A DNA stretch of 64,000 nt, from positions 1 to 64,000 of IMG/VR virus record IMGVR_UViG_3300047160_005790; one strand, given 5' to 3'. The stretch comes from a virus (Duplodnaviria; Caudoviricetes). The position numbers and the translations under genes were made by a program. The notes under the pieces are model-generated. The model made no database searches. It had not been told where the DNA came from and saw only the letters and a list, made by a program, of their open reading frames with translations. Positions 1 through 64,000 of the stretch are shown here, piece by piece (the first letter of the stretch is position 1; each line of letters begins with the position of its first letter).

Positions 1-57
1 GCGCGTGACAGGGACTCGACGCCAATCCGGAGAATCCGCTAGTATCGACCCCGAACT

Positions 58-100
58 GGATCCAAACAGGATCCAAACAGGATCCAAACAGGATCCAACA
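58..100 (+). repeat. 11-bp tandem repeat (GGATCCAAACA x3 + GGATCCAACA)
   Basis: Read directly: copies at 58, 69, 80 and 91 with no spacers. Confidence 0.95.
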
Positions 101-118
101 GAAAGTTGGCACGGCACT

Positions 119-778
119 ATGCCACGAGTAGCTACAGAACTGACAGTCAAATCCTTCCTCGAACTCCTGTACAGCAACGCCATGCGGATCGAGTACGGCA
201 GAACAAAGGATCAAGGCCCGACGTACATCGTCGCCCTGCCCAGACCCGTGTACAGAGCGATCTACCGGCTCGTCCCCCGAGCACGTCCGTACTTGAGGGC
301 AGCGGCACAAGTCCGCCCGCTCACGGACACGATCTACGTTCAACTCAGCAGCCGACTCGTTTCTCGACTCGCAGTTCTCGGCGACGACTTGGCACAGGCA
401 GAACAAGATCGCCGCGACGGCAAGGACATAGACACAAACCTGGCAGACAGAGAACCCAGGTACAAACCAGGGTCACAACCGCAAGACACAAACCAAGGTT
501 ACAACCGCAAGACACAAGCTGAGCTAGCCGCAGACTTGCTAGCGAACAAGGCTTTCACAGAGTTCTTGCTCGAACGGACAACCTACTTCACAAGATCAGA
601 CGTCAGGAACTTCGGCAACCTTCAATACAAGGAGGCGATCGAGCTAGTCGGCGTACTTCGGCAGTTCAAGTTCGTCAAGGACCCCGGCAACCACCGCTTG
701 TACATCCAACCGGCGTTTCGCAAGCTTCTGCGAGACATTCACACCGTTCAAGAAAATCTAAACACGATCGGAGGATAG
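119..778 (+). CDS. Protein with C-terminal winged-helix domain paralogous to the primase-MCM helicase C-terminus
   Basis: ORF 5..778, probable ATG at 119. FTEFLLERTTYFTRSDVRNFGNLQYKEAIELVGVLRQFKFV...IQPAFRKLLR aligns by eye with LATFLRDQGHFRRQDVEEMLNYAREEANATINHLWALKMV...ISPTLHALLR of 53787..56618. Confidence 0.65.
   Translation: MPRVATELTVKSFLELLYSNAMRIEYGRTKDQGPTYIVALPRPVYRAIYRLVPRARPYLRAAAQVRPLTDTIYVQLSSRLVSRLAVLGDDLAQAEQDRRDGKDIDTNLADREPRYKPGSQPQDTNQGYNRKTQAELAADLLANKAFTEFLLERTTYFTRSDVRNFGNLQYKEAIELVGVLRQFKFVKDPGNHRLYIQPAFRKLLRDIHTVQENLNTIGG
462..513 (+). repeat. 26-bp tandem duplication inside the CDS (non-triplet period)
   Basis: acaaaccagggtcacaaccgcaagac / acaaaccaaggttacaaccgcaagac, 24/26 identical. 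Confidence 0.85.
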
Positions 779-783
779 CCGCT

Positions 784-1086
784 ATGGCAACTGACGCCAA
801 CACTACATCCTACCCTGACGTCAGCCGACGCAACCTTGCTGAGATTATGGCCCGTAATCCTGGCCTTGCAACGTTCCTCTTCCAAACAAGGTATAAGGGC
901 TTCACAAGGAGGGGCATGGAAGAGATGCTCAATTACAGCCGTGCCGAGGCAAATTACACGATACACACCCTGTGGGCTCAAGGGATGATCTCTAAGATAG
1001 AGGGCCGCATACATTCTGAGATCGCCCTCATCCTTTTCGTCGCAATTCTTCTCAAAGAGGATCTCTATGTTCATCGCAACTTCTAA
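784..1086 (+). CDS. Stand-alone winged-helix protein, paralog of the primase-MCM helicase C-terminal domain
   Basis: Shares PGLATFL, EEMLNY, EAN.TI..LWA, KI.G.I and LL.EDL with the last ~70 aa of 53787..56618. Confidence 0.8.
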   Translation: MATDANTTSYPDVSRRNLAEIMARNPGLATFLFQTRYKGFTRRGMEEMLNYSRAEANYTIHTLWAQGMISKIEGRIHSEIALILFVAILLKEDLYVHRNF

Positions 1087-1312
1087 CGCACCCAACCAGA
1101 AAAAGCGCCTCATACTCGGCCTCAGCGAGACCAACATCCTCAAGCTCCGCAACGACATGCCCATTCACAGAACACTCGGCGGCCCCGACTCGCCAGTACA
1201 GATTCCGGGCCTCGAAGATTGGGAGGTCCTCATAATCGGCCCGGAAGATTCGATACGCTTCATGATCCAAACCGGCGTCTCTGAAGATCAGATCGCAGAG
1301 TTCCAGAAGTAG
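1067..1312 (+). CDS. Hypothetical protein (81 aa)
   Basis: ORF in operon-like packing with its neighbours. Confidence 0.6.
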   Translation: MFIATSNAPNQKKRLILGLSETNILKLRNDMPIHRTLGGPDSPVQIPGLEDWEVLIIGPEDSIRFMIQTGVSEDQIAEFQK

Positions 1313-1344
1313 CGCAACAAACACGTAACAAACACGCACGAACC

Positions 1345-1536
1345 ATGATCTACGCAAAGGCCCTACTCTGGATTGCGGCCTGGTACTTGGTCGTGGAAAA
1401 TTTTGTGCTACTCATCGAGACGTTCCCGCACACTTACCAGCATCTCATTACGCTCGCAGCCCTTGCCTACGCAACTCTCTGGGGCTCAACCGACACGTAC
1501 ACACAACTTTTCCACAAGTTCAAGAAGAGGAGCTAA
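1345..1536 (+). CDS. Small membrane protein
   Basis: Two hydrophobic stretches and a basic C-terminus (KFKKRS). Confidence 0.55.
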   Translation: MIYAKALLWIAAWYLVVENFVLLIETFPHTYQHLITLAALAYATLWGSTDTYTQLFHKFKKRS

Positions 1537-1546
1537 CTCAAACATC

Positions 1547-1900
1547 ATGCCGATCGCTACGACGGTCCTCACCGACTTCCTCGACGCCGTTGACGAGATA
1601 ACCGACATTATGCTCGGCAACGGACCCGGCGCCGAGAAAGCCTATCACCGCCGCAGCCGCTACTCCCCCGGCCTCCCGACGATGTACGCCCATCAGCGGC
1701 AGTTAGCAAGCAAACTTCGAGAGCTTTCCCGGGCGACAAGACAACGTATCGAGCCCCGCCCGAGCTTCGCGGAGTTGACAAAGCCCCCAAGCAAACCGAA
1801 ACCTGCAAGAACTCAAGATCCGCAAGACGCCGACACAGACGAGATCAAGCAACAGGATCCTCCCCAACTCGATGCTTGGCCGAGACGTCCCGGAGTTTAG
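1547..1900 (+). CDS. Hypothetical protein
   Basis: Internal ATG (MPIATT...) of ORF 1373..1900, just after the preceding stop. Confidence 0.5.
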   Translation: MPIATTVLTDFLDAVDEITDIMLGNGPGAEKAYHRRSRYSPGLPTMYAHQRQLASKLRELSRATRQRIEPRPSFAELTKPPSKPKPARTQDPQDADTDEIKQQDPPQLDAWPRRPGV

Positions 1901-1965
1901 GCCGCCTCGACGCCGCCTCGACGCCAACTCGGAAGATCCGCTAGGCTATCCGTTCGCCTACCTCA

Positions 1966-2018
1966 CCTGCGCGGGGCGGGGCGAATCGGAGATGCCACTC
2001 CTCTCCGCTCCGCGCAGG
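1966..2018. terminator. Long GC-rich hairpin (terminator or processing stem)
   Basis: CCTGCGCGG (1966-1974) pairs with CCGCGCAGG (2010-2018); the stem extends to ~16 bp with two G-U pairs; intergenic. Confidence 0.55.
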
Positions 2019-2092
2019 AAGGCAAGGTAGAAAGGCGAAGAGTACAAGGCAAAGGCGAACGCCCCGCTATGGGGGCCCAAGGAGGTAGGTAC

Positions 2093-2440
2093 ATGAGGAC
2101 AGGCACGCGCAGCCGACTCGAAGCGCTGCTCGCCGACAACGACGCGGCGCAGGCGCAACTCACGCAAGGCGAGCTAGACCGCTTCGACGACGTAGCAACG
2201 GTCAGTTTTTGGGCAAAGCTGGCCGATCGCCTCGCGGGCGAGTTGCGGCAGTTAATGCCGAAGCGCGACGACAGCGTTTTCGAAACGTCGCTGCCGGACG
2301 GCGGCAACTTGTTCGTCGTAGACAGCCCCGAGGAGCTGTTCGTGTTCGTAGAGGAAGCGACGCACGAGGGCGAGGTACTCCCCCTCAACGTCGAGTGCGT
2401 CTACAGCTATATCAAGCCCACGTCGCCGGAGGCGTTGTAG
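2093..2440 (+). CDS. Hypothetical protein
   Basis: ATG at 2093 preceded by GGAGGT. Confidence 0.65.
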   Translation: MRTGTRSRLEALLADNDAAQAQLTQGELDRFDDVATVSFWAKLADRLAGELRQLMPKRDDSVFETSLPDGGNLFVVDSPEELFVFVEEATHEGEVLPLNVECVYSYIKPTSPEAL

Positions 2441-2638
2441 GTGCCGGGCGTCTCGCGGCAGTGCGCATGCTTCGCGTGCTGGAACAGCAACAACCCGGAT
2501 CGCCCGGTGCCCGAGGGCACGCTCGAACGAGGGCCGGACGAGATCTGCTGCTACTGCGGCAGGCCGACCAATTCCGGCATCTACACCCGCGTCTACAACG
2601 ACGACGTTCCCTACCCGCAGACACAGGAGGACGCATGA
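2441..2638 (+). CDS. Small Cys-rich, putative metal-binding protein
   Basis: CACFAC and CCYC motifs; abuts both neighbours. Confidence 0.55.
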   Translation: MPGVSRQCACFACWNSNNPDRPVPEGTLERGPDEICCYCGRPTNSGIYTRVYNDDVPYPQTQEDA

Positions 2639-3924
2639 CGGTCATCAGCACCAGCCACTACGACGACCAGAAGACGCCGAACCCCGGCAACGGCTGGCCG
2701 GGCGGCATCGCCTACGACGCCAATCTCGGCCTCGATCCGCAGTTCTCGATCGTCGCCGAGCCGCACGGGGCAGTCAAGAACATCGCCCGCTACCGATCGA
2801 CGAACGGCGCCAGTCAGTTCGGTTGGGGAGAGGGCCTAGAGTCCTACGTCTGGAAGGACAGCCAGGCCAGCGCGCTCATCACCGAGGGGGCGGACGAGTG
2901 GTACGGCTTCGGGCTGCGGACGGAAGCCGACTTCGTTGATCCGATTCACTTCCTAGCGATCATGCAGTTCTACTGCTTCGACTACGCCTGGAAGGGGCCG
3001 GGCGGCATAACGCCGTTCGTGGGCTCGCCACCCGCACTCATGAGCCTCGGCGGGAACGGCCTCTACATCAGCAACAACGCGGGGCACTGCACACCGGCTA
3101 GCGGCGGCGGCGCCAGCTGGGAGGTCAACCGTTGGGTGACGATCGTGCCGGGGACGGCGTTCAAGTGGGGCGTCTGGACCGACGTGATGATGCACATCGT
3201 TTGGTCGAAGGGGCCGTCCGGCAGCATTACGACCTACTACCGCCGCGCAGGGCTCGACAAGGACTTCGTGCTCGGGCAGGCGGTGAACGGGCCGACGCTG
3301 CGGTGGACGGAGACCTACAACAACGGCAACTCGCCGGGCATCGGTCTCATGAAGCAGGGCATTTACCGCGGCTCGGGCTGCAAGGACTCAACTGGGCAGC
3401 CGTACGTGAATACCGGGGGCAACGTCGGTCATTACGTCGCTCCGAACTGCCAGTACGGTCTCTTCGAGTCGCAGCCGGACACGATCATGTACGCCTCCGG
3501 CATCATCCGGGCGACGACGCAGGCCGAAGTGCTCGCCTGGCTCGGGGCCGCGGCGGTCAGCCCGCCGCCGAGCCCACCCAGCCCGCCGCCGCCTAGCCCG
3601 CCCAGCCCGCCCAGCCCGCCCAGCCCACCCCCGCCACCGCCGCCTCCCAGCCCGCCCGCCGCCGACCCGGTTGCGCTTATCGACGCGGCTACCGACGCAA
3701 TTCACAAGACGACGACGACCTACGCCTACTGGTACGGGCGGCTCACCGGCAGTATCAAGCCGAAGTACACCGCCGCTCAGCTCGCTTCGACGCAGTGGCA
3801 CCTGGCCTTCCAGGCGTTGCTCGACGCGAAGAACGCAATCGCCGCGAAGCCACTCACGCTACGCGAGGAACCCGACATGGAGGCGTACCTCGACGCCATT
3901 CAGTTCTCGGCAGAGGACGAATGA
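2635..3924 (+). CDS. Polysaccharide lyase-like beta-jelly-roll protein with Pro/Ser linker and helical C-terminal domain
   Basis: ATG at 2635 after GGAGG. W.D...HIVWSKG...G and MKQGIYR resemble PL13/PL20-like folds; the N-terminal ~300 aa are paralogous to 36586..39042. Confidence 0.6.
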   Translation: MTVISTSHYDDQKTPNPGNGWPGGIAYDANLGLDPQFSIVAEPHGAVKNIARYRSTNGASQFGWGEGLESYVWKDSQASALITEGADEWYGFGLRTEADFVDPIHFLAIMQFYCFDYAWKGPGGITPFVGSPPALMSLGGNGLYISNNAGHCTPASGGGASWEVNRWVTIVPGTAFKWGVWTDVMMHIVWSKGPSGSITTYYRRAGLDKDFVLGQAVNGPTLRWTETYNNGNSPGIGLMKQGIYRGSGCKDSTGQPYVNTGGNVGHYVAPNCQYGLFESQPDTIMYASGIIRATTQAEVLAWLGAAAVSPPPSPPSPPPPSPPSPPSPPSPPPPPPPPSPPAADPVALIDAATDAIHKTTTTYAYWYGRLTGSIKPKYTAAQLASTQWHLAFQALLDAKNAIAAKPLTLREEPDMEAYLDAIQFSAEDE

Positions 3925-4307
3925 GCCGCCTGCCGATACCGGGCACGCATGAACCGGGCTTTCAGGAGCTTCGTATCGTACAACAGCGCGTGCCGGACGA
4001 GATGCCGGCAGAGCTACGCGAGTTGCCAGGCTTCGCCGTTTTCGTCATGGGCGGCTGTTCGATCATACGAGCCCGCGAACCGGCCGGGGCGAACGGCGAG
4101 CAGCTTTGGCACCTCAGTATCGCACACCCGAGTCGGCACCCGACTTGGGACGAGATCAAAGTCGCTCGCTACCGGCTGTTGCCGGACGACCGCACCTTCG
4201 GCTTGCTCTTGCCGCCGAGGGCGAGCTACGTCAACGTACAGACGCAAGACCACGTCTTTCACTTGTGGGAGACCACCGACCCGAGGGAGCCATGGACGGC
4301 GACATAG
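3921..4307 (+). CDS. Conserved phage hypothetical protein (DUF7694-like)
   Basis: WHLSIAHPSRHPTWDEIK...LLPP...YVN...HVFHLWE motif pattern; ATGA overlap. Confidence 0.6.
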   Translation: MSRLPIPGTHEPGFQELRIVQQRVPDEMPAELRELPGFAVFVMGGCSIIRAREPAGANGEQLWHLSIAHPSRHPTWDEIKVARYRLLPDDRTFGLLLPPRASYVNVQTQDHVFHLWETTDPREPWTAT

Positions 4308-4507
4308 GCAAAGAAGGCATCAACATTACGGAAGAGCAGGCGATCGACCTGGCGAACGCGCTCGTGCGCGGCGAGGCGGCCAAGGAAGGGCTATTTGCGG
4401 CTCGTAGACGCGGCGACGGCGAGCAACTGCGGGCGTTCGCCGCCGAGTACGTCCGCACCGGCTGGCAAATCTACGACATCGTCGAAAGCGTCAACACAAG
4501 GGCATAG
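4292..4507 (+). CDS. Hypothetical protein
   Basis: ATG after GGGAG; operon packing. Confidence 0.5.
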   Translation: MDGDIGKEGINITEEQAIDLANALVRGEAAKEGLFAARRRGDGEQLRAFAAEYVRTGWQIYDIVESVNTRA

Positions 4508-5020
4508 TTGAGCCGCGTCTACGTCGCGAGCAGCTGGAAGAACATGCTGACGCTCGACAGCGTTATCGACGGGCTGCGGGAAGTCGGTCACGTCGTGTAC
4601 GACTTTCGCGAGGGCGAGAGCTTTCACTGGTCGCTGGTGCGGCCCGGCTACCGCGAAGAAATGCTCGAAGCGACGACCTACCTCGAAATGCTCGGCAACG
4701 CTCAAGCAATCAGCGGCTTCGAGCGAGACATGCGTCACCTGTACTGGGCAGATATCACGATCTGCGTCCTACCTTGCGGGCGCAGCGCTCACCTAGAAAC
4801 GGGCTTCGCGGCCGGTCGCGACGACAAGCGTTCGGCAGTATTCCTCGGCGAGTACCCGGTACAGCCGGAGTTGATGTACCTCATGACCGACTTCATCACG
4901 GGCAGCATTCCGGACTTGATTGAGTGGACGCTCCAACCCGAGCAGACGTTCATACACAGCGGCGAACCGCCGTACGTACCGCAACCCGGCGGCTTCCGCA
5001 CGGCGCGGGAGGAACGTTGA
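4508..5020 (+). CDS. Nucleoside 2-deoxyribosyltransferase-like / nucleotide N-glycosidase
   Basis: VYVASSWKN start, VYDF, and LPCGRSAHLETGFAAG carrying the NDT-type catalytic Glu. Confidence 0.7.
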   Translation: MSRVYVASSWKNMLTLDSVIDGLREVGHVVYDFREGESFHWSLVRPGYREEMLEATTYLEMLGNAQAISGFERDMRHLYWADITICVLPCGRSAHLETGFAAGRDDKRSAVFLGEYPVQPELMYLMTDFITGSIPDLIEWTLQPEQTFIHSGEPPYVPQPGGFRTAREER

Positions 5021-5205
5021 GGGCATTTCGAGCTGTTTGGTGGCGATGGAAGGTGCTCACGGCTTGGGAGCAAATGTGGGTGATTATATGGAGCCCGCTT
5101 CTGTTCGTTGTAATCGTCGGTGGTTTGCTCGTCAGATCGTTTGGGGAGGCCTTACTTACCGCTCGCTGGCTGCTCTTCCGGGAGGGCGAGGAACATTGCG
5201 ACTGA
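5017..5205 (+). CDS. Small membrane protein
   Basis: TTGA overlap; hydrophobic WVIIWSPLLFVVIVGGLL. Confidence 0.45.
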   Translation: MRAFRAVWWRWKVLTAWEQMWVIIWSPLLFVVIVGGLLVRSFGEALLTARWLLFREGEEHCD

Positions 5206-5347
5206 AAGGGGGCAACATGTGTTAGTGCGTATCGACGCTCAACGGCTCGCGCAGGGGCTCCGCGAGCTAGCGGAACAGATCGGCCTGGGGCTATCGGGCC
5301 AAGCCAGAGTCTCGATCATCGCGTTCGTCACCAAGGAGGACATTTCG

Positions 5348-5659
5348 ATGGGAGCAATCACAGTCAAGGACGTCGATTCCGAGCTGACCGCGAGCGTCAC
5401 CTTCCTCGACGCGAAGGGCAACCCCACGGAGCCGGACGACCTGCCGGTCTGGGCGTCGTCGGACGAGAACGTGGCGACGGTAACGGCGTCCAGCGACGGC
5501 CTCACGGCCACCGTCACGCCCGGCAATCCCGGCGCGGCAGTAGTCTCGGTCAGCTCGACCAACAGCTCGGGCGACGCGATGGCGTCGCAGGGCACCGTGA
5601 CCGTGCTGCCCGGCCCCGCCGAGTCGATCGGGGACGTGACCTTCGAGCCGGCAAGCTAA
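5348..5659 (+). CDS. Ig-like (Big_2-like) domain protein
   Basis: ATG after AAGGAGG (may start at GTG 5219); VWASSDENVATVTASSDGLTATVT is typical of Big_2. Confidence 0.7.
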   Translation: MGAITVKDVDSELTASVTFLDAKGNPTEPDDLPVWASSDENVATVTASSDGLTATVTPGNPGAAVVSVSSTNSSGDAMASQGTVTVLPGPAESIGDVTFEPAS

Positions 5660-5670
5660 CAGCAGCGAAC

Positions 5671-5705
5671 CGAGGCCGGGGGACGACTGGCATCCCCCGG
5701 CCTCG
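5671..5705 (+). terminator. Perfect 13-bp hairpin, probable terminator
   Basis: CGAGGCCGGGGGA / TCCCCCGGCCTCG with a 9-nt loop and no U tract; intergenic. Confidence 0.6.
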
Positions 5706-5718
5706 CTAGGAGGCCAAT

Positions 5719-5961
5719 ATGCCCAGGAGGATCATCATCAAACGACAGCGGACGGAATACTTCGAGGCCAATCTTGAAGAGTTCATGCGCGCCTTCCCGC
5801 AGACGCGCCTGTTGCACGAGTCCGACCAGATCGAAAAGTTCAAGTCGGAATGGCGCGAGGGTAGTAGCCTGTTCCTCGCCGTCGGCACTCGGCAGGACGA
5901 TCAAGATTGCTGGGTCGAGCGCGACGATCGGCAAGTTACGTACACGGCCGGGGACATGTGA
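5719..5961 (+). CDS. Hypothetical protein
   Basis: ATG after AGGAGG. Confidence 0.6.
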   Translation: MPRRIIIKRQRTEYFEANLEEFMRAFPQTRLLHESDQIEKFKSEWREGSSLFLAVGTRQDDQDCWVERDDRQVTYTAGDM

Positions 5962-6167
5962 TGCCCGAGATCGAGAATCCGCAGAACATCACACCTGAAC
6001 AGCTAGACGGCGCTCGGCAGCTACAGCTCCAGGTCGGACAGGCGCCGGAGCGCATGTTCGTCGATAACAAATACGGCATTCTTCGGCTCGACTACTGCCG
6101 GCAGGGCCGCCACTTCTTCCTCGATCGCGACGGCAAACGCATCTTCTGGTCAGAGCCCGCGACGTGA
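5961..6167 (+). CDS. Hypothetical protein
   Basis: TGATG coupling with the upstream gene. Confidence 0.55.
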   Translation: MPEIENPQNITPEQLDGARQLQLQVGQAPERMFVDNKYGILRLDYCRQGRHFFLDRDGKRIFWSEPAT

Positions 6168-6688
6168 GGAAACGACAGCCGCCGCTGGGAGTCATTACGC
6201 ACTTCACCGGCGACGAGCACTTTTTGAGCAACTTCTACCTGTCGCCGGTGCTGCTCGGCAATATCTGGTACCCGTCGGGCGAGCACGCCTTCGTGTCGCT
6301 CAAGACGATCGACCCACGCATAAAACGGAAGGTTGCTCAAATCGAGACGCCGCTCGAAGCGAAGCGCTACGGCCGCAAAATCGAGTTGCGGCCAGAGTGG
6401 GACGACAGGCGCGTCGAGATGATGTCGCGGGTCATTCGCTCGAAGTTCTCGCCGACTCGCAACCGTCACCTTGCGCAGCAACTCGTTCGCACCCGCGGCT
6501 ACACGCTCGTCGAGGGCAATCATTGGGGCGACCTGTACTGGGGCGCCTGTTACTTCACGAACAACAACCGGGTGCCGGATATGAAGGTTTGGCACCGTGA
6601 CGGCAACATACCGCTGATCGGCTTCAACTTTCTCGGTAGCTTGCTCATGATTCGTCGCGACCAGCTGATAGCCGAGGGAGTCACATGA
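6164..6688 (+). CDS. NADAR (YbiA-like) family hydrolase
   Basis: FLSNFY, YPSGEHAF...K, AKRYGRK...LRPEWD, KFS and LVEGNHWGDLYWG motifs. Confidence 0.9.
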   Translation: MRKRQPPLGVITHFTGDEHFLSNFYLSPVLLGNIWYPSGEHAFVSLKTIDPRIKRKVAQIETPLEAKRYGRKIELRPEWDDRRVEMMSRVIRSKFSPTRNRHLAQQLVRTRGYTLVEGNHWGDLYWGACYFTNNNRVPDMKVWHRDGNIPLIGFNFLGSLLMIRRDQLIAEGVT

Positions 6689-6810
6689 TCCGAGTTATTT
6701 GTTGGGCCTGTCGCGCGTTCTGTAAGTACGACGCCGCTCGCATGATCTGGACTTGCCCAAAGTGCCTGACGCAGATCACGGTCGAGGAGCTAGAGAAGGA
6801 AATCGGTTGA
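6685..6810 (+). CDS. Zn-ribbon microprotein (41 aa)
   Basis: My translation: MIRVICWACRAFCKYDAARMIWTCPKCLTQITVEELEKEIG; two CxxC motifs; overlaps both neighbours by 4 nt. Confidence 0.6.
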   Translation: MIRVICWACRAFCKYDAARMIWTCPKCLTQITVEELEKEIG

Positions 6811-7331
6811 TCGGCATCTTCGCCATCGACCCTGGCGGGCATACCGGCGTCGCCTTCGGCGCGTTCGACGAGAAGTCAGAGTCGCTGTACGACGCGCTGG
6901 CTGACAAGCGCGACGCCAACTCTGTGACGTACGAGGGCGACCCCGGTAGGCAGGCTCGGCAGATCGCGAGCCTTTGGCGCACGTTCTACCGAGTTTGCGT
7001 CGAGGTACACGAAATTGATCCGTCGCGGGTGTACTTCGTTTGCGAGGACTTTCAGCTCGGCCCGAACACGCCGCCCGGCAGCGATATATTGCTGGCGTGT
7101 AAGGTGGCCTGGGCGACCTGGGGCTATCGGCTCGGCCGCGCCGACGAGTTCGAGGCGAGGGATTGGTGGCCGCTCGGCCCGCTGGCCACGCATTGGCAGC
7201 TATCGAGCCAGGCCATGAACTTCGCCAGCGACGCTCGGCTGAAGCGCTGGGGCCTTTGGGTCAAAGGCAAGGATCACGAGCGCGCGGCTTGGCGGCACCT
7301 CGCATACTTTCTAAATGGTTTCATCAAATAA
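6807..7331 (+). CDS. RuvC-like Holliday junction resolvase
   Basis: AIDPGGHTGVA, VCEDF and C-terminal HERAAWRH; TTG start after GAAGG. Confidence 0.75.
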   Translation: MIGIFAIDPGGHTGVAFGAFDEKSESLYDALADKRDANSVTYEGDPGRQARQIASLWRTFYRVCVEVHEIDPSRVYFVCEDFQLGPNTPPGSDILLACKVAWATWGYRLGRADEFEARDWWPLGPLATHWQLSSQAMNFASDARLKRWGLWVKGKDHERAAWRHLAYFLNGFIK

Positions 7332-7583
7332 GCCGTGCCTCATGTCGTGGGGCGTCGCCATACCTCGGTTGAACGTGCGTGTTCACGGCTACCGGCCGGT
7401 CGCCAAATCGCGGCGGTTTCGTCATTTTCATCGCCTCGGCGTATCAATTGTGATCACGAGTTATCGGCGGCTCTAGTCAGCCCCTCGCGCGCGCGTGCAC
7501 GCGCGGGCACACTTCCCTTTATCCATAGGGAAAGTTGCGGCCTCCTCGCGCGGGCGTGCCAAAGGCGCTAAGCTATCGACCCG
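7332..7583. promoter_or_regulatory. Non-coding region before the packaging genes with palindromes (candidate late promoter, pac site or terminus)
   Basis: 16-bp perfect palindrome CGCGCGTGCACGCGCG at 7490-7505, GTGATCAC palindrome, imperfect TTCCC...GGGAA inverted repeat. Confidence 0.4.
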
Positions 7584-7793
7584 ATGGCAACGACGTTACA
7601 GTTGGCACCGTGGCTGTATCGGCCGGCAGTGCACCCTCGGGATTGGCAACCCGTTCAGCCAGGCTGGGGACAGGTCGTCCCGCTCGGCTTCGAGGTTGAT
7701 ATGCGAGCTGGCAGCCTGGCGACGCCGGGCAGCGTGCGACGTACAAACCACAGAATCGTTCAGGGCAAATGGCCCATGAGGCCCGTTCCGTAG
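7584..7793 (+). CDS. Hypothetical protein
   Basis: ORF only. Confidence 0.4.
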   Translation: MATTLQLAPWLYRPAVHPRDWQPVQPGWGQVVPLGFEVDMRAGSLATPGSVRRTNHRIVQGKWPMRPVP

Positions 7794-7797
7794 CCAG

Positions 7798-7965
7798 ATG
7801 CTCACCCAGGCGGAGTGTGACCTAGAGATCACCCGCTTCTGGCAAGAGATCAAAGACCACCCAGATGAAGAGTTCGAGAACGGTGTGCGCCGACAAGAGA
7901 TCGACCGCTTACTCGACTTGCGACCGGCGACGCTCGTGATCCGGGAGCCTTCGCATGCCGCGTAG
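7798..7965 (+). CDS. Hypothetical protein (55 aa)
   Basis: My translation MLTQAECDLEITRFWQEIKDHPDEEF...; fills the gap before TerS. Confidence 0.5.
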   Translation: MLTQAECDLEITRFWQEIKDHPDEEFENGVRRQEIDRLLDLRPATLVIREPSHAA

Positions 7966-8785
7966 GGCCAAAAGGGAAGAGACGCCCCGCCAGGCGGCGC
8001 GTCGCAAGCGCGAGGCGGGCGTCGGCGCAGAGTCGGCTTACACGCGGGCTCGGCAGCACCTGGACGCCGAGGCGAATCGCCGCAACCAGCTGCTCGGGTC
8101 GCGCGGCCACGCGAAGCGGATCTTGAGCCCCGGTACGGACGGCAGGAAGAAGTTGCTAGAAGAGAAGTCTGTGTTTTGCAACGCGAAGAAGAAGGATCGC
8201 AGCGGCGCTAGGTGTAGGATGCCGGCCGGTTGGGGGACGGGACATCTTGGCGTCGGTGCTTGTAAGTGGCACGGCGGGGCTACTCCTACACATCAAAAGT
8301 CGGCCGACTACAGGTCATCTCGAAATCAAGCCATCCTGCTCGGGGCGCCGAAGGAGATCAACCCGCTCGACGCCATCATCTGGGTGATTCAGATTCGGGC
8401 CGGGGAGGTTGATTGGCTGAGCGAGGAGATCGTGAAGCTCGAAGAAGACAAGTGGTACGAGCACACGATCGGCGGTCGGCAGTTCAACTTGCTAGTGCGG
8501 GCGCGCAACGAGGCCATGAAGGAGCTGGTCAACGCTTCGGCGATGGCCATCAAGCTCGGCCTCGCGGAGCGCGCCGTCAAGCTAGCCGAGCAGTACGGTG
8601 AGATGCTCGCCTCGTTGATCAAGGGCATCACTGACGACCTGGAACTGACGGAGGAGCAGAAGGAGAAGCTGCCGTACATCGTGCGGAAACGACTCATTCA
8701 GGTTCAGACCGGCATGTCGCCCGGCGAGCTACCGGCAGGGGTCGAGGAAATTGTAGATGGTAACGTCGAGGAAGTTGCAGCGTGA
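7955..8785 (+). CDS. Terminase small subunit
   Basis: CNAK...C...AGWGT.H.G.G.CKWHGGATP (HGGxSTG-like) motif; helical C-terminus; upstream of TerL. Confidence 0.7.
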   Translation: MPRRAKREETPRQAARRKREAGVGAESAYTRARQHLDAEANRRNQLLGSRGHAKRILSPGTDGRKKLLEEKSVFCNAKKKDRSGARCRMPAGWGTGHLGVGACKWHGGATPTHQKSADYRSSRNQAILLGAPKEINPLDAIIWVIQIRAGEVDWLSEEIVKLEEDKWYEHTIGGRQFNLLVRARNEAMKELVNASAMAIKLGLAERAVKLAEQYGEMLASLIKGITDDLELTEEQKEKLPYIVRKRLIQVQTGMSPGELPAGVEEIVDGNVEEVAA

Positions 8786-9738
8786 CGGTCAAAGCGCCGA
8801 ACTTCGGTCAGCCGCACCCTCTGCCGCACTGGTTCGATCCCTGGCGGGAATGGCGCAACAAACCGAATCGCCAAAAAGGCACCCGGCCGAAGGGCATCCC
8901 CAAGGACCTTTCCTCGAAGCGCTACCAATGGGCGTGGAAGCTGCGCGCTTGGTTGAACTCGCAAGAGGCCCCGCACAAGCAACCAGACCCTCACGATTCG
9001 CCGCACGACTTCTGGTACGAGACGCCGCCGTTTTTCGTTGCTACGATGGTCAACGCGCCGCCGGAAACGTTGCGAGAAGCTCTACAGCCGTACGGCTTTC
9101 GCCTCGTGTTCGGGGAGGGCGTGATTGGCGCGGAGCGTCGCTGGCAGACGAACGGGTTGAGGGACTGGGCGGATGCTGTCGAAGGCTGGGGCGGCATCCC
9201 GGGCGGCTACTCCTGGAATACCTGTGAAGATCCGGCGACCGAGGCGGCGCTGATCAAGGAGTGCGTCGATAACACCGGCGTTCACGCCTGGTACATCGAC
9301 GGCGAGAAAGAGGCCGAGCAAAGCGGTCGCTCGGGTGAGTTGGCCGACCGAGTGCGCGCCCTACTCGGGCCGGACTTCCCGATCGGCTGGACGACCGAGC
9401 CGCAGCTGGCGCTCGATCACGGCGCGATTCGCCGCAACCGCATCGTCTACTCGCAGCAAGCCTATCCGCGCGGGGCGATCGGCTGGGGCAACGGCTACGA
9501 CTTGGCTGGTTGCGTCGGCGTCGCGACGGCGCAGGGCTACCGGCCGCAGGATATCGTGCCGCTCGCGGAAGCCTACACGCCGTACGACAACAGCGGCGTC
9601 GTTATGGCGCGCGTACCGCCGCAGGAATACGGCCAGCAGGCTCGCGCGGCCGGGGTGCGGCAGGTCGGCGTCTACACGCCGGAACAGAGCTTCGATGTCG
9701 GCGGCGCCTGGTGGAAGGAACTTCAGCCGTGGCTGTAA
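8782..9738 (+). CDS. Putative glycoside hydrolase-like (TIM-barrel) protein
   Basis: Alternating beta/alpha pattern with WYIDGE, IGWTT, YSQQAY and VGVY; family unresolved. Confidence 0.4.
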   Translation: MTVKAPNFGQPHPLPHWFDPWREWRNKPNRQKGTRPKGIPKDLSSKRYQWAWKLRAWLNSQEAPHKQPDPHDSPHDFWYETPPFFVATMVNAPPETLREALQPYGFRLVFGEGVIGAERRWQTNGLRDWADAVEGWGGIPGGYSWNTCEDPATEAALIKECVDNTGVHAWYIDGEKEAEQSGRSGELADRVRALLGPDFPIGWTTEPQLALDHGAIRRNRIVYSQQAYPRGAIGWGNGYDLAGCVGVATAQGYRPQDIVPLAEAYTPYDNSGVVMARVPPQEYGQQARAAGVRQVGVYTPEQSFDVGGAWWKELQPWL

Positions 9739-11204
9739 AGACGGTGTTCCCGCCCGAGGCGATCGACGTTGCGCTCGACCGGCTGTTCCCGCAGCCGGAT
9801 AAGTATCTCCACGATCCCGTGGGTTGGGTGGCCGACAAGACGCAGGAGTTCTTGTGGTCGAAGCAAGTCGAGATCATGGAGTCGGTTCGCGACAACCGCT
9901 ACACGGCGGTCAAAGCGTGCCACGGGCCGGGCAAGAGCTTCACGGCCGCGCGCGCCGCTTGTTGGTGGCTCGATTCGCACGACTTCGGCAGCGCTTTCGT
10001 CGTCACGAGCGCGCCTAGCTGGTCGCAGGTCGAGGCGATTCTTTGGCGAGAAATCAAGCGCGCGCACCGCAAGGGCGACCTGCGCGGCAGGATCACTATG
10101 GAATGCCACTGGTACATGGGTACCGGCAAGCGCGATGAGGAACTCATCGCGATGGGGCGTAAGCCCGCTGACTACGACGAGCAGGCCTTCCAGGGCATTC
10201 ACGCCCGCTACGTCTTGATCATCTTGGACGAGGCGTGTGGGATTCCGTACCAGTTGTGGCAAGCGGTGCTTACGCTCATGACCAACCCCTACGCCCGTGT
10301 TCTGGCGATCGGCAACCCGGACGACGCGGGCAGTCACTTCGCGACGATTTGTAAGCCGGGCACTTCCTGGAACGTCATCTCGATTCCTGTCTGGGATACG
10401 CCGAACTTCACCGGCGAGGAAGTGCCGGACGACCTTCGTATGGATCTGCCGTCGCCGGAGTGGGTAGCCGAGCGCGAGAAGGACTGGGGCCGCGGTAGCA
10501 ACTACTGGCGTAGCAAGGTCGATGCAGAATTCCCGGACGTCTCCGACGAGTTCCTGATCTCGCCTGCGATGATCAAGAAGGCGCACGACCTCAGCTTGCC
10601 CGGCTTCGAAACGGGGCGCTACGGCATCGACTTGGCGCGCGAGGGCGCGGCCAAGTCGTCGGTGTATCGGCAGCGCGGCGGACAGGTTCGACATATCGAC
10701 ACCTGGGGGCAGATGGACACGATGCGATCGGCCGGTCGTATCGGCGGCATACTCAGCTCGCACTTTCCTCTGCGCATACCGGCGAACGCCGACGCGATCG
10801 GCGTCGGCGCCGGCATCGTCGATCGCTTGCGCGAGCAAGGTTTCGAGGTCATTCCGTTCGAGGGTAGTGCTCGCGCCCTTCGCTTCAACAAGTTCAGGAA
10901 TCGGCGGGCAGAAGTGTACTGGGGGTTCCGCGAAATGATCGACGGAGGTTTGATCGATCTCGACCCGGAAGACACCGACCTTTCGCGACAGCTTCAGGAC
11001 ATCAAGTTCTGGATCGACTCTAGCCAACGTATCGTGATCGAGTCGAAGGAAGAAATGAAGCGCCGCGGCGTCGCTTCGCCCGACCGAGCGGACGCGGCAG
11101 TCCTTTCGACCGTCAGCATCGGTTTGACCGCTGAGCAGATCGTCGGTGATCTTGGCCCGGCGGAGGAGCCCCTCGCCGAAGACCTCATGGAGCGTGTGAT
11201 GTGA
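9729..11204 (+). CDS. terL: Terminase large subunit
   Basis: Walker A-like KACHGPGKS, Walker B IILDEA, nuclease GIDLAREG...D; GTG start at 9729. Confidence 0.92.
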   Translation: MAVKTVFPPEAIDVALDRLFPQPDKYLHDPVGWVADKTQEFLWSKQVEIMESVRDNRYTAVKACHGPGKSFTAARAACWWLDSHDFGSAFVVTSAPSWSQVEAILWREIKRAHRKGDLRGRITMECHWYMGTGKRDEELIAMGRKPADYDEQAFQGIHARYVLIILDEACGIPYQLWQAVLTLMTNPYARVLAIGNPDDAGSHFATICKPGTSWNVISIPVWDTPNFTGEEVPDDLRMDLPSPEWVAEREKDWGRGSNYWRSKVDAEFPDVSDEFLISPAMIKKAHDLSLPGFETGRYGIDLAREGAAKSSVYRQRGGQVRHIDTWGQMDTMRSAGRIGGILSSHFPLRIPANADAIGVGAGIVDRLREQGFEVIPFEGSARALRFNKFRNRRAEVYWGFREMIDGGLIDLDPEDTDLSRQLQDIKFWIDSSQRIVIESKEEMKRRGVASPDRADAAVLSTVSIGLTAEQIVGDLGPAEEPLAEDLMERVM

Positions 11205-11356
11205 GTACAGCAGAAGACCAGACGATTCCTGATCCTGACATCGTGTCGTTCGACAAGGTGTCGCCGGACTCTCGCGAAGACAGCCCGGATCGTGAGCATC
11301 CGATCGTTCCGGCGAGTCACGCCGATCGCGGTACGGAGGAAGACGATGGCGGTTGA
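11201..11356 (+). CDS. Small acidic protein (51 aa)
   Basis: My translation MSTAEDQTIPDPDIVSFDK...; overlaps both neighbours. Confidence 0.4.
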   Translation: MSTAEDQTIPDPDIVSFDKVSPDSREDSPDREHPIVPASHADRGTEEDDGG

Positions 11357-12137
11357 CGTAGCATTCTGCCGCGAGATACACGAAGGCAATCACGGCGGCG
11401 ACGTGATTGCTCATAAGCGAGCCCTGTCGCGCTGGAATCCGCACGCCTACCCTTGGACGAACTTCAGTGACCTGGCCGGGCCGTACTTCATAAACGCGCT
11501 CATGGAGTACAAGCACGTTCACGGGCTCGGCTCGGCGCCGGTACTCGGTGCGATCGCACATTCGTCTATGGAGAAGGCCGTCGTTCGCGCCGGTCCTCAC
11601 AAGGGCGAGCCGCTGTTCGACAGCGTTGCTGTACAGGCGGCCAAGAACTTCTGCGCACAGTTCGCGAAGTCGCCTGACGCGGCAGTACGCACTCGCATCG
11701 TCGCGGCGGCTTGGTTCTGGTACGGGCGACGTATGTCGATTGCCTACTCTCAGTTCCGCCCGTTCACGGTTTGTTTGCCGCCGATCGTGCCGCCTCGTTG
11801 GGATTGCTCGGCGTTCGCGACGAACTGCCAACTCGCGGGCGGTGCTCCGAATCCGAACGGCGACGTTCCTCGCGGCGAGGGTTACACCGGCACGCTGATC
11901 GACCACGGTACGCAGGTCACTAGCGTCGATGACCTGAAGCCCGGCGACCTCATCTTCTACTACTTCGCTTCGTCGAGCAGCCCTGGGTTCCGCAAGGGCG
12001 ACCCGACGCACGTGGCGGTGTACGTTGGCAAGGTGAACGGCGTCGCCTCGGTCATATCGCACGGGCACTATCCGATGTCACTCTTGCCGTACAACTACGG
12101 GGCAATTAACCAAATGCGCCACTACAAGGTGGCTTAG
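11346..12137 (+). CDS. Endolysin-like NlpC/P60 peptidase with N-terminal peptidoglycan-binding-like domain
   Basis: WDCSAF, LKPGDLIFY and THVAVYVG catalytic motifs; ATG after GGAGG. Confidence 0.8.
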   Translation: MAVDVAFCREIHEGNHGGDVIAHKRALSRWNPHAYPWTNFSDLAGPYFINALMEYKHVHGLGSAPVLGAIAHSSMEKAVVRAGPHKGEPLFDSVAVQAAKNFCAQFAKSPDAAVRTRIVAAAWFWYGRRMSIAYSQFRPFTVCLPPIVPPRWDCSAFATNCQLAGGAPNPNGDVPRGEGYTGTLIDHGTQVTSVDDLKPGDLIFYYFASSSSPGFRKGDPTHVAVYVGKVNGVASVISHGHYPMSLLPYNYGAINQMRHYKVA

Positions 12138-12146
12138 GAGACCTAG

Positions 12147-12962
12147 ATGCCCGACAAGATCGGACCTCATCTACTGGGCAGGCGCCCTTCCCCACTGGAC
12201 CCGCGCGACATTCCGCTTTCGGCGTATCTGCTCGGAACAGGTCTCGACAAGGCAGATCTCAAGGGCGAATCGACCGACCCCTTCCTGGCGGCATACGCCG
12301 CTATGCTCAAGTCGCGTACAGCTCTCGCGACGAAGAACATGTTCACCCAGCTATTCATCAAGGAAGGCTACATCCCGGTCAACCCTCCGCCGCCGCCGCC
12401 GAAAAACGTCGCCGTAGTGTGGAGCGACCCGGAGGCCGTACTCGATCAGGGCAACACACCGCATTGCGTCGGCTTCGGCGGCGCACAATGGGGCAATACG
12501 CTGCCGATCGACGACCACTACACGGCCGACGACGGGCACGCCATCTACTACGAGTGCAAGGTCATCGACGGCGAGCCGAAGCAGGAAGACGGCTCGGACG
12601 TACGTTCGCTGGCGAAGGCGCTTCAGAATCGTGCCTTGCTGACGACTTATGCTTTCGCGGCGTCGATCGCTGAGGCCGCGCAGTTCTTGCTGACGAGCGG
12701 GCCGGTTGTCGTCGGTACCGACTGGATGAACGACATGTTCAACCCCGACAAGGACGGCTTTGTCAAGCCGACGGGCGGCGTCGCGGGCGGACACTGCTAT
12801 TTGTGGCAGGGCTACGACCCGACGTCCAAGGTGCTCAGTTTCTTGAACAGCTGGGGCGACTCCTGGGGCGTCAAGGGCAGCTTCTACATGCATCAAACGG
12901 ACTTCGAGCAGTTGTTCGCGGACCAGGGCGAGGCCATGGCGGCAGTGGAGGTCGCGCACTAG
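12147..12962 (+). CDS. Papain-like (C1A) cysteine protease
   Basis: DQGNTPHCVGF (Gln and Cys), GGHCY (His), FLNSWGDSWGVKG (Asn). Confidence 0.88.
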   Translation: MPDKIGPHLLGRRPSPLDPRDIPLSAYLLGTGLDKADLKGESTDPFLAAYAAMLKSRTALATKNMFTQLFIKEGYIPVNPPPPPPKNVAVVWSDPEAVLDQGNTPHCVGFGGAQWGNTLPIDDHYTADDGHAIYYECKVIDGEPKQEDGSDVRSLAKALQNRALLTTYAFAASIAEAAQFLLTSGPVVVGTDWMNDMFNPDKDGFVKPTGGVAGGHCYLWQGYDPTSKVLSFLNSWGDSWGVKGSFYMHQTDFEQLFADQGEAMAAVEVAH

Positions 12963-14531
12963 ATGGGTATTGCGATAAGCGAACTTGTCGATGCCCCGCG
13001 CGGGGCGCCGACTCAGGAAATCGGGGCCGTACTTCAGGGCGTGTTCAGCCCGGCGGGAATGGCGAAGTTCGTCTATCCGATCATGGACGTGCAGGAGTTC
13101 GTCCCCGAGCTAGTGTGGCCGTCGAGCGTAGCGACGTATCAAAAGATGCGCGCCGATACACAAATGGGTGCTTTGTACCGCGGCTCTGTGCTACCGATTC
13201 GGCGCTACGACTGGAAGATCGACCCGAACCACGCCGACGACAAGATGGTCGCGGCCTTGTCGGCAGATCTTGGCCTACCGATTCAAGGCGAGGAGGAAGC
13301 GGAGCCGCAACGGCGTAGAAAGCGCCGCTTCATCTTCGACGATCACATACGCAAGGCCCTTCTGGCGCTTGTTTACGGGCATATGTTCTTCGAGCAGACG
13401 GGGGACATCGTTAACGACGGAGCGCAGTGGGGAGCCCCTCAGCCGCAGTTCTGGCACCTTCGCAAGCTCTCCGAGCGGATGCCCAACACGATTTTGCAGA
13501 TCAACGTCGCGAGCGACGGCGGCCTCGTGTCTATTCAACAGAACATCTCTGCGAATCCTGGACAGGGCGGCGTGCCTTTGATAGATCTGCCGCAGATTCC
13601 AGTCGATCGCCTCGTTGCGTACGTGTGGGACCTCGAAGGAGCCAACTGGTTCGGCCGCAGCCTCTTCCGCGAGTGCTACAAGAACTGGATGATCAAGGAC
13701 CGCCTCATGCGCATCGACGCCGTTAACCATGCGAGGGGCGGCGGTGTGCCGATCGGTATTGCTCCGCCGGGCGCGACGCAAGCCGAAGTCGAGGCGATTT
13801 CTCAGATGGCGCAGAGCATTCGCGTTGGTGATCAGTCGGGCGGCGCTGTGCCGTACGGCACGAACTGGGAGATCATGCGAGGTAGCCGCGGCACCGCCGT
13901 CGAGTCGATGCGGTATCACGATGAGGCGATGGCGCGCTTCTGGCTCATGATGTTCTTGCAGCTCGGAATGACGCAGACGGGCTCTCGGGCACTCGGCGCG
14001 TCGTTCATCGACTGGTTCCGGGAAGGGCAGGAGACGTTGGCGCAGTGGTTCGTCGATATCTTCTGTGAACACGTGATCGAGGATTGGGTGGACTGGAACT
14101 ACGGCGAGGATGTCGATGTCGTGCCGCTACTCACTTACGATCGTGACCCCGACATTTCTGTGAACGATCTGGCGAAGGCGGTCGATGCTGGCATTATCGT
14201 CGTAGACGACGATCTGGAGGCTGCTCTGCGCGACGAGATAGGGGCGCCGCGCAAAATGAAAGGTGCGCCTTCGCCGCTCGATGTCGCCCGAGCGCCCGCT
14301 GCGCCGCCGCCCACCGGCCCGGCCATTGGCCCCGGCCCGGCGGCCCCGTCTTCGGCAGGAGAGCAACCGCCTGCCGGGGGTCAGACACCGGCGTCGGGTC
14401 CGCCCTCGACAAAAGCGTCTGACGGCCGAACGGGCGGGCGCATCGTTGCAAGGCTCAAGGGGCTCGCTCCCTCCTCCCGGGCGCCTGACGAACGACGCCC
14501 GCCCGACGGCCATGGGATGGCGATCGGATGA
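12963..14531 (+). CDS. Portal protein (DUF935 / Mu gp29-like)
   Basis: Position and size; WFGRSLFRECYKNW, GGVPIG, FLQLG...GSRALG; Pro-rich tail. Confidence 0.85.
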   Translation: MGIAISELVDAPRGAPTQEIGAVLQGVFSPAGMAKFVYPIMDVQEFVPELVWPSSVATYQKMRADTQMGALYRGSVLPIRRYDWKIDPNHADDKMVAALSADLGLPIQGEEEAEPQRRRKRRFIFDDHIRKALLALVYGHMFFEQTGDIVNDGAQWGAPQPQFWHLRKLSERMPNTILQINVASDGGLVSIQQNISANPGQGGVPLIDLPQIPVDRLVAYVWDLEGANWFGRSLFRECYKNWMIKDRLMRIDAVNHARGGGVPIGIAPPGATQAEVEAISQMAQSIRVGDQSGGAVPYGTNWEIMRGSRGTAVESMRYHDEAMARFWLMMFLQLGMTQTGSRALGASFIDWFREGQETLAQWFVDIFCEHVIEDWVDWNYGEDVDVVPLLTYDRDPDISVNDLAKAVDAGIIVVDDDLEAALRDEIGAPRKMKGAPSPLDVARAPAAPPPTGPAIGPGPAAPSSAGEQPPAGGQTPASGPPSTKASDGRTGGRIVARLKGLAPSSRAPDERRPPDGHGMAIG

Positions 14532-14701
14532 GCAATCAAATCATGTCGTTCAACATCGAGCAGTCGGGCATGAAGGTTCCGACTGGGAACAGCACGTTTC
14601 AACCGCAAGGGGCGCCCAACAACCCCTTCCGGTTTCGTCAGGGTCATCAGCCGCCTCGAAAGGGCGATATGCGGTGGCCGATTTTCAGAAAGGGGAAGTG
14701 A
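14528..14701 (+). CDS. Small basic Gly/Pro-rich protein (57 aa)
   Basis: My translation MSNQIMSFNIEQSGMKVP...RWPIFRKGK; ATGA overlap with portal. Confidence 0.45.
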   Translation: MSNQIMSFNIEQSGMKVPTGNSTFQPQGAPNNPFRFRQGHQPPRKGDMRWPIFRKGK

Positions 14702-14829
14702 TGGCCACAGGAAGCGGAGGCAAAAGCACCGGCCCGAAGGGGCCGCCGCTACACAAGGCGCCTCGCCCTCAGCAGACGCCAGCGAAGACGGGCGGCGGCA
14801 AGGGCGTGGCGCAAAGCGTCGTGAAGTAG
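14701..14829 (+). CDS. Small basic Gly/Pro/Lys-rich protein (42 aa)
   Basis: MATGSGGKSTGPKGPP...; TGATG coupling. Confidence 0.5.
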   Translation: MATGSGGKSTGPKGPPLHKAPRPQQTPAKTGGGKGVAQSVVK

Positions 14830-14838
14830 GAGGCTGAT

Positions 14839-15033
14839 GTGGCGAAGGTACTCAACTCCAACTCGAACATCGGCTCGCCGGGCATCAGCCCGGCCGGTCG
14901 GGCGAGCGCGGGCGGCATGCCCGTCGCCGGGCCGTACGCCGAGCCGCGCGAGGAAGCGGGCCGGTACGCGCTGCGCGGCAAGATGCTCTCGATGATCCTC
15001 AACCAGTCGAGGAGCACCGGGCTGAACCCGTAG
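14839..15033 (+). CDS. Small Gly/Pro-rich protein
   Basis: GTG after AGGAGG. Confidence 0.55.
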   Translation: MAKVLNSNSNIGSPGISPAGRASAGGMPVAGPYAEPREEAGRYALRGKMLSMILNQSRSTGLNP

Positions 15034-15035
15034 TC

Positions 15036-15782
15036 ATGCCGTACGTCGTCAAGAAGAGCGGTTCAAGTTGGTGCGTCTACAGGAAAGGCGACGACAAACC
15101 TGTTCCCGGCGGCTGCCACCCGACGAAAGCAGAAGCCCTCGATCACATGAAGGCGCTCTACGTGAACGTTGCGGCGGTCGTCGCTACGACGCAGACGGTC
15201 GAAGTCGATCCGCCGACGATCGAGGCTGCTCTTCAAGCTGCTTCAGACAGCGGGCTAGAGATGTTGTCAGTCAGCGGAACGTCGTTCTGGTGCATCACGA
15301 ACGTGCCGATCTGCGAAACCGGCATCTCCTATCCGCTATCGACTGGCGACCATACGTTCACGCCGGAGGACCTGGCGTTGGCCGTCGAGGCGCAGGGCGA
15401 TCCGGCAGTCGTCGCGCCGCGCATCGGCCTCGGTCACGACGATCCGCGATTCAACGGCGATGGCGAACCGGCGCTCGGTCGCGTCGAGAACATGCGACTT
15501 AGCGCGAACGAACAGACGATCGTGGGCGACTACATGGGCGTGCCCGAATGGCTCGCGAAGATCATGTCTGTTGCCTATCCGAACCGCTCGATCGAAGGCA
15601 GTACGAACGTCACGACGGTGACAGGTAACAAGTATCCTCTCATCATCACTGCCGTGAAGCAACTCGGTGTTATGTGGCCCGGAGTAAGCACGCTGGAGGA
15701 CATTCCTGTGCTCTTGAGTGCGAAGGGGCCAGAGGACGTCAAGATGCAGGTGGCCGCATCTGACGGGAAAGGAGGGCAATGA
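15036..15782 (+). CDS. Capsid maturation protease-like protein (Mu gpI-like)
   Basis: IGLGHD...ALGRV...Y.NRSIE pattern; lies between portal and scaffold. Confidence 0.65.
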   Translation: MPYVVKKSGSSWCVYRKGDDKPVPGGCHPTKAEALDHMKALYVNVAAVVATTQTVEVDPPTIEAALQAASDSGLEMLSVSGTSFWCITNVPICETGISYPLSTGDHTFTPEDLALAVEAQGDPAVVAPRIGLGHDDPRFNGDGEPALGRVENMRLSANEQTIVGDYMGVPEWLAKIMSVAYPNRSIEGSTNVTTVTGNKYPLIITAVKQLGVMWPGVSTLEDIPVLLSAKGPEDVKMQVAASDGKGGQ

Positions 15783-17209
15783 AAACAACGGCCATCACGC
15801 ATCCCGTCACGCTTCGGGCAACTGCTCTCGCGGCGGAGATGAACGTCGAGGACATTCGGCGGGCGTACTACGACCAACTGGACGCTGCGAACGATCCGGC
15901 CACTCAGTGGTGGTGGATTCGCGTTCAGCAGGCCATCAGCGGCAAGGGGCAGTTGATTGTCGATGACGGGGAGGGCGGCTTGTACCGCGTCGAGTACGAT
16001 ATCAAGGGCGACAACGTCAACTTCGCAGACCCGATCCCCGTCAAGATCCGCTACGAGGACCAGCCAGTCGATCAGAATGTTGCCGCGAGCTACGTTGCGG
16101 CAGGGATCGCGATGACCGATCCCAACCCGACGATCGTGTACAGGACTCGTGAGGAGTCTCGTGACGAAGTCGAGGATCCCGAGGCGAGCATCGCCGCGGC
16201 TTCCGTCAGCAACGGGCCTTGGGACGGCAGTGCCAGTCGGTTCACGGACGAGCAGTACGCTTCGTCTTGCGTACTCGATCGCGCCGATTGCGCGGCCGAC
16301 TGGAAGAACCGTCCGCCCAAGGAACGCTACTCCCTTCCTATCAGGGAGCCCGGTGGCGCCCTCAACAGCAACGGCGTCGCAGCAGCAGCAGGTCGGCTCA
16401 AGGGCACTAAGGCGTGTCCGGCAGCCAAGAAGGCCGCCGCCAAGAGGATTGTGGCGGCGTACGGCACCATCAAGCAAGATCCGCCGGACTACGTCAAGAA
16501 CCTGGCGGCGTCAACCGACACACAGGGAGGAAGCATGGACGAGGAGCAGCGCGTTGCACTCGCCGCCAAGCTCGGCCTGCCCGAGGAGGCCACGGAAGAG
16601 GAAGTCCTCGCCCGTTTGGCCGATCCGCAAATGGCATTCGTCGCAGCCTCGACTACCGAAGGAGAGGAAGGCGACGCTGACGGCGACGACGGCGACGACA
16701 ACGACGACGACAGCGAAGGTGAAGGCGAAGGCGCTACGCAGGGCGCGGGCGGACAGCAGCAGGCAAGCCCCGTCAACGCTGGCACCACCAACGGCACACC
16801 CTCGGTCGCCGAGGACGGTACCGTGCGCGTGGACAAGGCGACCTGGGAAGCGCTTCAGGCCAACGCTCAGCTCGCGCGACGGCACGAGGACGATCGCGTC
16901 GCCGCGGCCGACAACGCCCTGATCGACAACGCCATCGGCGACGGCAAGTTTCCGCCGTCGCGGCGCGGGCACTACCAGAAGCTCCTCGCGGCCGATCGCG
17001 AGGGAACGACCAAGCTCATCAACGACCTGGCGTCCGGCATCATCCCGGTCAGCGAGCGGGGGACGTCAGCCGGGGGCGAGGAAGTCCAGGCCGGAGCAAA
17101 CGGGGCGCCGGGCGAAGGCCTGCCGGGTGACTGGTTCCCAGAAGTCCCGGCAATCCAGGCGCGCGCGGCTCGGCAGCGCGGGCGCGTCACAACCGCGAAG
17201 GAGGGTTAG
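15779..17209 (+). CDS. Capsid scaffolding protein
   Basis: Acidic low-complexity linker; AKLGLPEEATEEEVLA; IDNAIGDGKFPP C-terminus. Confidence 0.65.
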   Translation: MKTTAITHPVTLRATALAAEMNVEDIRRAYYDQLDAANDPATQWWWIRVQQAISGKGQLIVDDGEGGLYRVEYDIKGDNVNFADPIPVKIRYEDQPVDQNVAASYVAAGIAMTDPNPTIVYRTREESRDEVEDPEASIAAASVSNGPWDGSASRFTDEQYASSCVLDRADCAADWKNRPPKERYSLPIREPGGALNSNGVAAAAGRLKGTKACPAAKKAAAKRIVAAYGTIKQDPPDYVKNLAASTDTQGGSMDEEQRVALAAKLGLPEEATEEEVLARLADPQMAFVAASTTEGEEGDADGDDGDDNDDDSEGEGEGATQGAGGQQQASPVNAGTTNGTPSVAEDGTVRVDKATWEALQANAQLARRHEDDRVAAADNALIDNAIGDGKFPPSRRGHYQKLLAADREGTTKLINDLASGIIPVSERGTSAGGEEVQAGANGAPGEGLPGDWFPEVPAIQARAARQRGRVTTAKEG

Positions 17210-17212
17210 GGG

Positions 17213-17641
17213 ATGGCCAACGACTGCATCCCGTACTTCGAGCCGGGACAGTGGCCGAGCGGGAAGTGCTCCGCTGCGGTCACCGGCAAGCGGTTCCTAC
17301 AGATCACCGGCAACCGCTACGGCGGGCCGGGGCTCGCGGATCCGCCAACCGACCAGTCGAACCTGTACTCGGTCGGCATGCCGGGTGCTTCCGGCGCACA
17401 GGGCGCCGGCAAGCGCGTCATCGGTGTCGCGGCCTGGGATGCCGCATCCGGTGACGTAGTGGACATCATCCGGGCGGGTATCGTTCCGGTCAACAGCGGC
17501 GCTGCGATTCCTGCTGGCTCCGAGGTCATGACGGACGCGAATGGCAACGCCGTCGTCTGGACATCGACCAACATCGTCGTCGGGGTCTGCATGAACGCGA
17601 CCACTGGTGCCAACCAGGACGCCGAGATCGCGCTGATCTGA
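17213..17641 (+). CDS. Head decoration/cement protein (DUF2190-like)
   Basis: IGVAAWDAASGDVV...IVPV..GAAI.AG.EV..DANG motif; directly before the capsid gene. Confidence 0.7.
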   Translation: MANDCIPYFEPGQWPSGKCSAAVTGKRFLQITGNRYGGPGLADPPTDQSNLYSVGMPGASGAQGAGKRVIGVAAWDAASGDVVDIIRAGIVPVNSGAAIPAGSEVMTDANGNAVVWTSTNIVVGVCMNATTGANQDAEIALI

Positions 17642-17658
17642 GGAAAGGAGGGAACCGC

Positions 17659-18630
17659 ATGAGCAAGAAGGTGTTTGTGCCCGGCCAACCGGGCATCATC
17701 GAGGCGTCCGAGTTCATCAAGGCAGCAGTGCCTTCGTACCCCAACCCGGTTGCGCATCCGCTCGGTCCGCCGACGATGTCCGGGACGACGTACTCCGTCG
17801 ATCTGGCCCTTCAGCAGCCGACGCGCGTGACGCGGACGGTGATGGATCTGACGCTTCAGCGCTTCTTCGCTGACCGCGTCTTCACCAACTCCGGTGGCGT
17901 CACCGGAGGCGCGGTCGTCTACGACGTGGTGCTCACGAACGACATCTACCTGGAGCGCGACATCGGTCGCGTTGCGCCAGGCGGCGAGTTCCCGATCGTC
18001 ACGAGCTTGCGGCGCGCGCCGCAGGTCGCGGCGGTCGAGAAGTGGGGCGGCAAGTTCTTCGTCACCGACGAAGCGCGTGACCGCAACGACGTGTCGGTCT
18101 ACACCCGGCACATTCGCCAGCTGGCGAACACGATCGTTCGCAAGATCAACCAGCGGGCGGTCGAGGTACTGAACGCCGCCGTTACGGCGAACAGCCGTAC
18201 GGCGACGGGGCACAGCTGGGGATCGGTCATCACGACGGGTTCCAGCGCGACTAACGCCAATGCTTGGCCGGCAGCGGACTTCGCGGCTGCGCAGTACCAG
18301 GCGGAAGTCGAGGAGATGGGGGTCGTCTACGACCTCTGGGTCCTGAACCCGGCGCAGTACCTCAGCCTGGCAACCATCTACGGCAACTTCCTGGGCGAGC
18401 TACTCGACTCGCTCGGCCTCAGCGTCTTCGTGACGAACCGCGTCGCGGCCGGTACGGCGTTCGCCGTCGCGGAAGGACAGGTCGGGCAGATGCGCATCGA
18501 GCAGCCGCTCGCGACGGAGACGTGGCGGGACGCCGATGGTCGGCAGCAGACCTGGACGCAGACGAGCGTCCGGCCGGTCATGTTCGTGGACAACCCGCTC
18601 GCGGTCATCAAGTTCTCCGGGCTCACCTAG
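17659..18630 (+). CDS. Major capsid protein
   Basis: 323 aa; VAPGGEFP, KWGGKFFVTDEA..RN and VLNPAQY typical of the HK97 fold. Confidence 0.85.
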   Translation: MSKKVFVPGQPGIIEASEFIKAAVPSYPNPVAHPLGPPTMSGTTYSVDLALQQPTRVTRTVMDLTLQRFFADRVFTNSGGVTGGAVVYDVVLTNDIYLERDIGRVAPGGEFPIVTSLRRAPQVAAVEKWGGKFFVTDEARDRNDVSVYTRHIRQLANTIVRKINQRAVEVLNAAVTANSRTATGHSWGSVITTGSSATNANAWPAADFAAAQYQAEVEEMGVVYDLWVLNPAQYLSLATIYGNFLGELLDSLGLSVFVTNRVAAGTAFAVAEGQVGQMRIEQPLATETWRDADGRQQTWTQTSVRPVMFVDNPLAVIKFSGLT

Positions 18631-18640
18631 GAGACGGGAC

Positions 18641-19135
18641 ATGGCCGACGAGACATACAAGAGCAAGCCCGAGTTCGAGGGGCAGGGCACGAGGACCATC
18701 AAGGACCTCTTCTTCCCGGCACAGGTCATCATCGACGATCCGATGAGGCCGGGTGAGCAGATCGCGACTGAGCGGTTGCTCGGCCGCGGCGAAGTGCTGC
18801 CTGAGGAACTCTGCACCCCGTTCAACCTCGCTCGCGGCGAGGCGACGGGCGCCTTCTACACGACCGAGGAGCTGGACATGGGCACGGAGCCCGAGCAGCA
18901 AGCTCTGGAAGCCGGGGAAGGCGGCAGCGACGAGTCCAACTTCACGGAGTGGGGCGAGCACGAGCTGGCCGAGTACATCCGCGAGAACAGGCCGAACGAG
19001 GACGAGACCGTTGCGATGGCCGAGGAGGACCCGGACACCGCACGCCGACTCCTCGAAGCGGAGAACATCGCGACAGGCGGCGATCCCCGATCGGGCGTCG
19101 TCAAGCGTCTGAACAAGATCGCCGGACAGCAGTGA
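18641..19135 (+). CDS. Hypothetical head-associated protein
   Basis: ATG after GGAG; acidic; follows the capsid gene. Confidence 0.6.
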   Translation: MADETYKSKPEFEGQGTRTIKDLFFPAQVIIDDPMRPGEQIATERLLGRGEVLPEELCTPFNLARGEATGAFYTTEELDMGTEPEQQALEAGEGGSDESNFTEWGEHELAEYIRENRPNEDETVAMAEEDPDTARRLLEAENIATGGDPRSGVVKRLNKIAGQQ

Positions 19136-19140
19136 TGTGG

Positions 19141-19162
19141 GCGGGGGACGCCCGTCCCCCGC
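19141..19162 (+). terminator. 9-bp perfect hairpin after the capsid operon
   Basis: GCGGGGGAC-GCCC-GTCCCCCGC. Confidence 0.55.
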
Positions 19163-19181
19163 AACATCACAAGGAGGGAAC

Positions 19182-19400
19182 GTGTCGAGCTTGAATCAGC
19201 GTGGTGAAGCGACTGTCAAGAAGAAGGTCTCGATGGGCGTCGTCGTCAAGCGCGCTGACGGTTCCGTCGAAGACCTCGGTACGCAAAACGAGCAGATCGT
19301 CGAGCTGACGAAAGATCAGCTGGCGGCGATGATCGGCGACGAAGCGGCTGCGGAAGTGTTCAGGGGCGTCACCGAAGAAGGAGAGCCGCATGGCGAATGA
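19182..19400 (+). CDS. Hypothetical protein
   Basis: GTG after AAGGAGG. Confidence 0.6.
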   Translation: MSSLNQRGEATVKKKVSMGVVVKRADGSVEDLGTQNEQIVELTKDQLAAMIGDEAAAEVFRGVTEEGEPHGE

Positions 19401-19767
19401 CACGCTGCCGCAGACCGTTGTCGTCTGTGACGGCTGCGGCGAGGACCTCAACATCCTCGCGCCGTACTTGTACATGATGCTGAAGGCACAGCGCGAAGTG
19501 CTGATCTCGGACGAAGCGACGGCAGCAGACCCCAACGACGTACCCGAGGCGAACATCTACCTCGGCGTCAAGTCGGGGCGTGGGGTGCTCAAGCGCTTCC
19601 ACAACTTCGCCTGCCAACTTTCGTGGGTCGAGGAACGCAAGGATCTCAACGCCAAGCTGGAGTACCACGCCGAGGACGAGATCTACGTTCCGGAAGACAA
19701 TCCGACCGAGGAAGAGCTGGCCGCGAGGGCAGCCGCCGAGGGCGCTACTGGTGAGGAGGAGGCGTGA
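19390..19767 (+). CDS. Hypothetical protein
   Basis: ORF with CDGC and HNFAC motifs; operon packing. Confidence 0.6.
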   Translation: MANDTLPQTVVVCDGCGEDLNILAPYLYMMLKAQREVLISDEATAADPNDVPEANIYLGVKSGRGVLKRFHNFACQLSWVEERKDLNAKLEYHAEDEIYVPEDNPTEEELAARAAAEGATGEEEA

Positions 19768-20195
19768 GCACGATTATCAAGTCCATCCTCGCTCTCATTA
19801 TCGCTCGGGCGGCCGTCGTCATCACGAACGCGGGCGAAGAGTTCACCGTCGATAAGTTCAACGAGTCGATTCAGACGGTGCCGAACTACGTCGGCTGGGG
19901 GACGGGCGCCGGTACGGCAGCGAAGGCCGACACCGACCTGTTCACCCCGATCAACTCGGACCCGAGCAACGTCCTTCGCATCCTGGGGACGAACTCGAAA
20001 ACTGGCTCTGGATCCACGGCCAAGTATCAGGTCGTCGCGACGCTTCAGTGCGTCTCGGGGCCACAGACGATCACCAACGCCGGGGCCTGGACGGCGGTGT
20101 CCGGCGGAACGCTCGTCCTTCATGGCGACCATTCCGGCGTCACCCTGCAAACCGGCGACCAAATACAGTACACGTTCACCATAGATCCGTCATAG
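19764..20195 (+). CDS. Virion structural protein (fibre anchor-like)
   Basis: YVGWGTG...ADTDLF...ITNAG pattern seen in fibre/baseplate-proximal proteins. Confidence 0.55.
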   Translation: MSTIIKSILALIIARAAVVITNAGEEFTVDKFNESIQTVPNYVGWGTGAGTAAKADTDLFTPINSDPSNVLRILGTNSKTGSGSTAKYQVVATLQCVSGPQTITNAGAWTAVSGGTLVLHGDHSGVTLQTGDQIQYTFTIDPS

Positions 20196-20304
20196 GTCCA
20201 TTCTGTGAAGGCATATCGAAACAGGATCGGGCTGACGTGATGAACCAACGAACAAGGGGGTGGCGTACAATGGGCGTCGCCCCCTTCGTTCGAACGGTGT
20301 GTGA

Positions 20305-23300
20305 ATGCTCATCCCGGTAACACTCGATGTAGGCGGCTCGGTCACCCAGTTCGGGACGACTTCGCCCGGCGCAAGCTTGGACTCGAACAGCGGCGGTTAC
20401 ATCATCCTGAATCAGAAGGTGCTGTCCGACAACAACGCTCTTTGTACTCGGATCCGAGCCTACCTCGCGGGCGGCGGCACGAGCGCACAAGTCGTGCGCG
20501 GCGTCCTCTACGCTGCTGACGGCGCGGGTGGCATCCCGTTGACGCTCAAGGCGATCTCGGCCGAGATCAGTATCGCGGCGGCTCGCGCGGCCGGTTGGGT
20601 CGAGTTCGTATTCGCTTCGTCTGTGACGCTCAGCTCGGGCAACTACTGGGTGGGGTTGTGGCACGGTGCGACGAACAGCGGCTTGCGCTGGTACTACACG
20701 GCGACGAGCGGCAACAACGGGTTCTCGATAATGACATACAACGCTACTGCCAATCCGACTGCCTTGTCATGGAACGGCGGCGGCACGAACGTGTACGCGA
20801 TTCAAGTAGTGTACAACCTGCCGGCCGGCAACATGACGATGGCGGCAGCGCTGGCTCGCGTCGAGAAGGCGCCGCGTACGTTCGCGTTCGGCGAAACGCT
20901 AGCCGCTGCGTTGACAAAGTTCGAAGTAGCGCCGCGTACGTTGGCCGTAGGAGAGACGCTTTCCCCAGCTATGTCGCGCGTTGAAAATGCGCCGCGATTG
21001 CTGGCGGTGGGTGAGACGCTATCACCAGTTTTGTCGCGCGTTGAGGTGGCACCACGTACGCTGGCGACGGGCGAAACGCTCACGTCGGCTATGACAACGT
21101 TCCGCAGTTCGCCTCGCGCACTTGCGTTCGGTGAGACGCTCGCCGCAGCCATGGTCAACATTCGAGGCGGGGCGAGGACGCTGGCCGCGAGTGAAACGCT
21201 CGGCGCCGCGCTGACGAGGAAGCCGTTGCTGATTCTTCCGGCGACCGAAACCCTTAGCCCGAGCTTCCTCACCAGGCTTACTAAGACGATTTTGCTCGCC
21301 GTCGCAGGCGGAACTTCGACGTTCGGCGTTTCGACCGTTGGTGCTACTCCGGCTCTGGTAACAGCTAACTACCTCGATGTGTCCGGGCCGTTCAGTTGTT
21401 CGGGCGGGCAGATCTCGAAGATGTCCGCTTATATCAACGCGGACTTAACTGTTCATACTGGTCAGAAAGTACGTCTGGTGATCTACGCTGCCGACGGCGC
21501 GGCCGGTAAGCCTGGAACTTTCATCGGCGTTTCGGACGAGTTCAATACGGCTGGAATGACAGCCGCAGCTTGGGTGGACTTTTCTTTCACCACGAAACCG
21601 ACGCTCGCCTCCGGTAGTTACTGGCTCGGTTTCTGGTACGGGCCGCCTAGCGGCAGCGGCGGAGGTATGTACAACTACTCTGACACCGTGGCCAACTCGG
21701 AATGGTTCCTAGCAACCACTTACAACGCGACGACTAACCCACCGAACTGGTCGGGCGGCGGACAATCAAACAGCAACTACTCGATCACGGCCACAATCGG
21801 TGTCGCCGGATTTACACTTGTCCCTGTCATGACTAAGGTTTCCGGAGCTAACGCTCGCCTGATGCCCGTCACAGAGACTTTCACGGGCGCTCTCGGTATT
21901 GCCGCGAGGTTGCCGCGCTCGGTCGTCGAGACGCTCAGCCCGGCAATGATAGACACGAAGATTGCGCCGCGTTCGCTTTCTGGCAGCATCACGTTCTCAC
22001 AGGCTTTGCTTTTGAGGGGGACGGCTGCCCGACTACTTGCCGTTGGCATGACGCTTACGCCGACGCAGAGCAAGTTGTCGAAGCTGACCTTGGCGGCAAT
22101 CGAAACGTTGTCTACAAACATCGTCAAGTGGTTCGGCCGCACGTTGGCGGTCGGCGAGTCGCTCAGCGCCGCGATCAACCGAATGTACTTCCGTACCCTG
22201 GCTACGGGGGAAGCGCTCGGCGCGGCGCTGAGCAAGGCATTCAGGAGATTGATCACGCTCGCGGTTTCTGGCGGAACGGGCGGCACTTCGACGTTCGGAT
22301 ACAACACGATCGCCGGTACGCCAGAAATTGCTTCGGGTGCGAACGCCTACCTCGATATCTCTGGTCCGTTCAGCATGCCGGGCGGCCAGGTGACGAAGAT
22401 GACTGCATACCTCAACACCGATGTCGGTCATAACGGTCAAAAGCAGCGTATGGTGATTTACGCTGCCGACGGTACGGGCGGCATGCCAGGTACGTTCATT
22501 GCCGTGTCGAACGAAGTCAATACGGCAGGTTTGTCAGCCGCGGCTTGGGTGGACTTCAACATGGCTTCGCCGGTAACGCTTGTGAGCGGCAACTATTGGG
22601 TAGGTTTCTGGTTCGGGCCGGTGAACGGTTCCGGAGCTACGACTGTGTACTACGACACCGTCACCCACTCGGAGTGGTTCGTGAGCGGACAGACGTACGG
22701 CTCGACCGGCAACCCGGCGAGCGTTTGGCCGAGCGGCGGCTTCAACACGAACAGCATGTTTTCGGTGTACGCGACGTACAGCGTCGCGGGAAATTTGTAC
22801 ACCGTAGCGATGTTCAAGACTCGCAGCGTTTCTCCTGCCGTTTTGCTGACTATGACTTCAGCCCTCAAGATCTTCTTGAAGTCAACGCAAGCTGTTGGCG
22901 TGACGCTCTCGCCCTCGCTCGTACGTAAGACGCAAATTGTTCTGGCAAAGGTTTTGTCGCTTGCTTCGTCCCTCAATATCTTGCGATCGAAGCCGCTGCC
23001 GGTGACTTCAACTGAAGTCGCAGCGATGACGAATCGAGCTTTGTACCCGCGCTCGCTCGCGACGGCCAGCATTACGCTGACTGGCGCGCTCGTCCGACGC
23101 GCGCTCAACATTCGGTCGTTCGCGAGCGGCATTACGCTGTCGCCTTCGCTGACGCTGACGAGCTACTACCGGCGCGCGCTGGCCGCGTCGCTTACGCTGA
23201 CGGGCAACGTCGCGTTGAGCCTCAAGTTCTTGAAGGCGCTGGCCGCGGGCGAGGCGCTGAGCCCAGTGTTGAAGCGCAACTTCCCGATCACGCTCGCCGC

Positions 23301-24489
23301 GAGCGAATCGCTGTCGCCCGCCGTCGTCAAGTACATGGCTCGGCAATTTGCGGCCGGGGAGCCTTTGCTCGTCGCCGTGTCAGTACGCCAAACGGCGTTT
23401 CGCTCTTTAGCGTATGCGATGTCGCTCGGCTCGGCTATGCAGGTTCACTACGGCAAGTCGTTCGCCAGCGGCTTGGCGCTGACGCCGACGCTCAACCGCT
23501 TCAACAGCAACTCGTTGACGCTCGCCGCGAACGAGCCGCTGCTGATCAAGCTGTCCGATCGCGCCGGGTTGATGATCGGCGCCCCTTCGTTGATCGCGTT
23601 GTCGCTCGGCCTAAAAATGTCGTACGGTCGAACGCTCGCTTCCAACTTGCTGCTAACGGGCGCCCGCAGCTCGAAGCCGAGCTTGACCCTCAAGGCGGCG
23701 GAGTCGTTCGCTATCTCCCTCGCCCGGCAGTCTTCCGGCGGCATATCGCTCGACGTTGCTCTGGCGCTGACGACCGGCTCGACGCAAAAGGTCGCGGAGA
23801 AGATCCTGTTCAGCCTCATAGAGACGCTCGGCCCCGATATAGCTGTCGGCAGTGCGGGCAAGCAGCAGATGCTCGTGCAACTCGACCTTGCTGCCAATAT
23901 GTTCGAGGCCGCTCACCAGTCGATAACGCTACCGGCCGGGCAGCCGTTGCTCGTTTCTCAGAAGAAGCAACTGTCGCGCACGCTCGCCGTTACGTCGCCG
24001 CAGGCGACGGCGCTACGCTGGTTCATAGAGCATGCCTACGCGGCGAATTTGTCGTCGAACGTCGTCTTCAACCTGCTTCAGTACCGATCGTTCTCCTCGC
24101 AGGAGACGTTGCTGTCGGGCCTAACGACGATGATCCCTTCGCGCGATCGAGATATGACCGTGAACATGGTGCTGAGCGCGGCGTTCGGTCAACACCTTCA
24201 GCTTGGGCTGCGAGGCGCGCTTGCCTGGGACGTTCGTTGGAGTCGTGACATCAGCTTCGACATCGCCGTCGCGATGCAGCTACGCATCGCCCTACTATCG
24301 ACTCCGTTTCAGAATACGCTCTGGCCTGCCGGATATTTGTCGGGCGACGTGCCGACCGGCTACCTCGTCGGCGCCGCTGCGGGCGGCTACATACAGCGCG
24401 CGGAACGCGGTAACGGCGCCGGGCAAACCGGCTACATCGAGCAGGCGGAGACTGGCACAATCGAGCGCGAGCTAGCAGGTGTGAGCTGA
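20305..24489 (+). CDS. Large repetitive virion fibre/decoration protein (1394 aa)
   Basis: Three copies of a YAADG..G.P...W..F...YW.G domain separated by many ~16-17-aa R.LA.GETLS.A repeats. Confidence 0.65.
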   Translation: MLIPVTLDVGGSVTQFGTTSPGASLDSNSGGYIILNQKVLSDNNALCTRIRAYLAGGGTSAQVVRGVLYAADGAGGIPLTLKAISAEISIAAARAAGWVEFVFASSVTLSSGNYWVGLWHGATNSGLRWYYTATSGNNGFSIMTYNATANPTALSWNGGGTNVYAIQVVYNLPAGNMTMAAALARVEKAPRTFAFGETLAAALTKFEVAPRTLAVGETLSPAMSRVENAPRLLAVGETLSPVLSRVEVAPRTLATGETLTSAMTTFRSSPRALAFGETLAAAMVNIRGGARTLAASETLGAALTRKPLLILPATETLSPSFLTRLTKTILLAVAGGTSTFGVSTVGATPALVTANYLDVSGPFSCSGGQISKMSAYINADLTVHTGQKVRLVIYAADGAAGKPGTFIGVSDEFNTAGMTAAAWVDFSFTTKPTLASGSYWLGFWYGPPSGSGGGMYNYSDTVANSEWFLATTYNATTNPPNWSGGGQSNSNYSITATIGVAGFTLVPVMTKVSGANARLMPVTETFTGALGIAARLPRSVVETLSPAMIDTKIAPRSLSGSITFSQALLLRGTAARLLAVGMTLTPTQSKLSKLTLAAIETLSTNIVKWFGRTLAVGESLSAAINRMYFRTLATGEALGAALSKAFRRLITLAVSGGTGGTSTFGYNTIAGTPEIASGANAYLDISGPFSMPGGQVTKMTAYLNTDVGHNGQKQRMVIYAADGTGGMPGTFIAVSNEVNTAGLSAAAWVDFNMASPVTLVSGNYWVGFWFGPVNGSGATTVYYDTVTHSEWFVSGQTYGSTGNPASVWPSGGFNTNSMFSVYATYSVAGNLYTVAMFKTRSVSPAVLLTMTSALKIFLKSTQAVGVTLSPSLVRKTQIVLAKVLSLASSLNILRSKPLPVTSTEVAAMTNRALYPRSLATASITLTGALVRRALNIRSFASGITLSPSLTLTSYYRRALAASLTLTGNVALSLKFLKALAAGEALSPVLKRNFPITLAASESLSPAVVKYMARQFAAGEPLLVAVSVRQTAFRSLAYAMSLGSAMQVHYGKSFASGLALTPTLNRFNSNSLTLAANEPLLIKLSDRAGLMIGAPSLIALSLGLKMSYGRTLASNLLLTGARSSKPSLTLKAAESFAISLARQSSGGISLDVALALTTGSTQKVAEKILFSLIETLGPDIAVGSAGKQQMLVQLDLAANMFEAAHQSITLPAGQPLLVSQKKQLSRTLAVTSPQATALRWFIEHAYAANLSSNVVFNLLQYRSFSSQETLLSGLTTMIPSRDRDMTVNMVLSAAFGQHLQLGLRGALAWDVRWSRDISFDIAVAMQLRIALLSTPFQNTLWPAGYLSGDVPTGYLVGAAAGGYIQRAERGNGAGQTGYIEQAETGTIERELAGVS

Positions 24490-25229
24490 TGGCCGTCGTC
24501 CTGACATTTCGCAAGTACGTGCCGCCGCCGCGCTTCGACGGGCACCCCTGGGTGTCGGCTCGCATCGACGAGTCGGATGGCAGCGCCGGGCCGTGGAATC
24601 AGATCGACTCGATCACGTTGTCGCCCGTCGATACGGATCCGGCAGATCCGATCGAGCGCGACTTTACGACCGACAATGCGACGATCGACGCTGGTTGGTA
24701 TCGCATCGTCTGGATCGACGCTTCGGCTGCTGAGGCGGCGACCGATCCGTTGCAAAACGTTCAGGATACGCGCGGTTTCGCGCCGAGCGTCAGCGAGGTT
24801 GCGAAGTACCTCTACTCGCGAACGCACGACACGTTCGGCAAGCGTACGGGCACGTTCAACGCGAACACGACGCCGACCGACGACGAAGTCTTGTCGCTCA
24901 TACCGGACATGGTCAATCGCGTCGCCGACGTGATCGGCGACACCATTCCTCCGCAGCTGTGGGACGACGCGGCGGGGATCGTAGCCTTGCGCACGGCGAT
25001 GCAGATCGAGCTGGACTTCTTCCCGGACCAGGTCAACACTGGTCGCAGCATCTACCCGCAGCTCGAAAAGCTCTTCGAGATGGACATGGCTTCTCTACAG
25101 GCGGCGGTCGCTGCGACGAAGACCGCGGGCGGCGTTGACGTAGCGGGCGCGGCGCCTGCGACTATGCCGAGCTACGGCTTCCCACCGCCGGACATCGTGT
25201 TCGAGGATGCGTGGTTGCCAGATGTTTGA
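24489..25229 (+). CDS. Head-to-tail adaptor-like protein
   Basis: Position; helical C-half ending in YGFPP. Confidence 0.55.
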   Translation: MAVVLTFRKYVPPPRFDGHPWVSARIDESDGSAGPWNQIDSITLSPVDTDPADPIERDFTTDNATIDAGWYRIVWIDASAAEAATDPLQNVQDTRGFAPSVSEVAKYLYSRTHDTFGKRTGTFNANTTPTDDEVLSLIPDMVNRVADVIGDTIPPQLWDDAAGIVALRTAMQIELDFFPDQVNTGRSIYPQLEKLFEMDMASLQAAVAATKTAGGVDVAGAAPATMPSYGFPPPDIVFEDAWLPDV

Positions 25230-25677
25230 GATCGAGGTCATGGGCGAGAAGACCGTCATCGGTCGCATGGAATACATGGAAGCTGCCGCGATGGACATGC
25301 AACCGGCCCTGGAAGAAATCGGCTTCCTCATCATGAACGTCATGCGCAAAATGTTCGAAAGCGGCGGTCGGCGCGGCGGCGGCAGTTGGGCGCCGGACGA
25401 TCTCGGCTGGCTCGCGCGTAAGATCATGATGGGCCTCGATCCGCGCGTCGGTATTGCGACCGAAGCCTTGATGAGAGCATTCACGCAGCCCGAGGCGCCA
25501 CACCAGGAGTACGAAGTCGGCTCGCACTCGTTGCACTTGTCGAGCGATTTGTCCTACGCCGCGGCGCAGCAGACGCATCGACCGTTCGTCAAATTTACAT
25601 ACGGCGACCGAACGGAAATGGGCAATATAGTTCGTAGGCATCTCATCCATGCCTGGAACGCGGGCGGCGAAAAGTGA
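25222..25677 (+). CDS. Virion morphogenesis (Mu gpG-like neck) protein
   Basis: DMQPALEEIG...F..GG....WAP...YAAAQQ.HRPFV. Confidence 0.7.
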   Translation: MFEIEVMGEKTVIGRMEYMEAAAMDMQPALEEIGFLIMNVMRKMFESGGRRGGGSWAPDDLGWLARKIMMGLDPRVGIATEALMRAFTQPEAPHQEYEVGSHSLHLSSDLSYAAAQQTHRPFVKFTYGDRTEMGNIVRRHLIHAWNAGGEK

Positions 25678-26306
25678 GCAGCATTTTCGGCTCGATCAAG
25701 GTTGCGGGCGATTTGGAGCAGGCGGCAGTCGATACACTGTCCAAGTGGTTCCGCACATACTTGATTGAGTACGAACTACAAGCGGGCCTGATTGCAAGTC
25801 GGCATGATCCGCTGCATTACCAGCTGCCCCGAACGTACTCGAAGTCCAATCAAATCGACCGAACCAACGTCGATTCGCTGCCCGCGATCGTCGTCGTCAG
25901 CCCCGGTACATCACCGAACAACTTGCCAAAGCAGGTCGGCGACGGCAGCTTCCGCGTGTTCTTCGTCATAGGGATTGGTGTATTCGTAGGCGCTGGCGAT
26001 CGGGCTTCGACGTTGGAGCTTGTTCGTGTCTACACAGCGATTTGCCGGGCGATCATGCTACAGAAGCAATCGCTTGGCGGTTTCGCCGACGGCTCGACAT
26101 GGCTCAACGAAAGCTACAACGACGACTTTACCTTCACTGACAACCAGACGATCAGTGCCGGGCAAGTCGTGTTCGAAATCGAAGTCGCCAACATAGTCAG
26201 TCGGTTCGGCGGCCCAGATCAGCCAGATGACGACGATCTTCCGGGTGATTGGCCGCTCGTGGAGGAGGTCATCGTCACAATCGTGCCCGAGGGGGTGAGT
26301 GACTAG
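25674..26306 (+). CDS. Tail completion/terminator protein
   Basis: Synteny just before the sheath; LPAIVVVSPG. Confidence 0.55.
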   Translation: MSSIFGSIKVAGDLEQAAVDTLSKWFRTYLIEYELQAGLIASRHDPLHYQLPRTYSKSNQIDRTNVDSLPAIVVVSPGTSPNNLPKQVGDGSFRVFFVIGIGVFVGAGDRASTLELVRVYTAICRAIMLQKQSLGGFADGSTWLNESYNDDFTFTDNQTISAGQVVFEIEVANIVSRFGGPDQPDDDDLPGDWPLVEEVIVTIVPEGVSD

Positions 26307-26506
26307 TGGCAAAGGGAACTGGTTACAAGTGGGTCGGTACGGTTCCGCAGGACATGCCCGGTGGCCGGATGGTCGAGCCGGGAGAGTCTGTGGAGATCAG
26401 TGCAGACGCCCTGAAGGACCCGTACGTCCAGGAGCTGATCGAAGCAGAGCTGCTCATCCCCGATGGTGGGGGATCGTCCACGACCAGTAAGGAAGGAGGG
26501 GGCTGA
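26306..26506 (+). CDS. Small hypothetical protein before sheath
   Basis: Coupled stop/start on both sides. Confidence 0.55.
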   Translation: MAKGTGYKWVGTVPQDMPGGRMVEPGESVEISADALKDPYVQELIEAELLIPDGGGSSTTSKEGGG

Positions 26507-27945
26507 TGGCCCGGCCAGGAGTGCAGATTCTGACGCAAACGACGCCGCCGCCGCGTAACGCACCGAGCGACACCGGCGTGGCGTTCATGGTCGGGCTCTG
26601 TGACCAGGGGGACCTTACACCCATCTTCGTCCAGAGCATCGACGACTTCACGCAGAAGTGCGGCGTGCGCGTGACGTACAGCTTGTTGTACGACGCGGTA
26701 GACATCTTCTTCCGGGAAGGTGGCTCGTCTGCCTACATCAGTCGCGTCGTCGGCCCGGCAGCGGTCGTCGCTAGCAAGAACCTGAACGACGCGAGCGCCG
26801 CGGTGTCGCTAGTCGCGAAGGCTCGCGGCCCCGGCGCCTGGGGCAACAACATCTCGATCGCGGTACTCGCCGGTATCGTCTCCGGCTACCGCATTCAGGT
26901 CGTGTACAGCGGCGTCATCGTCGAGACCTCTCTCGATCTGACGACGCAAGTAGATGCGATCAACTGGGCGTCTGGCAACAGCAGGTACATCAGGCTGACG
27001 CTCGGTGCCAGTTCGCTCGTTCCGGCCGTCGCAGCCGCGGCGGCGTTGGCGAGCGGCGCAGACGATCGCACCAACATCACCGATGCGCAGTGGCAGACGG
27101 CGCTCGACCTGTTCTCGAAGGAACTTGGGCCGGGGCAAGTTCTTGCGCCGGGTCGAACGACCGACACCGGTCATCAGCAGCTGTGCGATCACGCCGCCTC
27201 GCACAATCGCTGCGCATTGCTCGACCTGCCGGACTCGGGCACGAAGAGCACGCTCGAAAGCTCGGCGACGAACGCCAAGACGACGGGCAACGGTCAGTAC
27301 GCCATCGCTCTGACGCCGTGGATCTTGAACCCCGGCGTGCCGGCCGGTGTCATTCGAACGGTGCCGCCGAGTGCGTCGGTCGCAGGCGTCATTTCACGAG
27401 TAGACGGCAGCGACAACCCGAACACACCGGCGGCGGGCGTGCTCGGGGAGCTGCGGTACGCGATCGGGCTCAGTCAAGGCGCCTTCAGTGACAACGACCG
27501 GCAAGAGCTCAACAGCTACGGCATCGCCGTCGTCCGGTCGGTGTACGGCACGTTCTGGAACTACGGCTACCGATCGCTGGCCGATCCGATTAACAACCCG
27601 AACTGGGTGGACTTCAGTAACGTCCGCTACCTCATGTGGCTCGCGTCGCGTTGCGATCTGGCCGGAGAGCAGTTCGTGTTCCGGCCAATCGACGGTCAGC
27701 TCCATACCATCTCGGACTACGGCGCCGTCTTGTCGGCGATCTGTCAGGCCGATTACAACGCGGGGATCATCTACGGTGCGGTGGCTTCGGATGCGTTCAA
27801 CGTGGACGTCGGTCCGTCAGTCAACACGCCATCGACGATCGCCGACAACCAGCTGCGCGCGGTCGTTGCGGTTCGTCCGTCGCCGTTCGGGGAGCTGGTG
27901 ACCATCACCATCGTCAACGTTCCCATCACCCAGCCCGTTTCCTAG
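26506..27945 (+). CDS. Contractile tail sheath protein
   Basis: MARPGV, LYDAVDIFFREGG..AYISRV, VPPS..VAG..SR, NVRYL and V.P..FGELV motifs. Confidence 0.92.
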   Translation: MARPGVQILTQTTPPPRNAPSDTGVAFMVGLCDQGDLTPIFVQSIDDFTQKCGVRVTYSLLYDAVDIFFREGGSSAYISRVVGPAAVVASKNLNDASAAVSLVAKARGPGAWGNNISIAVLAGIVSGYRIQVVYSGVIVETSLDLTTQVDAINWASGNSRYIRLTLGASSLVPAVAAAAALASGADDRTNITDAQWQTALDLFSKELGPGQVLAPGRTTDTGHQQLCDHAASHNRCALLDLPDSGTKSTLESSATNAKTTGNGQYAIALTPWILNPGVPAGVIRTVPPSASVAGVISRVDGSDNPNTPAAGVLGELRYAIGLSQGAFSDNDRQELNSYGIAVVRSVYGTFWNYGYRSLADPINNPNWVDFSNVRYLMWLASRCDLAGEQFVFRPIDGQLHTISDYGAVLSAICQADYNAGIIYGAVASDAFNVDVGPSVNTPSTIADNQLRAVVAVRPSPFGELVTITIVNVPITQPVS

Positions 27946-27957
27946 GAGGTGAGCTGA

Positions 27958-28407
27958 ATGGCTGGCGGACCAACCAGGCAAGACACCCACCGAATCACCG
28001 TTCAGATCGAGGATCCGTCCAATCCCGGAACGATGGTCGATTTTCAGGTCTGGGACAAGATGACCGGTGGAGACGTCGATTCCGACGACAACAAGTATTA
28101 CCCCGGCGGCATGGTGCCGCCTATCTCGATCGGCGGTCGTCGTACAGTTGCGAACGTCACCGTCTCGCGGCTGTACATGCTGGAGCGGGATCACGCCCGT
28201 ATGCCGATGCTCATCGCGGCGGCGGGGCGCTCTGCCGTGCAGCTCTCGCGGCAGCCGCTACAGATCGACGGCAAGGGCGACTACAAGCCGATCGTCTACA
28301 ACGGCAAGCTCAAGCGCGTAGTGCCGCCTGACCTCGACTCCGAGGCGTCGGGGGCGGCACTGATTCAGCTGGAAATCGTGGTCGATGGATTCCCGACTGC
28401 GCACTAA
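27958..28407 (+). CDS. Tail tube protein
   Basis: Follows the sheath; WDKMTGG....YYPGG....GG...ANVTVSRLY. Confidence 0.8.
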   Translation: MAGGPTRQDTHRITVQIEDPSNPGTMVDFQVWDKMTGGDVDSDDNKYYPGGMVPPISIGGRRTVANVTVSRLYMLERDHARMPMLIAAAGRSAVQLSRQPLQIDGKGDYKPIVYNGKLKRVVPPDLDSEASGAALIQLEIVVDGFPTAH

Positions 28408-28423
28408 CTAACAGGAGGCAGAC

Positions 28424-29014
28424 GTGTCCACTATGGACGAACCGGATCCTAACACTTTCGAGGCAATAGCGGCTGAACCGAGTAGGCCGTCTGGTCAAGA
28501 CGACGGCCTGCTCACCGCCCTTCGGCAGCAGCGCGACGCACTCGCTTCGACGCGCGACACCTATGTGCCGATTCAGGGCTACGGGGAGAACACCGGCATC
28601 TCGCTCTGGGCGCATTACCGGCTGCTCGATGCGATTGAGTTAGACGCGATCGGTCGCAAAGTCGCTCAAGAGTTTCGCTCAAACCGGCAGCAGCGCGAGC
28701 GCATCTTGTGGGCGGGCGTCGATGCAATGATCGAGGCTTGCGACGGCATCTTCTACCAGATTCAGGGTGAGAGCGAGAAGCATATCATGACGATCGACGG
28801 CGTGCCGATCAACGGCTTCAACGTCGGTATCGCTCGGGCGCTTGGTTTCGAAGACAAGATCGCCCCTCATTCACCGGAACGTTCGATCGTGCTCGGCGTG
28901 TTCGGGAACAACGTGTCTTCTGTTCAAATTCATACGATGCTTCTGGGTCGTTGGATGGCCAACACGACGATCGACGTGACCGAAGAGTTCTTGGAGGCCG
29001 GGGGAAACCTCTAG
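28424..29014 (+). CDS. Tail assembly chaperone
   Basis: Between tube and tape measure; ends at a slippery site. Confidence 0.75.
   Translation: MSTMDEPDPNTFEAIAAEPSRPSGQDDGLLTALRQQRDALASTRDTYVPIQGYGENTGISLWAHYRLLDAIELDAIGRKVAQEFRSNRQQRERILWAGVDAMIEACDGIFYQIQGESEKHIMTIDGVPINGFNVGIARALGFEDKIAPHSPERSIVLGVFGNNVSSVQIHTMLLGRWMANTTIDVTEEFLEAGGNL
29002..29008 (+). other. -1 programmed ribosomal frameshift heptamer G GGA AAC
   Basis: X XXY YYZ in the chaperone frame; the -1 frame stays open to 29223 (GKPLASEMIEA...). Confidence 0.85.
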
Positions 29015-29222
29015 CGAGCGAGATGATTGAGGCAGCCGCACACGTCTCGCTCGCTGGCCTCAGTGCAGACAAATACCTTCGTACCAAGGACGTCCTCGAA
29101 CGGCTGTTGATGCAACGCGTCACAAACCGGCAGCACGAACTTGAGAACGAACGCGACCAATATCGTGCGCAGTTGATTGCGAACGAAATCGGCAAAATGC
29201 TCAACTCGGGGTTCAAGAAATA

Positions 29223-31487
29223 ATGGCTGTACCTGGCGAAGTCATCATCAATACTCGCTTGATGGGTTGGCGAGAAGTCGTCGCCGGGTTGCAGGCTGAG
29301 GCCGAGTCTCTGATCGAACTCGGCGCGGCTTCGATGACAGCTGGCCGCGCGATGAAGGAAACGAACGAGCGCAGCTTCGTCCTGAATCAAGGTGTCTTCA
29401 CGGCCCGGCGTGTTTTGTACGCCGGGTCGCTCGCTTTCTTGGCTATGGGCGCCGCGGCCCTCAAGATGGGCTGGGACTTCAACAGTGCGATGCAGACCTC
29501 GATGGTCGCGTTGAAGCCCGTGCTCGGCAGCGTACGGGCAACTCGGAACGAGCTGAACTACTTGTTCCGACAATCGGCGTTTACGCCGTTCCAGTTCAAG
29601 GACATCACGATCGCCTTCCGGCAGATGCTCGCGGGGTTCAAGGGCACAGGGTTGTCCGTGAAGGAAACGAACCAAGCCTTGTTTGCTATGATCGACGCTC
29701 TGTCCTACGCCGGTCGTACGTCGCCGGGCGCTCTCAACCGCGTGTCTGTTGCTCTACAGCACATGATGAATCTCGGGCACATCACTGGACAGACGATCAA
29801 TCAGCTTTCCCGCGACGGCATTCAGATCAGCCAGGCTTTGCGAAAGGAGCTCGGACTAAGCCAGGATCAGATTCACAACATCGGTCGCATGAACATCGAC
29901 AGTGCGACGGCCATGCGTGCGATTGTGAAGTACATCGAGACGACGCCGGGTTTCATGCGCGCTGCTTTTCGTCAGGCGACCCAAACGCTACAGGGTGCAT
30001 TTACGACGTTCAAAGACCTTCTCTCACAAGCAGTTGGCAACGCACAGAGCGGCTTGTTCGGCGGCGTCACCAAGTTCTTCCAGAGCGTCGATTTGGCCCT
30101 CAAGCCTGTGTACAGCCGAAAGAATCAGCCCGTTACCCTTTTTGACATGGCCAAGGCGATTGACCAGGTTGTATCGCCGAAGTCACATGCGATGATGAAT
30201 TTGTTCCACGATATAGGAACGGCCCTTCAATCGCTCGGGCAAATATTCCACAGCCTCTTTCAAACGTTCAAAGAATCGCGGGCGATTTGGACCGGAGTTG
30301 CTGTTGCGTTTGGTGTTCTGAATATTGCCCTCCAGACATTCAATTGGTTGCTCGGACAGGGGTTGGGGCCAGTTCTGGGTGGCGTTGTCGGTTACATGAT
30401 CATTTTCGAGACAGCTTCTCTCGTCATCATAGGTGTCACGCGCACCTGGCGGGCACTTTTGATAGGCGTGAAAGTTGCCTTAATTGCGTGGAAGATTGCT
30501 GAAATTGGCGCACTTGTCGTGCAGTATTTGCTCATCCGTGCCCAGATCTGGTGGAACGCCGTGACGGCAGAAGGCACTGTCGTCAGGGAAGCTTCTCGAC
30601 TAGAACTGGTGTTCTGGAATGCCGTTGTCAAGACTGGCACGGCGCTTATGTGGTTGCTCAGCTTAGCGACGAGCGCGGACGCACGAGCGCAGCTTTGGGC
30701 CAACATTCAGTTTGCGATTGCGCGCGCGAGGGTCGTCGCAGCAGCTATCGCAACGGCGCTTTACACGGTAGCCATGAATCTTTTGACTGGTTCGACGATT
30801 GACCTTGCGATTACGACCGGCGTATTGACCGACGCCCTTTCGGCACTAGGGGTGGCGATCATGGCCGTTCCGGTGATCGGCTGGGTCATAGCCTTGATCA
30901 CCCTGCTCGTGGTGCTGTACTTCCGGTGGGGTGCGTTTCATCGTTTGGTCAATCGAATCTTCGATTGGATCAAGGATCACTGGAAGCTGCTCGCCCTGAT
31001 CCTCGTCAGTCCGTTCGCCGTATTGGGGTATGAGGTCGTCAAGCACTTCGACTGGATCAAGAACAAGATCAACAGCTTCTGGAACTGGCTCAAGAACATC
31101 TTCCACGAAGTGCTCACAGTCAAAGTTCGATTCAGCTTCCCGGGCAGCGGCATCTTGAACAAGATTCTCACGGTTGAGAAGTACACCAATCCTGTGACGG
31201 CGCCGTTCTTTATTGGCAAGAAACTGTTCGACTGGTCAGGACTCGCAGGCGGCGGCACGGCCCTGTCGCCTGGCTACGCCATGGTGGGCGAGCATGGGCC
31301 AGAAGTCGTTCACTTGCCGATGGGGGCGAGCGTCGTACCGCTTAACCGTTCGACGGCGTACAATGAAGGTTGGGGAAGCGGCATGAGTTTGCAGATTGAA
31401 GTCTACCCTCAACAGATTATGTTAGACGGACGAGTGCTAGCCGAGTCGATCGCACAAGTCAAGACGAACTTGGAGGCGCGGCGATGA
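29223..31487 (+). CDS. Tape measure protein
   Basis: 754 aa, helical and hydrophobic; TPF...I, QGAFTTFKD; C-terminal MVGEHGPEVV.LP. Confidence 0.9.
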   Translation: MAVPGEVIINTRLMGWREVVAGLQAEAESLIELGAASMTAGRAMKETNERSFVLNQGVFTARRVLYAGSLAFLAMGAAALKMGWDFNSAMQTSMVALKPVLGSVRATRNELNYLFRQSAFTPFQFKDITIAFRQMLAGFKGTGLSVKETNQALFAMIDALSYAGRTSPGALNRVSVALQHMMNLGHITGQTINQLSRDGIQISQALRKELGLSQDQIHNIGRMNIDSATAMRAIVKYIETTPGFMRAAFRQATQTLQGAFTTFKDLLSQAVGNAQSGLFGGVTKFFQSVDLALKPVYSRKNQPVTLFDMAKAIDQVVSPKSHAMMNLFHDIGTALQSLGQIFHSLFQTFKESRAIWTGVAVAFGVLNIALQTFNWLLGQGLGPVLGGVVGYMIIFETASLVIIGVTRTWRALLIGVKVALIAWKIAEIGALVVQYLLIRAQIWWNAVTAEGTVVREASRLELVFWNAVVKTGTALMWLLSLATSADARAQLWANIQFAIARARVVAAAIATALYTVAMNLLTGSTIDLAITTGVLTDALSALGVAIMAVPVIGWVIALITLLVVLYFRWGAFHRLVNRIFDWIKDHWKLLALILVSPFAVLGYEVVKHFDWIKNKINSFWNWLKNIFHEVLTVKVRFSFPGSGILNKILTVEKYTNPVTAPFFIGKKLFDWSGLAGGGTALSPGYAMVGEHGPEVVHLPMGASVVPLNRSTAYNEGWGSGMSLQIEVYPQQIMLDGRVLAESIAQVKTNLEARR

Positions 31488-32176
31488 GTACACCGGGCAC
31501 GTCGCTCTTAGCTCCTCGCTATTACGTCATCCTTACGTCGAGCTTGCCTTCATTACTCGTCTTGCTTCTGTGGCAGAACTCTGCCAAGATGACGGATGGC
31601 TACGGTGGTTGGGAAGTGATCGAGCGGCCGCGGCGCGTCGGCCTCGTCAACTACAAAGGCTTGAGCCCGTTGCGCATGGACATTCAGGTCGTGTTCGAAG
31701 GGCTCGCCAACGAAGAGGGCCAGGAAGCGAACATCGCAATCCTTGAAGCTATGGCGATGCCCGCCGGTGACAATCTGCCGCCGCCGACTGTGAACATCAT
31801 TGGCCCGATGCCGCACACGGACGTGCTGTGGGTGATCGAGAGTATTGACTGGGACGAGACAACGGCGATATGGGATGTACAGGGTAACTCGCCCGTCCGG
31901 CTTCGGCAGGTTGCGACGATTCATCTGCTTCAAATGGTCAACGTTGACATCCTCGTTACGTCGGTGACGCCTGCGGTGAGAGCGAACGGGAATTCGGGCG
32001 GCGGCAAGTCAGTGGTCTCGAAAGGCACGACGGCGAAGGACATCGCCAAGGATCAATATGGGGATCAGAATCTTTGGTCGGTGATCGCGGGCGCCAATCC
32101 TTGGATTCAGGACCCGCGCGTCGTCATACCGGCAGGGCAGCCGATCATCATTCCGCCGAAGGCGAAGGCTAACTGA
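31484..32176 (+). CDS. LysM-containing tail tube initiator/baseplate protein
   Basis: C-terminal LysM-like KDIAKDQYGDQNLWSVIAGANP...IIIPP. Confidence 0.75.
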   Translation: MSTPGTSLLAPRYYVILTSSLPSLLVLLLWQNSAKMTDGYGGWEVIERPRRVGLVNYKGLSPLRMDIQVVFEGLANEEGQEANIAILEAMAMPAGDNLPPPTVNIIGPMPHTDVLWVIESIDWDETTAIWDVQGNSPVRLRQVATIHLLQMVNVDILVTSVTPAVRANGNSGGGKSVVSKGTTAKDIAKDQYGDQNLWSVIAGANPWIQDPRVVIPAGQPIIIPPKAKAN

Positions 32177-34311
32177 TGCCAGAAACTGTCGGCCACGTCG
32201 TACGCGATTCTCTCCAGCAGAGCAACCTCGTCCCGCAGTCACAAATGGAGCTGCTTCAGGGCGACGTTGATCTCAACGGTTTCTTCCTCGAAATGCGAAA
32301 CAAGGCCGGGGTGCAGCTCGTCGATTCGATCACAGACGCGACGATCGAGCGCACCGTCGAGGGCGCGAGTACGTTGACCGTTCAGGTTCAAGACAGCGAC
32401 CTGAAACTTTTGAATAGCGGGAGCCTCGGCCGGCATGTCGATGTAAACGTCGATGGTCTGTGGTTTACGCTCGTCGCCGTTAGCAAAAGCGGACGTCAGT
32501 TAACGTTGACGTTCGAGGAGCGCGAGGTCAACGTCCTTCGCTACTACAAAAAGTTCCTGCGCGCCAAGCGAACGCCGACGATGACTCGGGCGCGCTTCGT
32601 GCTGCGCATGATTCAGGAAGTCAAAGAGCTGCCGCTACGTTGGTTCATTCCGGACCTCAAAACTGTCATGGGCATCAGCGATATTCAGCCGGGTCAGTCG
32701 ATCGTCGGTCCGGATGGCAATCCGTTGCCCAATGTGTTCATTGACCCCGTATCGCAACAAATCGTGAGCGACTCAGGTACGGGGGCGGCGGTCGGGCACA
32801 ATCAGGGCGGCATCTCGGGGACGCAAAAGACGAGCTTGACAGTCAAGGGCTCTCCGATCGACGCTGAGCAGATCAACAACACGAACGCGATTCTTGCTAT
32901 GGGCATGAGCATGAAGGTGCCTCGCAAGTTGCTCGTCGTTGCGATCATGGTCGCGATTCAGGAGAACTCGATCACCGGTGACACTGGACAGTATGTCTCT
33001 TCGCCGACGCCGCATAAAATCAACGTCGGCACCTTCCAGCAGGACAGCCGCTACTGGCCAGCGACGAACGACGCCGGTACCGATGCGGCAGGGTTCTTCA
33101 AGGCGGCGATCATCGCTAACATTGCGAATCCGACACTGAGCTATAACGATCTTGGCCAGAAGGTGCAGGGCAGCGCCTACCCGTACGCCTACGGCCCACA
33201 TCAAGCAGAAGCCGAAGCGATCGTCAACGCCTACGGCGTCAGCGGCGGCGACACGACGACCGGCCTGCCGGCGACGAAGGCGGCGACGAGCAGTCAGGAT
33301 CACACCGCGAACGTTCAGCAACCGCCCGTTACACAATACTCGACGGCGGCGGCCGTCTACGAGTATACGCGCGGCACGATCAGCCACAACAACAATCAAG
33401 GCCCGTACATCTTGACGCCGGAAGATAGCTGGACGGCTATGCAGCGACTCGCGGGCGAAGTCAATTGGTGGTGTTTCGTCGTCAGCGGCGTCATCTACTT
33501 CATAAGCAGCGTCAACTTGTTCCAGGGCAAGTCGCTCATGACGATCGACGAGGACACCGAAGGCGTCGATACCATCGACTTCGACTACGACGAGGGCAAG
33601 CGCGTCGCGACAGTGACGGTTAACTGCCACATGTCTCGCTGGACGGCGCCGCCCGGCGGCATCGTCACCCTCGGTCGGCAGATGGGAATCGTGCAGGGAC
33701 GCTGGCTCGTGACAACGGTGCGCCGCAGCCTCTACAACACGCAGGGCACGATCACCCTCAAGAAGCCGCTGCCCGTACTGCCGGAGCCTAGCTCGAACGT
33801 CGCCGGTCAAAGCACGCAGCAGCAGAATGTCTTGCCGCCTGTCAGCGACATCACTCCCGGCAACGTTCCGTATCCGGGTGGCGGACGCAACGCGCCGGAG
33901 AACCCTGCGCTGCCGGGTACGAAGGCGTACCAGGTGATCGAGTACGTCAAGCGGCAGATCGGTGTACCGTACGTTTGGGGCGCCGAAATCGAGGGCAAGG
34001 CGTTCGACTGCTCTGGGCTGACTCAAGCGGCGTACGCGACGGTCGGTGTCGTCATACCTCACAACGCTCAGGCGCAGTACGACTTGGGTCCACAAGTTTC
34101 TGCCGCACAAAACCTTCAGCCTGGCGATCTCGTGTATTTTGACGAAGACCCTCCGGGGCACGATCCTACGCGAATCGGCCATGTTGGAGTATACATCGGC
34201 GGCGGCCAGTTCATTCATGCTCCGCACACTGGTGATGTGGTGAAGGTATCGAGCTTGAATGACACTTGGTACGCAGAGCACTACGCAGGGGCGTCTAGGC
34301 CGGGCGGCTGA
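32176..34311 (+). CDS. Baseplate hub with lysozyme-like insert and C-terminal NlpC/P60
   Basis: AIMVAIQE...GTFQQ insert; GVPYVWG...FDCSGL...GDLVYF...GHVGVYIGGGQFIHAP. Confidence 0.85.
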   Translation: MPETVGHVVRDSLQQSNLVPQSQMELLQGDVDLNGFFLEMRNKAGVQLVDSITDATIERTVEGASTLTVQVQDSDLKLLNSGSLGRHVDVNVDGLWFTLVAVSKSGRQLTLTFEEREVNVLRYYKKFLRAKRTPTMTRARFVLRMIQEVKELPLRWFIPDLKTVMGISDIQPGQSIVGPDGNPLPNVFIDPVSQQIVSDSGTGAAVGHNQGGISGTQKTSLTVKGSPIDAEQINNTNAILAMGMSMKVPRKLLVVAIMVAIQENSITGDTGQYVSSPTPHKINVGTFQQDSRYWPATNDAGTDAAGFFKAAIIANIANPTLSYNDLGQKVQGSAYPYAYGPHQAEAEAIVNAYGVSGGDTTTGLPATKAATSSQDHTANVQQPPVTQYSTAAAVYEYTRGTISHNNNQGPYILTPEDSWTAMQRLAGEVNWWCFVVSGVIYFISSVNLFQGKSLMTIDEDTEGVDTIDFDYDEGKRVATVTVNCHMSRWTAPPGGIVTLGRQMGIVQGRWLVTTVRRSLYNTQGTITLKKPLPVLPEPSSNVAGQSTQQQNVLPPVSDITPGNVPYPGGGRNAPENPALPGTKAYQVIEYVKRQIGVPYVWGAEIEGKAFDCSGLTQAAYATVGVVIPHNAQAQYDLGPQVSAAQNLQPGDLVYFDEDPPGHDPTRIGHVGVYIGGGQFIHAPHTGDVVKVSSLNDTWYAEHYAGASRPGG

Positions 34312-34312
34312 C

Positions 34313-34651
34313 ATGGCAGATATAAGGGACTTGATGGACGTTCAGGTGCGCGAGCACCAAACCGGCTACACCGGCGTCTGGTATTCGCAGTTCTCGCGCA
34401 ACATAGTCGATGATCGGTCGCTAGCGTATGTTCACATACCAGACATCGATCCCGTCGAGGAATACGGGCCGTTGAACTGGGAGCCGCACTACCGAGTCGC
34501 GCGCAGCCCCAGCACAGGTATGCCGACTATCGACTCGACGACGGGCTTTCCGGTGATCGTACAAATTCTGCCGGTCAAGGGCGACGCGGCTTTGCTCTTG
34601 TTCGACAATCGAGCCTTCTGGCGTTTGATTACTTGGTGGCCGGGAGCGTGA
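34313..34651 (+). CDS. Baseplate spike (gpV-like) N-terminal-type protein
   Basis: Synteny; LPVKGD..LLLF..W OB-type pattern. Confidence 0.55.
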   Translation: MADIRDLMDVQVREHQTGYTGVWYSQFSRNIVDDRSLAYVHIPDIDPVEEYGPLNWEPHYRVARSPSTGMPTIDSTTGFPVIVQILPVKGDAALLLFDNRAFWRLITWWPGA

Positions 34652-34661
34652 AAGGAGCGTA

Positions 34662-34982
34662 ATGCCGGTACAGATACCGCACTTCGATATGCCGTTCCGG
34701 TTCGCCCCCGGCGGCTCGGTAGTTACGGTCGAACAGAACAGCCAGGAAGACATCGACAACTGTGTCGAGGCGATCGTGCGAACGCCGCTCGGGTTTCGAG
34801 CCTACGTCCCGCGCTTCGGCATTTTTGATCCGGCGTTCGAGATTCAGCCGATCAACACCGATGTCATCAATGCTCAAATCTCTCTCAACGAGCCGCGCGC
34901 GCAAGCTCAGATTCGGCAGGATCCGGACGCTTTCGACGAGCTGATCGTGCACGTCAAGGTCGGTGTGACGGAATATGTCTAG
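34662..34982 (+). CDS. gp25-like baseplate wedge protein
   Basis: PFRF...I...RT..G.R...P.FG...EPR. Confidence 0.8.
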   Translation: MPVQIPHFDMPFRFAPGGSVVTVEQNSQEDIDNCVEAIVRTPLGFRAYVPRFGIFDPAFEIQPINTDVINAQISLNEPRAQAQIRQDPDAFDELIVHVKVGVTEYV

Positions 34983-36165
34983 TCGATTCGTCACGCTACC
35001 GTTCACGACTGATCCTCGGGACTTGATGGCCAAGGCGTTCGCCTACCTCCAAGGCAGGATTCCTGGCTGGCAGCCTGCCGAGGGCAACCTCGACACGTGG
35101 ATCGTCGAGGCGGTTGCTCAGGAGGCGAGCGACATCGCGACGCTCGCGACGCAAGTGCCGAAGGCGATCTTCCGATACCTCGGGGAGTCGTTGTACGGCT
35201 TCCCGCCGATCGCGGCGAGCGCCGCCAGCGTCGGCACGACGTGGTTCGCGAACGACAACGCTGGACACTTCATTCCAGCTGGTGCACAAGTTGGCATCTC
35301 TGATGCGGGTGGCACTATCTGGCCATTCTCAGTTCTCGCTGATGTCCTTTTGCCGACGGGGCAGACACAAACGCAAGCTGGGCAGGTTGTGTTGGTGGCG
35401 CAGCAGAATGGCTCGTTCGCCTCGGGTCTCGGAGCAAATGGTCAGATCGCTCAGTTGCTCGACACGATGCCCTGGGTGGATCATATCGTTCAGGTTGCGC
35501 CGACGGGCGGTGGCGTCGATGCAGAAACGGATGATGACTATCTTGATCGTCTAGCGGCCGAACTTCGACTTATGTCGCCGCGGCCGATACTGCCGCAAGA
35601 CTTTGCCGTGCTTGCTCGTAACGTCGCGGGTGTTCAACGTGCTGTAGCGATCGACGGCTACAACCCGGCCGACGGCACGTTTTTCAACGAGCGCATGGTT
35701 TGTATCGTCGCGCTCGACGCCAGCGGTGCGGCAGTAAGCGGCGCAATCAAAACTGCGATCACGAACTACCTCGAACCGCTGCGCGAGGTCAACTTCGCTG
35801 TCACTACGACCGACGCGACGCTCTCAGAGATCGACGTAACAGTTCAAGCGGCGCGCTCGCTTGGTTACAGTTCGAGCGATGTGGCCGATCGTATCGGGCT
35901 TACGATCATGAACTACTTGAATCCGACGATCTGGGGCATCACGATGTCTGACAATCCGAACGACCCGAAGACGTGGAACAATCTGACGGCCATTCGCTAT
36001 ATCGACTTGGGAGCTGCCGTTCGTGATACGCCAGGCGTCGAGTACGTTGCGGGTTTGACGATCGGCCTTCATGGACAAACACAATCATCTGATGACCTTG
36101 ATCTCAACGGAATCGCCCCTCTGCCGTTTACTCAACTTACAGACTTGACGATTCAGGTCGCATAG
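34975..36165 (+). CDS. Baseplate J-like protein
   Basis: GGVDAETDDDYLDRL...DF..LA..V.GV.RA. Confidence 0.88.
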   Translation: MSSRFVTLPFTTDPRDLMAKAFAYLQGRIPGWQPAEGNLDTWIVEAVAQEASDIATLATQVPKAIFRYLGESLYGFPPIAASAASVGTTWFANDNAGHFIPAGAQVGISDAGGTIWPFSVLADVLLPTGQTQTQAGQVVLVAQQNGSFASGLGANGQIAQLLDTMPWVDHIVQVAPTGGGVDAETDDDYLDRLAAELRLMSPRPILPQDFAVLARNVAGVQRAVAIDGYNPADGTFFNERMVCIVALDASGAAVSGAIKTAITNYLEPLREVNFAVTTTDATLSEIDVTVQAARSLGYSSSDVADRIGLTIMNYLNPTIWGITMSDNPNDPKTWNNLTAIRYIDLGAAVRDTPGVEYVAGLTIGLHGQTQSSDDLDLNGIAPLPFTQLTDLTIQVA

Positions 36166-36173
36166 GAGACGCC

Positions 36174-36584
36174 ATGGCTGACTTCGTCTATGACAAGGCG
36201 TTGGAGGACATCGGCGCCGCTCTGATCAATCTTGTCACCGACACGATCAAGGTTGTCGCTGCCAAGTCCACATACTCTGCCGTCAAAACGGCGACGAATC
36301 CGACGCTCAACGACATCGCGAGCGGCGACCGTGTGGTGATCGGCACGCTTGCGAACAAGACGGAAGTTGGCGGCGTGTTCAGCGCTGACCCGACTACGTT
36401 GCCGGCAACACCTAACGGTGTTGCTGCTTCGCAGTTGATCGTCTACAAAGACACCGGGTCGCCGACGACTTCGCGGCTGATTTTGCACATCGACTCGGCG
36501 ACCGGCTTGCCGTTTACGGGCAACGGTCTCGACGCGACGATCAACTGGCCGACGAGCGACCCCAACAAGATCTTCAAGATCTGA
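36174..36584 (+). CDS. Small virion adaptor protein
   Basis: YKDTG...TSRLI...GLP..NG; paralogous to the C-terminus of the next gene. Confidence 0.7.
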   Translation: MADFVYDKALEDIGAALINLVTDTIKVVAAKSTYSAVKTATNPTLNDIASGDRVVIGTLANKTEVGGVFSADPTTLPATPNGVAASQLIVYKDTGSPTTSRLILHIDSATGLPFTGNGLDATINWPTSDPNKIFKI

Positions 36585-36585
36585 C

Positions 36586-39042
36586 ATGACGATCATCAGC
36601 ACGAGTCACTATAACGATCAGAACTACCCGAATCCCGGGAACGGCTGGCCGAATGGTTGGACCTATGATGCAAACTACGGTCCTACGAATCAGCTTACGA
36701 TCATCAATGATCCGCATGGCTCTGTCAACTACGTCGGTAGGTGGCATGCGACGCAGGGAGCAAGTCAACAGGGTTGGGGCGAGGGAATGGAGGCGTATAA
36801 CGGAATCGCTGACAACATTCACTTTCCGACCGGGGGTGGAATGTTCGAGGGTGCGGACGAGTGGTATTCGATGGCGTACAAAACTGATGCAGGTTTCTCT
36901 GATCCGCTCGGCTGGTTGGCCGTTACCCAGTGGTATTGTAACGATTATAACGCAACAGCCCCTAACGGTTGGAACTTTTTCCTCGGTTCGCCCCCGATGA
37001 TCATCTCGATCGGCAGGAACGGCATCTGGGCTAGTCACAACGCCGGTTACGCCACAATAAAGGGGCCGGGCCTTGCCTCTAGTTACGAGACGACGGGTTA
37101 CTACAGCCCGATTATGCCGCAGGCGCAGATGGTTTATGGGGTGTGGATCGATGTTCTTCTGCACGTCGTCTGGTCGAAGGGCGCCCCCGGATACAAAGCG
37201 ACCGGCAACGGCTTCTTCGAGTCCTGGTATCGCCGGGCTGGCATCGACGCCGATTGGGTTCAGACGAACAGCGTATCGAACCCGACGCTTCGCTGGAACG
37301 AACAATACAACGGCGGCGTCTCGCCGGGTATCGGAATGATGAAGCAGGGCATCTACCGCGGAAGCGGTTGTCGAACTTCGGCTGGTACGGGGCCGCAATG
37401 GTCAACAGGCGGCAACATAGGTCACTGGCAAAGTGGTGCTGATCATTGTCAGTATGGCACTATGACGGCGCAGGCAGACACAGTGGTTTATACGGCAGGT
37501 ATACGACGTACTACGACTCGCGCCGAAGCTGAAGCATTCGTCGGGGCTAGTGGCTCGTCACCCCCGCCATCTCCTCCTCCATCTCCTCCACCTCCTCCAT
37601 CTCCTCCACCTCCTCCTCCTCCGCCGACAAATCCGGCGCCGCCCGCGGTCGCCAGCGGGCATACGCGCATCGGCTCGGTCGATGGTTCGTATACGACGCT
37701 TTCGACGCCCGACCGCACTCGCGTCAACAGTCTGGTCGCGATACCGGCCGGTGCGCAGATTGACCACATCTATCACTGGGTCGGCAACGCACAGGGCGGG
37801 GCGGCGACGCTTATCTACGTTTTGTACGCCGACGTATCCGGCAGCCCCGCGGGCGGCGCGCTCATAGGATCTTCGTCGCCGGTAACGATCGCGCTCGGAC
37901 AGGCGATGGGTTGGGTATCTGTTGCGCTAAGCACGCCTTGGGCGGCGCCGTCGGCTTGCTGGCTCGGCTACATTCAGGGCGGCAACAACGTCGATGTCGG
38001 ATACTCGGCCCTTGCGTCGAGCGAAGCGCTCACTTCGGACTTGTACAGCGACGGCCCCGCCAACCCGTTCCCGGCGTCGCCGACAATCACAGGTGTTCTG
38101 TTTGCGCTCGTTGCGGACTACTCGATCGTCGGCGGCGGCGCCTTGCCCGCGGCGGCGAGCGGCCGTACCCGCGTCGGTAGCTCGACGGCGGGCACGCCGA
38201 CGACGCTGGTGCCAAACCTCAAGCGCGTCAACAAGCTCGCAGCGCTGCCGGCAGGAGCGGTCGTCGATCAGATCTACGCCAACATAGGCAACGCCGTAAC
38301 GTCACCGGCGCGTATCACGTTCGTGTTGTACGACGATCCCGGCAGCGGGCCGGTTGCGCTACTCAGTCAGAGCCCCGAGATACTCATCGCCGTGGGGCAG
38401 GCGCAGGGCTGGGTGGGAGTCACGATGACTACACCGATGGTCGCTTCGCAAAACTGCTGGCTCGGCTACATTCAAGGCGATGCGAACTGTGACGTCGGCA
38501 CAACGTCGGTGACGGGCGCTATGTTGTACAGCCTCGACACATACAGCGACGGCCCGAGCAACCCATTCGGTTCTGGGTCTGTGGCCAATCTACAGATGGC
38601 GATGGTCGCCGACTACTACATTTCCCTGCCGTCGCTCGTGTTGGGTGACTATGTGTGGACCATTACGCGCGAAGAAATCGGTAAAGCGGCGCACGACCTT
38701 CTGCATGCGAGCATCAAGATTGTCGCCTTGACGCGAGCGTACAACCCGAATCAAGCTGGTGCCAACCCGACGCTCGTTGACGTTCCGAGTGCGGCGCGCG
38801 TCGCAACGGCGACACTCACCGGCCGCTCTTTGACGGCTGGTGTCTTCACTGCCGCCGATCCGACGTTCCCGACGCCGACGGCTGGACAGGCGATTGAGCA
38901 ATTCGTGATCTATAAGGACACCGGTACAGAATCGACTTCGCGGCTGATCGCTCGTTTGACGAGCTACAATGGCTTGCCGCTCGTAACGAACGGTGCGCCA
39001 TTCATATTGAGGTTCCCACCCGCTAACATCTTCGCCCTGTGA
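36586..39042 (+). CDS. Receptor-binding/fibre protein: lyase-like domain, Pro linker, two beta domains, C-terminal adaptor domain
   Basis: Domain paralogy to 2635..3924, 20305..24489 and 36174..36584 is visible in the translations. Confidence 0.7.
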   Translation: MTIISTSHYNDQNYPNPGNGWPNGWTYDANYGPTNQLTIINDPHGSVNYVGRWHATQGASQQGWGEGMEAYNGIADNIHFPTGGGMFEGADEWYSMAYKTDAGFSDPLGWLAVTQWYCNDYNATAPNGWNFFLGSPPMIISIGRNGIWASHNAGYATIKGPGLASSYETTGYYSPIMPQAQMVYGVWIDVLLHVVWSKGAPGYKATGNGFFESWYRRAGIDADWVQTNSVSNPTLRWNEQYNGGVSPGIGMMKQGIYRGSGCRTSAGTGPQWSTGGNIGHWQSGADHCQYGTMTAQADTVVYTAGIRRTTTRAEAEAFVGASGSSPPPSPPPSPPPPPSPPPPPPPPTNPAPPAVASGHTRIGSVDGSYTTLSTPDRTRVNSLVAIPAGAQIDHIYHWVGNAQGGAATLIYVLYADVSGSPAGGALIGSSSPVTIALGQAMGWVSVALSTPWAAPSACWLGYIQGGNNVDVGYSALASSEALTSDLYSDGPANPFPASPTITGVLFALVADYSIVGGGALPAAASGRTRVGSSTAGTPTTLVPNLKRVNKLAALPAGAVVDQIYANIGNAVTSPARITFVLYDDPGSGPVALLSQSPEILIAVGQAQGWVGVTMTTPMVASQNCWLGYIQGDANCDVGTTSVTGAMLYSLDTYSDGPSNPFGSGSVANLQMAMVADYYISLPSLVLGDYVWTITREEIGKAAHDLLHASIKIVALTRAYNPNQAGANPTLVDVPSAARVATATLTGRSLTAGVFTAADPTFPTPTAGQAIEQFVIYKDTGTESTSRLIARLTSYNGLPLVTNGAPFILRFPPANIFAL

Positions 39043-39049
39043 GCAGGTA

Positions 39050-40486
39050 ATGGCTACATTCGGCAAAACAACCGCGGGCGTTCCCGGCGTATTCTTAACA
39101 GCCCGAGAGTTTGCTATGCCGTTCGCCTTGTCGGCTGCCGGCACAGCAACGGCGATTAACTTGAAGGTGGCCGGTGACAACCCCGGCGGCTCGGGCAACC
39201 AACAGGTCATCTGCTGCATTTACGCCGACAGCAGCGGCTCGCCAGGCGCGTTGCTCGCGACGAGTGCCGCTTTTACGGTGACGCCTGGCCTGGCAGCCGC
39301 CTATCAGGCGATGACCATTTCTGGCGGTGTTCATCTAGCGGCAGGTACGTATTGGCTCGGGTTCTATCAGCAGTCAGCAGCGAACCCGGTTATTCGGGTG
39401 TACTACGACAACGTCACGAACGCCTCGAAGTCAATCATTGGCCCGACGTTCCCGGCTCTCAACAATCCGTTCGGATCAAGTGGCATCGTCAACGAGACGT
39501 ACGAGTTCTGTATCAATGCGACGTACACTCCGGACGCGACGCCGATCGTTCTAAATATGACGACCGGCATCCCGAGCCAGGTCGCCGTGGGGACTGGCTC
39601 TTCGATCGTGCTTCAGGCCGTCGGCGTCGGCGCACCGTCGTCGCAAGCTCAGATAGGCGTTGGAACGAACGTCGTTTTGACGCCGCCACCGCCCGGCCCT
39701 CCGGCAGATGTTCCGCCGCCGCCGATACCGCCGCCGCCCGCTGGCGGTGTGCCGCTGCCGTTTCCTGTTCAAGATAATGTGAGTTTCGGCGACGCCGTGT
39801 ATAAGTTGCTGGCGCCGATCGCTTACGCCGATCCGATCAACAACTACAATTTGCTAACTTTCGTGCGCGGGCTCGGCGAGATGTTCCAGGAACTCGACGA
39901 GCTGGCACACGTCGATACGACGATCAACGACTCACCTTGGTCATCCTTGCTCGATATCAACCGATCGAAGGACGAGTACCTGAGTTGGCTCGGGCAGTTT
40001 GTTGGCGTCGAAATCGATCTTGGCCTATCGCTCGATGATCAGCGGCAGCAGTTGCGTAGCCACGAAGGCTGGAATCGCGGCACGGTCGCAGCGCTCAAGA
40101 AGTCGATTCAGAAGTATCTGACTGACGGACAAGTTGTCGTCGTCATCGAGCGCTATCCGGACGCCTACAGCCTCGTCGTCAGCACGTACGCCAGCGAGAC
40201 GCCGCCGAGCCAAATCTACCAGGACCTTTACAACACGTATACGACGTACGGCAACTTCTTCGGGTCGTGGGGCAGTTACTGGATATTCTGGATGTCGATC
40301 ATCCCGAACTTGATCGAGTACGTCTTGCAACAAACGAAGCCTGCGGGCCTCGTCCTGAGCTACCAAATTCTGCCCGGGACGCCAGGTACTTACTCAGCGT
40401 ACTCGGTGATTTTCGTTGAGTTTGCTTCTTACAGAGAACTTTGGAACGCTGAACAAACGTACCAGGACGTCTACATTCAATTCTGA
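39050..40486 (+). CDS. Baseplate I (P2 gpI-like) protein with N-terminal beta domain and Pro linker
   Basis: LLDI.....YLSWLGQFVG...R...RGTVAALK. Confidence 0.75.
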   Translation: MATFGKTTAGVPGVFLTAREFAMPFALSAAGTATAINLKVAGDNPGGSGNQQVICCIYADSSGSPGALLATSAAFTVTPGLAAAYQAMTISGGVHLAAGTYWLGFYQQSAANPVIRVYYDNVTNASKSIIGPTFPALNNPFGSSGIVNETYEFCINATYTPDATPIVLNMTTGIPSQVAVGTGSSIVLQAVGVGAPSSQAQIGVGTNVVLTPPPPGPPADVPPPPIPPPPAGGVPLPFPVQDNVSFGDAVYKLLAPIAYADPINNYNLLTFVRGLGEMFQELDELAHVDTTINDSPWSSLLDINRSKDEYLSWLGQFVGVEIDLGLSLDDQRQQLRSHEGWNRGTVAALKKSIQKYLTDGQVVVVIERYPDAYSLVVSTYASETPPSQIYQDLYNTYTTYGNFFGSWGSYWIFWMSIIPNLIEYVLQQTKPAGLVLSYQILPGTPGTYSAYSVIFVEFASYRELWNAEQTYQDVYIQF

Positions 40487-40497
40487 GGGAGGGGGCT

Positions 40498-41244
40498 ATG
40501 CTCTCAAGTACCCGACGCGGCATTCAGTTTCCGAATCCGGATCGCAGCGATCGGCCGGACATTCCGCGTCACATCAAGTACCTGATCGACGCACTCGAAG
40601 TCGATGCCGTTTACATCGAGAACACCGACGCAAATCGCCTAGCGACTACGCACATGGCAGGCGTGTTCTGGTGGACGACGGACACGCAGTTGATGTGGTT
40701 CGACGACGGCACGGCCTGGCACCTGATTTCCGGATCACAGTCCGGTACGAGCTTCCCAGTTTCGCCGACCAACGATCAGGAGTTCGTGTACGTCGCCGAT
40801 GCCACGACGCCGATTTACTGGCGCTTCAAGTACAACGCCTCGATGTCCATGTGGATCTTCGTCGGCGGCGACGAGTTGTTCTCGGAAGTCACGACTGCCG
40901 AGGCGACCAACTCTGCGACCTACGCGAACCTCACGACTGTCGGCCCTAGCGTCACTGTGCCGCGCGCCGGAGACTACCTCATCGAAGTCGGCAGCGAAAT
41001 CGCGCTTTCTGCTGGTGCACAAACTGCCTGGGTGAGCTTCGACATCGCCGGGGCGGGCGCGGTTGACGCCGACGGCTTTCGCGCCTCGGGCACGTCCTCC
41101 CTTGTCGCACAAGGTTCTCGTATGCGCAAGAAGACATCCGTGGCGGTCTTCTCGACTGTCATCGCGAAGTACAAGTCGGACGGCACCAACAACGCGACGT
41201 ACGGGCGGCGGTGGATGCGCGTCAAGCCGATTCGGGTAAGCTAG
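40498..41244 (+). CDS. Tail fibre protein
   Basis: Follows gpI; FWWTTDTQLMWFDDGTAW; beta-rich C-terminus. Confidence 0.6.
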   Translation: MLSSTRRGIQFPNPDRSDRPDIPRHIKYLIDALEVDAVYIENTDANRLATTHMAGVFWWTTDTQLMWFDDGTAWHLISGSQSGTSFPVSPTNDQEFVYVADATTPIYWRFKYNASMSMWIFVGGDELFSEVTTAEATNSATYANLTTVGPSVTVPRAGDYLIEVGSEIALSAGAQTAWVSFDIAGAGAVDADGFRASGTSSLVAQGSRMRKKTSVAVFSTVIAKYKSDGTNNATYGRRWMRVKPIRVS

Positions 41245-41253
41245 GGGGAGGAC

Positions 41254-41475
41254 ATGACGCTAGACGATACGATCACCAAGTTGCGAGGATGGAACTACTC
41301 GGTCGAGCCCGCTCAGCCGAGTACGGACGAGGAGTCGGCGCTCACCTACCTCGTCAGCGGCTTCGGGTTGTCGGTGTACGTTGACAAGGATGACACCGAG
41401 TTTTGGGACAGCCTCGCAGACGACAACGCGCAAGCCGAGCGAGCACAACAAGATCAGGACGCTTCTGCCGTCTAA
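41254..41475 (+). CDS. Small protein, possible fibre chaperone
   Basis: Synteny; ATG after GGAGG. Confidence 0.5.
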   Translation: MTLDDTITKLRGWNYSVEPAQPSTDEESALTYLVSGFGLSVYVDKDDTEFWDSLADDNAQAERAQQDQDASAV

Positions 41476-41699
41476 TGACTAACGGACAGGCACAAAAGGG
41501 TCAGGGCTCGCCGCGCTGGGCGATCGTCCGCGACATGCTCCTGTTCCTGGGCGGCTTGTTCGGCGTTCTTCACCAGGAGTTCGTCGCCAGCGACCCGAAG
41601 CCCGCCTTGCTCGTATTCTACGGCGCGATGATGGGGCTCCCGGCCTACCTCAACTTTCCGCTGAGGCGGAGCAATGGGAATTCAACGGCTAACTCGTGA
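41475..41699 (+). CDS. Holin-like membrane protein
   Basis: TAATG coupling; two predicted TM segments. Confidence 0.55.
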   Translation: MTNGQAQKGQGSPRWAIVRDMLLFLGGLFGVLHQEFVASDPKPALLVFYGAMMGLPAYLNFPLRRSNGNSTANS

Positions 41700-42000
41700 C
41701 GACTATCGCTGGCTGATCGGCGGCTTCTGGGGCCATCTCCTCGCTTACGTGATATTCGTCGTGGTCGCCGTCGTCGGCCTCGCGCAGTACTCGAACCGGC
41801 AAGACGACAAGGTCGCCCGCAACACGGCCGCGACCTGCCTGATCGTCAGCAACGAGGTCAAGATCACAGAGGCCGTCGTGTTGAACTCGCGGGCGATCGA
41901 GGAGATCGAGCGGACGGTGCCGACGGACGTCGCCCCGGCGTCGGTGGCGTCGCTGGAGGCGATCATCAACGAGCTGGAGACGCTCGACAAGAAATGTTAG
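41674..42000 (+). CDS. Membrane protein (lysis accessory-like)
   Basis: One N-terminal TM helix followed by a helical region. Confidence 0.55.
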   Translation: MGIQRLTRDDYRWLIGGFWGHLLAYVIFVVVAVVGLAQYSNRQDDKVARNTAATCLIVSNEVKITEAVVLNSRAIEEIERTVPTDVAPASVASLEAIINELETLDKKC

Positions 42001-42005
42001 TCGAG

Positions 42006-42659
42006 CTAGCGAAAGTGACTTTTGTGCTCGCCTTCCGGGGCCGTCGCTCCGCCGGGCGAGCTGCCGCGTTTGTAGTCTAGGTCGCGGCGACGCGCGCTGA
42101 TCGTCTCGTTGCGCAAGTTTGACCAGGCGGTATACTGCTCAAGTAGTTCGAGTTCGCCCGCGAGCGGTCGCTGTTCCAGGCTGAGGCCATCTGGCAGGTC
42201 GAAGATTTTGGCCGGGATGATCTGACAGAACGTCTCGCCCGCTTCCCAGCTTACGATGCCGGGGCGCGTATGCTTCCAATTCATCGTAAAGGTTGCTACT
42301 GCCCAACTCGTCTCGACGATACCCGTGAGCGCGAATATGCCGTCCTTCGGCTCGTTGAGCGGACCGCCGACGATCAGCTGAACGCCGGGCTCCGTTCGGA
42401 ACAGGCAGTTGACGTGAAAGGTAACGATGCCCTGTCCGAAGTGACTCGTCGCCGGAGGCGTCGTTTTCAAGCTAGCGATTCCTGGCCCGCCCTCCCAGGC
42501 TGATTCGACCGGCGCCGCGAGCTTCAAGTCGAAGCCGACTTCGTTGGCAATCACGAGTGGCTGGCAGAGGTAGGCGAAGCGGCCAGGAGACTCGTCCATC
42601 CAAACCCTGCGCTTGCTGCTCGGAGCAATGTCGATCGGCTTCAGGAAGTAGGCGATCAT
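42006..42659 (-). CDS. DUF6065-like protein
   Basis: R.WMD...FAY.C.PL.IAN..G, SHFG.GIVTF...LFRT.PG and TFTMNWK.TRP; ATG at 42659. Confidence 0.65.
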   Translation of the reverse strand: MIAYFLKPIDIAPSSKRRVWMDESPGRFAYLCQPLVIANEVGFDLKLAAPVESAWEGGPGIASLKTTPPATSHFGQGIVTFHVNCLFRTEPGVQLIVGGPLNEPKDGIFALTGIVETSWAVATFTMNWKHTRPGIVSWEAGETFCQIIPAKIFDLPDGLSLEQRPLAGELELLEQYTAWSNLRNETISARRRDLDYKRGSSPGGATAPEGEHKSHFR

Positions 42660-43045
42660 GCGACTGCGCGAGCCACCCAGCCGCGCTCGTTCGTGAGCTT
42701 GACGAGCGCCGACTTGCCGAAGCGTTCGTGCGAGGTAGCGAGCGCCCAGCTGGCGACGTAGGTTATGCGCTCGATAACGGCCAAGTCGTACGCTTCGTAC
42801 CAGCGCGCCCATTCGAGCCGAAGGGCGGCGCGTTGTACGTCGTCGTTGCTCGGGTAGTCGCCAGGTCGCTCGCCCCAGGCGACGAGGCTTTGCGCCAGGG
42901 CATGTTCGACGCGCCGACCGCGGCGGCGCTCGGCGGCAGTGCGGTCGGGCAGCGCGAGGTAGTACGCGACTGTCGCGACGCCGCTGCTCAGCCGGGCGGC
43001 CTCGATGATCGACAAACGTTCCGGCGTAAGGGTTTCGTCGGTCAT
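42656..43045 (-). CDS. Hypothetical protein (start uncertain)
   Basis: 3' part of ORF 42656..43303; overlaps the next gene's start by 4 nt. Confidence 0.45.
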   Translation of the reverse strand: MTDETLTPERLSIIEAARLSSGVATVAYYLALPDRTAAERRRGRRVEHALAQSLVAWGERPGDYPSNDDVQRAALRLEWARWYEAYDLAVIERITYVASWALATSHERFGKSALVKLTNERGWVARAVA

Positions 43046-43203
43046 CAGGCCCGAAACCGCGTAGCGGTCGAGGTAGCGGCCGTTAGGGGCGTTCCAGACG
43101 ATGTCAGCCTCCGTTTGCAACCCGAAACCCCCCGAACCGGCCTCGGGGCCGCCCCGACGCCTAAATTCCTGCTGCACGGAGCCTGACAATTTGCAGGGAG
43201 GCC

Positions 43204-43488
43204 CTAGCTCGGAGCCGAGGTTTCGGCCGCGCCGGTCGCCGTAGGGCTGCTCGGGGAGGCTGCAACGCCCGGCGTGGGGCCGGGCGGGCCGGTATCGGGC
43301 CACGTCGGTACGCTCGTGAAGCCGCCCGCGGGCGGCAGGACGAACAGCTTCTTGTTCCCCAGCACGTCGATCGCGTTCACCGTAATGTTGCCGAGGTTGT
43401 TCTGATCGACGATCTCGTAACCGACTTCCACGCCGAGCCTCATGGCGAGGCTGCCGAACGCGAGCATCTGTGGACGGGTGAGCTTCAT
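43204..43488 (-). CDS. Hypothetical protein with Pro-rich tail
   Basis: ATG after GAGGAG. Confidence 0.55.
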   Translation of the reverse strand: MKLTRPQMLAFGSLAMRLGVEVGYEIVDQNNLGNITVNAIDVLGNKKLFVLPPAGGFTSVPTWPDTGPPGPTPGVAASPSSPTATGAAETSAPS

Positions 43489-43489
43489 A

Positions 43490-43711
43490 TCACTCCTCGA
43501 AGTATTGGCTAGGCGGGGGCTTCGGCGCTTTGCGTCGCTTATTTGGCTTGTTGATGTTTCCGATCAGCAATACGGCCTCTTCGACTTCGCGCTTCAGGGC
43601 TGCCTTCTCTTCACGCAACCGACGGATCGTACGCTTGGCGTTATCGAGTTCTCGTCGTAGTTGCTCATTTTTGAGGAGGGCTTCCCAAAGCGCATCGTCT
43701 TCTGGCATCAC
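43490..43711 (-). CDS. Small coiled-coil protein
   Basis: Heptad-like LRRELDNAKRTIRRLREEKAALKRE. Confidence 0.55.
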   Translation of the reverse strand: MMPEDDALWEALLKNEQLRRELDNAKRTIRRLREEKAALKREVEEAVLLIGNINKPNKRRKAPKPPPSQYFEE

Positions 43712-44109
43712 TTCGACTTGCGGCTGATGACCGCCTTCCCTGTCTTAGACTTGAGGAACGCGGCCTGTGCCTCGGGCTTCGTGCCGGGGCGCAACTTGTA
43801 CACCGCGCCGGTCGGCGCTGCCTTGAGGCGGATGCTCGCCTTCACGGGCGGGCTGTCGCTTTCGGCGATTTCTGTCTCGCCGCCGAACTTGGTACGCTCT
43901 TGGCCCTTGCGCCAGCGCTCGCCCTTCTTCTGCGGGGGCTTGTAGGCGTACTTGATCGAGACGATGCCGGGAACGGTGAAGTCCTCGCCCGCTTCGATCT
44001 CTTCTGCCGCGATCTCGGCGAGCGCCCGCAAGACATGCTTGGTGAGGTTCTGGCCGACGCCAGTCATGTCCTCGATGTCGGCAGCGATCTCACTCATGTT
44101 GAGTGCCAT
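43708..44109 (-). CDS. HU/IHF-like DNA-binding protein
   Basis: MSEIAADI..TGV...TK.VL.AL.E....I..GEDFTVPGIVSI...KP helix/beta-arm pattern. Confidence 0.8.
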   Translation of the reverse strand: MALNMSEIAADIEDMTGVGQNLTKHVLRALAEIAAEEIEAGEDFTVPGIVSIKYAYKPPQKKGERWRKGQERTKFGGETEIAESDSPPVKASIRLKAAPTGAVYKLRPGTKPEAQAAFLKSKTGKAVISRKSK

Positions 44110-44122
44110 AGTACTCCTTCTG

Positions 44123-44365
44123 TTACTCGATTGCGAGCGAGGCCGTGTCCTCGCCCGAGTGTGACCCTCGCACGGTTACGTTGATCGAACCGGCGAAGTT
44201 GTTGGGGAAGAACAGGTCGCCTTCGCCGTTGTTCTTGATGGTGCGCTTTTCCTCGCCGTCCACTTCCAGCGTCGCCTCGGAACCCTTGATGACTTCGTCG
44301 CCGTCGCCTTCGGTGGTCCAGCCGACTACGACGACCTTGCGAGTGTTCAAGATGCTTAGCGTCAC
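44123..44365 (-). CDS. Small beta-rich (Ig-like) protein
   Basis: GTG after GAGGAGG; alternating beta pattern. Confidence 0.5.
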   Translation of the reverse strand: MTLSILNTRKVVVVGWTTEGDGDEVIKGSEATLEVDGEEKRTIKNNGEGDLFFPNNFAGSINVTVRGSHSGEDTASLAIE

Positions 44366-44375
44366 GCGATCCTCC

Positions 44376-44909
44376 TCAGATCAGGCCGCAGTAGCGAGCC
44401 GTATTCGGCCAGGGTCCGAACCCGAGGCCGCTGTCGTAGGCGGCTTCTGCCACCCAGATCTGTTCGAGCGGCGTCCAGTGATCGGCAGTGCCCTTCGTTG
44501 CGAGTAGGCGAGAGCCGTGTGCCTGCTGGAACGCGATGTCCATCTGAAGGCCGCCGTAGTACGGGCCGTTGGGATCGTTCCAGGCCCCTTCGTAGTGATG
44601 AATGCACATCCACGCTGCGTAGTGCGGCGGGTGCGTGAACGCTCGCCGTACTTTCGCAGCCCTGCCCTTCCACAGCCGGTAGATCCAGCGATCGAAACCG
44701 CAGGCATGCGGTCGCTCGGCGCGAGCGCTGTACGTGAGTCGGGCACCCATGACCCGCTGCATGTACCAGACGTGCTGCCTGTAGGTTTGAATTGCTGTGA
44801 TCGTTCCTGTACACGCTTCCCTCTTCTTCTCAGCTTGGGCTGTTTGTCCCGTCGCGCCCCCTAGCGCGACCAAGAGGACGACAACGGTTAGTGACAGCTT
44901 GCGCTTCAA
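44376..44909 (-). CDS. Secreted Rpf-like transglycosylase/lysozyme
   Basis: Signal peptide MKRKLSLTVVVLLVALGG...AQA; WMCIHHYEG...YYGGLQM...EQI..A...G.GPWP..CG. Confidence 0.85.
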   Translation of the reverse strand: MKRKLSLTVVVLLVALGGATGQTAQAEKKREACTGTITAIQTYRQHVWYMQRVMGARLTYSARAERPHACGFDRWIYRLWKGRAAKVRRAFTHPPHYAAWMCIHHYEGAWNDPNGPYYGGLQMDIAFQQAHGSRLLATKGTADHWTPLEQIWVAEAAYDSGLGFGPWPNTARYCGLI

Positions 44910-45024
44910 TGGTATCCCCTCTTCTGTCGCTTACGAGTCCTCCGCTCATATTGAGAGCGGGCACGCTCGTGTGTCTTCAGCTATCACCCTCTTTCCTGAA
45001 TCGTTTTGTGATCTGTCCAAAGCA

Positions 45025-45270
45025 TTACATGTTTGTCGCCTCGTTGACGGCCCGCTCAAGCTCCGCGAGCGCAAAGTGCATTTTCTCGGCCGTTCCGAAA
45101 GCGGCAGATAGGCCAGCCTCGTGCTCGTCATCGACAAGACGGGCCGCTTCCGCGACGGCGACGAGCGGCTCCCACAGCTGATCCCGAACACGTGGGTCGA
45201 GCGAAGAATCGATGAGACGTTCCATGCGCGGAGTGAGTTCGCGGAGCCGGTCGAACACAGACTCGGTCAC
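45025..45270 (-). CDS. Hypothetical protein
   Basis: GTG start inside junction repeat copy 1. Confidence 0.6.
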   Translation of the reverse strand: MTESVFDRLRELTPRMERLIDSSLDPRVRDQLWEPLVAVAEAARLVDDEHEAGLSAAFGTAEKMHFALAELERAVNEATNM

Positions 45271-45449
45271 GCTTCCGCCTCCGCGACGGGCGGCCCCTTC
45301 CGCCAGACGGTGAACTTGTCGCAGCCGGGGCAGCGCTCCAGATGGTGCGTCCGGATCATCTTCTCGGCCCACTCTTGCCAGGCAACATAGCCGGACGGCT
45401 CGCGGCGGTAGAAGCGGCCCTTGCGGCCACAGTGAGGACAGGCGTTCAC
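45267..45449 (-). CDS. Small Zn-finger protein
   Basis: CPHC and CPGC motifs; begins in repeat copy 2 and ends in copy 1. Confidence 0.65.
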   Translation of the reverse strand: MNACPHCGRKGRFYRREPSGYVAWQEWAEKMIRTHHLERCPGCDKFTVWRKGPPVAEAEA

Positions 45450-45477
45450 GCTTCCGCCTCCGCGAGAGCAGCAGGGG

Positions 45478-45720
45478 TCACGAGACGGCCTCGATCAGTG
45501 CTTCGATGTCGAACCCGAACGTGTGCCACTCGACCTGTACACCACCATCCCCACAAGGGACGAGCGCAGGCACCGGCCAGCCAGCGGCGACGAGGATCGA
45601 CGCAAGCTCCTCAGCCTTGGCGAGCGCGACGGGATTCGGCGGAACGCCGCCGTAGCTGTCCCAGCCGTCTTCAAGGTTTCGCAGGTGCTCGACCTGAACG
45701 GCGATGGTGCTCCTGTCCAT
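45478..45720 (-). CDS. Hypothetical protein
   Basis: L..GWDSYGG.PP...W..PA.VP..DGGVQ.EW pattern; ATG at 45720. Confidence 0.6.
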   Translation of the reverse strand: MDRSTIAVQVEHLRNLEDGWDSYGGVPPNPVALAKAEELASILVAAGWPVPALVPCGDGGVQVEWHTFGFDIEALIEAVS

Positions 45721-45864
45721 CACGCCGCCCACCGCCCTTCCATCCATCCGTATTGAAGTAGCTGCTGATAGGCGGGGGTCACGCTTCCTCCCCCGCGAGA
45801 GCAGCGCGAGCCTTCATACGGGCCTCAGCGCCCTCGATGGGCATGATCCTCACGTACTCGCCAT

Positions 45865-46065
45865 TCACATCGTCCTCGCACCGATTGTGAAAGCGATTCT
45901 GTGAACTACAAAGCATCCTTGCCCTGACACCTTTATCCAGCCGTACCCGGCATCAAATGTTTTGCCAGGCCAGAGAAGGCAACGATCGGTGCGCTCGATC
46001 TTCCCGCCGATAGCGAGCAAGAAAGTGGCGCGAGCTTCTCTAGTAATCGGCTTGAAGTTTGGCAT
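45865..46065 (-). pseudogene. Truncated HNH homing-endonuclease remnant
   Basis: CLLWPG...GYG.I.....VHRIAF is the HNH_3-type N-terminus; it stops before the H-N-H core; AT-richer; TAATG-coupled to dnaE. Confidence 0.7.
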
Positions 46066-49000
46066 TAATCTGCAAATGGGTCAATTATCCAAAGATCAGA
46101 CACATCTATTTGTCGCGTCGCTGTGTAGCCTTTTTTAACTCCTCGACAAAGCATGAGATCGTGACCGAGTCGCATGCTCCAAAGTGCTTCTCGGAACTTG
46201 GGATAGCGATACCTGTCGATCCTGAGGCTTAGCTGGTCAGTTTCGTCATCGCCGATACAAACGAGCCATTTGCTGAGGTGCGGGTCTTTCACTTCCTCCG
46301 GCTTCAGCTCGATGCCGGTCTTCGCGCGGTTGAACTCGAACAGGTCGCGTTCGTTCCGCATCTGAATAGCGCCGAGCCAGATAACCGGGATGTCTTTGCT
46401 GCGGTGATACGGCAGGTCGATTGAAACGGTGACGGGCCGCGGCACATCCTTACCGAGCTTCTTCTCTCTGATCTCCTGCTTGACGTGAGCGATAGCCTTG
46501 TCGAGCCACAGCGCGTGAAACGGATCGTCGCTTTCGCCGAAGGCTACGATGTTTTTGATCGTCTTGTGGCCGATACCCTTCACTTCGATCAGGCGGTTCC
46601 AGTCCACGTGATGTAGCTTCGGGTTGTGCTCGCCCTCGGCCTTGCGCCATTCGATGATCGAGGTGGCCGTCACTTCGCCTATGCCCGGTACCTGCGTGAA
46701 CCCGGCGTACACCTTGCCGACGCCCCGGCGCCAGGTTCGTCCGCTACGGCGGACGTTCGGCGGCACGACATCGACGGACGGCCGGTCGCAAAGCGGGTTG
46801 CCGCGAACGGCGTCGCGGATCAGCATCGCGAGCTTGTCGCCCTTGCCCTGCTCGGCGGCGCGCGTACGGTGAGCGACTGAGGCGCGACCGCCGCGGATCT
46901 TGAACATCTCGGTGTAGAAAAGCTCCGGGTGATGCTGCTTGAACCACATTGTGTGAAAGCCGATCATCGTGTAGGAGTAGGCGTGAGCAGCGTTGTTGTG
47001 ATGAACGACGCCGTTCGCGACGAAGTTGTGTTCGTGATCGAGCATCTCTAGCTCGTACACCCATTCAGTTTCGAGCCGCGCCGAAACGTTGACGACGGAG
47101 CTGATCGTTGTCGGCCTGCCCTTCGAGTCGCGCCTACGGCGTATCCCCATACCGTAGTCGAACTTCTTGTGATGGTGATTACACAGGTACATCATGTTAC
47201 TCGGCTTGTGGTAACGGGCGTAATCGCCATTGAAGTCGTCAAGCGTCAGGATATGAGCGTATTCCTCGCGACCGTGACAGGCGCCGTTCGTACCGGCATG
47301 TTCACAAACGCCCTTCGCTCGTTCGAGCACGGCAGCCTTCGCGACGCTCGCCAACTCAGTTCGTCCGTCGATCCAGCTGATATTGCCTTCGCCCGACTGA
47401 AAGCCCTGACCTTCGTACGTCGTGCGCATCGGCTGTTCGCGCTTCGCCGATGGCTGCGAATAACGATACGTCGGGTCTTGACAGATGACTTCGTCGCCCG
47501 GCTGAAGTTCGCCGAGTTCTTTGTAGCCTCGATCCGTCAAGACGCGGTGTGGCAGCGTACCGGCGAACGTCATGCCGTTTTCAAGCGTCACGTCGTACAC
47601 GATTTGCGGAACGTCGGAGCGCTTGATCGAAAGGAACTCGGCGGGCCGTATCCGGCAGTCTTCTGCCGACAACGACTGAATTTTGATGCGCTTACCGTTC
47701 TGGCCGTAGCGGAGCTTCGCGCCGAGCGATGTGTCGCTGTTGTATGCCTCCCAAAGCTCTTTGAGTGTGTAGCGTCCGTCGTGGTGTCGATTTGCCCCGC
47801 CGGTTTGTATAACGGCGTCGCCGGTTAGGCAGAATGCGTAAGAGCCCGCTGTGATGCACATGCCCCAGATTTTCGCGGCTAGCTCGTCGCCCATGTCGGG
47901 GTGTAGCTCGCGGGCGCCTTCGAGCGCGAGTTCCCACTTGCGGTTGAACGCCTGCTCACCGATCTTACGGCTGATGATGCGTCGGACTTCGGCGCGGTGC
48001 GTCCAGTCGAAGTTGAAGATCTCGCCGAGAATGCGAAGGATCTGCTCCTGGTACACGATCTGGTACTGTGTGTTCGCCGTGATCTTTTCGAGCGACGGGT
48101 GAATCAAGTCGGGCTTCTTGTTGCCGGCTTTGATGTCGATGTACTCGTTCGCGGCGCCGTTGTGAAGCGGGCCGGGGCGCGCGAGTGCGTTTACGTCGGC
48201 GCACTCTTTGAAGCTCGTCGGCACGAGTGCGCCGCAGATATATCGCATCGCGCGGCCTTCGAACTGGAAGACGCCGAGGCAGTCGTTGACTCGGAACCCG
48301 GCGAGCGTGCGCTCGTCGTCGAGCGGGATGTTGTACAAATCGTCGAGCTTCCAGCCCATCTCTAGGCGGCAGTTGTTCAGCATCGTCATGTTCGACAGGG
48401 CGAGAAAGTCGAGCTTCAAAAGACCCTGCTTCTCGGCGTCGTACTTGTCCATCGACACGACTTGCTGTACGCCTTCGTCAGTCTTGCGCTCGTAGACGGC
48501 GCACACGTCGGTGATCGGGCCGGTCGAGACGACGATGCCCGCGGCGTGTACGCCGAAGCCGCGATAGTTGCCTTCTAGCTCCATGGCGATGCCGAGGTTC
48601 GGATGTCGCTCGAATACGCCGCGCGCCGTATCGAACGTCAGCACAGTGTCCTCGATCGTCGCCGAAGCGCGCAGGTCGCCGCTCGACCGCTCGATCAGCA
48701 CATTCTTGACCTGGTCTACCTCGAACTTCGGGATCTTGTACACGCGAGCCACGTCGTCCAGCGAGTTCTTGGCCTTGTAGCCGGTGAACGTTCCGATGTT
48801 CGATACGCACTCGTCGCCGTAGATACCGGCGAGGTACTCGCGCACCTGGTAACGAGTTTCGCTGTCGAAGTCGATGTCGATGTCGGGCAAGTCCTGTCGG
48901 CTCGGGTCGATAAACCGCTCGAACACCAAGTCCTCGTACAGCATCGGGTTGACCTCGGTAATGCGAAGTAGCCAGCAGGCGAGTGAACCGGCGCTACTGC

Positions 49001-50306
49001 CGCGCGCGGGGCCGACGGCGATACCGCGACCTTTGTCGCCGTGGTCCTTCGCCCAGCGTATCGCGTCGCCGACCACCAGAAAATAGTCCACGAAGTCTTT
49101 GTCCTCGATGACCTCGCACTCGCGTTCAAGTCGCTCGCGGTACCGGCGCTGCTCACCCCGAGGTAGGCGGTCGCAACGCCGGTATCGCCAGCCCTCTTCG
49201 AGCAAGTGTCGCCAGTATTCGACCGGCGTGGAGAACTTATCCGGCAACGGGAAGCGAACCATAGGCAGGATCGGCAGTTCGACGTTGCAGCGGTCGTAGA
49301 TTTCTTCGGTCGAGAGTACGGCCTGTACGGCTTGCTTCTTCGTGAGGCCGGTCGCTTGTAGCTTGCGCACCACCGAGGCGTCGTTCATCGGCGGGCAGAG
49401 GTTCGCCGCGTAGCCCCAGTCTCGCGCTTGCTCTTCTACGGTGTGCTTTCCGGATCGGACTGCGTGAAGTACCTGCTGTAGCTCTTTCTCGGTAGGCATT
49501 GTGTAGTGGCAGTCGAATGTTGCGACAAGAGGAATGTGTAGTTCCTCGCTAAGGTCCGCAATAAGCGCATTTGCTCGACGGGTCTCAGCAAGCTCCGGAA
49601 ATGCCTGTACTTCCAAGTAGTAGTTACCGTTGAAATTTGCCTTAAAGCGACGAGCAAGAGCCTTCCCTCGTTCGTAGCTCGCATCCTTGGGGGCCACAAG
49701 CTTGCCTCCCACCAAGGATGTGAAGAGCGCTGAACCTTGACAACCGGATAGCACCACCAGGCCGTCGCGGTGATCGCGCAGCATGCTCCAATCCGCCGTA
49801 GGTTCATAGTAGTAGCCCTCCGCGTAGGTTCGGGACACGAGGCGTAACAGGTTGTTGTAGCCGCGAGGCGTCGAAGCGAGCACCGTGAGGTGGTTCTTAC
49901 GTTGCGTAGCTTCCTCGCCGATTTTGCCTGTGTACAGCTCGACGCCGAAGATCGGCTTGACCCCCGCCTTCTGAGCAGCCTTCTCTAGACGTACGTGCGA
50001 CGAGACGTTGCCATGTTCGGTCATTGCGAGCCCGCGCATGCCTAGCTCAGTCGCTCGGCGAACGTGAGCTTCCGGCAGCTGGTAGCCGTCGAGGTACGAG
50101 AAGGTACTGTGATGGTGAAGCGACACGAAGGTCATCTCACGTGAGCGGTTCGGCAGGCGCCGCGTCGCACGGTCTTTGCGAATCCACGGATACTGTTCGT
50201 GCTCGCACTCGCCGTCGCGATGAACTTCGATACGAGTCTTGAGGCTGTCGAGGCTGTCATCGTGCGTAAGCGTGCGTGTGCGACGCGGTGACGTATCAGT
50301 CGCCAA
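46065..50306 (-). CDS. dnaE: DNA polymerase III alpha subunit with intein (start TTG 50306 or ATG 50135)
   Basis: PHP motif LHHHSTFSYLDG; GPARGSSAGS; PDIDIDF; GVHAAG; KLDFL; ALARPGPL. Confidence 0.97.
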   Translation of the reverse strand: MATDTSPRRTRTLTHDDSLDSLKTRIEVHRDGECEHEQYPWIRKDRATRRLPNRSREMTFVSLHHHSTFSYLDGYQLPEAHVRRATELGMRGLAMTEHGNVSSHVRLEKAAQKAGVKPIFGVELYTGKIGEEATQRKNHLTVLASTPRGYNNLLRLVSRTYAEGYYYEPTADWSMLRDHRDGLVVLSGCQGSALFTSLVGGKLVAPKDASYERGKALARRFKANFNGNYYLEVQAFPELAETRRANALIADLSEELHIPLVATFDCHYTMPTEKELQQVLHAVRSGKHTVEEQARDWGYAANLCPPMNDASVVRKLQATGLTKKQAVQAVLSTEEIYDRCNVELPILPMVRFPLPDKFSTPVEYWRHLLEEGWRYRRCDRLPRGEQRRYRERLERECEVIEDKDFVDYFLVVGDAIRWAKDHGDKGRGIAVGPARGSSAGSLACWLLRITEVNPMLYEDLVFERFIDPSRQDLPDIDIDFDSETRYQVREYLAGIYGDECVSNIGTFTGYKAKNSLDDVARVYKIPKFEVDQVKNVLIERSSGDLRASATIEDTVLTFDTARGVFERHPNLGIAMELEGNYRGFGVHAAGIVVSTGPITDVCAVYERKTDEGVQQVVSMDKYDAEKQGLLKLDFLALSNMTMLNNCRLEMGWKLDDLYNIPLDDERTLAGFRVNDCLGVFQFEGRAMRYICGALVPTSFKECADVNALARPGPLHNGAANEYIDIKAGNKKPDLIHPSLEKITANTQYQIVYQEQILRILGEIFNFDWTHRAEVRRIISRKIGEQAFNRKWELALEGARELHPDMGDELAAKIWGMCITAGSYAFCLTGDAVIQTGGANRHHDGRYTLKELWEAYNSDTSLGAKLRYGQNGKRIKIQSLSAEDCRIRPAEFLSIKRSDVPQIVYDVTLENGMTFAGTLPHRVLTDRGYKELGELQPGDEVICQDPTYRYSQPSAKREQPMRTTYEGQGFQSGEGNISWIDGRTELASVAKAAVLERAKGVCEHAGTNGACHGREEYAHILTLDDFNGDYARYHKPSNMMYLCNHHHKKFDYGMGIRRRRDSKGRPTTISSVVNVSARLETEWVYELEMLDHEHNFVANGVVHHNNAAHAYSYTMIGFHTMWFKQHHPELFYTEMFKIRGGRASVAHRTRAAEQGKGDKLAMLIRDAVRGNPLCDRPSVDVVPPNVRRSGRTWRRGVGKVYAGFTQVPGIGEVTATSIIEWRKAEGEHNPKLHHVDWNRLIEVKGIGHKTIKNIVAFGESDDPFHALWLDKAIAHVKQEIREKKLGKDVPRPVTVSIDLPYHRSKDIPVIWLGAIQMRNERDLFEFNRAKTGIELKPEEVKDPHLSKWLVCIGDDETDQLSLRIDRYRYPKFREALWSMRLGHDLMLCRGVKKGYTATRQIDVSDLWIIDPFAD
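46995..47831 (-). mobile_element. 279-aa intein with HNH endonuclease domain
   Basis: Block A CLTGDAVI, block B TLPH, HNH C..EYAHI...N...LCNHHH..FD, C-terminal VYEL...NFVANGVVHHN; flanks rejoin as SYAF|NAAH. Confidence 0.92.
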
Positions 50307-50314
50307 ATGTCCCC

Positions 50315-50491
50315 CTAGAACCAGCTGATGATTTCGTCGTTTTCGTCAACACCTTCATGTAGCCCTTCGTGGAACAACCCCTTCGCACATTCGACAATTT
50401 CTCCGTCCCGGTCGAGCGCTATATCGCACGGCCCGTACCCTAACGGGTCTTCCCGGTTGTCGCCGAAGCGGCCGTAGGTCACATTACTCAC
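50315..50491 (-). CDS. Small acidic protein (58 aa)
   Basis: My translation MSNVTYGRFGDNREDPLGYGPC...; GTGA overlap with thyX. Confidence 0.45.
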   Translation of the reverse strand: MSNVTYGRFGDNREDPLGYGPCDIALDRDGEIVECAKGLFHEGLHEGVDENDEIISWF

Positions 50492-51108
50492 AGTTCGAGT
50501 GCCTCTGCAATAACTGGTAAGTTGTCTTGAAAGATGGTTCTAACCATAACTGCGAGCGAGCGATGCTCTGTTTGTGTGTCTTCCGTCGTTCGCAAGGCGA
50601 GGTAGTGAATCCACGATCGGATCGTTCCGTTCATGTACAGCTTCGTTTGCGTCGATAACGGCAGCAAAAAACGAGCGCTCTCGCGAGCTATGCCGCGCTT
50701 TAGGGCTTCCCGGTATATCAAGAAGCTGCGCTGTATCACGACTTCCTGTGCGTCAATGAACCACTGTTGTTCATTGTCGGCTAAGTTGTCGATCGAGCTT
50801 TGTCGGTTGGAATCTGCCTGCCGGCGACCGAGGTAGCGAATGGCATCTTTCGGCGAGGCGTAACGCTGACTGAATTCCTGAAATTTGAAACTGCCGTGCC
50901 GCAGAAACTGTGTGGCAATTGCTCGCGACGTTTCGATCTCTACGCACATATTCGCCATGTCGAACGGCGACCAGTGTTTCTGCCGAACGAGGAACTTGAT
51001 GAGGTTTGTGTCTGTGTTTTCTTGATCACTCGATACGCGGGCGATGTACAGGATAACGGCTTCGGCGTCTGGCGTGATCCAGACGAGGCGTGCGTTGCTT
51101 TGCTTCAC
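50488..51108 (-). CDS. thyX: Flavin-dependent thymidylate synthase, canonical motif
   Basis: ARVS, HWSPF, SRAIATQFLRHGSFKFQEFSQRY, RESARFLLP, RSWIHY..LR; GTG at 51108. Confidence 0.92.
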   Translation of the reverse strand: MKQSNARLVWITPDAEAVILYIARVSSDQENTDTNLIKFLVRQKHWSPFDMANMCVEIETSRAIATQFLRHGSFKFQEFSQRYASPKDAIRYLGRRQADSNRQSSIDNLADNEQQWFIDAQEVVIQRSFLIYREALKRGIARESARFLLPLSTQTKLYMNGTIRSWIHYLALRTTEDTQTEHRSLAVMVRTIFQDNLPVIAEALEL

Positions 51109-52121
51109 TGCGGCCTCGGCTGTTCCTTGGTCGTTACGCCCGCCGTCGGGCTCGCCAACCATTCGGCCGGATCGATACCGCGGTACGTCGGACCCTTCAC
51201 ACCTAGATGTGCCGGCCCGACAGTCGCCTCCCGGTCTAGGTGCCACTCGTCCGACGAGATGCCCAGGCGCGCGAATTCTTGAACACGGTCACGAATCGAG
51301 CAGCCGCGGTCGAGTTCCGACATGAAGGCGCAGCGCCCGAGCCGGTAGCAGATCGGCGTAAAGCTACGGACGCCCGGCGACGCAATCAATTCCCACTGCC
51401 AGAAATCGACGAGGCTGTCCGGTGCAGGGTGGCCGATCGTTCGATACTTCTGTATTGCCTTCATCATGCCGAGGAAGACGGCTCGCCACTCGAACTGCGC
51501 CTGCGTACAGAGTCGGTTGCCCGCGGCCTCGAACAGCGCTCGCAGGTTCGTCGTGTAGATAATGCGAGTCGTCGTCGCGTGCGGCAGTAGGTAGCGCGCG
51601 TCCTCGGCCGGGATGCCCGCGTCGATCAGGGCGTTGTACGCCTTCTCGGCGGCTCGGATCGCGTCGGTGTAGATGACGAAGGCCGGTTCGTCGGCAGCGG
51701 GGCCGGGGATAATGCTCGGCGGTAGCGCCGCTTCCTTCGCCAAACCACGCTTAACGGCGAAGCGCAGTGACTCCTGAACGTAATATGCGCCCAAACGTTG
51801 TCTGACCATCTGATGGGTGAAGGAGCGCGTAACGCACTCGATCATGAACTTGACTTGTACGCCTTCGAGCGGCGTGTTGAGATGCGTCTTCATCAGCTCT
51901 TCCCACGCCCAGCGCCGCTCGTCGTTCGTGATCTCGGTAAGGCTATAGACAGGATCTCCGCGATACATCCTCATATCTGCGGCGAGGTTGCCGAGCGGGT
52001 CGGGCGTACCGCTCAACATGAAGACCTGCGGCACAATCTGCCGTGAGCCTTCCGCGCGTCGCATCGCTTGTGCTTCGTACATTGCATCGTCAGACCAACG
52101 AAGGATGTCCTTGCCGGTCAC
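51105..52121 (-). CDS. thyX: Divergent ThyX-family protein (RQR instead of RHR)
   Basis: TPLE, VTRSFTHQMVRQR...QESLRF, EDARYLLP...T, NLRALF...RLC..AQ.E.R. Confidence 0.8.
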   Translation of the reverse strand: MTGKDILRWSDDAMYEAQAMRRAEGSRQIVPQVFMLSGTPDPLGNLAADMRMYRGDPVYSLTEITNDERRWAWEELMKTHLNTPLEGVQVKFMIECVTRSFTHQMVRQRLGAYYVQESLRFAVKRGLAKEAALPPSIIPGPAADEPAFVIYTDAIRAAEKAYNALIDAGIPAEDARYLLPHATTTRIIYTTNLRALFEAAGNRLCTQAQFEWRAVFLGMMKAIQKYRTIGHPAPDSLVDFWQWELIASPGVRSFTPICYRLGRCAFMSELDRGCSIRDRVQEFARLGISSDEWHLDREATVGPAHLGVKGPTYRGIDPAEWLASPTAGVTTKEQPRPQ

Positions 52122-52444
52122 GTGACGTTTCCTCGCACGAGCCGCTTGCCGAACACGGAATAGTTGATGATGTCGTCGAACTCACTGTTGATCTCGGCGA
52201 CCATCGGTGGCTCCGGCTCGCCGCGTTCGAGCGCACTGATGACGCGGTCGATTTTGAATCGGATTGTGCGCGCTTGGTCGAGCGTCGAGTATTGCTTCCA
52301 CAGGCCGCGTCGTATTCGCTCGCGTTCGACGTAGACCTTGAATGCGTCTTCGAGCGCTGCCGCATACTCGCCCAGGTCTTCGTCCGATATGTGAGCAGTA
52401 TCTGGGTACTGAATGTCACCCTCGTTGTTGAACACGATGCTCAA
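52118..52444 (-). CDS. Nucleotide-modification-associated (Nmad1/DUF1599-like) all-alpha protein
   Basis: KIDRV..AL...DDIINYS pattern; directly upstream of the thyX-like gene. Confidence 0.55.
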   Translation of the reverse strand: MSIVFNNEGDIQYPDTAHISDEDLGEYAAALEDAFKVYVERERIRRGLWKQYSTLDQARTIRFKIDRVISALERGEPEPPMVAEINSEFDDIINYSVFGKRLVRGNVT

Positions 52445-53268
52445 CCTAGTACCTCCCGGCTTACGTTGTATGCAACGTCAAAGGCATCGTTCAGCAAAAC
52501 GCCGTGACGCCACTCCGCCCAGCGACCGGCGTGTACGAGCCCTCGCCAGCATGTACACGTGTTGCCGATCGCCTTTACGCCTTCGATGACGCCGTCGCCC
52601 TCGAAGCCGTAAGTGCTTTCGACGCTGCAACGGTCGCCGAGGATCGAGTAGCGATACCACACGTCCTCCGGCCGACCGTTGTAGATGATTACCTCGCGCC
52701 CCGCTTCGCCGTCCGGCAGGGCGAGCGATTTGATCCAGTACGGCACAGACTTGAACGTATGCTCGTCGTCGGCGCAGAGGAAACGTCGCGGCAGCGTATT
52801 GATAACGACTCGGAACAGCTTGAGAAAGTCCTCGATCATGCCCGGCTCGATCAGCAAGTGATGAATGTTTCGCTCGTAGCGTTTCCACAATTGATCGTAC
52901 GCCCAAATCGCGTTCCAGCTCGGATAGCTCTGGCTGTAGTTCTCCCAGCCGGTCGCGTGCGAGGAGTCGCCGTACACCTTGCGAGCGTAGCCCTCCGGCG
53001 TGCCCATACGAACGACGTTCACGAGGTTGTCGGCGTAGCTCGGCGTCAGCTCTGGCACCGCGCGTCGTAGGTGTAGCGAGCCGGGGATCTCGGACTTCTC
53101 TTTGATGCTGTAGACGAGCGGTTCGCCGCCCGCGAGTCGTACGGCGTGCGCCGCGAGCAACCCTGCCGGGCCGCAGCCGAGTATCGCGATGTCGTTCTTT
53201 CGCGACGTTCCTGGTTTGGGCCGGGCGATCGGCGGCAGCGTCGCTTCCCAGAGCCTCGTCTGACTCAT
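52441..53268 (-). CDS. FAD/NAD(P)-dependent oxidoreductase
   Basis: IAILGCGPAGLLAAHA Rossmann motif; C-terminal HAGRWAEW. Confidence 0.8.
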   Translation of the reverse strand: MSQTRLWEATLPPIARPKPGTSRKNDIAILGCGPAGLLAAHAVRLAGGEPLVYSIKEKSEIPGSLHLRRAVPELTPSYADNLVNVVRMGTPEGYARKVYGDSSHATGWENYSQSYPSWNAIWAYDQLWKRYERNIHHLLIEPGMIEDFLKLFRVVINTLPRRFLCADDEHTFKSVPYWIKSLALPDGEAGREVIIYNGRPEDVWYRYSILGDRCSVESTYGFEGDGVIEGVKAIGNTCTCWRGLVHAGRWAEWRHGVLLNDAFDVAYNVSREVLG

Positions 53269-53543
53269 TGCAACGGGCTCCCTTCGTAGCGCCCGCACAC
53301 CAAGCCGAGCAGGAACATGTGGAATAGCATCGAGCCGATCGCCGGTTCGAGTTGCGGGTCCATGGCTCGCCAGGCTTGGTTGTAGCGCTTGCGTAGTACG
53401 TCGATCAGGTGGTGCTGAACGTTCGCGTACGCTTCCTCGCTGACCTTTAGCTGCGCCATTTGCCGAGGAACGCTGCCCGGCGCGAGGCCGTAGATCAGGC
53501 GGAGCGTACGCTCGCCGCGTTCCATCGCTTCGGCGTCGATCAT
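53265..53543 (-). CDS. Hypothetical protein
   Basis: ORF with 4-nt overlap. Confidence 0.55.
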   Translation of the reverse strand: MIDAEAMERGERTLRLIYGLAPGSVPRQMAQLKVSEEAYANVQHHLIDVLRKRYNQAWRAMDPQLEPAIGSMLFHMFLLGLVCGRYEGSPLQ

Positions 53544-53547
53544 TCGA

Positions 53548-53790
53548 TCACCCCCTCTTGCTCAGCATTCTCTTCACGTTCGCCTTCCTGCCGCGCATGG
53601 CCCGCAAGCGTGCACGCTTCTGCGAACTGAGGCGCTTACGGACGGTGACCGGCGCGCGAGTTTGTTGTCGCTGCTCGGGCTTCGGCGGCTCGGGCAACGG
53701 ATCGAGATTGCGCAGGAAGACATTTTCGTCGATCTTCTTCGGCTTCTCTGATTTGTTGCGTCGAAGAATGCCGATGGTCCGCTTCTTCAT
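53548..53790 (-). CDS. Small highly basic protein
   Basis: ATG after GGAGG; Arg/Lys-rich. Confidence 0.55.
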   Translation of the reverse strand: MKKRTIGILRRNKSEKPKKIDENVFLRNLDPLPEPPKPEQRQQTRAPVTVRKRLSSQKRARLRAMRGRKANVKRMLSKRG

Positions 53791-56618
53791 AGGTCTTCCT
53801 CCCGCAACAGGGCGTGTAGGGTCGGAGAAATGCGAATGTCGCCGCTGATCTTCGTGACCATTTTGAGCGCCCACAGATGGTTGATCGTGGCGTTCGCTTC
53901 CTCGCGGGCATAGTTCAACATTTCCTCGACGTCCTGCCGTCGGAAGTGACCTTGGTCTCGTAGGAACGTTGCGAGCCCAGGGCGCCCCTGTAGGAAGTCG
54001 ATCGTCGCCTCGCGGTTGTCGAGCGCGGTTTGTATGTCGCCGCGCAGCTGCTTCGAGCGTTCGGCGTAGCCGAACGTCGGCATGTTGTACAGGTGATCCA
54101 TGAAGCGAACGGCGTCACGAACGTGCGCCGGGGTGATGAGCAGTAACTCGTTCGACTTGTCGCTGCTGAAGGTGCGGGCCGCGAGCGCCGCCGAGACGCG
54201 GGCGATTTTGACCCGAATGTCGGCAGCTTGTACGAGCGGCGGGTCCTCGACGTAGCGCCTGCCCATATCGTTCGCCGCGGCCAGCACCGCTTCCTCGGCG
54301 CCGTCCGTCCAAATCACCTGGTCAGCTTGTCTCGTCCACGCCCACATCAGTAGGTTGTGACAGGCTTCGCTCGTGTAGGTCGCCGTACCGCTCGGCCGCG
54401 CCCGGTTGATGTCCTCGGGGTTGACGTCACCGATCGCGAGCGCCACCACCAGGTCGAAGCGGGCGATGTCCTCAGGGTTGCCGATCAGCGGGCCGAGCGC
54501 TTGTACGCCGTAGGTGAAGTCGGCCATCTTCGCGTTACGCGGGTTGCTCATCCAGATCAGCCGCGTTCGAGCGTACGTCACTTCTTGTTGAATCTTCGTC
54601 AGACGGGCGACGCCTGCCGTTCGCACGTCGCTCATGCGAGAGATCTCTTCGGGCGAGAGGCCGCTCGCCTCGTCAAGTATCACGAGGCGGCGATCGTTGA
54701 TGGGGATGGCGCCCCACGTCACCGTCCAATCGCGACCGCCTATTTGTTGCAGGCCGCCGACGATACCGGCGAAGCTCGCACTTTCACCACCAACGATCTC
54801 GCCAGCCCCGAGATGTCTGACGAGTTGAGTCGCCGCCTCGCTCTTGCCGGTTCGCGTGTCCCCGAGGATGAGGCTTTCGAGCCACGCCTTCCGAATCATC
54901 TGCCCCGCAAACTTAAAGGAGAGTACGCTGTGAAACGTCAGGTCCATGACCGCATGCATTTCGACGCGCCCGATGATCTTCGTTACCTGCGCCGCTAGCT
55001 CGCGGTTGATCTCGACTAGCTTCCTGAGCGGCCCTCGGCTGTCCGATCGGAAGCGGCTCATGAGCTTTACGCGCTCGGGCGTCACTTCGAATCGGTCAAC
55101 GCTCGTTTCGAGGCGCTCTAGTTCCCAGGCCAGGAACTCGTTGACCTGCGTATTCGGGTTCGCGAACAACGCGCCGGTGACATCGACAGTGTTGTTCGGC
55201 AGCGTGTCGTGGTGCCCGACGTTCGTGATCTTGATGTTCTTATAGTCCTGGGCCTTCGTGCCGTCGCTCTGGTCGATACTCGGTCGGCCGAACAACTGCT
55301 CGACTGCCTGATGTTCTGTAACGACGATGGAGAGTTTCTTACAACTCGGGGCGCCGTACTCCTGCCGCACGAGGTCTATGACGTTCTTCGTCGGCGTGTC
55401 GAGCATAGCGAGTATCGTTGGACTTTCCTTCGGTATCTCGATGACCGCGTCGCCGCTGGCCATTAACGGGCAAGTGTCGCAAGCCTTACCGGCGTCTCGC
55501 GAACACGTTAGGCGCGCGACTTTCGGCAGCGAGTAGCCGGGCTCCTTGCGACCCTTGATCGTGACCTGAATGTGAAGCGGCTTGCCGAGGTTGCGGGCGT
55601 CGAAGCTCTCTAGCACCGTCGCCGATATGACACCGACACCGTTCGTGTTTTGCTCGGTCTGCTTGTCCCAGGGCTCTGCCGTCGCGAGCAAGCGCTCGAA
55701 GTCGTTGCGGTCGTACTCGCGCCAGAAGTCGCTGAGGTCTTGGCCGTGCTTCGGTACGCGCGGGTACGGCAGGGCGATTACGCGAACGTCGGCGTTCTTG
55801 CCGAGGATGTGGCCGAGCTTGTTGTTCGCTTTGAAGCCTTTGTCGTCGCAGTCGTGCGCGAGGTAGACGACCATGTCCGAGAACAACTCGGTCCACTTGC
55901 CGTTCCAGGAGTCGGCGGCGCCGGTGCGCGTGATCGCCGGGTAGCCGTTCATGATCGTGAGGATGATGTCCCACTCGCCCTCGCCGATGATGATGAACTC
56001 CGGCTTCGGCTTGATCTGTTGCATCGGGAACAGCGTCGGGCGGTTGTGCCCGGTAAGTCCCCAGATCTTGCGCCGGTTCGGGCCGGGGCGCGGGTTGTAG
56101 CGACGTACGTTGATCAGCTCGCCGTCGAAGTCGCGTACCGGGATCGTGTAAATGCCTTTGCTGCGATCCCAGCCGATCTCGAACCTGATGATGCCGTCGG
56201 TCGTTATGCCGCGTTCGGCAATAAGCGCCTCGCGCTCGGCGTCGCTATTCATCAACACCGAGTGCCAAGCGCTTACTCGCGCCTCGCTCGGTTCTTCGGG
56301 CGGCTTGTCGCTGGTGCGATGCACGCCGCCGTTCGAGGAGACGGCGCCGATCGGCGGCCGCAACCATTCTTCCTGCCTCGCGATCAGGCTGCGAACCGAG
56401 CCGCCCCCGCAACCAGCGTTGCAGTAGTAAACGCCCTTGTCAACGTTGAGCGTTGCCGATCGAACTACGTCCGCGATACCTTTGTCGCCGTGTAGCGGGC
56501 AATGTAGGTTGATCTCGCGCGTCGGCGGATCATCATACGTGTTGAGGTAGGAAGCATGGTCGCCGCCACCTTCGAGGTAGGGCCGCAACAGATCAAGTTG
56601 TCGTTTAGTTATCGGCAT
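53787..56618 (-). CDS. DnaG-type primase-MCM helicase fusion
   Basis: Zn finger CPLH...CNAGC; TOPRIM GEGEWD and HDCD; Zn motif C...CDTC; Walker A GDTRTGKS; Walker B ILDE; SNP; arginine finger RFDL; C-terminal winged helix. Confidence 0.85.
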   Translation of the reverse strand: MPITKRQLDLLRPYLEGGGDHASYLNTYDDPPTREINLHCPLHGDKGIADVVRSATLNVDKGVYYCNAGCGGGSVRSLIARQEEWLRPPIGAVSSNGGVHRTSDKPPEEPSEARVSAWHSVLMNSDAEREALIAERGITTDGIIRFEIGWDRSKGIYTIPVRDFDGELINVRRYNPRPGPNRRKIWGLTGHNRPTLFPMQQIKPKPEFIIIGEGEWDIILTIMNGYPAITRTGAADSWNGKWTELFSDMVVYLAHDCDDKGFKANNKLGHILGKNADVRVIALPYPRVPKHGQDLSDFWREYDRNDFERLLATAEPWDKQTEQNTNGVGVISATVLESFDARNLGKPLHIQVTIKGRKEPGYSLPKVARLTCSRDAGKACDTCPLMASGDAVIEIPKESPTILAMLDTPTKNVIDLVRQEYGAPSCKKLSIVVTEHQAVEQLFGRPSIDQSDGTKAQDYKNIKITNVGHHDTLPNNTVDVTGALFANPNTQVNEFLAWELERLETSVDRFEVTPERVKLMSRFRSDSRGPLRKLVEINRELAAQVTKIIGRVEMHAVMDLTFHSVLSFKFAGQMIRKAWLESLILGDTRTGKSEAATQLVRHLGAGEIVGGESASFAGIVGGLQQIGGRDWTVTWGAIPINDRRLVILDEASGLSPEEISRMSDVRTAGVARLTKIQQEVTYARTRLIWMSNPRNAKMADFTYGVQALGPLIGNPEDIARFDLVVALAIGDVNPEDINRARPSGTATYTSEACHNLLMWAWTRQADQVIWTDGAEEAVLAAANDMGRRYVEDPPLVQAADIRVKIARVSAALAARTFSSDKSNELLLITPAHVRDAVRFMDHLYNMPTFGYAERSKQLRGDIQTALDNREATIDFLQGRPGLATFLRDQGHFRRQDVEEMLNYAREEANATINHLWALKMVTKISGDIRISPTLHALLREEDL

Positions 56619-56626
56619 AGCTGAGA

Positions 56627-56658
56627 GGAGGGGGCCGGGATGGAGACCGACCCCCTCC
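56627..56658 (-). promoter_or_regulatory. 12-bp hairpin just upstream of the primase-helicase start
   Basis: GGAGGGGGTCGG / CCGGCCCCCTCC on the minus strand. Confidence 0.5.
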
Positions 56659-56662
56659 GCCG

Positions 56663-56938
56663 TCAGCCGGACCGTTTCGTCAACCTACTCGCTCTGATTC
56701 CGAGCTTGCTGTACATCGCCTTGCGGACTTTGTAGAGCTCTTGTGCGAACGCACGAGGCTCAACGCGATACCGCCTCGCGTCGTACTCGCGGACGATTTC
56801 CTCGAACAGTTCATCGGTCGAGTCGTCCGCGACGTCCCAGGCGACGGTCGTAGGGTTGACCAGATTCATAGTGAGCTGGTACCCGTTGAGGGAGAGCACG
56901 CTCGCCAGTGCGAGATCAGTTGTCGAGTAGCCCGACAC
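56663..56938 (-). CDS. DUF5659-like small protein
   Basis: YSTTDLALASVL..NGY. Confidence 0.55.
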   Translation of the reverse strand: MSGYSTTDLALASVLSLNGYQLTMNLVNPTTVAWDVADDSTDELFEEIVREYDARRYRVEPRAFAQELYKVRKAMYSKLGIRASRLTKRSG

Positions 56939-56953
56939 CGTTGCTTGGTCGTA

Positions 56954-57847
56954 CTACTCGTCGCCTTCAAACGGGTTGGAGCCGTCGTCCTCGCGCAAAA
57001 CGGCGACCAGCTTGTCCTTCGAGAGTCGGCCGCTCGGCATGTCGAGCTTGCGGTCAGCGATCTCGTCCTTCAGCTCCTTGACTTCCCACTCGTCGTAGTC
57101 GTCCTCTGGAGCCGCTGCCCCGGCGCCGTCGCCGCCGCCCGACTCGTCGCTTTCGGTAAGGGCGTCGATGTACTTCTGCGTCGTCTTGCGGCCGCTGATT
57201 TCGAGGCCGCGCTCCTCGGCTTCCGCCTTCAGCTCATCGAGCGACCACGCCGAGTAGTCCTCCGGCTCGCCGCCGTCGGCGGCAGCGCCGTCGCTGCTCT
57301 GCGCCTCGTCGTCCTCGACAAGAATGCCGATCAACTTCGCACTCGTAGCGCGGCCGGTGATCTCGAGCCCGCGCTCCCCGATCTCTGCCTTCAAATCGTC
57401 GAGGGACCATTCCTCGTAGTTCTCCGGCCCCTCGCCGCCATCGTCGCCGTCGGCAGGCTCGTCGCCGTTGTCGCCGCCGCGCAACGGCAGGAGGGTGCCA
57501 GCGCGGGCGACGTAGTTGCCTTCGTACGAGTCGCCGACGACCTTGACGCGCATCTTCTTGCCGACGATCTTGTCGGTGTCGATCTCGCCCTTGTCGCGTA
57601 GGCCAAGTGCCTTCACGAATTCCTTGAGCTTCCAGTCGCTGCGCTGGCTGAGGCCGATGTACGTGTGAACAGGCACATAGTCCTCGTCCACGAACTCCAG
57701 CGTCAGATGAATATCGTTCGCCGGGTCGCCGTTGGTCTTCTCGGTGCGCTGCTCAGCGTCGCGAATCGCCACCGTGTAGGTGCCGACCTTTGCGTGATCG
57801 CCGCTTCGTGACTCTACGTCAGAAACATCATACTTTATGCGTGCCAT
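56954..57847 (-). CDS. ssDNA-binding protein (DUF669-like) with three C-terminal SAP/HeH-like repeats
   Basis: GTY.V.I...E...W.LKEF..ALG; three Y..WS...LK.E...RGL...G....L...L units. Confidence 0.7.
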   Translation of the reverse strand: MARIKYDVSDVESRSGDHAKVGTYTVAIRDAEQRTEKTNGDPANDIHLTLEFVDEDYVPVHTYIGLSQRSDWKLKEFVKALGLRDKGEIDTDKIVGKKMRVKVVGDSYEGNYVARAGTLLPLRGGDNGDEPADGDDGGEGPENYEEWSLDDLKAEIGERGLEITGRATSAKLIGILVEDDEAQSSDGAAADGGEPEDYSAWSLDELKAEAEERGLEISGRKTTQKYIDALTESDESGGGDGAGAAAPEDDYDEWEVKELKDEIADRKLDMPSGRLSKDKLVAVLREDDGSNPFEGDE

Positions 57848-58686
57848 CAGCTACTTCGCTCCCTTCTCGTAGTACGAGTCGATGTTCGACGTGCCGCCGG
57901 TCGTTGTGTTGGTCGGCGCCCCTCCCTTCGTTGCGGCGCGGCCGCTTGTCGCGCCTCTTCGATACCAGCCATGAACTTCTCCATCGTCGGATCGACGATG
58001 TTGCCGTTCGGCGGGAAGGCGTTGTACTGATTCTTGGCGTAGACGTATTCAGTCTTCTGGGTACGCAAGATACGCTGGGTGATCTGCTTACCGCCGCGTT
58101 CCCGCTCGGCTACTTCGAGGTAGCCGACGACGTTCATGTAGCCGCAGACCTTCGAGATCATGCCCTTGCCCTGAATCCACGGTAGGCGCTTGATGCCACC
58201 GTTGTCCGACATCGGATCGGGCAGGTCTTCCGAGTGTGCCGTGATACCGAAGTTGAACATGTCGGGGCCGACCATGTAGCGCACCCATTCGCCGATGCGC
58301 TCCATATTGATGCCGTACTCCAGCTTGTCGCGGCCGTACTCGCGTCGCTTCGGATTGCGGTCGAGCGTCTGCTCCCAGATGTCATCGAGTCCGACATCTT
58401 GCCAGAGCGAGATCGAATCGAGCCACACCCAGTCCCAGTCGGCGCCGTCATGTCGGCAGTATTCGAGCGCCTCCCAGGCGTCTGTCCAGTTCTGTACGAC
58501 CCATTCTTCGCAACCGCTGCCGCGAATCGGCTGAACTTGGTCGAGCGGCGGCCGGATGATGAGGATCTTGTAGCTGCGTCCGCCGGTGCCGATGAAGGAG
58601 GTCTTCCCGGCCGAGGGGTCACCGTGTATCAGGGCGCAGATGTGCTCGCGAGTCGAGACGGGCTTGATCGAGGGATGCTTCGCCAT
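57847..58686 (-). CDS. AAA_24 (Sak4-like) ATPase
   Basis: LIHGDPSAGKT Walker A; VWLDSIS Walker B. Confidence 0.85.
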   Translation of the reverse strand: MAKHPSIKPVSTREHICALIHGDPSAGKTSFIGTGGRSYKILIIRPPLDQVQPIRGSGCEEWVVQNWTDAWEALEYCRHDGADWDWVWLDSISLWQDVGLDDIWEQTLDRNPKRREYGRDKLEYGINMERIGEWVRYMVGPDMFNFGITAHSEDLPDPMSDNGGIKRLPWIQGKGMISKVCGYMNVVGYLEVAERERGGKQITQRILRTQKTEYVYAKNQYNAFPPNGNIVDPTMEKFMAGIEEARQAAAPQRREGRRPTQRPAARRTSTRTTRRERSS

Positions 58687-58925
58687 CAGGGTAGTTCACA
58701 AAGCAACGTCACGTAGGTGACGCCGCTGCCGCCGAGGGTCGTTTCCGGGTGGTCGTTGTAGAAGAACGTGCGCTCCTTCACCTTCAACGCGAAGTCGATG
58801 CCGCTTTCGTCCCGGTAGCCGATGATCTCGTCGGGCAACGGGATCGGTACGCTCTCGGCGCCTTCGATCACGTACTCGAATTCCTTCATTTCTGTTTCAT
58901 GTTTGATGTGAAGCTCGACTCTCAT
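58686..58925 (-). CDS. Hypothetical protein
   Basis: Coupled stop/start on both sides. Confidence 0.55.
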   Translation of the reverse strand: MRVELHIKHETEMKEFEYVIEGAESVPIPLPDEIIGYRDESGIDFALKVKERTFFYNDHPETTLGGSGVTYVTLLCELP

Positions 58926-59296
58926 GATTCCTCGATTTCCTCGGCTTCGGCGTCAACCTCGTTCGCCGGGTCCAGAGCCTCGAAGTGATCGTGAATGGCA
59001 CTGCCCGTTAGCGCCGACGGCGCCGTGCGTGGTTGGTTGACGCGGCCGGTCTTGATCTGCCCGGCTACGTCGAAGCTGATCACGAGATCGTGGTCGAACT
59101 CCATCGTGACCAAGTGCCCTTCGTTCCTCATGCGCGTCAGGGTGCGACCGACGAGCGCGTTTTGCCCGAAGATATCACCTGAGATGCGCCCCGCTAGCGC
59201 CTCGGTCGCGACAGCTTCCTGATCGCCTTCGAACGTCACCTTGGTCGTTTTTGGCCCGAATTGTTGGGCGGGCCGTACGTCGTCTTGTTCGCTCAC
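58922..59296 (-). CDS. Hypothetical protein
   Basis: GTG after AAGGAGG. Confidence 0.6.
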   Translation of the reverse strand: MSEQDDVRPAQQFGPKTTKVTFEGDQEAVATEALAGRISGDIFGQNALVGRTLTRMRNEGHLVTMEFDHDLVISFDVAGQIKTGRVNQPRTAPSALTGSAIHDHFEALDPANEVDAEAEEIEES

Positions 59297-59447
59297 GTTG
59301 TCGCCCCCTCCTTGTAGGGTGGAGCGCTCGGTTGGGTAGGGTCGCCCCGGTCACAGGGCGGGGGTAGGACCGAGCGCTCCGTCGAGGCGGCACTGCGCGC
59401 GGCTCCCCTCAGCAAGCAGAGCAGCACCGCCTCGGCGCAACGTTCGA

Positions 59448-60299
59448 TCATCGGAAGAACTCCGTCGCCATCACGACGTCCTTCATTTCGAACACCCAGG
59501 CCTCCTTTACAGCGCGGTACGCCGCCTCGCCGATCCAATCTCCGAACATGAGTCGCCACTTACAAGCGAAGCGCTTGCTCGGGTGACTGACGTACTTCGG
59601 CCAAAGCTCGTATGCGATCTCGTGGCAGCGCTGTTCGAGCGTCGCTCGCTGATCGACACCGCCTGCGAAGCCGGTAATGCCGCCGGGGTCCTTCGGCTTG
59701 TTGACGGACTTGATGTGAAGGCTGGTCGAGACGTACCACATATGACCGGCGCGTACGATGCGACGGCCGATCTCCGACGTATCGTGGTACACCGTCAGCC
59801 GCGGCTCGAAGTTGCCCGCCAGCAAAGCGATCCGTACGCTGATGGCCATTGCCTTGTCCTTCGGAGCGCCGGTCGCGAGGCAGAGGCCGGGTTCCTTCGC
59901 TAGCTCGTTGCCGTTCGGGTACCAGAGGCCGTAGGGCGGCATCCAGCCGCCGCACACGCCGCCGCGCCCGGCCGCGACGAATTCAAGCAGCGGCCGAACG
60001 TCGCCGCCGGTCGGGCGCGTATCGTCGTCCGCCTGTATGAAAGCATCCCAGCCTAAGCGGTTCGCGAGCAACACACTACTGGCGCGGGCGTAGCCGACGC
60101 CGCGGTTGCTACGCTGATGATGATAGATTCGAACGTTGCGCCCGAGCCCCAAGTGCCGCACTTCCAGGTCGTAGTCGAACACTTGCTTGCGTTCGGTCAG
60201 TATGAGGATCGGAACGTCTTGTTCGACCCAGAACGGTAGCGTCTGCGGCAGGATGTCGTGAGCGCGGTCGCGGCTGAGGATGATGACGCCGCCCTTCAC
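59448..60299 (-). CDS. GT-A fold glycosyltransferase
   Basis: IILSRDR, GVGYAR and FIQADDD (DxD) motifs. Confidence 0.75.
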   Translation of the reverse strand: MKGGVIILSRDRAHDILPQTLPFWVEQDVPILILTERKQVFDYDLEVRHLGLGRNVRIYHHQRSNRGVGYARASSVLLANRLGWDAFIQADDDTRPTGGDVRPLLEFVAAGRGGVCGGWMPPYGLWYPNGNELAKEPGLCLATGAPKDKAMAISVRIALLAGNFEPRLTVYHDTSEIGRRIVRAGHMWYVSTSLHIKSVNKPKDPGGITGFAGGVDQRATLEQRCHEIAYELWPKYVSHPSKRFACKWRLMFGDWIGEAAYRAVKEAWVFEMKDVVMATEFFR

Positions 60300-60589
60300 G
60301 TTGACGACACCTTGCGCAACGCCTGATCTACGCCGCGGCGGGCTTCGTGTAGCCAGCGTTCGACTTCGCTACGGCGCCCGCGCAACGTGAAGTGATGGCT
60401 CGACGCCTCGGCCGCGTAGATGAACTGAACGGCCGCGTACGGCAGCGGCACCTTGACCACGTAGTCGTACTCGGGCGGCAACGGAGTATCTCGTCGCCTC
60501 AAAGCGTTACCTTCGCTGCGAATACCATCGTCGCGAAGCCGAACAAGAGCACTGCCGTCGCTAAGGTACGTCGGAACCACACTCGCCAT
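60296..60589 (-). CDS. Hypothetical protein
   Basis: ATG after AGGAGG. Confidence 0.6.
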   Translation of the reverse strand: MASVVPTYLSDGSALVRLRDDGIRSEGNALRRRDTPLPPEYDYVVKVPLPYAAVQFIYAAEASSHHFTLRGRRSEVERWLHEARRGVDQALRKVSST

Positions 60590-60674
60590 CGCCTCCTGAG
60601 GAAATTGTATGTAGTGGGCCGCGTCGTCCGTCGGGGAGAGGCGGTGGAGTTAGTGCCACGGCGCGGCCCACTGC

Positions 60675-61805
60675 TCATCGACGCTCTCCCTCGATCTCGT
60701 ACGTTGTGTACGGATCGTAGTGAACGAGGGTTCCGTCGATAAGTTCTTGGTAGTCGTTGCCCGTCTCGTGTAGCTCGCAGATATCGAGCAGGTGACAGAA
60801 CGGGCAGTTCATCTGACTCGGTGACTTGTCGGGAACTTCTTCGCCGTTGCGCATGCGCTGCATCCGGTAGAACTCTCGGAGCGCGCGGCTGCGCACCTGG
60901 CCCTTTTCAAATTCGTCGCGATACACCGGGTGACGAACGAAGTAGGGCGGCGGCTGCTTCTTGCTAATGCCGCCGTCTTTGTTGAGGCTCTGCCCTTTCT
61001 CGTTCTTCGGCCGATCGTCCGGCATCGCCTTGCGAAGGAAGTTGAAGATCATTCCGGCGAGCTGCTGCCGGGGCCGGAGGATTCGGTTGTCGTATAGCCA
61101 ATCGACACCCCACGTCCAGTACGCGCTGGCTTGCTCATCAAGGCGTAGATAGCGCGTGTCGATTCGGCTCTTGTTCGTCGTTTTGTGATCCGGCAGCCAC
61201 AACTTGCGGGTCGAGCGATTCTTCCACAAGCCGTCGAGCGTGCCGACGTAGATGAACAGCGGCTTGCCGTCCGGATCGCTGACGATCTGATAGAAGGGCT
61301 GCTCGGTCGCGAGCACCTCCCATTCGTCATCGGCGCCGAACGTATCGACGTAGTTGTTGAGTATTGCGACGCCTAGCTCGCCCGCGTCGTGCCACACCGT
61401 CTCGTCGGCTTCGTCGATGTACTCTCGTATGTCGAAGCCGCCGACCGCCTCCCGCTCGGCAGTGTACAGTTGTTCGAACACCCCTGCCGGGTGCGGGCCG
61501 CGTTTGATGCCGGGCTTGTAGTAGGCGGCGAGCGCTTGATGTATCAGGGTGCCGAAGCGCAGCGCCGGGCGATCGGTGCGCGCCCGCCTTTGCTCGACGT
61601 AGCTCCAGTACCATTGCCACTCGCAACGCTTGAACGAGCTTCGCTCGCTCGTGCGCAGCATCGGGAGGGCCGCAGCCCGAGGACCGCGGGATGAGGGTAC
61701 CGCGTCGGCGCGACGGCGGCCCTCCCCATGTTGCTCAGCGTTTCGAGTTTCAGCTGTAGCTGCCTGTCGAGCCGCTCGCGTACGGTGACGAACCGTAGTA
61801 GACAT
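60675..61805 (-). CDS. PD-(D/E)XK (RecB/Cas4-like) exonuclease
   Basis: TSERSSFKRC..W, FGTLIH, ATEQPF, GTLDGL, LPDHKT, QASAY and CPFC....CE. Confidence 0.85.
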   Translation of the reverse strand: MSTTVRHRTRAARQAATAETRNAEQHGEGRRRADAVPSSRGPRAAALPMLRTSERSSFKRCEWQWYWSYVEQRRARTDRPALRFGTLIHQALAAYYKPGIKRGPHPAGVFEQLYTAEREAVGGFDIREYIDEADETVWHDAGELGVAILNNYVDTFGADDEWEVLATEQPFYQIVSDPDGKPLFIYVGTLDGLWKNRSTRKLWLPDHKTTNKSRIDTRYLRLDEQASAYWTWGVDWLYDNRILRPRQQLAGMIFNFLRKAMPDDRPKNEKGQSLNKDGGISKKQPPPYFVRHPVYRDEFEKGQVRSRALREFYRMQRMRNGEEVPDKSPSQMNCPFCHLLDICELHETGNDYQELIDGTLVHYDPYTTYEIEGERR

Positions 61806-61825
61806 ATCCCCTCATCTTTTTCTCC

Positions 61826-61888
61826 TCTCCGGCCCGGACATCCCGGCCGACGAAGCCGGTACCTTACTCGATCTCCGGCCCGGAGTAA
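61826..61888. promoter_or_regulatory. Two 13-bp direct repeats TCTCCGGCCCGGA (operator-like)
   Basis: Copies at 61826 and 61872 in the gap upstream of the nuclease gene. Confidence 0.5.
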
Positions 61889-61908
61889 AGAGATCCAAAA
61901 GTTGTTGA

Positions 61909-62205
61909 TTAGCAGGGCTTTCTTCCTTCTTCCGCGGAATTGATATGTAAAATCTCCGTCGCCAATTCTTTTGCCAATTTCCGCGTTCGGGCCGTTCCAA
62001 CCCGTATGCGCCTCTTTCCTGCAAAGCGCCCAAATTCCCAACTATCATTGCTGAGCACGATGTACACGAGCGCGCCCGCGGGGCCGTAGCCCGAGTACCC
62101 GCCGCCCGTTAACTCATCGACCTTTCGCCAGGTCACTTTCACCCGAGCGCGCCGCTCAGCTTCACGGCGCGCTCGAAACTCGTTGAACTCGTCGGTGTGA
62201 CTCAC
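61909..62205 (-). CDS. Hypothetical protein
   Basis: GTG coupled to the upstream stop. Confidence 0.5.
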   Translation of the reverse strand: MSHTDEFNEFRARREAERRARVKVTWRKVDELTGGGYSGYGPAGALVYIVLSNDSWEFGRFAGKRRIRVGTARTRKLAKELATEILHINSAEEGRKPC

Positions 62206-62402
62206 ACGACTTCCAGAGTCGCATGAATCGTGTCGCCCTCGGGGCCGCCCTCGAAGTGAACATCGATCAGCTGCGCCGACATCAGATTTGTGCCCATATC
62301 TCCAGTTCGAACATGCCACACGATGTGCGCAGTCGGGTGTTCGCCGATCTGCATGTCGAGTTCCTCTTCCCACGAGTTGTCTGTCAGTTCTTCGCCCATC
62401 AA
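62202..62402 (-). CDS. Hypothetical acidic protein
   Basis: Start after AAAGGGGG. Confidence 0.5.
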   Translation of the reverse strand: MMGEELTDNSWEEELDMQIGEHPTAHIVWHVRTGDMGTNLMSAQLIDVHFEGGPEGDTIHATLEVV

Positions 62403-62735
62403 CTTCCCCCTTTCATTTTGGCCATTCGGTACCTCCTATAGTATGGCTTTCGAAGCTCCGGTTGGAACTTCCGCCCGCTCGGGGTGCGAAGCCGAGCGAG
62501 CGGCAGGCCCAACCAGCCTGCGGGCTCACCGTGCCCAACGGCGAGCCCTTGCGAGCGCGACAGGGGGTCTCCGTTCGCGCTCACATTTGACTACGGGTGA
62601 GTCTTAGTCGAGAACAGCGACCCCTTGTTGTCGAACACCGTGCCCTGACCGTTGTGGACGCTCGTCGATGCCCACGCCCAGAACGCCAGATAGATGAATA
62701 CGAGTACGAGCCCGGCGAGCAGAATTCGCCCACCG

Positions 62736-63632
62736 TTAGTTGAAGGTAGCGCTACCACTGTACGTTCCTCTCGTTGCGTTGATGTCGAAGTGATCGGTGA
62801 CGGTGACGGTGTTGCAGGACACGCTGATCTTGGCTCCGAGCGGACAGGCGTGGAAGCTGAACACCGCTTGCAGGAACGGTCGCGGCGACGGCAACAATCC
62901 CCACGACCAGACCGGGTTGTTGTCGTACGTCCAGACCCAGCGAACAGCCGCTCCGATGCTCGGGTTGACGGACTGGCCGCCGATTCGAGTCACCTGCCCG
63001 TTAACGACGCAGACCTGCGCCGACACGATCGCGTGCCAGTATTCGTAGCCGGTGATGCGATCGTTGTAACGTACGCCGTCATGGAGATTGCCGAGCCGTC
63101 CTCCGGCCCCACAAGTTGACAGCGCAGTCGCCGCCAGGGCGGCCGAGAAGTCGATCGAGCCGTTGGGATCGTCCACGGTCAGGACCTGATTGTTCGGGCC
63201 GCCGCTGTTATTGTCGCCGTTCGGCGTCGGGTCGCAGGCGTTGCCGATCCCGTCGCCGTCGGTGTCCCACTGCTTGCCGTTGGGGAGGCCGGGCTGGCCG
63301 GCATTCCAGACCGTCGGACAGTTGTCCACGTTGTCGTGCCAACTGTCCCGGTCTTGATCGGACTGCGTCGGCGTGCAGGCGGTGTTGGTCATGATGTAAT
63401 GCCCGCCCTGATCGAACTCCATGCACGTCGTCGCGTCGTAGGCGTTGACGCCCGGATATGTTGGCCAGTATTGGCCGCTGCCGACGACTTCGAACGGCAT
63501 GAGCAACGGAACCTGCCCTCCACAGTCGCGCTGACAGTCCGACGCCTTCGCAGACGCCGAGGTTGCCACCGAACCAGCGAAGACGACTGTCAACGCTGAC
63601 GCGATGGCGAAGAAAGCAATCAGCTTTCTCAT
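62736..63632 (-). CDS. Secreted protein with thrombospondin type-3 Ca-binding repeats
   Basis: Signal peptide MRKLIAFFAIASAL...SASA; DQDRDSWHDNVDNCP...Q.DTDGDGIGNACD. Confidence 0.8.
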   Translation of the reverse strand: MRKLIAFFAIASALTVVFAGSVATSASAKASDCQRDCGGQVPLLMPFEVVGSGQYWPTYPGVNAYDATTCMEFDQGGHYIMTNTACTPTQSDQDRDSWHDNVDNCPTVWNAGQPGLPNGKQWDTDGDGIGNACDPTPNGDNNSGGPNNQVLTVDDPNGSIDFSAALAATALSTCGAGGRLGNLHDGVRYNDRITGYEYWHAIVSAQVCVVNGQVTRIGGQSVNPSIGAAVRWVWTYDNNPVWSWGLLPSPRPFLQAVFSFHACPLGAKISVSCNTVTVTDHFDINATRGTYSGSATFN

Positions 63633-63710
63633 TTGTACACCCTCCTATTGTATGCGGAACGTCATCGTGACGCTCCCGCCGCCTCAGTTGCACCGAGGCA
63701 GCGGCACCGT

Positions 63711-63905
63711 CTACATGCCTACTTGATACCCATTGTGATACCGATTGTGCCACCAGATGGCGAACTTGGTCGGGCCGTGTTCTCTCGACCAGATCGTCCA
63801 CCTGAAGACGATGTTCCAGATCCACTTCGGCGCCGGTTCGAGCACCTTATCGACCCAGGTATCGTGCGAGTGGCACCAGCCACACTTTGACTTGAACAAA
63901 AACAT
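63711..63905 (-). CDS. Small Trp/His-rich protein
   Basis: ATG after GAAAGG; CGWCH motif. Confidence 0.45.
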   Translation of the reverse strand: MFLFKSKCGWCHSHDTWVDKVLEPAPKWIWNIVFRWTIWSREHGPTKFAIWWHNRYHNGYQVGM

Positions 63906-64000
63906 GTTGCCTTTCTAGGGTTCGCGAGTCTTCACGAACCGATCGTATAGGACGACGCTGGTTGTCGCCGCGAGGTTAGTCTTCCTCTGGGAAATCGGCT

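Follow-up and report, generated by a model that had tools for sequence, protein, structure and literature searches.

Phage primase-helicases with an MCM-like motor are already known, and biochemical work on BcMCM has demonstrated 3'-5' helicase activity of an MCM-like motor that is joined to a primase (PMC2715239, PMC3273815). The locus compared here lies in the first 64,000 nucleotides (the window) of IMG/VR record IMGVR_UViG_3300047160_005790, the record of an uncultivated phage being about 88-90 kb long. At 53787..56618, on the minus strand, the window encodes a 943-aa protein of the BcMCM family that joins a DnaG-type primase to an MCM-like AAA+ helicase (hereafter the helicase), and this protein is the donor of a domain also found in two small genes, ORF-A and ORF-B. 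Proteins of the BcMCM type (BC1863 of the Bacillus cereus prophage phBC6A51, gp47 of Microbacterium phage Krampus and gp50 of Arthrobacter phage Wollypog) are homologous to the helicase over its core and its C-terminal domain; aa 337-938 matched BC1863, an 'MCM domain family protein', in tblastn (E 3e-64), and identity with Krampus gp47 was 35% over 96% of the length. However, the N-terminus of BcMCM is an AEP primase-polymerase, whereas the primase part of the helicase here is a DnaG-type Zn-ribbon plus TOPRIM. In the BcMCM studies the tail is not described as a winged helix (PMC2715239, PMC3273815), and none of the phages carrying BC1863, Krampus gp47 or Wollypog gp50 has a free-standing tail copy.

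A profile of the helicase family (30 sequences) matched DnaG primase (E 6e-17) and the AAA+ domains of MCM2-7 and archaeal MCM (E 3.7e-10) in the PDB, the MCM match being confined to the AAA+ core at profile positions ~520-720, and no PDB profile match covered the tail at positions ~840-938. The helicase alone reached E 1.2e-3 and 18.4 bits against Pfam MCM PF00493, for which the cut-off is 23.3. This was its only Pfam match, PF13148 (DUF3987) giving none at E up to 1, and the protein also matched PHROG 18685 and primase PHROGs. Judged from these searches, the helicase appears to be MCM-like in its AAA+ core only, and its primase is of the DnaG type.

In archaeal MCM (Sso, Mth) a winged helix is likewise the very last domain, following the AAA+ domain and lid of an MCM-type motor. 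That domain attenuates ATPase and helicase activity and has a truncated winged-helix fold that lacks wings (PMC4357721), whereas the models obtained here show a complete beta-hairpin wing and, at the C-terminus, an additional (fifth) helix, and no MCM winged helix was among the listed fold matches. An earlier note on this DNA, made from the sequence alone, had assigned the domain to an MCM helicase; that assignment is supported for the AAA+ core, but the searches gave no support for equating the tail with the archaeal MCM winged helix, since the profile matches stop short of it and a wing is present.

In the alpha protein of phage P4 a DnaG primase and a helicase are followed, at the C-terminus, by a winged helix that binds the origin (PMC2777425; PMC4889955), and the copy number of the P4 plasmid is controlled by the product of the small gene cnr (PMC8628076). 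P4 alpha and the helicase here have an identical order of modules (DnaG-type primase, hexameric AAA+ helicase, C-terminal winged helix), although the P4 motor is an SF3 helicase and the present one is MCM-like (SF6). Cnr is said to have been proposed by Yeo et al. 2002 to be a winged helix itself, and the title of that study reportedly refers to regulation by homo- and heterodimerisation of winged-helix proteins. Unlike in the P4/Cnr case, the small proteins described here can be shown by sequence to be paralogs of the helicase tail. The P4 origin-binding domain (1ka8) gave no sequence match and was absent from the listed structural matches. By analogy, phage P4 would be the closest functional precedent, closer than the MCM/loader comparison.

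The Rep helicases of SaPIs also carry a C-terminal winged helix, which recognises origin iterons (PMC9371898). Like SCCmec Cch, they are self-loading helicases of mobile elements, belong to the SF3 or the MCM-like type and in some cases carry a fused primase. However, the SaPI iterons lie just downstream of rep, whereas no iterons flank the helicase gene here, where only short two-copy repeats at chance level were seen (53250-53850 and 56560-57000). No free-standing winged-helix paralog has been described for SaPI Rep or SCCmec Cch, and no published description of free-standing helicase-tail paralogs of the present kind was found, in line with the earlier note, which knew of no phage system built in this way.

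Three copies of one domain

In the helicase the domain comprises aa 832-943 (53790..54125, minus strand), a linker helix plus a winged helix, and is the parent of ORF-B. Its position was C-terminal in 29/29 full-length relatives and in 80/80 IMG/VR loci, and in the family it normally ends a helicase of ~920-1030 aa, after the conserved linker motifs PPLVQAANVR and FGY. An HMM derived from the tail sequences of 29 full-length helicases other than the one described here was run on every six-frame ORF of 40 aa or more in the 88-kb record (1,289 ORFs). The helicase (1e-38), ORF-B (784..1086, plus strand, 100 aa; E 1.2e-14 over aa 14-82) and ORF-A (119..778, plus strand, 219 aa; E 3.3e-9 over aa 114-208, hmm positions 19-112) were recovered, and the next ORF had an E-value of 1.8. 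A second, separate profile search of the genome returned the identical three places and no others. At the level of sequence profiles there are exactly three copies of the domain in the genome, far beyond what chance would give.

ORF-B is a free-standing winged-helix paralog and is nearest to the tail of its own helicase. Its aa 26-94 aligned with the last 64 residues of the helicase (aa 880-943) at 54% identity over 70 columns (BLASTP, E 8e-16); the near co-linearity that the earlier note had seen is therefore real, with PGLATFL, EEMLNY, EAN.TI..LWA and LL.EDL all present. Among 106 tails the own helicase was the best match of ORF-B, with 59 bits as against at most 47 bits for the other helicases (29+80), and over the HMM columns identity was 46% with the own helicase, 38% with the next and 30% in the median. 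The putative recognition helix of ORF-B is nearly identical to that of the helicase. The copy in ORF-A was described beforehand as a third and more diverged one, and this was borne out by the profile match, to which only foreign tails had contributed; pairwise, ORF-A matched its own helicase tail weakly (30% identity, BLASTP E 0.004) and ORF-B not significantly. One BLAST row extended the homology of ORF-A into the lid region of the helicase and was rejected, since an HMM of the last 260 aa of the helicases matched the winged-helix part of ORF-A only; the N-terminal domain of ORF-A is not homologous to the helicase.

A maximum-likelihood tree of 32 tails grouped ORF-A, ORF-B and P0038 at 90/84. 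However, the tree was unresolved, with 15 open forks and with both ORF-A and ORF-B on long branches, and was set aside as a guide to the origin of the copies for this reason. The comparisons as a whole support ORF-B and the C-terminal half of ORF-A as true paralogs of the C-terminal winged-helix domain of the helicase, present as free-standing genes. They are domain paralogs and not helicases, because they are separate genes, ORF-B is without the linker motifs PPLVQAANVR and FGY, and the N-terminal domain of ORF-A is unrelated.

The winged-helix fold that had been proposed for the copies was recovered in AF2 models and in fold searches, in which every listed match of both copies was a winged-helix protein (Z up to 9.5). 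The winged-helix domain of ORF-A (458..775, plus strand; folded core aa 126-218) was modelled with a pLDDT of 90-96 as a helix-turn-helix plus hairpin. ORF-B (mean pLDDT 78) was modelled with helices at 28-34, 42-49 and 53-65 and a hairpin at 69-78 in a five-helix winged-helix topology, its last helix being hydrophobic and suited to dimerisation. Pfam matches of the family tails, although sub-threshold, were all to winged-helix families (MarR_2 at 5e-5, TrmB, Crp, IclR and Phage_rep_O). The models support both copies as canonical winged helices of the ArsR/MarR type, with a three-helix bundle, a helix-turn-helix and a beta-hairpin wing. The best structural matches of ORF-B were repressors of the ArsR/SmtB, MarR and HxlR families (Z 8-9.5, 80-94 residues aligned, same topology), with which identity was 5-17% and whose metal/ligand sites are absent from ORF-B, so that a common fold and not family membership is indicated. 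The calculated pI is 9.7 for the winged-helix copies of both ORF-A and ORF-B and about 6 (slightly acidic) for the helicase tail, and the ligands of the copies and of the tail may differ for this reason.

Two genes beside a repeat-rich control region

In a rightward operon ORF-A takes the second and ORF-B the third place, and the two genes adjoin a 1.8-kb repeat-rich divergent control region. This region (contig L014, positions 420-2440) contains (TGGT)n arrays, 73-nt repeats and GAACGA repeats. At the edge of this region lies an array of about four copies of the 11-bp tandem repeat GGATCCAAACA (54..98; TRF), which ends 20 nt before the ATG of ORF-A. The exact motif occurs in the window in this array only, the single other match (28444) having one mismatch. 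The ATG at 119 has to be the start of ORF-A because the upstream 11-bp repeats differ in copy number between contigs and would shift the frame; three copies were present on one ENA contig. The stop of ORF-A (776-778) is separated by 5 nt from the ATG of ORF-B at 784, and a ribosome-binding site for ORF-B, GGAGGA (770..775, plus strand), was read from the sequence 8 nt before that ATG, within the final codons of ORF-A. The next gene in the ORF list (1067..1312, plus strand), an 81-aa orphan without a match to any family, belongs to the same operon because it overlaps ORF-B by 20 nt, and the gene order on the ENA contigs was 219, 100, 81 and 63 aa. ORF-A was called identically on 5 independent metagenome contigs and the ORF-B gene call was found on 13 contigs. 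The phage sampled is one clonal, uncultivated lineage known from metagenome contigs, the 8 contigs with sequence (7 from ENA, 1 from JGI) being 100% identical except for one 11-bp repeat unit. The host is probably an actinobacterium. Other intragenomic duplications are also present in the phage genome.

The setting of the genes, together with the fold, raises the possibility that the copies are neo-functionalised dimeric transcription factors which act on the adjacent divergent promoters as an early/late switch, with no functional link to the helicase left. Dimeric repressors come closest in structure, the modelled five-helix ArsR topology of ORF-B with its hydrophobic last helix would suit dimerisation, both copies have shifted to the basic pI, and the control region with its 11-bp array adjoins the genes. 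However, the recognition helix of ORF-B would not be expected to have stayed nearly identical and closest to the own helicase if its specificity had drifted freely, scans for sigma-70 promoters were empty or at chance level and revealed no promoter-like sites, and a common fold does not show function. This explanation is considered unlikely.

ORF-A has in addition an N-terminal domain (119..433, plus strand; about aa 1-105) with a predicted alpha-beta-beta-alpha-alpha-beta-alpha arrangement (pLDDT 54-82). No Pfam or PHROG match and no homolog of this domain were found, and an ESM-Atlas feature search gave no usable match; its weak LAGLIDADG/WhiA-like structural neighbours (TM 0.44-0.50) are a lead only. 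The disordered linker (aa 107-125, pLDDT below 50 in AF2) that follows is encoded by a 26-bp tandem duplication (462..517, plus strand; TRF, 2.2 units, 24/26 identical), and deletion of one unit in silico put the N-terminal and winged-helix domains out of frame with each other.

This reliance of the ORF-A frame on a recent duplication would be consistent with evolutionary debris, that is, with partial duplications of the helicase 3'-end or products of illegitimate recombination which are open but functionless and reside in a fast-evolving accessory block. The GC content of the ORF-A/ORF-B block (about 53% vs 64%) and its skew are atypical, the C-terminal helix of ORF-B has diverged, both ORFs are orphans outside one clonal phage and absent from 42 relatives, and the genome's other duplications point the same way. 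However, nucleotide identity between ORF-B and the helicase was 0.55, 0.68 and 0.33 at codon positions 1, 2 and 3, so that second positions are the most conserved and third positions are saturated, and dN was about 0.5 whereas dS was saturated, above 2. This is the pattern expected of protein-coding sequence under constraint. Moreover, the winged-helix core is predicted to fold confidently in both diverged copies, a separate ribosome-binding site precedes ORF-B, and there is little space between the genes of the operon. Debris is quite unlikely on balance; from their starts, ribosome-binding site, packing, codon pattern and folding cores, ORF-A and ORF-B are apparently real genes.

Distribution among related phages

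In 42 related phage records the domain was present once each, within the helicase, and free-standing copies were found in 0/42. The linkage of such ORFs to the helicase gene in related phages, whose absence the earlier note had named as a refutation of its reading, was thus not seen. Since none of the 42 related records carries one, the copies are a lineage-specific innovation and not a conserved system, and the helicase as such can do without them. An exhaustive search of 1.84 billion representative proteins gave 77 matches, of which 46 were short; these are contig-edge fragments of helicases, because they align end-to-end with helicase C-termini and leave at most 19 unaligned N-terminal residues. 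One further protein from this search, P0080, was rejected as a family member, being a PAS-domain false positive. ORF-A and ORF-B had no match in INPHARED (tblastn) or in an IMG/VR pattern search, and a word-indexed search of 5.8 billion proteins returned only their own phage.

A distribution of this kind could also be produced by conflict between phages. The copies would then serve as dominant-negative decoys whose target is a host factor or the MCM-like helicase of a related competitor (superinfection exclusion), and they would not regulate the own helicase. As accessory genes they evolve fast, are confined to one lineage and lie within an early-type block of small orphans, and many related soil phages, which might co-infect, have a member of the helicase-tail family. 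However, the closest similarity of ORF-B is to the helicase of its own phage and not to those of others, and no match to known defence families was seen in a non-systematic search; we regard this explanation as very unlikely.

A possible role in replication initiation

The reading that we prefer, with a probability of roughly one half, is that ORF-B and the C-terminal half of ORF-A are motor-less mimics which bind the ligand of the helicase tail and modulate replication initiation. Both proteins appear to have kept the helix-turn-helix core and the wing while the motor is absent, which is the reason why they may be regarded as mimics of the tail. The ligand could be a protein, possibly the helicase tail itself through winged-helix dimerisation, or else DNA of the control/origin region, and the mimics would in either case tune the timing or the place of helicase loading or activity. 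The earlier note had suggested that the paralogs may be origin-binding initiators, loaders or dominant-negative regulators of the helicase, and these roles are putative. ORF-A would bring a second, unrelated N-terminal domain to the mimic. Several observations count against the preferred reading: ORF-B is without the conserved C-terminal motif of the family, P..LH.LLRE, and 13 residues of its first helix are missing; ORF-A showed no special affinity to its own helicase in the tail comparisons; both proteins are orphans outside their own phage; and no enriched motif was common to the helicase locus and the ORF-A/ORF-B region.

A more elaborate scheme can be drawn up, in which ORF-A and ORF-B together form a hetero-oligomeric, motor-less 'origin module' that marks the repeat-rich control region and recruits or gates the helicase by winged-helix contacts with its tail. 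We consider it distinctly improbable, but if it were true, the phage would have made its own initiator or loader by duplicating a piece of its helicase.

Two free-standing, apparently selected copies beside a control region provide a natural handle on the role of the winged-helix tail of the helicase, and whatever the copies bind would be a strong candidate for the ligand of that tail. If motor-less copies of helicase end-domains were to recur in unrelated phages, domain mimicry could be a general means by which replicative helicases are tuned or sabotaged.

Genomic setting of ORF-A and ORF-B

The IMG/VR record of this phage has 88,284 bases, of which the window covers 1-64000. CheckV rates it 100% complete, yet its two ends do not meet. 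In the JGI contig L014, the right end (87687-88284) continues into the left end (1-253) by way of 1,726 extra bases (L014 599-2324, between base 88284 of the record and base 1 of the window), and the gene order across the junction was identical in three ENA contigs. With them the full sequence comes to about 90 kb, in a circular, permuted or terminally redundant form, so ORF-A (119-778, + strand, 219 aa) and ORF-B (784-1086, + strand, 100 aa) are not at a physical end. These extra bases contain (TGGT)n arrays, two copies of a 73-nt repeat and a 226-aa Ala/Lys-rich gene; the repeats are probably the site where the assembly broke.

Within a rightward operon, ORF-A and ORF-B come second and third. 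The 226-aa gene lies upstream of them, and further out is a divergent, repeat-rich region of about 1.8 kb with (TGGT)n arrays, the 73-nt repeat, GAACGA repeats and an 11-bp GGATCCAAACA array (window 54-98). The replication genes are on the leftward strand. The low-GC block at 1-1900 (about 53%, ranging around 50-55%, against about 64%), whose + strand is strongly skewed towards A over T and C over G, spans ORF-A, ORF-B and then small orphan genes of 81, 63 and 117 aa. The GGATCCAAACA array ends 20 nt 5' of the ORF-A ATG (119) and has about four copies in the window and L014 and three in an ENA contig (L012); within the window the exact motif occurs in this array only, with one single-mismatch match at 28444. 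An inverted repeat with TGGCA..TGCCA arms (107-124) spans the ORF-A start codon and could be an RNA hairpin or an operator-like palindrome.

The 226-aa gene (L014 1234-1914, +), inside the repeat-rich region, and a 192-aa gene about 1.8 kb past its left edge (L010 16477-17055, i.e., 84761-85339 of the record, -) bracket the left part and are paralogs (30% identity, E 2e-13) without a family in Pfam or PHROG. A 65-aa ORF with two zinc-ribbon-like CxxC pairs (2441-2638, +; no family in Pfam or PHROGs) precedes a 429-aa protein whose linker is rich in Pro and Ser (2635-3924, +; no family in PHROGs). The 1,413-aa DnaE-type polymerase III alpha ORF (46065-50306, -) appears, from its translation read by eye, to carry an intein-like insertion with HNH-type motifs. 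The sequence AGGAGGGTACC occurs 15 times in the whole genome and appears to be a ribosome-binding leader common to many genes.

Homology and fold of the copies

The C-terminal 64 residues of the 943-aa helicase (53787-56618, -) align with ORF-B at 54% identity (E 8e-16), while ORF-A matched the helicase pairwise at just E 0.004 and did not match ORF-B. As the pairwise ORF-A match was weak, an independent HMM was built from the last 115 residues of 29 other full-length helicases, identified by searching 1.84 billion representative proteins exhaustively with a profile, and the proteins of this phage were left out. Run against every six-frame ORF of 40 aa or more in the genome (1,289 in all), the HMM scored the helicase (1e-38), ORF-B (1.2e-14, aa 14-82) and ORF-A (3.3e-9, aa 114-208), the next best being E 1.8; a separate pipeline gave the same three places. 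The earlier note, which regarded ORF-B as a copy of the helicase tail and the ORF-A C-terminus as a more diverged third copy, is thus borne out on both points.

The structure check also agreed with the winged-helix assignment. In the AF2 model of ORF-B (mean pLDDT 78), helices at 12-24 and 28-34, a short strand and helices at 42-49 and 53-65 are followed by a hairpin (69-78) and a helix (80-98); the ORF-A C-domain (126-218, pLDDT >90) has the same layout. Foldseek and an independent all-against-representatives search returned winged-helix proteins only, with ArsR/SmtB, MarR and HxlR repressors on top (Z 8-9.5), and the Pfam matches of the family tails, all below threshold, were winged-helix families without exception. 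The models and matches together indicate a complete winged helix that includes both the wing and a fifth helix. That the copies are plain transcription factors is considered unlikely.

As a single sequence the helicase matched Pfam MCM at E 1.2e-3, under the cut-off, and barely matched MCM2 in the PDB. In the 30-sequence family profile, positions 8-307 matched DnaG primases (6e-17) and positions ~520-720 matched the AAA+ core of MCM2-7 and archaeal MCM (3.7e-10). Residues 337-938 are homologous to BC1863 of the Bacillus prophage phBC6A51, annotated as "MCM domain family protein", which matches the prophage MCM homolog studied as BcMCM (PMC2715239, PMC3273815). Homology was also found to the "DNA primase/helicase" of Microbacterium (Krampus-like) and Arthrobacter phages. 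On these profile matches and the BC1863 homology, the label "primase-MCM helicase" seems fair, with a DnaG-type primase. The searches do not carry the MCM label over to the winged helix: no match of the family profile reached the tail and no MCM winged helix was among the structural matches listed, so the tail is not equated here with the MCM winged helix. The archaeal MCM tail is a truncated winged helix without wings (PMC4357721), whereas the domain modelled here has a wing and a fifth helix.

Coding status, origin and distribution

The reading frames were set by homology. ORF-B starts 5 nt past the ORF-A stop, has GGAGGA 8 nt upstream within the last ORF-A codons and shares its final 20 nt with the next gene. 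Its nucleotide identity with the helicase tail at codon positions 1/2/3 was 0.55/0.68/0.33, with dN about 0.5 and dS saturated. This pattern, to which the helicase branch contributes, points to constrained proteins and not a decaying fragment; that the copies are functionless debris, although relatives do without them, therefore appears improbable. Eight contigs with available sequence from other samples were identical apart from GGATCCAAACA copy number, the sole polymorphism seen among contigs, so the population data are uninformative.

ORF-B was nearest to the helicase of its own genome (59 bits, against at most 47 for 109 others), with an identity over the HMM columns of 46%, followed by 38% for the next helicase and a median of 30%; the tail of its own helicase was 57% identical to those of its nearest relatives. 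The simplest reading would be a duplication within the lineage followed by fast evolution, or continued co-evolution. ORF-A showed no special affinity to its own helicase and so would be older or have come from elsewhere. A tree of 32 tails was set aside owing to poor resolution. The N-terminal 105 residues of ORF-A showed no relation to the helicase and had weak LAGLIDADG/WhiA-like structural neighbours only. A 26-bp tandem duplication in ORF-A (462-517, 24/26 identical) encodes its disordered linker; loss of one unit would put the N-domain and the winged helix in different frames and leave an N-domain protein of about 125 aa. The fusion, or a possible slippage switch, hinges on this repeat.

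No relatives of ORF-A or ORF-B outside this phage were found in INPHARED or in a collection of 5.8 billion proteins. The exhaustive search gave 47 short matches, rejected as free-standing copies: 46 align end to end with the C-terminal part of full-length helicases and are gene fragments cut off at contig edges, and one was a PAS-domain false positive. At 80 IMG/VR loci whose helicases share 36-56% identity with that of this phage, no second copy was found within 10 kb. Whole-record searches of 38 of those records (25 of them with a completeness of 90% or more), the related record G001, Krampus, Wollypog and phBC6A51 found the domain once per helicase gene; the same method finds all three copies in this genome. 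The linkage to the MCM gene expected in related genomes was therefore not seen, and the copies are a lineage-specific feature of an unusually large group member (about 90 kb vs 57-64 kb). One related record (G009, IMGVR_UViG_3300046533_000294; 129,757 b; loci L041 and L056) has two helicase genes about 65 kb apart and probably represents a concatemer, or a chimera made from two related genomes.

Possible role of the copies

Phages are already known to encode SF6 helicases that carry an AEP or DnaG primase and end in a winged helix (PMC4889955); no published account of sequence paralogs of this terminal domain standing as genes of their own was found. Regarding the copies as mimics of the tail calls for caution, because both are basic (pI 9.7) while the tail is slightly acidic (about 6; family range 4.5-10.3), ORF-B is without the C-terminal motif of the family, no iterons flanking the helicase gene were found, and relatives do without the copies. 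Use of such tail-like proteins as decoys against competing phages or the host is very improbable.

Precedents for the mimic reading come from several systems. The C-terminal winged helix of the primase-helicase recognises the origin in phage P4 (PMC2777425, PMC4889955), as does that of the Rep helicases of SaPIs (PMC9371898), and the archaeal MCM tail lowers ATPase activity (PMC4357721). Moreover, P4 plasmid copy number is controlled by the small cnr gene product (PMC8628076), and the title of a structural paper on the P4 domain refers to regulation by homo- and heterodimerisation of winged-helix proteins. By analogy with these tail roles, the motor-less copies should bind the ligand of the tail and, by doing so, would modulate the loading or activity of the helicase, a reading to which we assign a probability of about 0.5.

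Follow-up and report, generated by a model that had tools for sequence, protein, structure and literature searches.

To our knowledge, the need for a Cys, Ser or Thr as the first residue of the C-extein (position +1) is treated as universal for inteins. The same requirement is what chiefly limits scar-free intein tools. The +1 side chain is required in steps 2 and 4 of splicing, and type A bacterial intein-like (BIL) domains, which lack it, undergo splicing or cleavage all the same (PMC4031507); the background from which a sequence-only reading of the present locus had started agrees with this source. As far as Dassa 2004 and Aranko 2013 are relayed in PMC4031507, type A BIL domains splice by attack of an alpha-amine on the thioester, with much accompanying cleavage. 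In the full-text literature we found splicing of this kind described for BIL domains only, and no description of a true intein without a +1 nucleophile.

A related element is already catalogued: a 2025 survey of actinobacteriophages (bioRxiv 10.1101/2025.01.02.630785) enters the intein of Gordonia phage Wojtek (gp72, cluster DV) among the class 1 HNH inteins. The site string that the supplement of this survey gives for Wojtek is ...TACAGCTTC↓AACATCGCT..., i.e. an F↓N junction (the arrow marks a junction between extein and intein, or the point of insertion). The words nucleophile, asparagine and C-extein are absent from the main text of the survey, and the anomaly at +1 is not discussed there. 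Here we describe an intein at the same site in the window, the 64,000-nucleotide stretch of a soil phage that was analysed (IMGVR_UViG_3300047160_005790:1-64000), together with the family to which it belongs and the ways in which its host polymerase might mature.

Results

An intein followed by Asn in a phage polymerase gene

The soil-phage record that contains the window has 88,284 bp and is rated complete by CheckV. Its dnaE-like gene (Table 1) encodes a protein with PHP, DNA_pol3_alpha, finger and HhH domains, in addition to Intein_splicing and a weak HNH match; the Pfam E-values for the DnaE-type Pol III alpha domains are 3e-67, 4e-36 and 3e-31. The catalytic PDIDIDF motif is intact, and its aspartates are invariant in the alignment of homologs. 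Profile searches of the 88-kb record returned a single PF07733 match and no family A or B polymerase, and the dnaE-like gene is the sole DNA polymerase found in it. The true start of this gene is probably the ATG at 50135 (M58), since the homologs begin at that Met. Note that the TTG lies 57 codons upstream of the Met used by all homologs, and the extension (50133-50306) is probably untranslated.

In the translation of 46065..50306, the insert runs from Cys826 to Asn1104, counted on the full frame, and its junctions read ...AGSYAF↓CLTGDAVIQ... and ...FVANGVVHHN↓NAAHAYSY. The insert matches the Pfam Intein_splicing model with E-values of 2e-9 (protein) and 4e-12 (genome). Its AF2 model (pLDDT 75) has the HINT fold and matches solved mini-inteins at a Foldseek probability of 1.0, the top matches being the DnaB, RecA and RadA mini-inteins (TM up to 0.91 on the target). 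Of the features that define class 1 inteins, the HINT fold, Cys1, TxxH, the His-Asn end and the in-frame insertion into a conserved motif are all present; the exception is position +1, which holds Asn in place of Cys, Ser or Thr. The intein ends in ...HNFVANGVVHHN279, with His277 as the antepenultimate residue, where the canonical relatives carry Ser or Thr, His278 as the penultimate and Asn279 (46995-46997) as the terminal one. The Asp position of block F is Glu.

Table 1. Features of the dnaE-like gene and its intein, in window coordinates.
Feature	Position	Strand	Basis
dnaE-like DNA polymerase III alpha gene	46065..50306	-	one open frame, 1413 codons from TTG
N-extein (PHP, palm, thumb, most of fingers), end ...ITAGSYAF	47832..50135	-	translation, Pfam, alignment
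Intein, 279 aa, HINT splicing domain with inserted HNH nuclease domain	46995..47831	-	Pfam, AF2/Foldseek, profiles
Block A, CLTGD; Cys1 at 47829-47831	47817..47831	-	Cys1 invariant in 16/16 F↓N inteins
Block B, T92-L-P-H95 (TxxH)	47547..47558	-	His95 invariant in clade and canonical relatives
HNH nuclease core (C176...E190-x-x-H193...N212...C217-N-H-H-H221-K)	47154..47306	-	alignment, profile matches
Blocks F and G, WVYELEM...HNFVANGVVHHN	46995..47063	-	alignment, Pfam model end
+1 residue Asn (AAC), native Asn of the DnaE F-N-x-x-H motif	46992..46994	-	translation, contigs, alignments
C-extein (end of fingers, HhH, C-terminal domain) and stop codon	46065..46994	-	translation, Pfam, alignment

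The junction lies between Phe and Asn

The sequence-only reading had set the insert at 46992-47834, an interval that contains the intein and takes in one extra extein codon on each side; the exact limits are those of Table 1. The junction strings that it reported, and the codons CAT CAC AAC AAC GCT, are borne out by the translation and the bases. Its assignment of Asn to +1 is likewise confirmed by the bases, by other contigs, by the end of the Pfam model and by the empty site. Six intein-less homologs read ...SYAF-NAAH... unbroken across the site, and the last position of the Pfam intein model on the genome is 46995, the terminal Asn. Moreover, the C-extein aligns from its first residue, the +1 Asn corresponding to Asn814 of Thermus aquaticus Pol III alpha, which lies in an NKSH motif. 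When a junction elsewhere was looked for, the alignments, the Pfam end and the empty site of a cultured phage all pointed to Phe↓Asn. Placing the boundaries one residue away, or having the second Asn cyclise, was rejected because neither restores the F-N-x-x-H of the intein-less alleles.

The bases were compared with Logan contigs from soil metagenomes, which cover the C-junction in three runs and the N-junction in two with identical junction codons; these runs possibly belong to one sampling campaign, and one of them is possibly the source sample. Where a Ser, Cys or Thr codon at +1 was searched for, the contigs of the other runs show the same AAC. The stronger argument for correct bases is conservation across unrelated samples: the +1 Asn recurs in 15 further sequences, divergent and from separate samples, one of which is that of a cultured phage finished by Sanger/Illumina sequencing. 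The concern that the allele might be a one-off dead mutant was not realised, and homologs place it in a clade that is conserved and has no fewer than 16 members.

Around the intein (window 46937-48060), contigs from two soil runs match the flanking extein on both sides, with mismatches. Across the joint from 46968 to 48031 they hold 234 other letters in place of the window's 1062, and they are 828 nt shorter, close to the length of one intein. It seems that these soils also contain, at higher depth, a related dnaE allele that has no intein.

A diverged clade that conserves the residues of protein splicing

A word-index search returned eight homologs with the same layout as the window intein, and a profile made from the nine inteins matched 153 proteins at E<1e-30 among 1.84 billion representatives; the profile hits number 4,866. 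Junctions were placed on the profile for 116 full-length inteins, the host motif being G-S-Y-G-F-N-K-S-H. The great majority (88/116) sit at FNK↓SH, with Ser at +1. The F↓N site, with Asn at +1, accounts for 13/116, followed by Y↓(S/T)F with Ser or Thr (6/116), G↓SYGF with Ser (3/116), and FN↓S with Ser and FN↓A with Ala (1/116 each); 4/116 have Ser at +1 and an unassigned site. Loci from IMG/VR added two further F↓N members (L014 and L022) and another site, FNxxH↓S. The set of 16 F↓N inteins used below comprises the 13 scored, the two from IMG/VR and P0006, which the profile had split in two.

Pairwise identity among these 16 inteins is 34-61% (median 42%); the closest pair is 61% identical in protein, and the nearest relative of the window intein is 53% identical to it. 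Since the inteins are too diverged for dS, column conservation was used in place of dN/dS. Only 31 columns are invariant, and they include Cys1, His95, the HNF and N motifs of blocks F and G, Asn279, the Asn at +1 and the HNH catalytic residues. As the sequence-only reading had stated, Cys1, TxxH and the terminal His-Asn are present in the window intein; Cys1, His95 and Asn279 are invariant in 16/16.

One clear active-site difference sets the clade, scored in 14 members (13 F↓N inteins and the intein with Ala at +1), apart from its 88 canonical relatives. The antepenultimate residue is Ser or Thr in 86/88 of the canonical inteins (S/T-H-N) and His in 9/14 of the clade, the others having Asn, Met or Cys; among these 14, Ser is found only in the Ala+1 sister. 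The two IMG/VR members, L014 and L022, retain the antepenultimate Ser. In the subclade of the window intein, the Asp of block F is changed to Glu, Met or Ser.

The Ala+1 sister, P0029, is encoded on a 4.6-kb JGI contig (residues about 790-1070) and reads QYAFN↓CVTGD...LISHN↓AAHAAS. Its insertion point lies one codon further on and, read in this way, is a second site without a +1 nucleophile. We found no further members at FN↓A, and P0029 remains a single cluster. Another relative (L020:3001-3942) is inserted after the motif His (SYAFNTAH↓CVTGD...VVHN↓STAYG), and with this site counted, one intein family has at least six insertion points inside eight residues. Three profile matches at the FNK site (P0077, P0080 and P0083) appear to start with Thr (YGFNK↓T...) as against the family's usual Cys; they may use another first nucleophile or be misaligned.

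The clade appears to derive from canonical inteins

A maximum-likelihood tree was built from the intein columns; no root was inferred for it, and the top matches are skewed towards the clade of the query. In this tree a single group (SH-aLRT 95) unites the 13 F↓N inteins with the Ala+1 intein and lies within a larger supported group, whose 52 inteins are otherwise mostly canonical with Ser at +1. There are two well-supported F↓N subclades, the window type and the Wojtek type. In a profile search of the PDB, canonical inteins are nearest (Ssp DnaB, E 2e-8), while the Clostridium thermocellum BIL domain gives no match at E<=1 and ranks 47th by fold. Because the nearest relatives are canonical and the BIL domain is unmatched by profile and 47th by fold, the loss of the nucleophile is best read as a derived state within ordinary inteins, convergent with BIL domains and with no BIL ancestry. 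The clade would have moved from the canonical FNK↓SH site (Ser at +1) to F↓N, two codons upstream, where the essential extein Asn would provide no side-chain nucleophile.

All finds of the clade are in phage-like contigs, and none is in a bacterial chromosomal dnaE; a pattern-limited scan of bacterial and archaeal species genomes gave canonical FNK↓S relatives only and no F↓N intein. The neighbours of the other F↓N members are phage-like too, with primase, ThyX and MazG genes. Because the clade is found in phage-like contigs only, the essentiality of the phage dnaE is an assumption; provided that the phage depends on a polymerase of its own, the F↓N element is compatible with a working replicase.

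Homing and the cultured phage Wojtek

The intein and extein trees conflict, which indicates homing. In the extein tree the window polymerase falls into a group with 100% support, whose other alleles are four that lack an intein and one of the FNK↓S kind, apart from the polymerase that hosts the sister of its intein, and the supported branches require at least four changes of the F↓N intein state.

Gordonia phage Wojtek is a cultured, lytic, plaque-forming phage whose gene 72 carries an F↓N intein. Wojtek is the sole intein carrier of 35 closely related Gordonia phages, all of which retain the dnaE gene; its 34 sisters are without the intein. Gene 72 minus the 798-nt Cys-to-Asn segment has 3243 nt, the length of the intein-less gene of LuckyLeo, and the two are colinear and 93% identical, with the same residues, ATYSF↓NIAHCVSY, at the site. 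Identity between Wojtek (L001, around 3835) and LuckyLeo (L029) is 86-90% within 100 nt on each side of the site and 95-100% beyond. The Wojtek flanks look like a co-conversion tract from a different donor, as expected after homing. The differences beside the site are mostly synonymous.

The nuclease domain of the window copy

The HNH domain gives profile matches to McrA (6ghc) and to the HNH nuclease 5h0m, and the catalytic H193, N212 and H221 are present in the window copy and invariant in the clade. Of the four zinc Cys, this copy has lost two (C179A and C220H, giving CEHA for CEHC and CNHHH for CNSCH), whereas both are kept in 13/14 clade members scored and in 90-99% of the canonical relatives. 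The domain had been described as intact-looking and the element as mobile. The first description holds for the catalytic H/N/H and fails for two of the four zinc-binding Cys; as for the second, mobility is supported for the family and not for this copy, because two zinc Cys are replaced here.

The splicing residues of the window copy are intact, while its nuclease may be in decay. Nuclease decay with the splicing residues kept is the usual late stage of the intein life cycle. Intact splicing residues beside a decaying nuclease would be a further sign of selection on the protein chemistry. Judged by all these comparisons, the window insert appears to be a true HNH intein in the replicative polymerase of a phage, one that is under selection and has been mobile in the past.

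Discussion

How the polymerase might mature

From the anatomy, conservation, phylogeny and presence in a viable phage reported above, we infer every chemical step of the following scheme. Cys1 would form the N-terminal thioester, aided by the His of block B, and the terminal Asn279 would cyclise, freeing the C-extein. The freed alpha-amine of Asn+1 would then attack the thioester directly, restoring the native YAF-NAAH peptide bond, while the folded fingers domain would keep the Asn+1 amine beside Phe-1. The precedent that counts for this alpha-amine aminolysis is the splicing of type A BIL domains without a +1 nucleophile (PMC4031507), and by analogy with them we give it a little less than an even chance of being the way in which the window intein matures. 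Maturation of the polymerase probably relies on a chemistry that has so far not been demonstrated for a true intein, and the earlier proposal of either nucleophile-independent splicing or a two-piece enzyme is supported by our comparisons as an either/or.

The antepenultimate and block F positions, the two that have changed in the clade, are those that set the rate of C-terminal cleavage in experiments on gp41-1 (PMC12245125). By analogy, the changes in the clade could represent a retuned timing of Asn cyclisation. Note that changing Thr to His at the antepenultimate position of gp41-1 nearly abolished C-cleavage (PMC12245125), and because of this the change in the clade may mean slower, not better, chemistry.

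The first alternative to aminolysis is that the element only cleaves: the thioester would be hydrolysed or hit by a cellular thiol, Asn cyclisation would free the C-extein, and the polymerase would work as two chains, nicked but kept together by the fold of the enzyme itself. Such an outcome would have been workable straight after mis-homing, with no new chemistry. Cleavage needs Cys1, His95 and Asn279 just as aminolysis does; the conservation of these residues, equally demanded by both, counts against aminolysis to that extent, and because of it the two cannot be separated by sequence. Other evidence that counts against aminolysis comes from type A BIL domains, in which the cleavage products outweigh the spliced product, and one of which spliced only once its Tyr+1 became Cys (PMC4031507). 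A DnaE in two pieces is tolerated in the phages Wollypog and Ajin and in the phage encoding P0005, though the break there follows the PHP domain. However, none of the genomes in our set has dnaE divided between two genes at F↓N, a nick at this point would fall inside the most conserved motif of the fingers, and an amine held by the thioester would be expected to react with it. We consider cleavage alone, the main rival, possible, on the unlikely side.

Divided dnaE genes are seen in several of these phages. In Arthrobacter phage Wollypog (L002), Microbacterium phage Ajin (L003) and L008:1740-6120, dnaE consists of a PHP-domain gene and a polymerase gene, and the halves of the split actinophage dnaE are separated by an HNH nuclease gene or by small ORFs. 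In the phage that encodes P0005, the PHP split and an F↓N intein occur together. The Wollypog and Ajin genes were rejected as support for two pieces at F↓N, since they are split after the PHP domain, and P0069 was rejected as a naturally split dnaE: its reading frame continues open as far as the end of the contig, which merely truncates it.

In another explanation no chemistry takes place at all, and either the precursor with its retained intein is a working polymerase or the gene is dispensable as the host polymerase replicates the phage. The termini of an intein are close together, and the insertion would be structurally tolerable. Yet no selection on the intein would then be expected, and Cys1, the block B His and the terminal Asn are invariant across 34-61% identity; in addition, the exteins are well conserved, PDIDIDF is intact and the whole Wojtek group retains the gene. 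We regard this explanation as improbable.

Even less probable, in our opinion, is that Asn+1 supplies the nucleophile through its side-chain amide, forming an imide-type branched intermediate that would give way to a peptide bond after Asn279 has cyclised. Asn+1 would sit geometrically where the canonical Ser or Cys sits, it is invariant in 16/16, and His replaces Ser/Thr near the junction. The invariance, however, is already due to the polymerase motif, as the intein-less alleles keep this Asn, and the sister intein P0029 has Ala at +1 and hence no usable side chain. A carboxamide nitrogen is also a poor nucleophile, and we know of no precedent for a carboxamide nucleophile in autoprocessing domains. 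Finally, a sequencing error or a recently dead allele is hardly credible, given the same bases in other runs and the Asn+1 of the 15 other divergent sequences; nothing turned up in favour of either.

Significance

A diversified, mobile clade without a +1 nucleophile occupies the sole replicative polymerase of its phages. If the splicing reading is true, ordinary inteins, beyond BIL domains, can ligate through the alpha-amine, and the residues altered upon loss of the nucleophile are pointed out by the comparison with canonical relatives; if only cleavage occurs, a replicase is routinely made as a nicked two-chain enzyme. Demonstrated splicing would establish a new mechanistic class of intein. 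We tentatively propose, as a claim slightly likelier to fail than to stand, that a natural clade of homing inteins splices tracelessly without a C-extein side-chain nucleophile and represents a fourth mechanistic class, derived from class 1 by a two-codon shift of site and a subsequent retuning of S/T-H-N. The question is directly testable, since Wojtek, whose gene 72 contains one member, is a cultured phage that is held publicly.

Comparison with known systems

The canonical class 1 HNH inteins at FNK↓SH, which include those in the chromosomal dnaE of Yaniella, Nesterenkonia and Solirubrobacterales, belong with the F↓N clade to the same family by profile and tree, and share with it HINT and HNH domains, Cys1, TxxH, HNF...HN and the host motif. 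They differ in lying two codons downstream, where the native Ser of FNKSH is the +1 nucleophile, and in ending in S/T-H-N, whereas the F↓N clade mostly has H-H-N.

The cyanobacterial split DnaE intein (Ssp/Npu DnaE) interrupts the same conserved polymerase motif as the window intein, and relatives in the family of the window intein also sit at the cyanobacterial-type Y↓(S/T)F position. We take the Ssp/Npu element to lie two residues upstream of F↓N and to be a split, trans-splicing intein with no nuclease and with Cys at +1.

Type A BIL domains, as represented by the Clostridium thermocellum BIL domain (PDB 2LWY), resemble the window intein in the HINT domain, Cys1, the C-terminal His-Asn and the absence of a +1 nucleophile; in the window, too, His-Asn is followed by a non-nucleophilic residue (HHN↓N). 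Unlike the window intein, they lack a homing nuclease and do not interrupt conserved motifs of essential enzymes. Type A BIL domains are further defined by the lack of an endonuclease and by membership in the BIL sequence group, and here the window intein departs from them: HNH is present, and Intein_splicing is the sole HINT-type family that Pfam reports.

A described counterpart is the intein of Wojtek gp72, which belongs to the same clade, sits at the same F↓N site and is followed by the same Asn+1. The two inteins are 35% identical, and the Wojtek copy, unlike that of the window, keeps all four zinc Cys.
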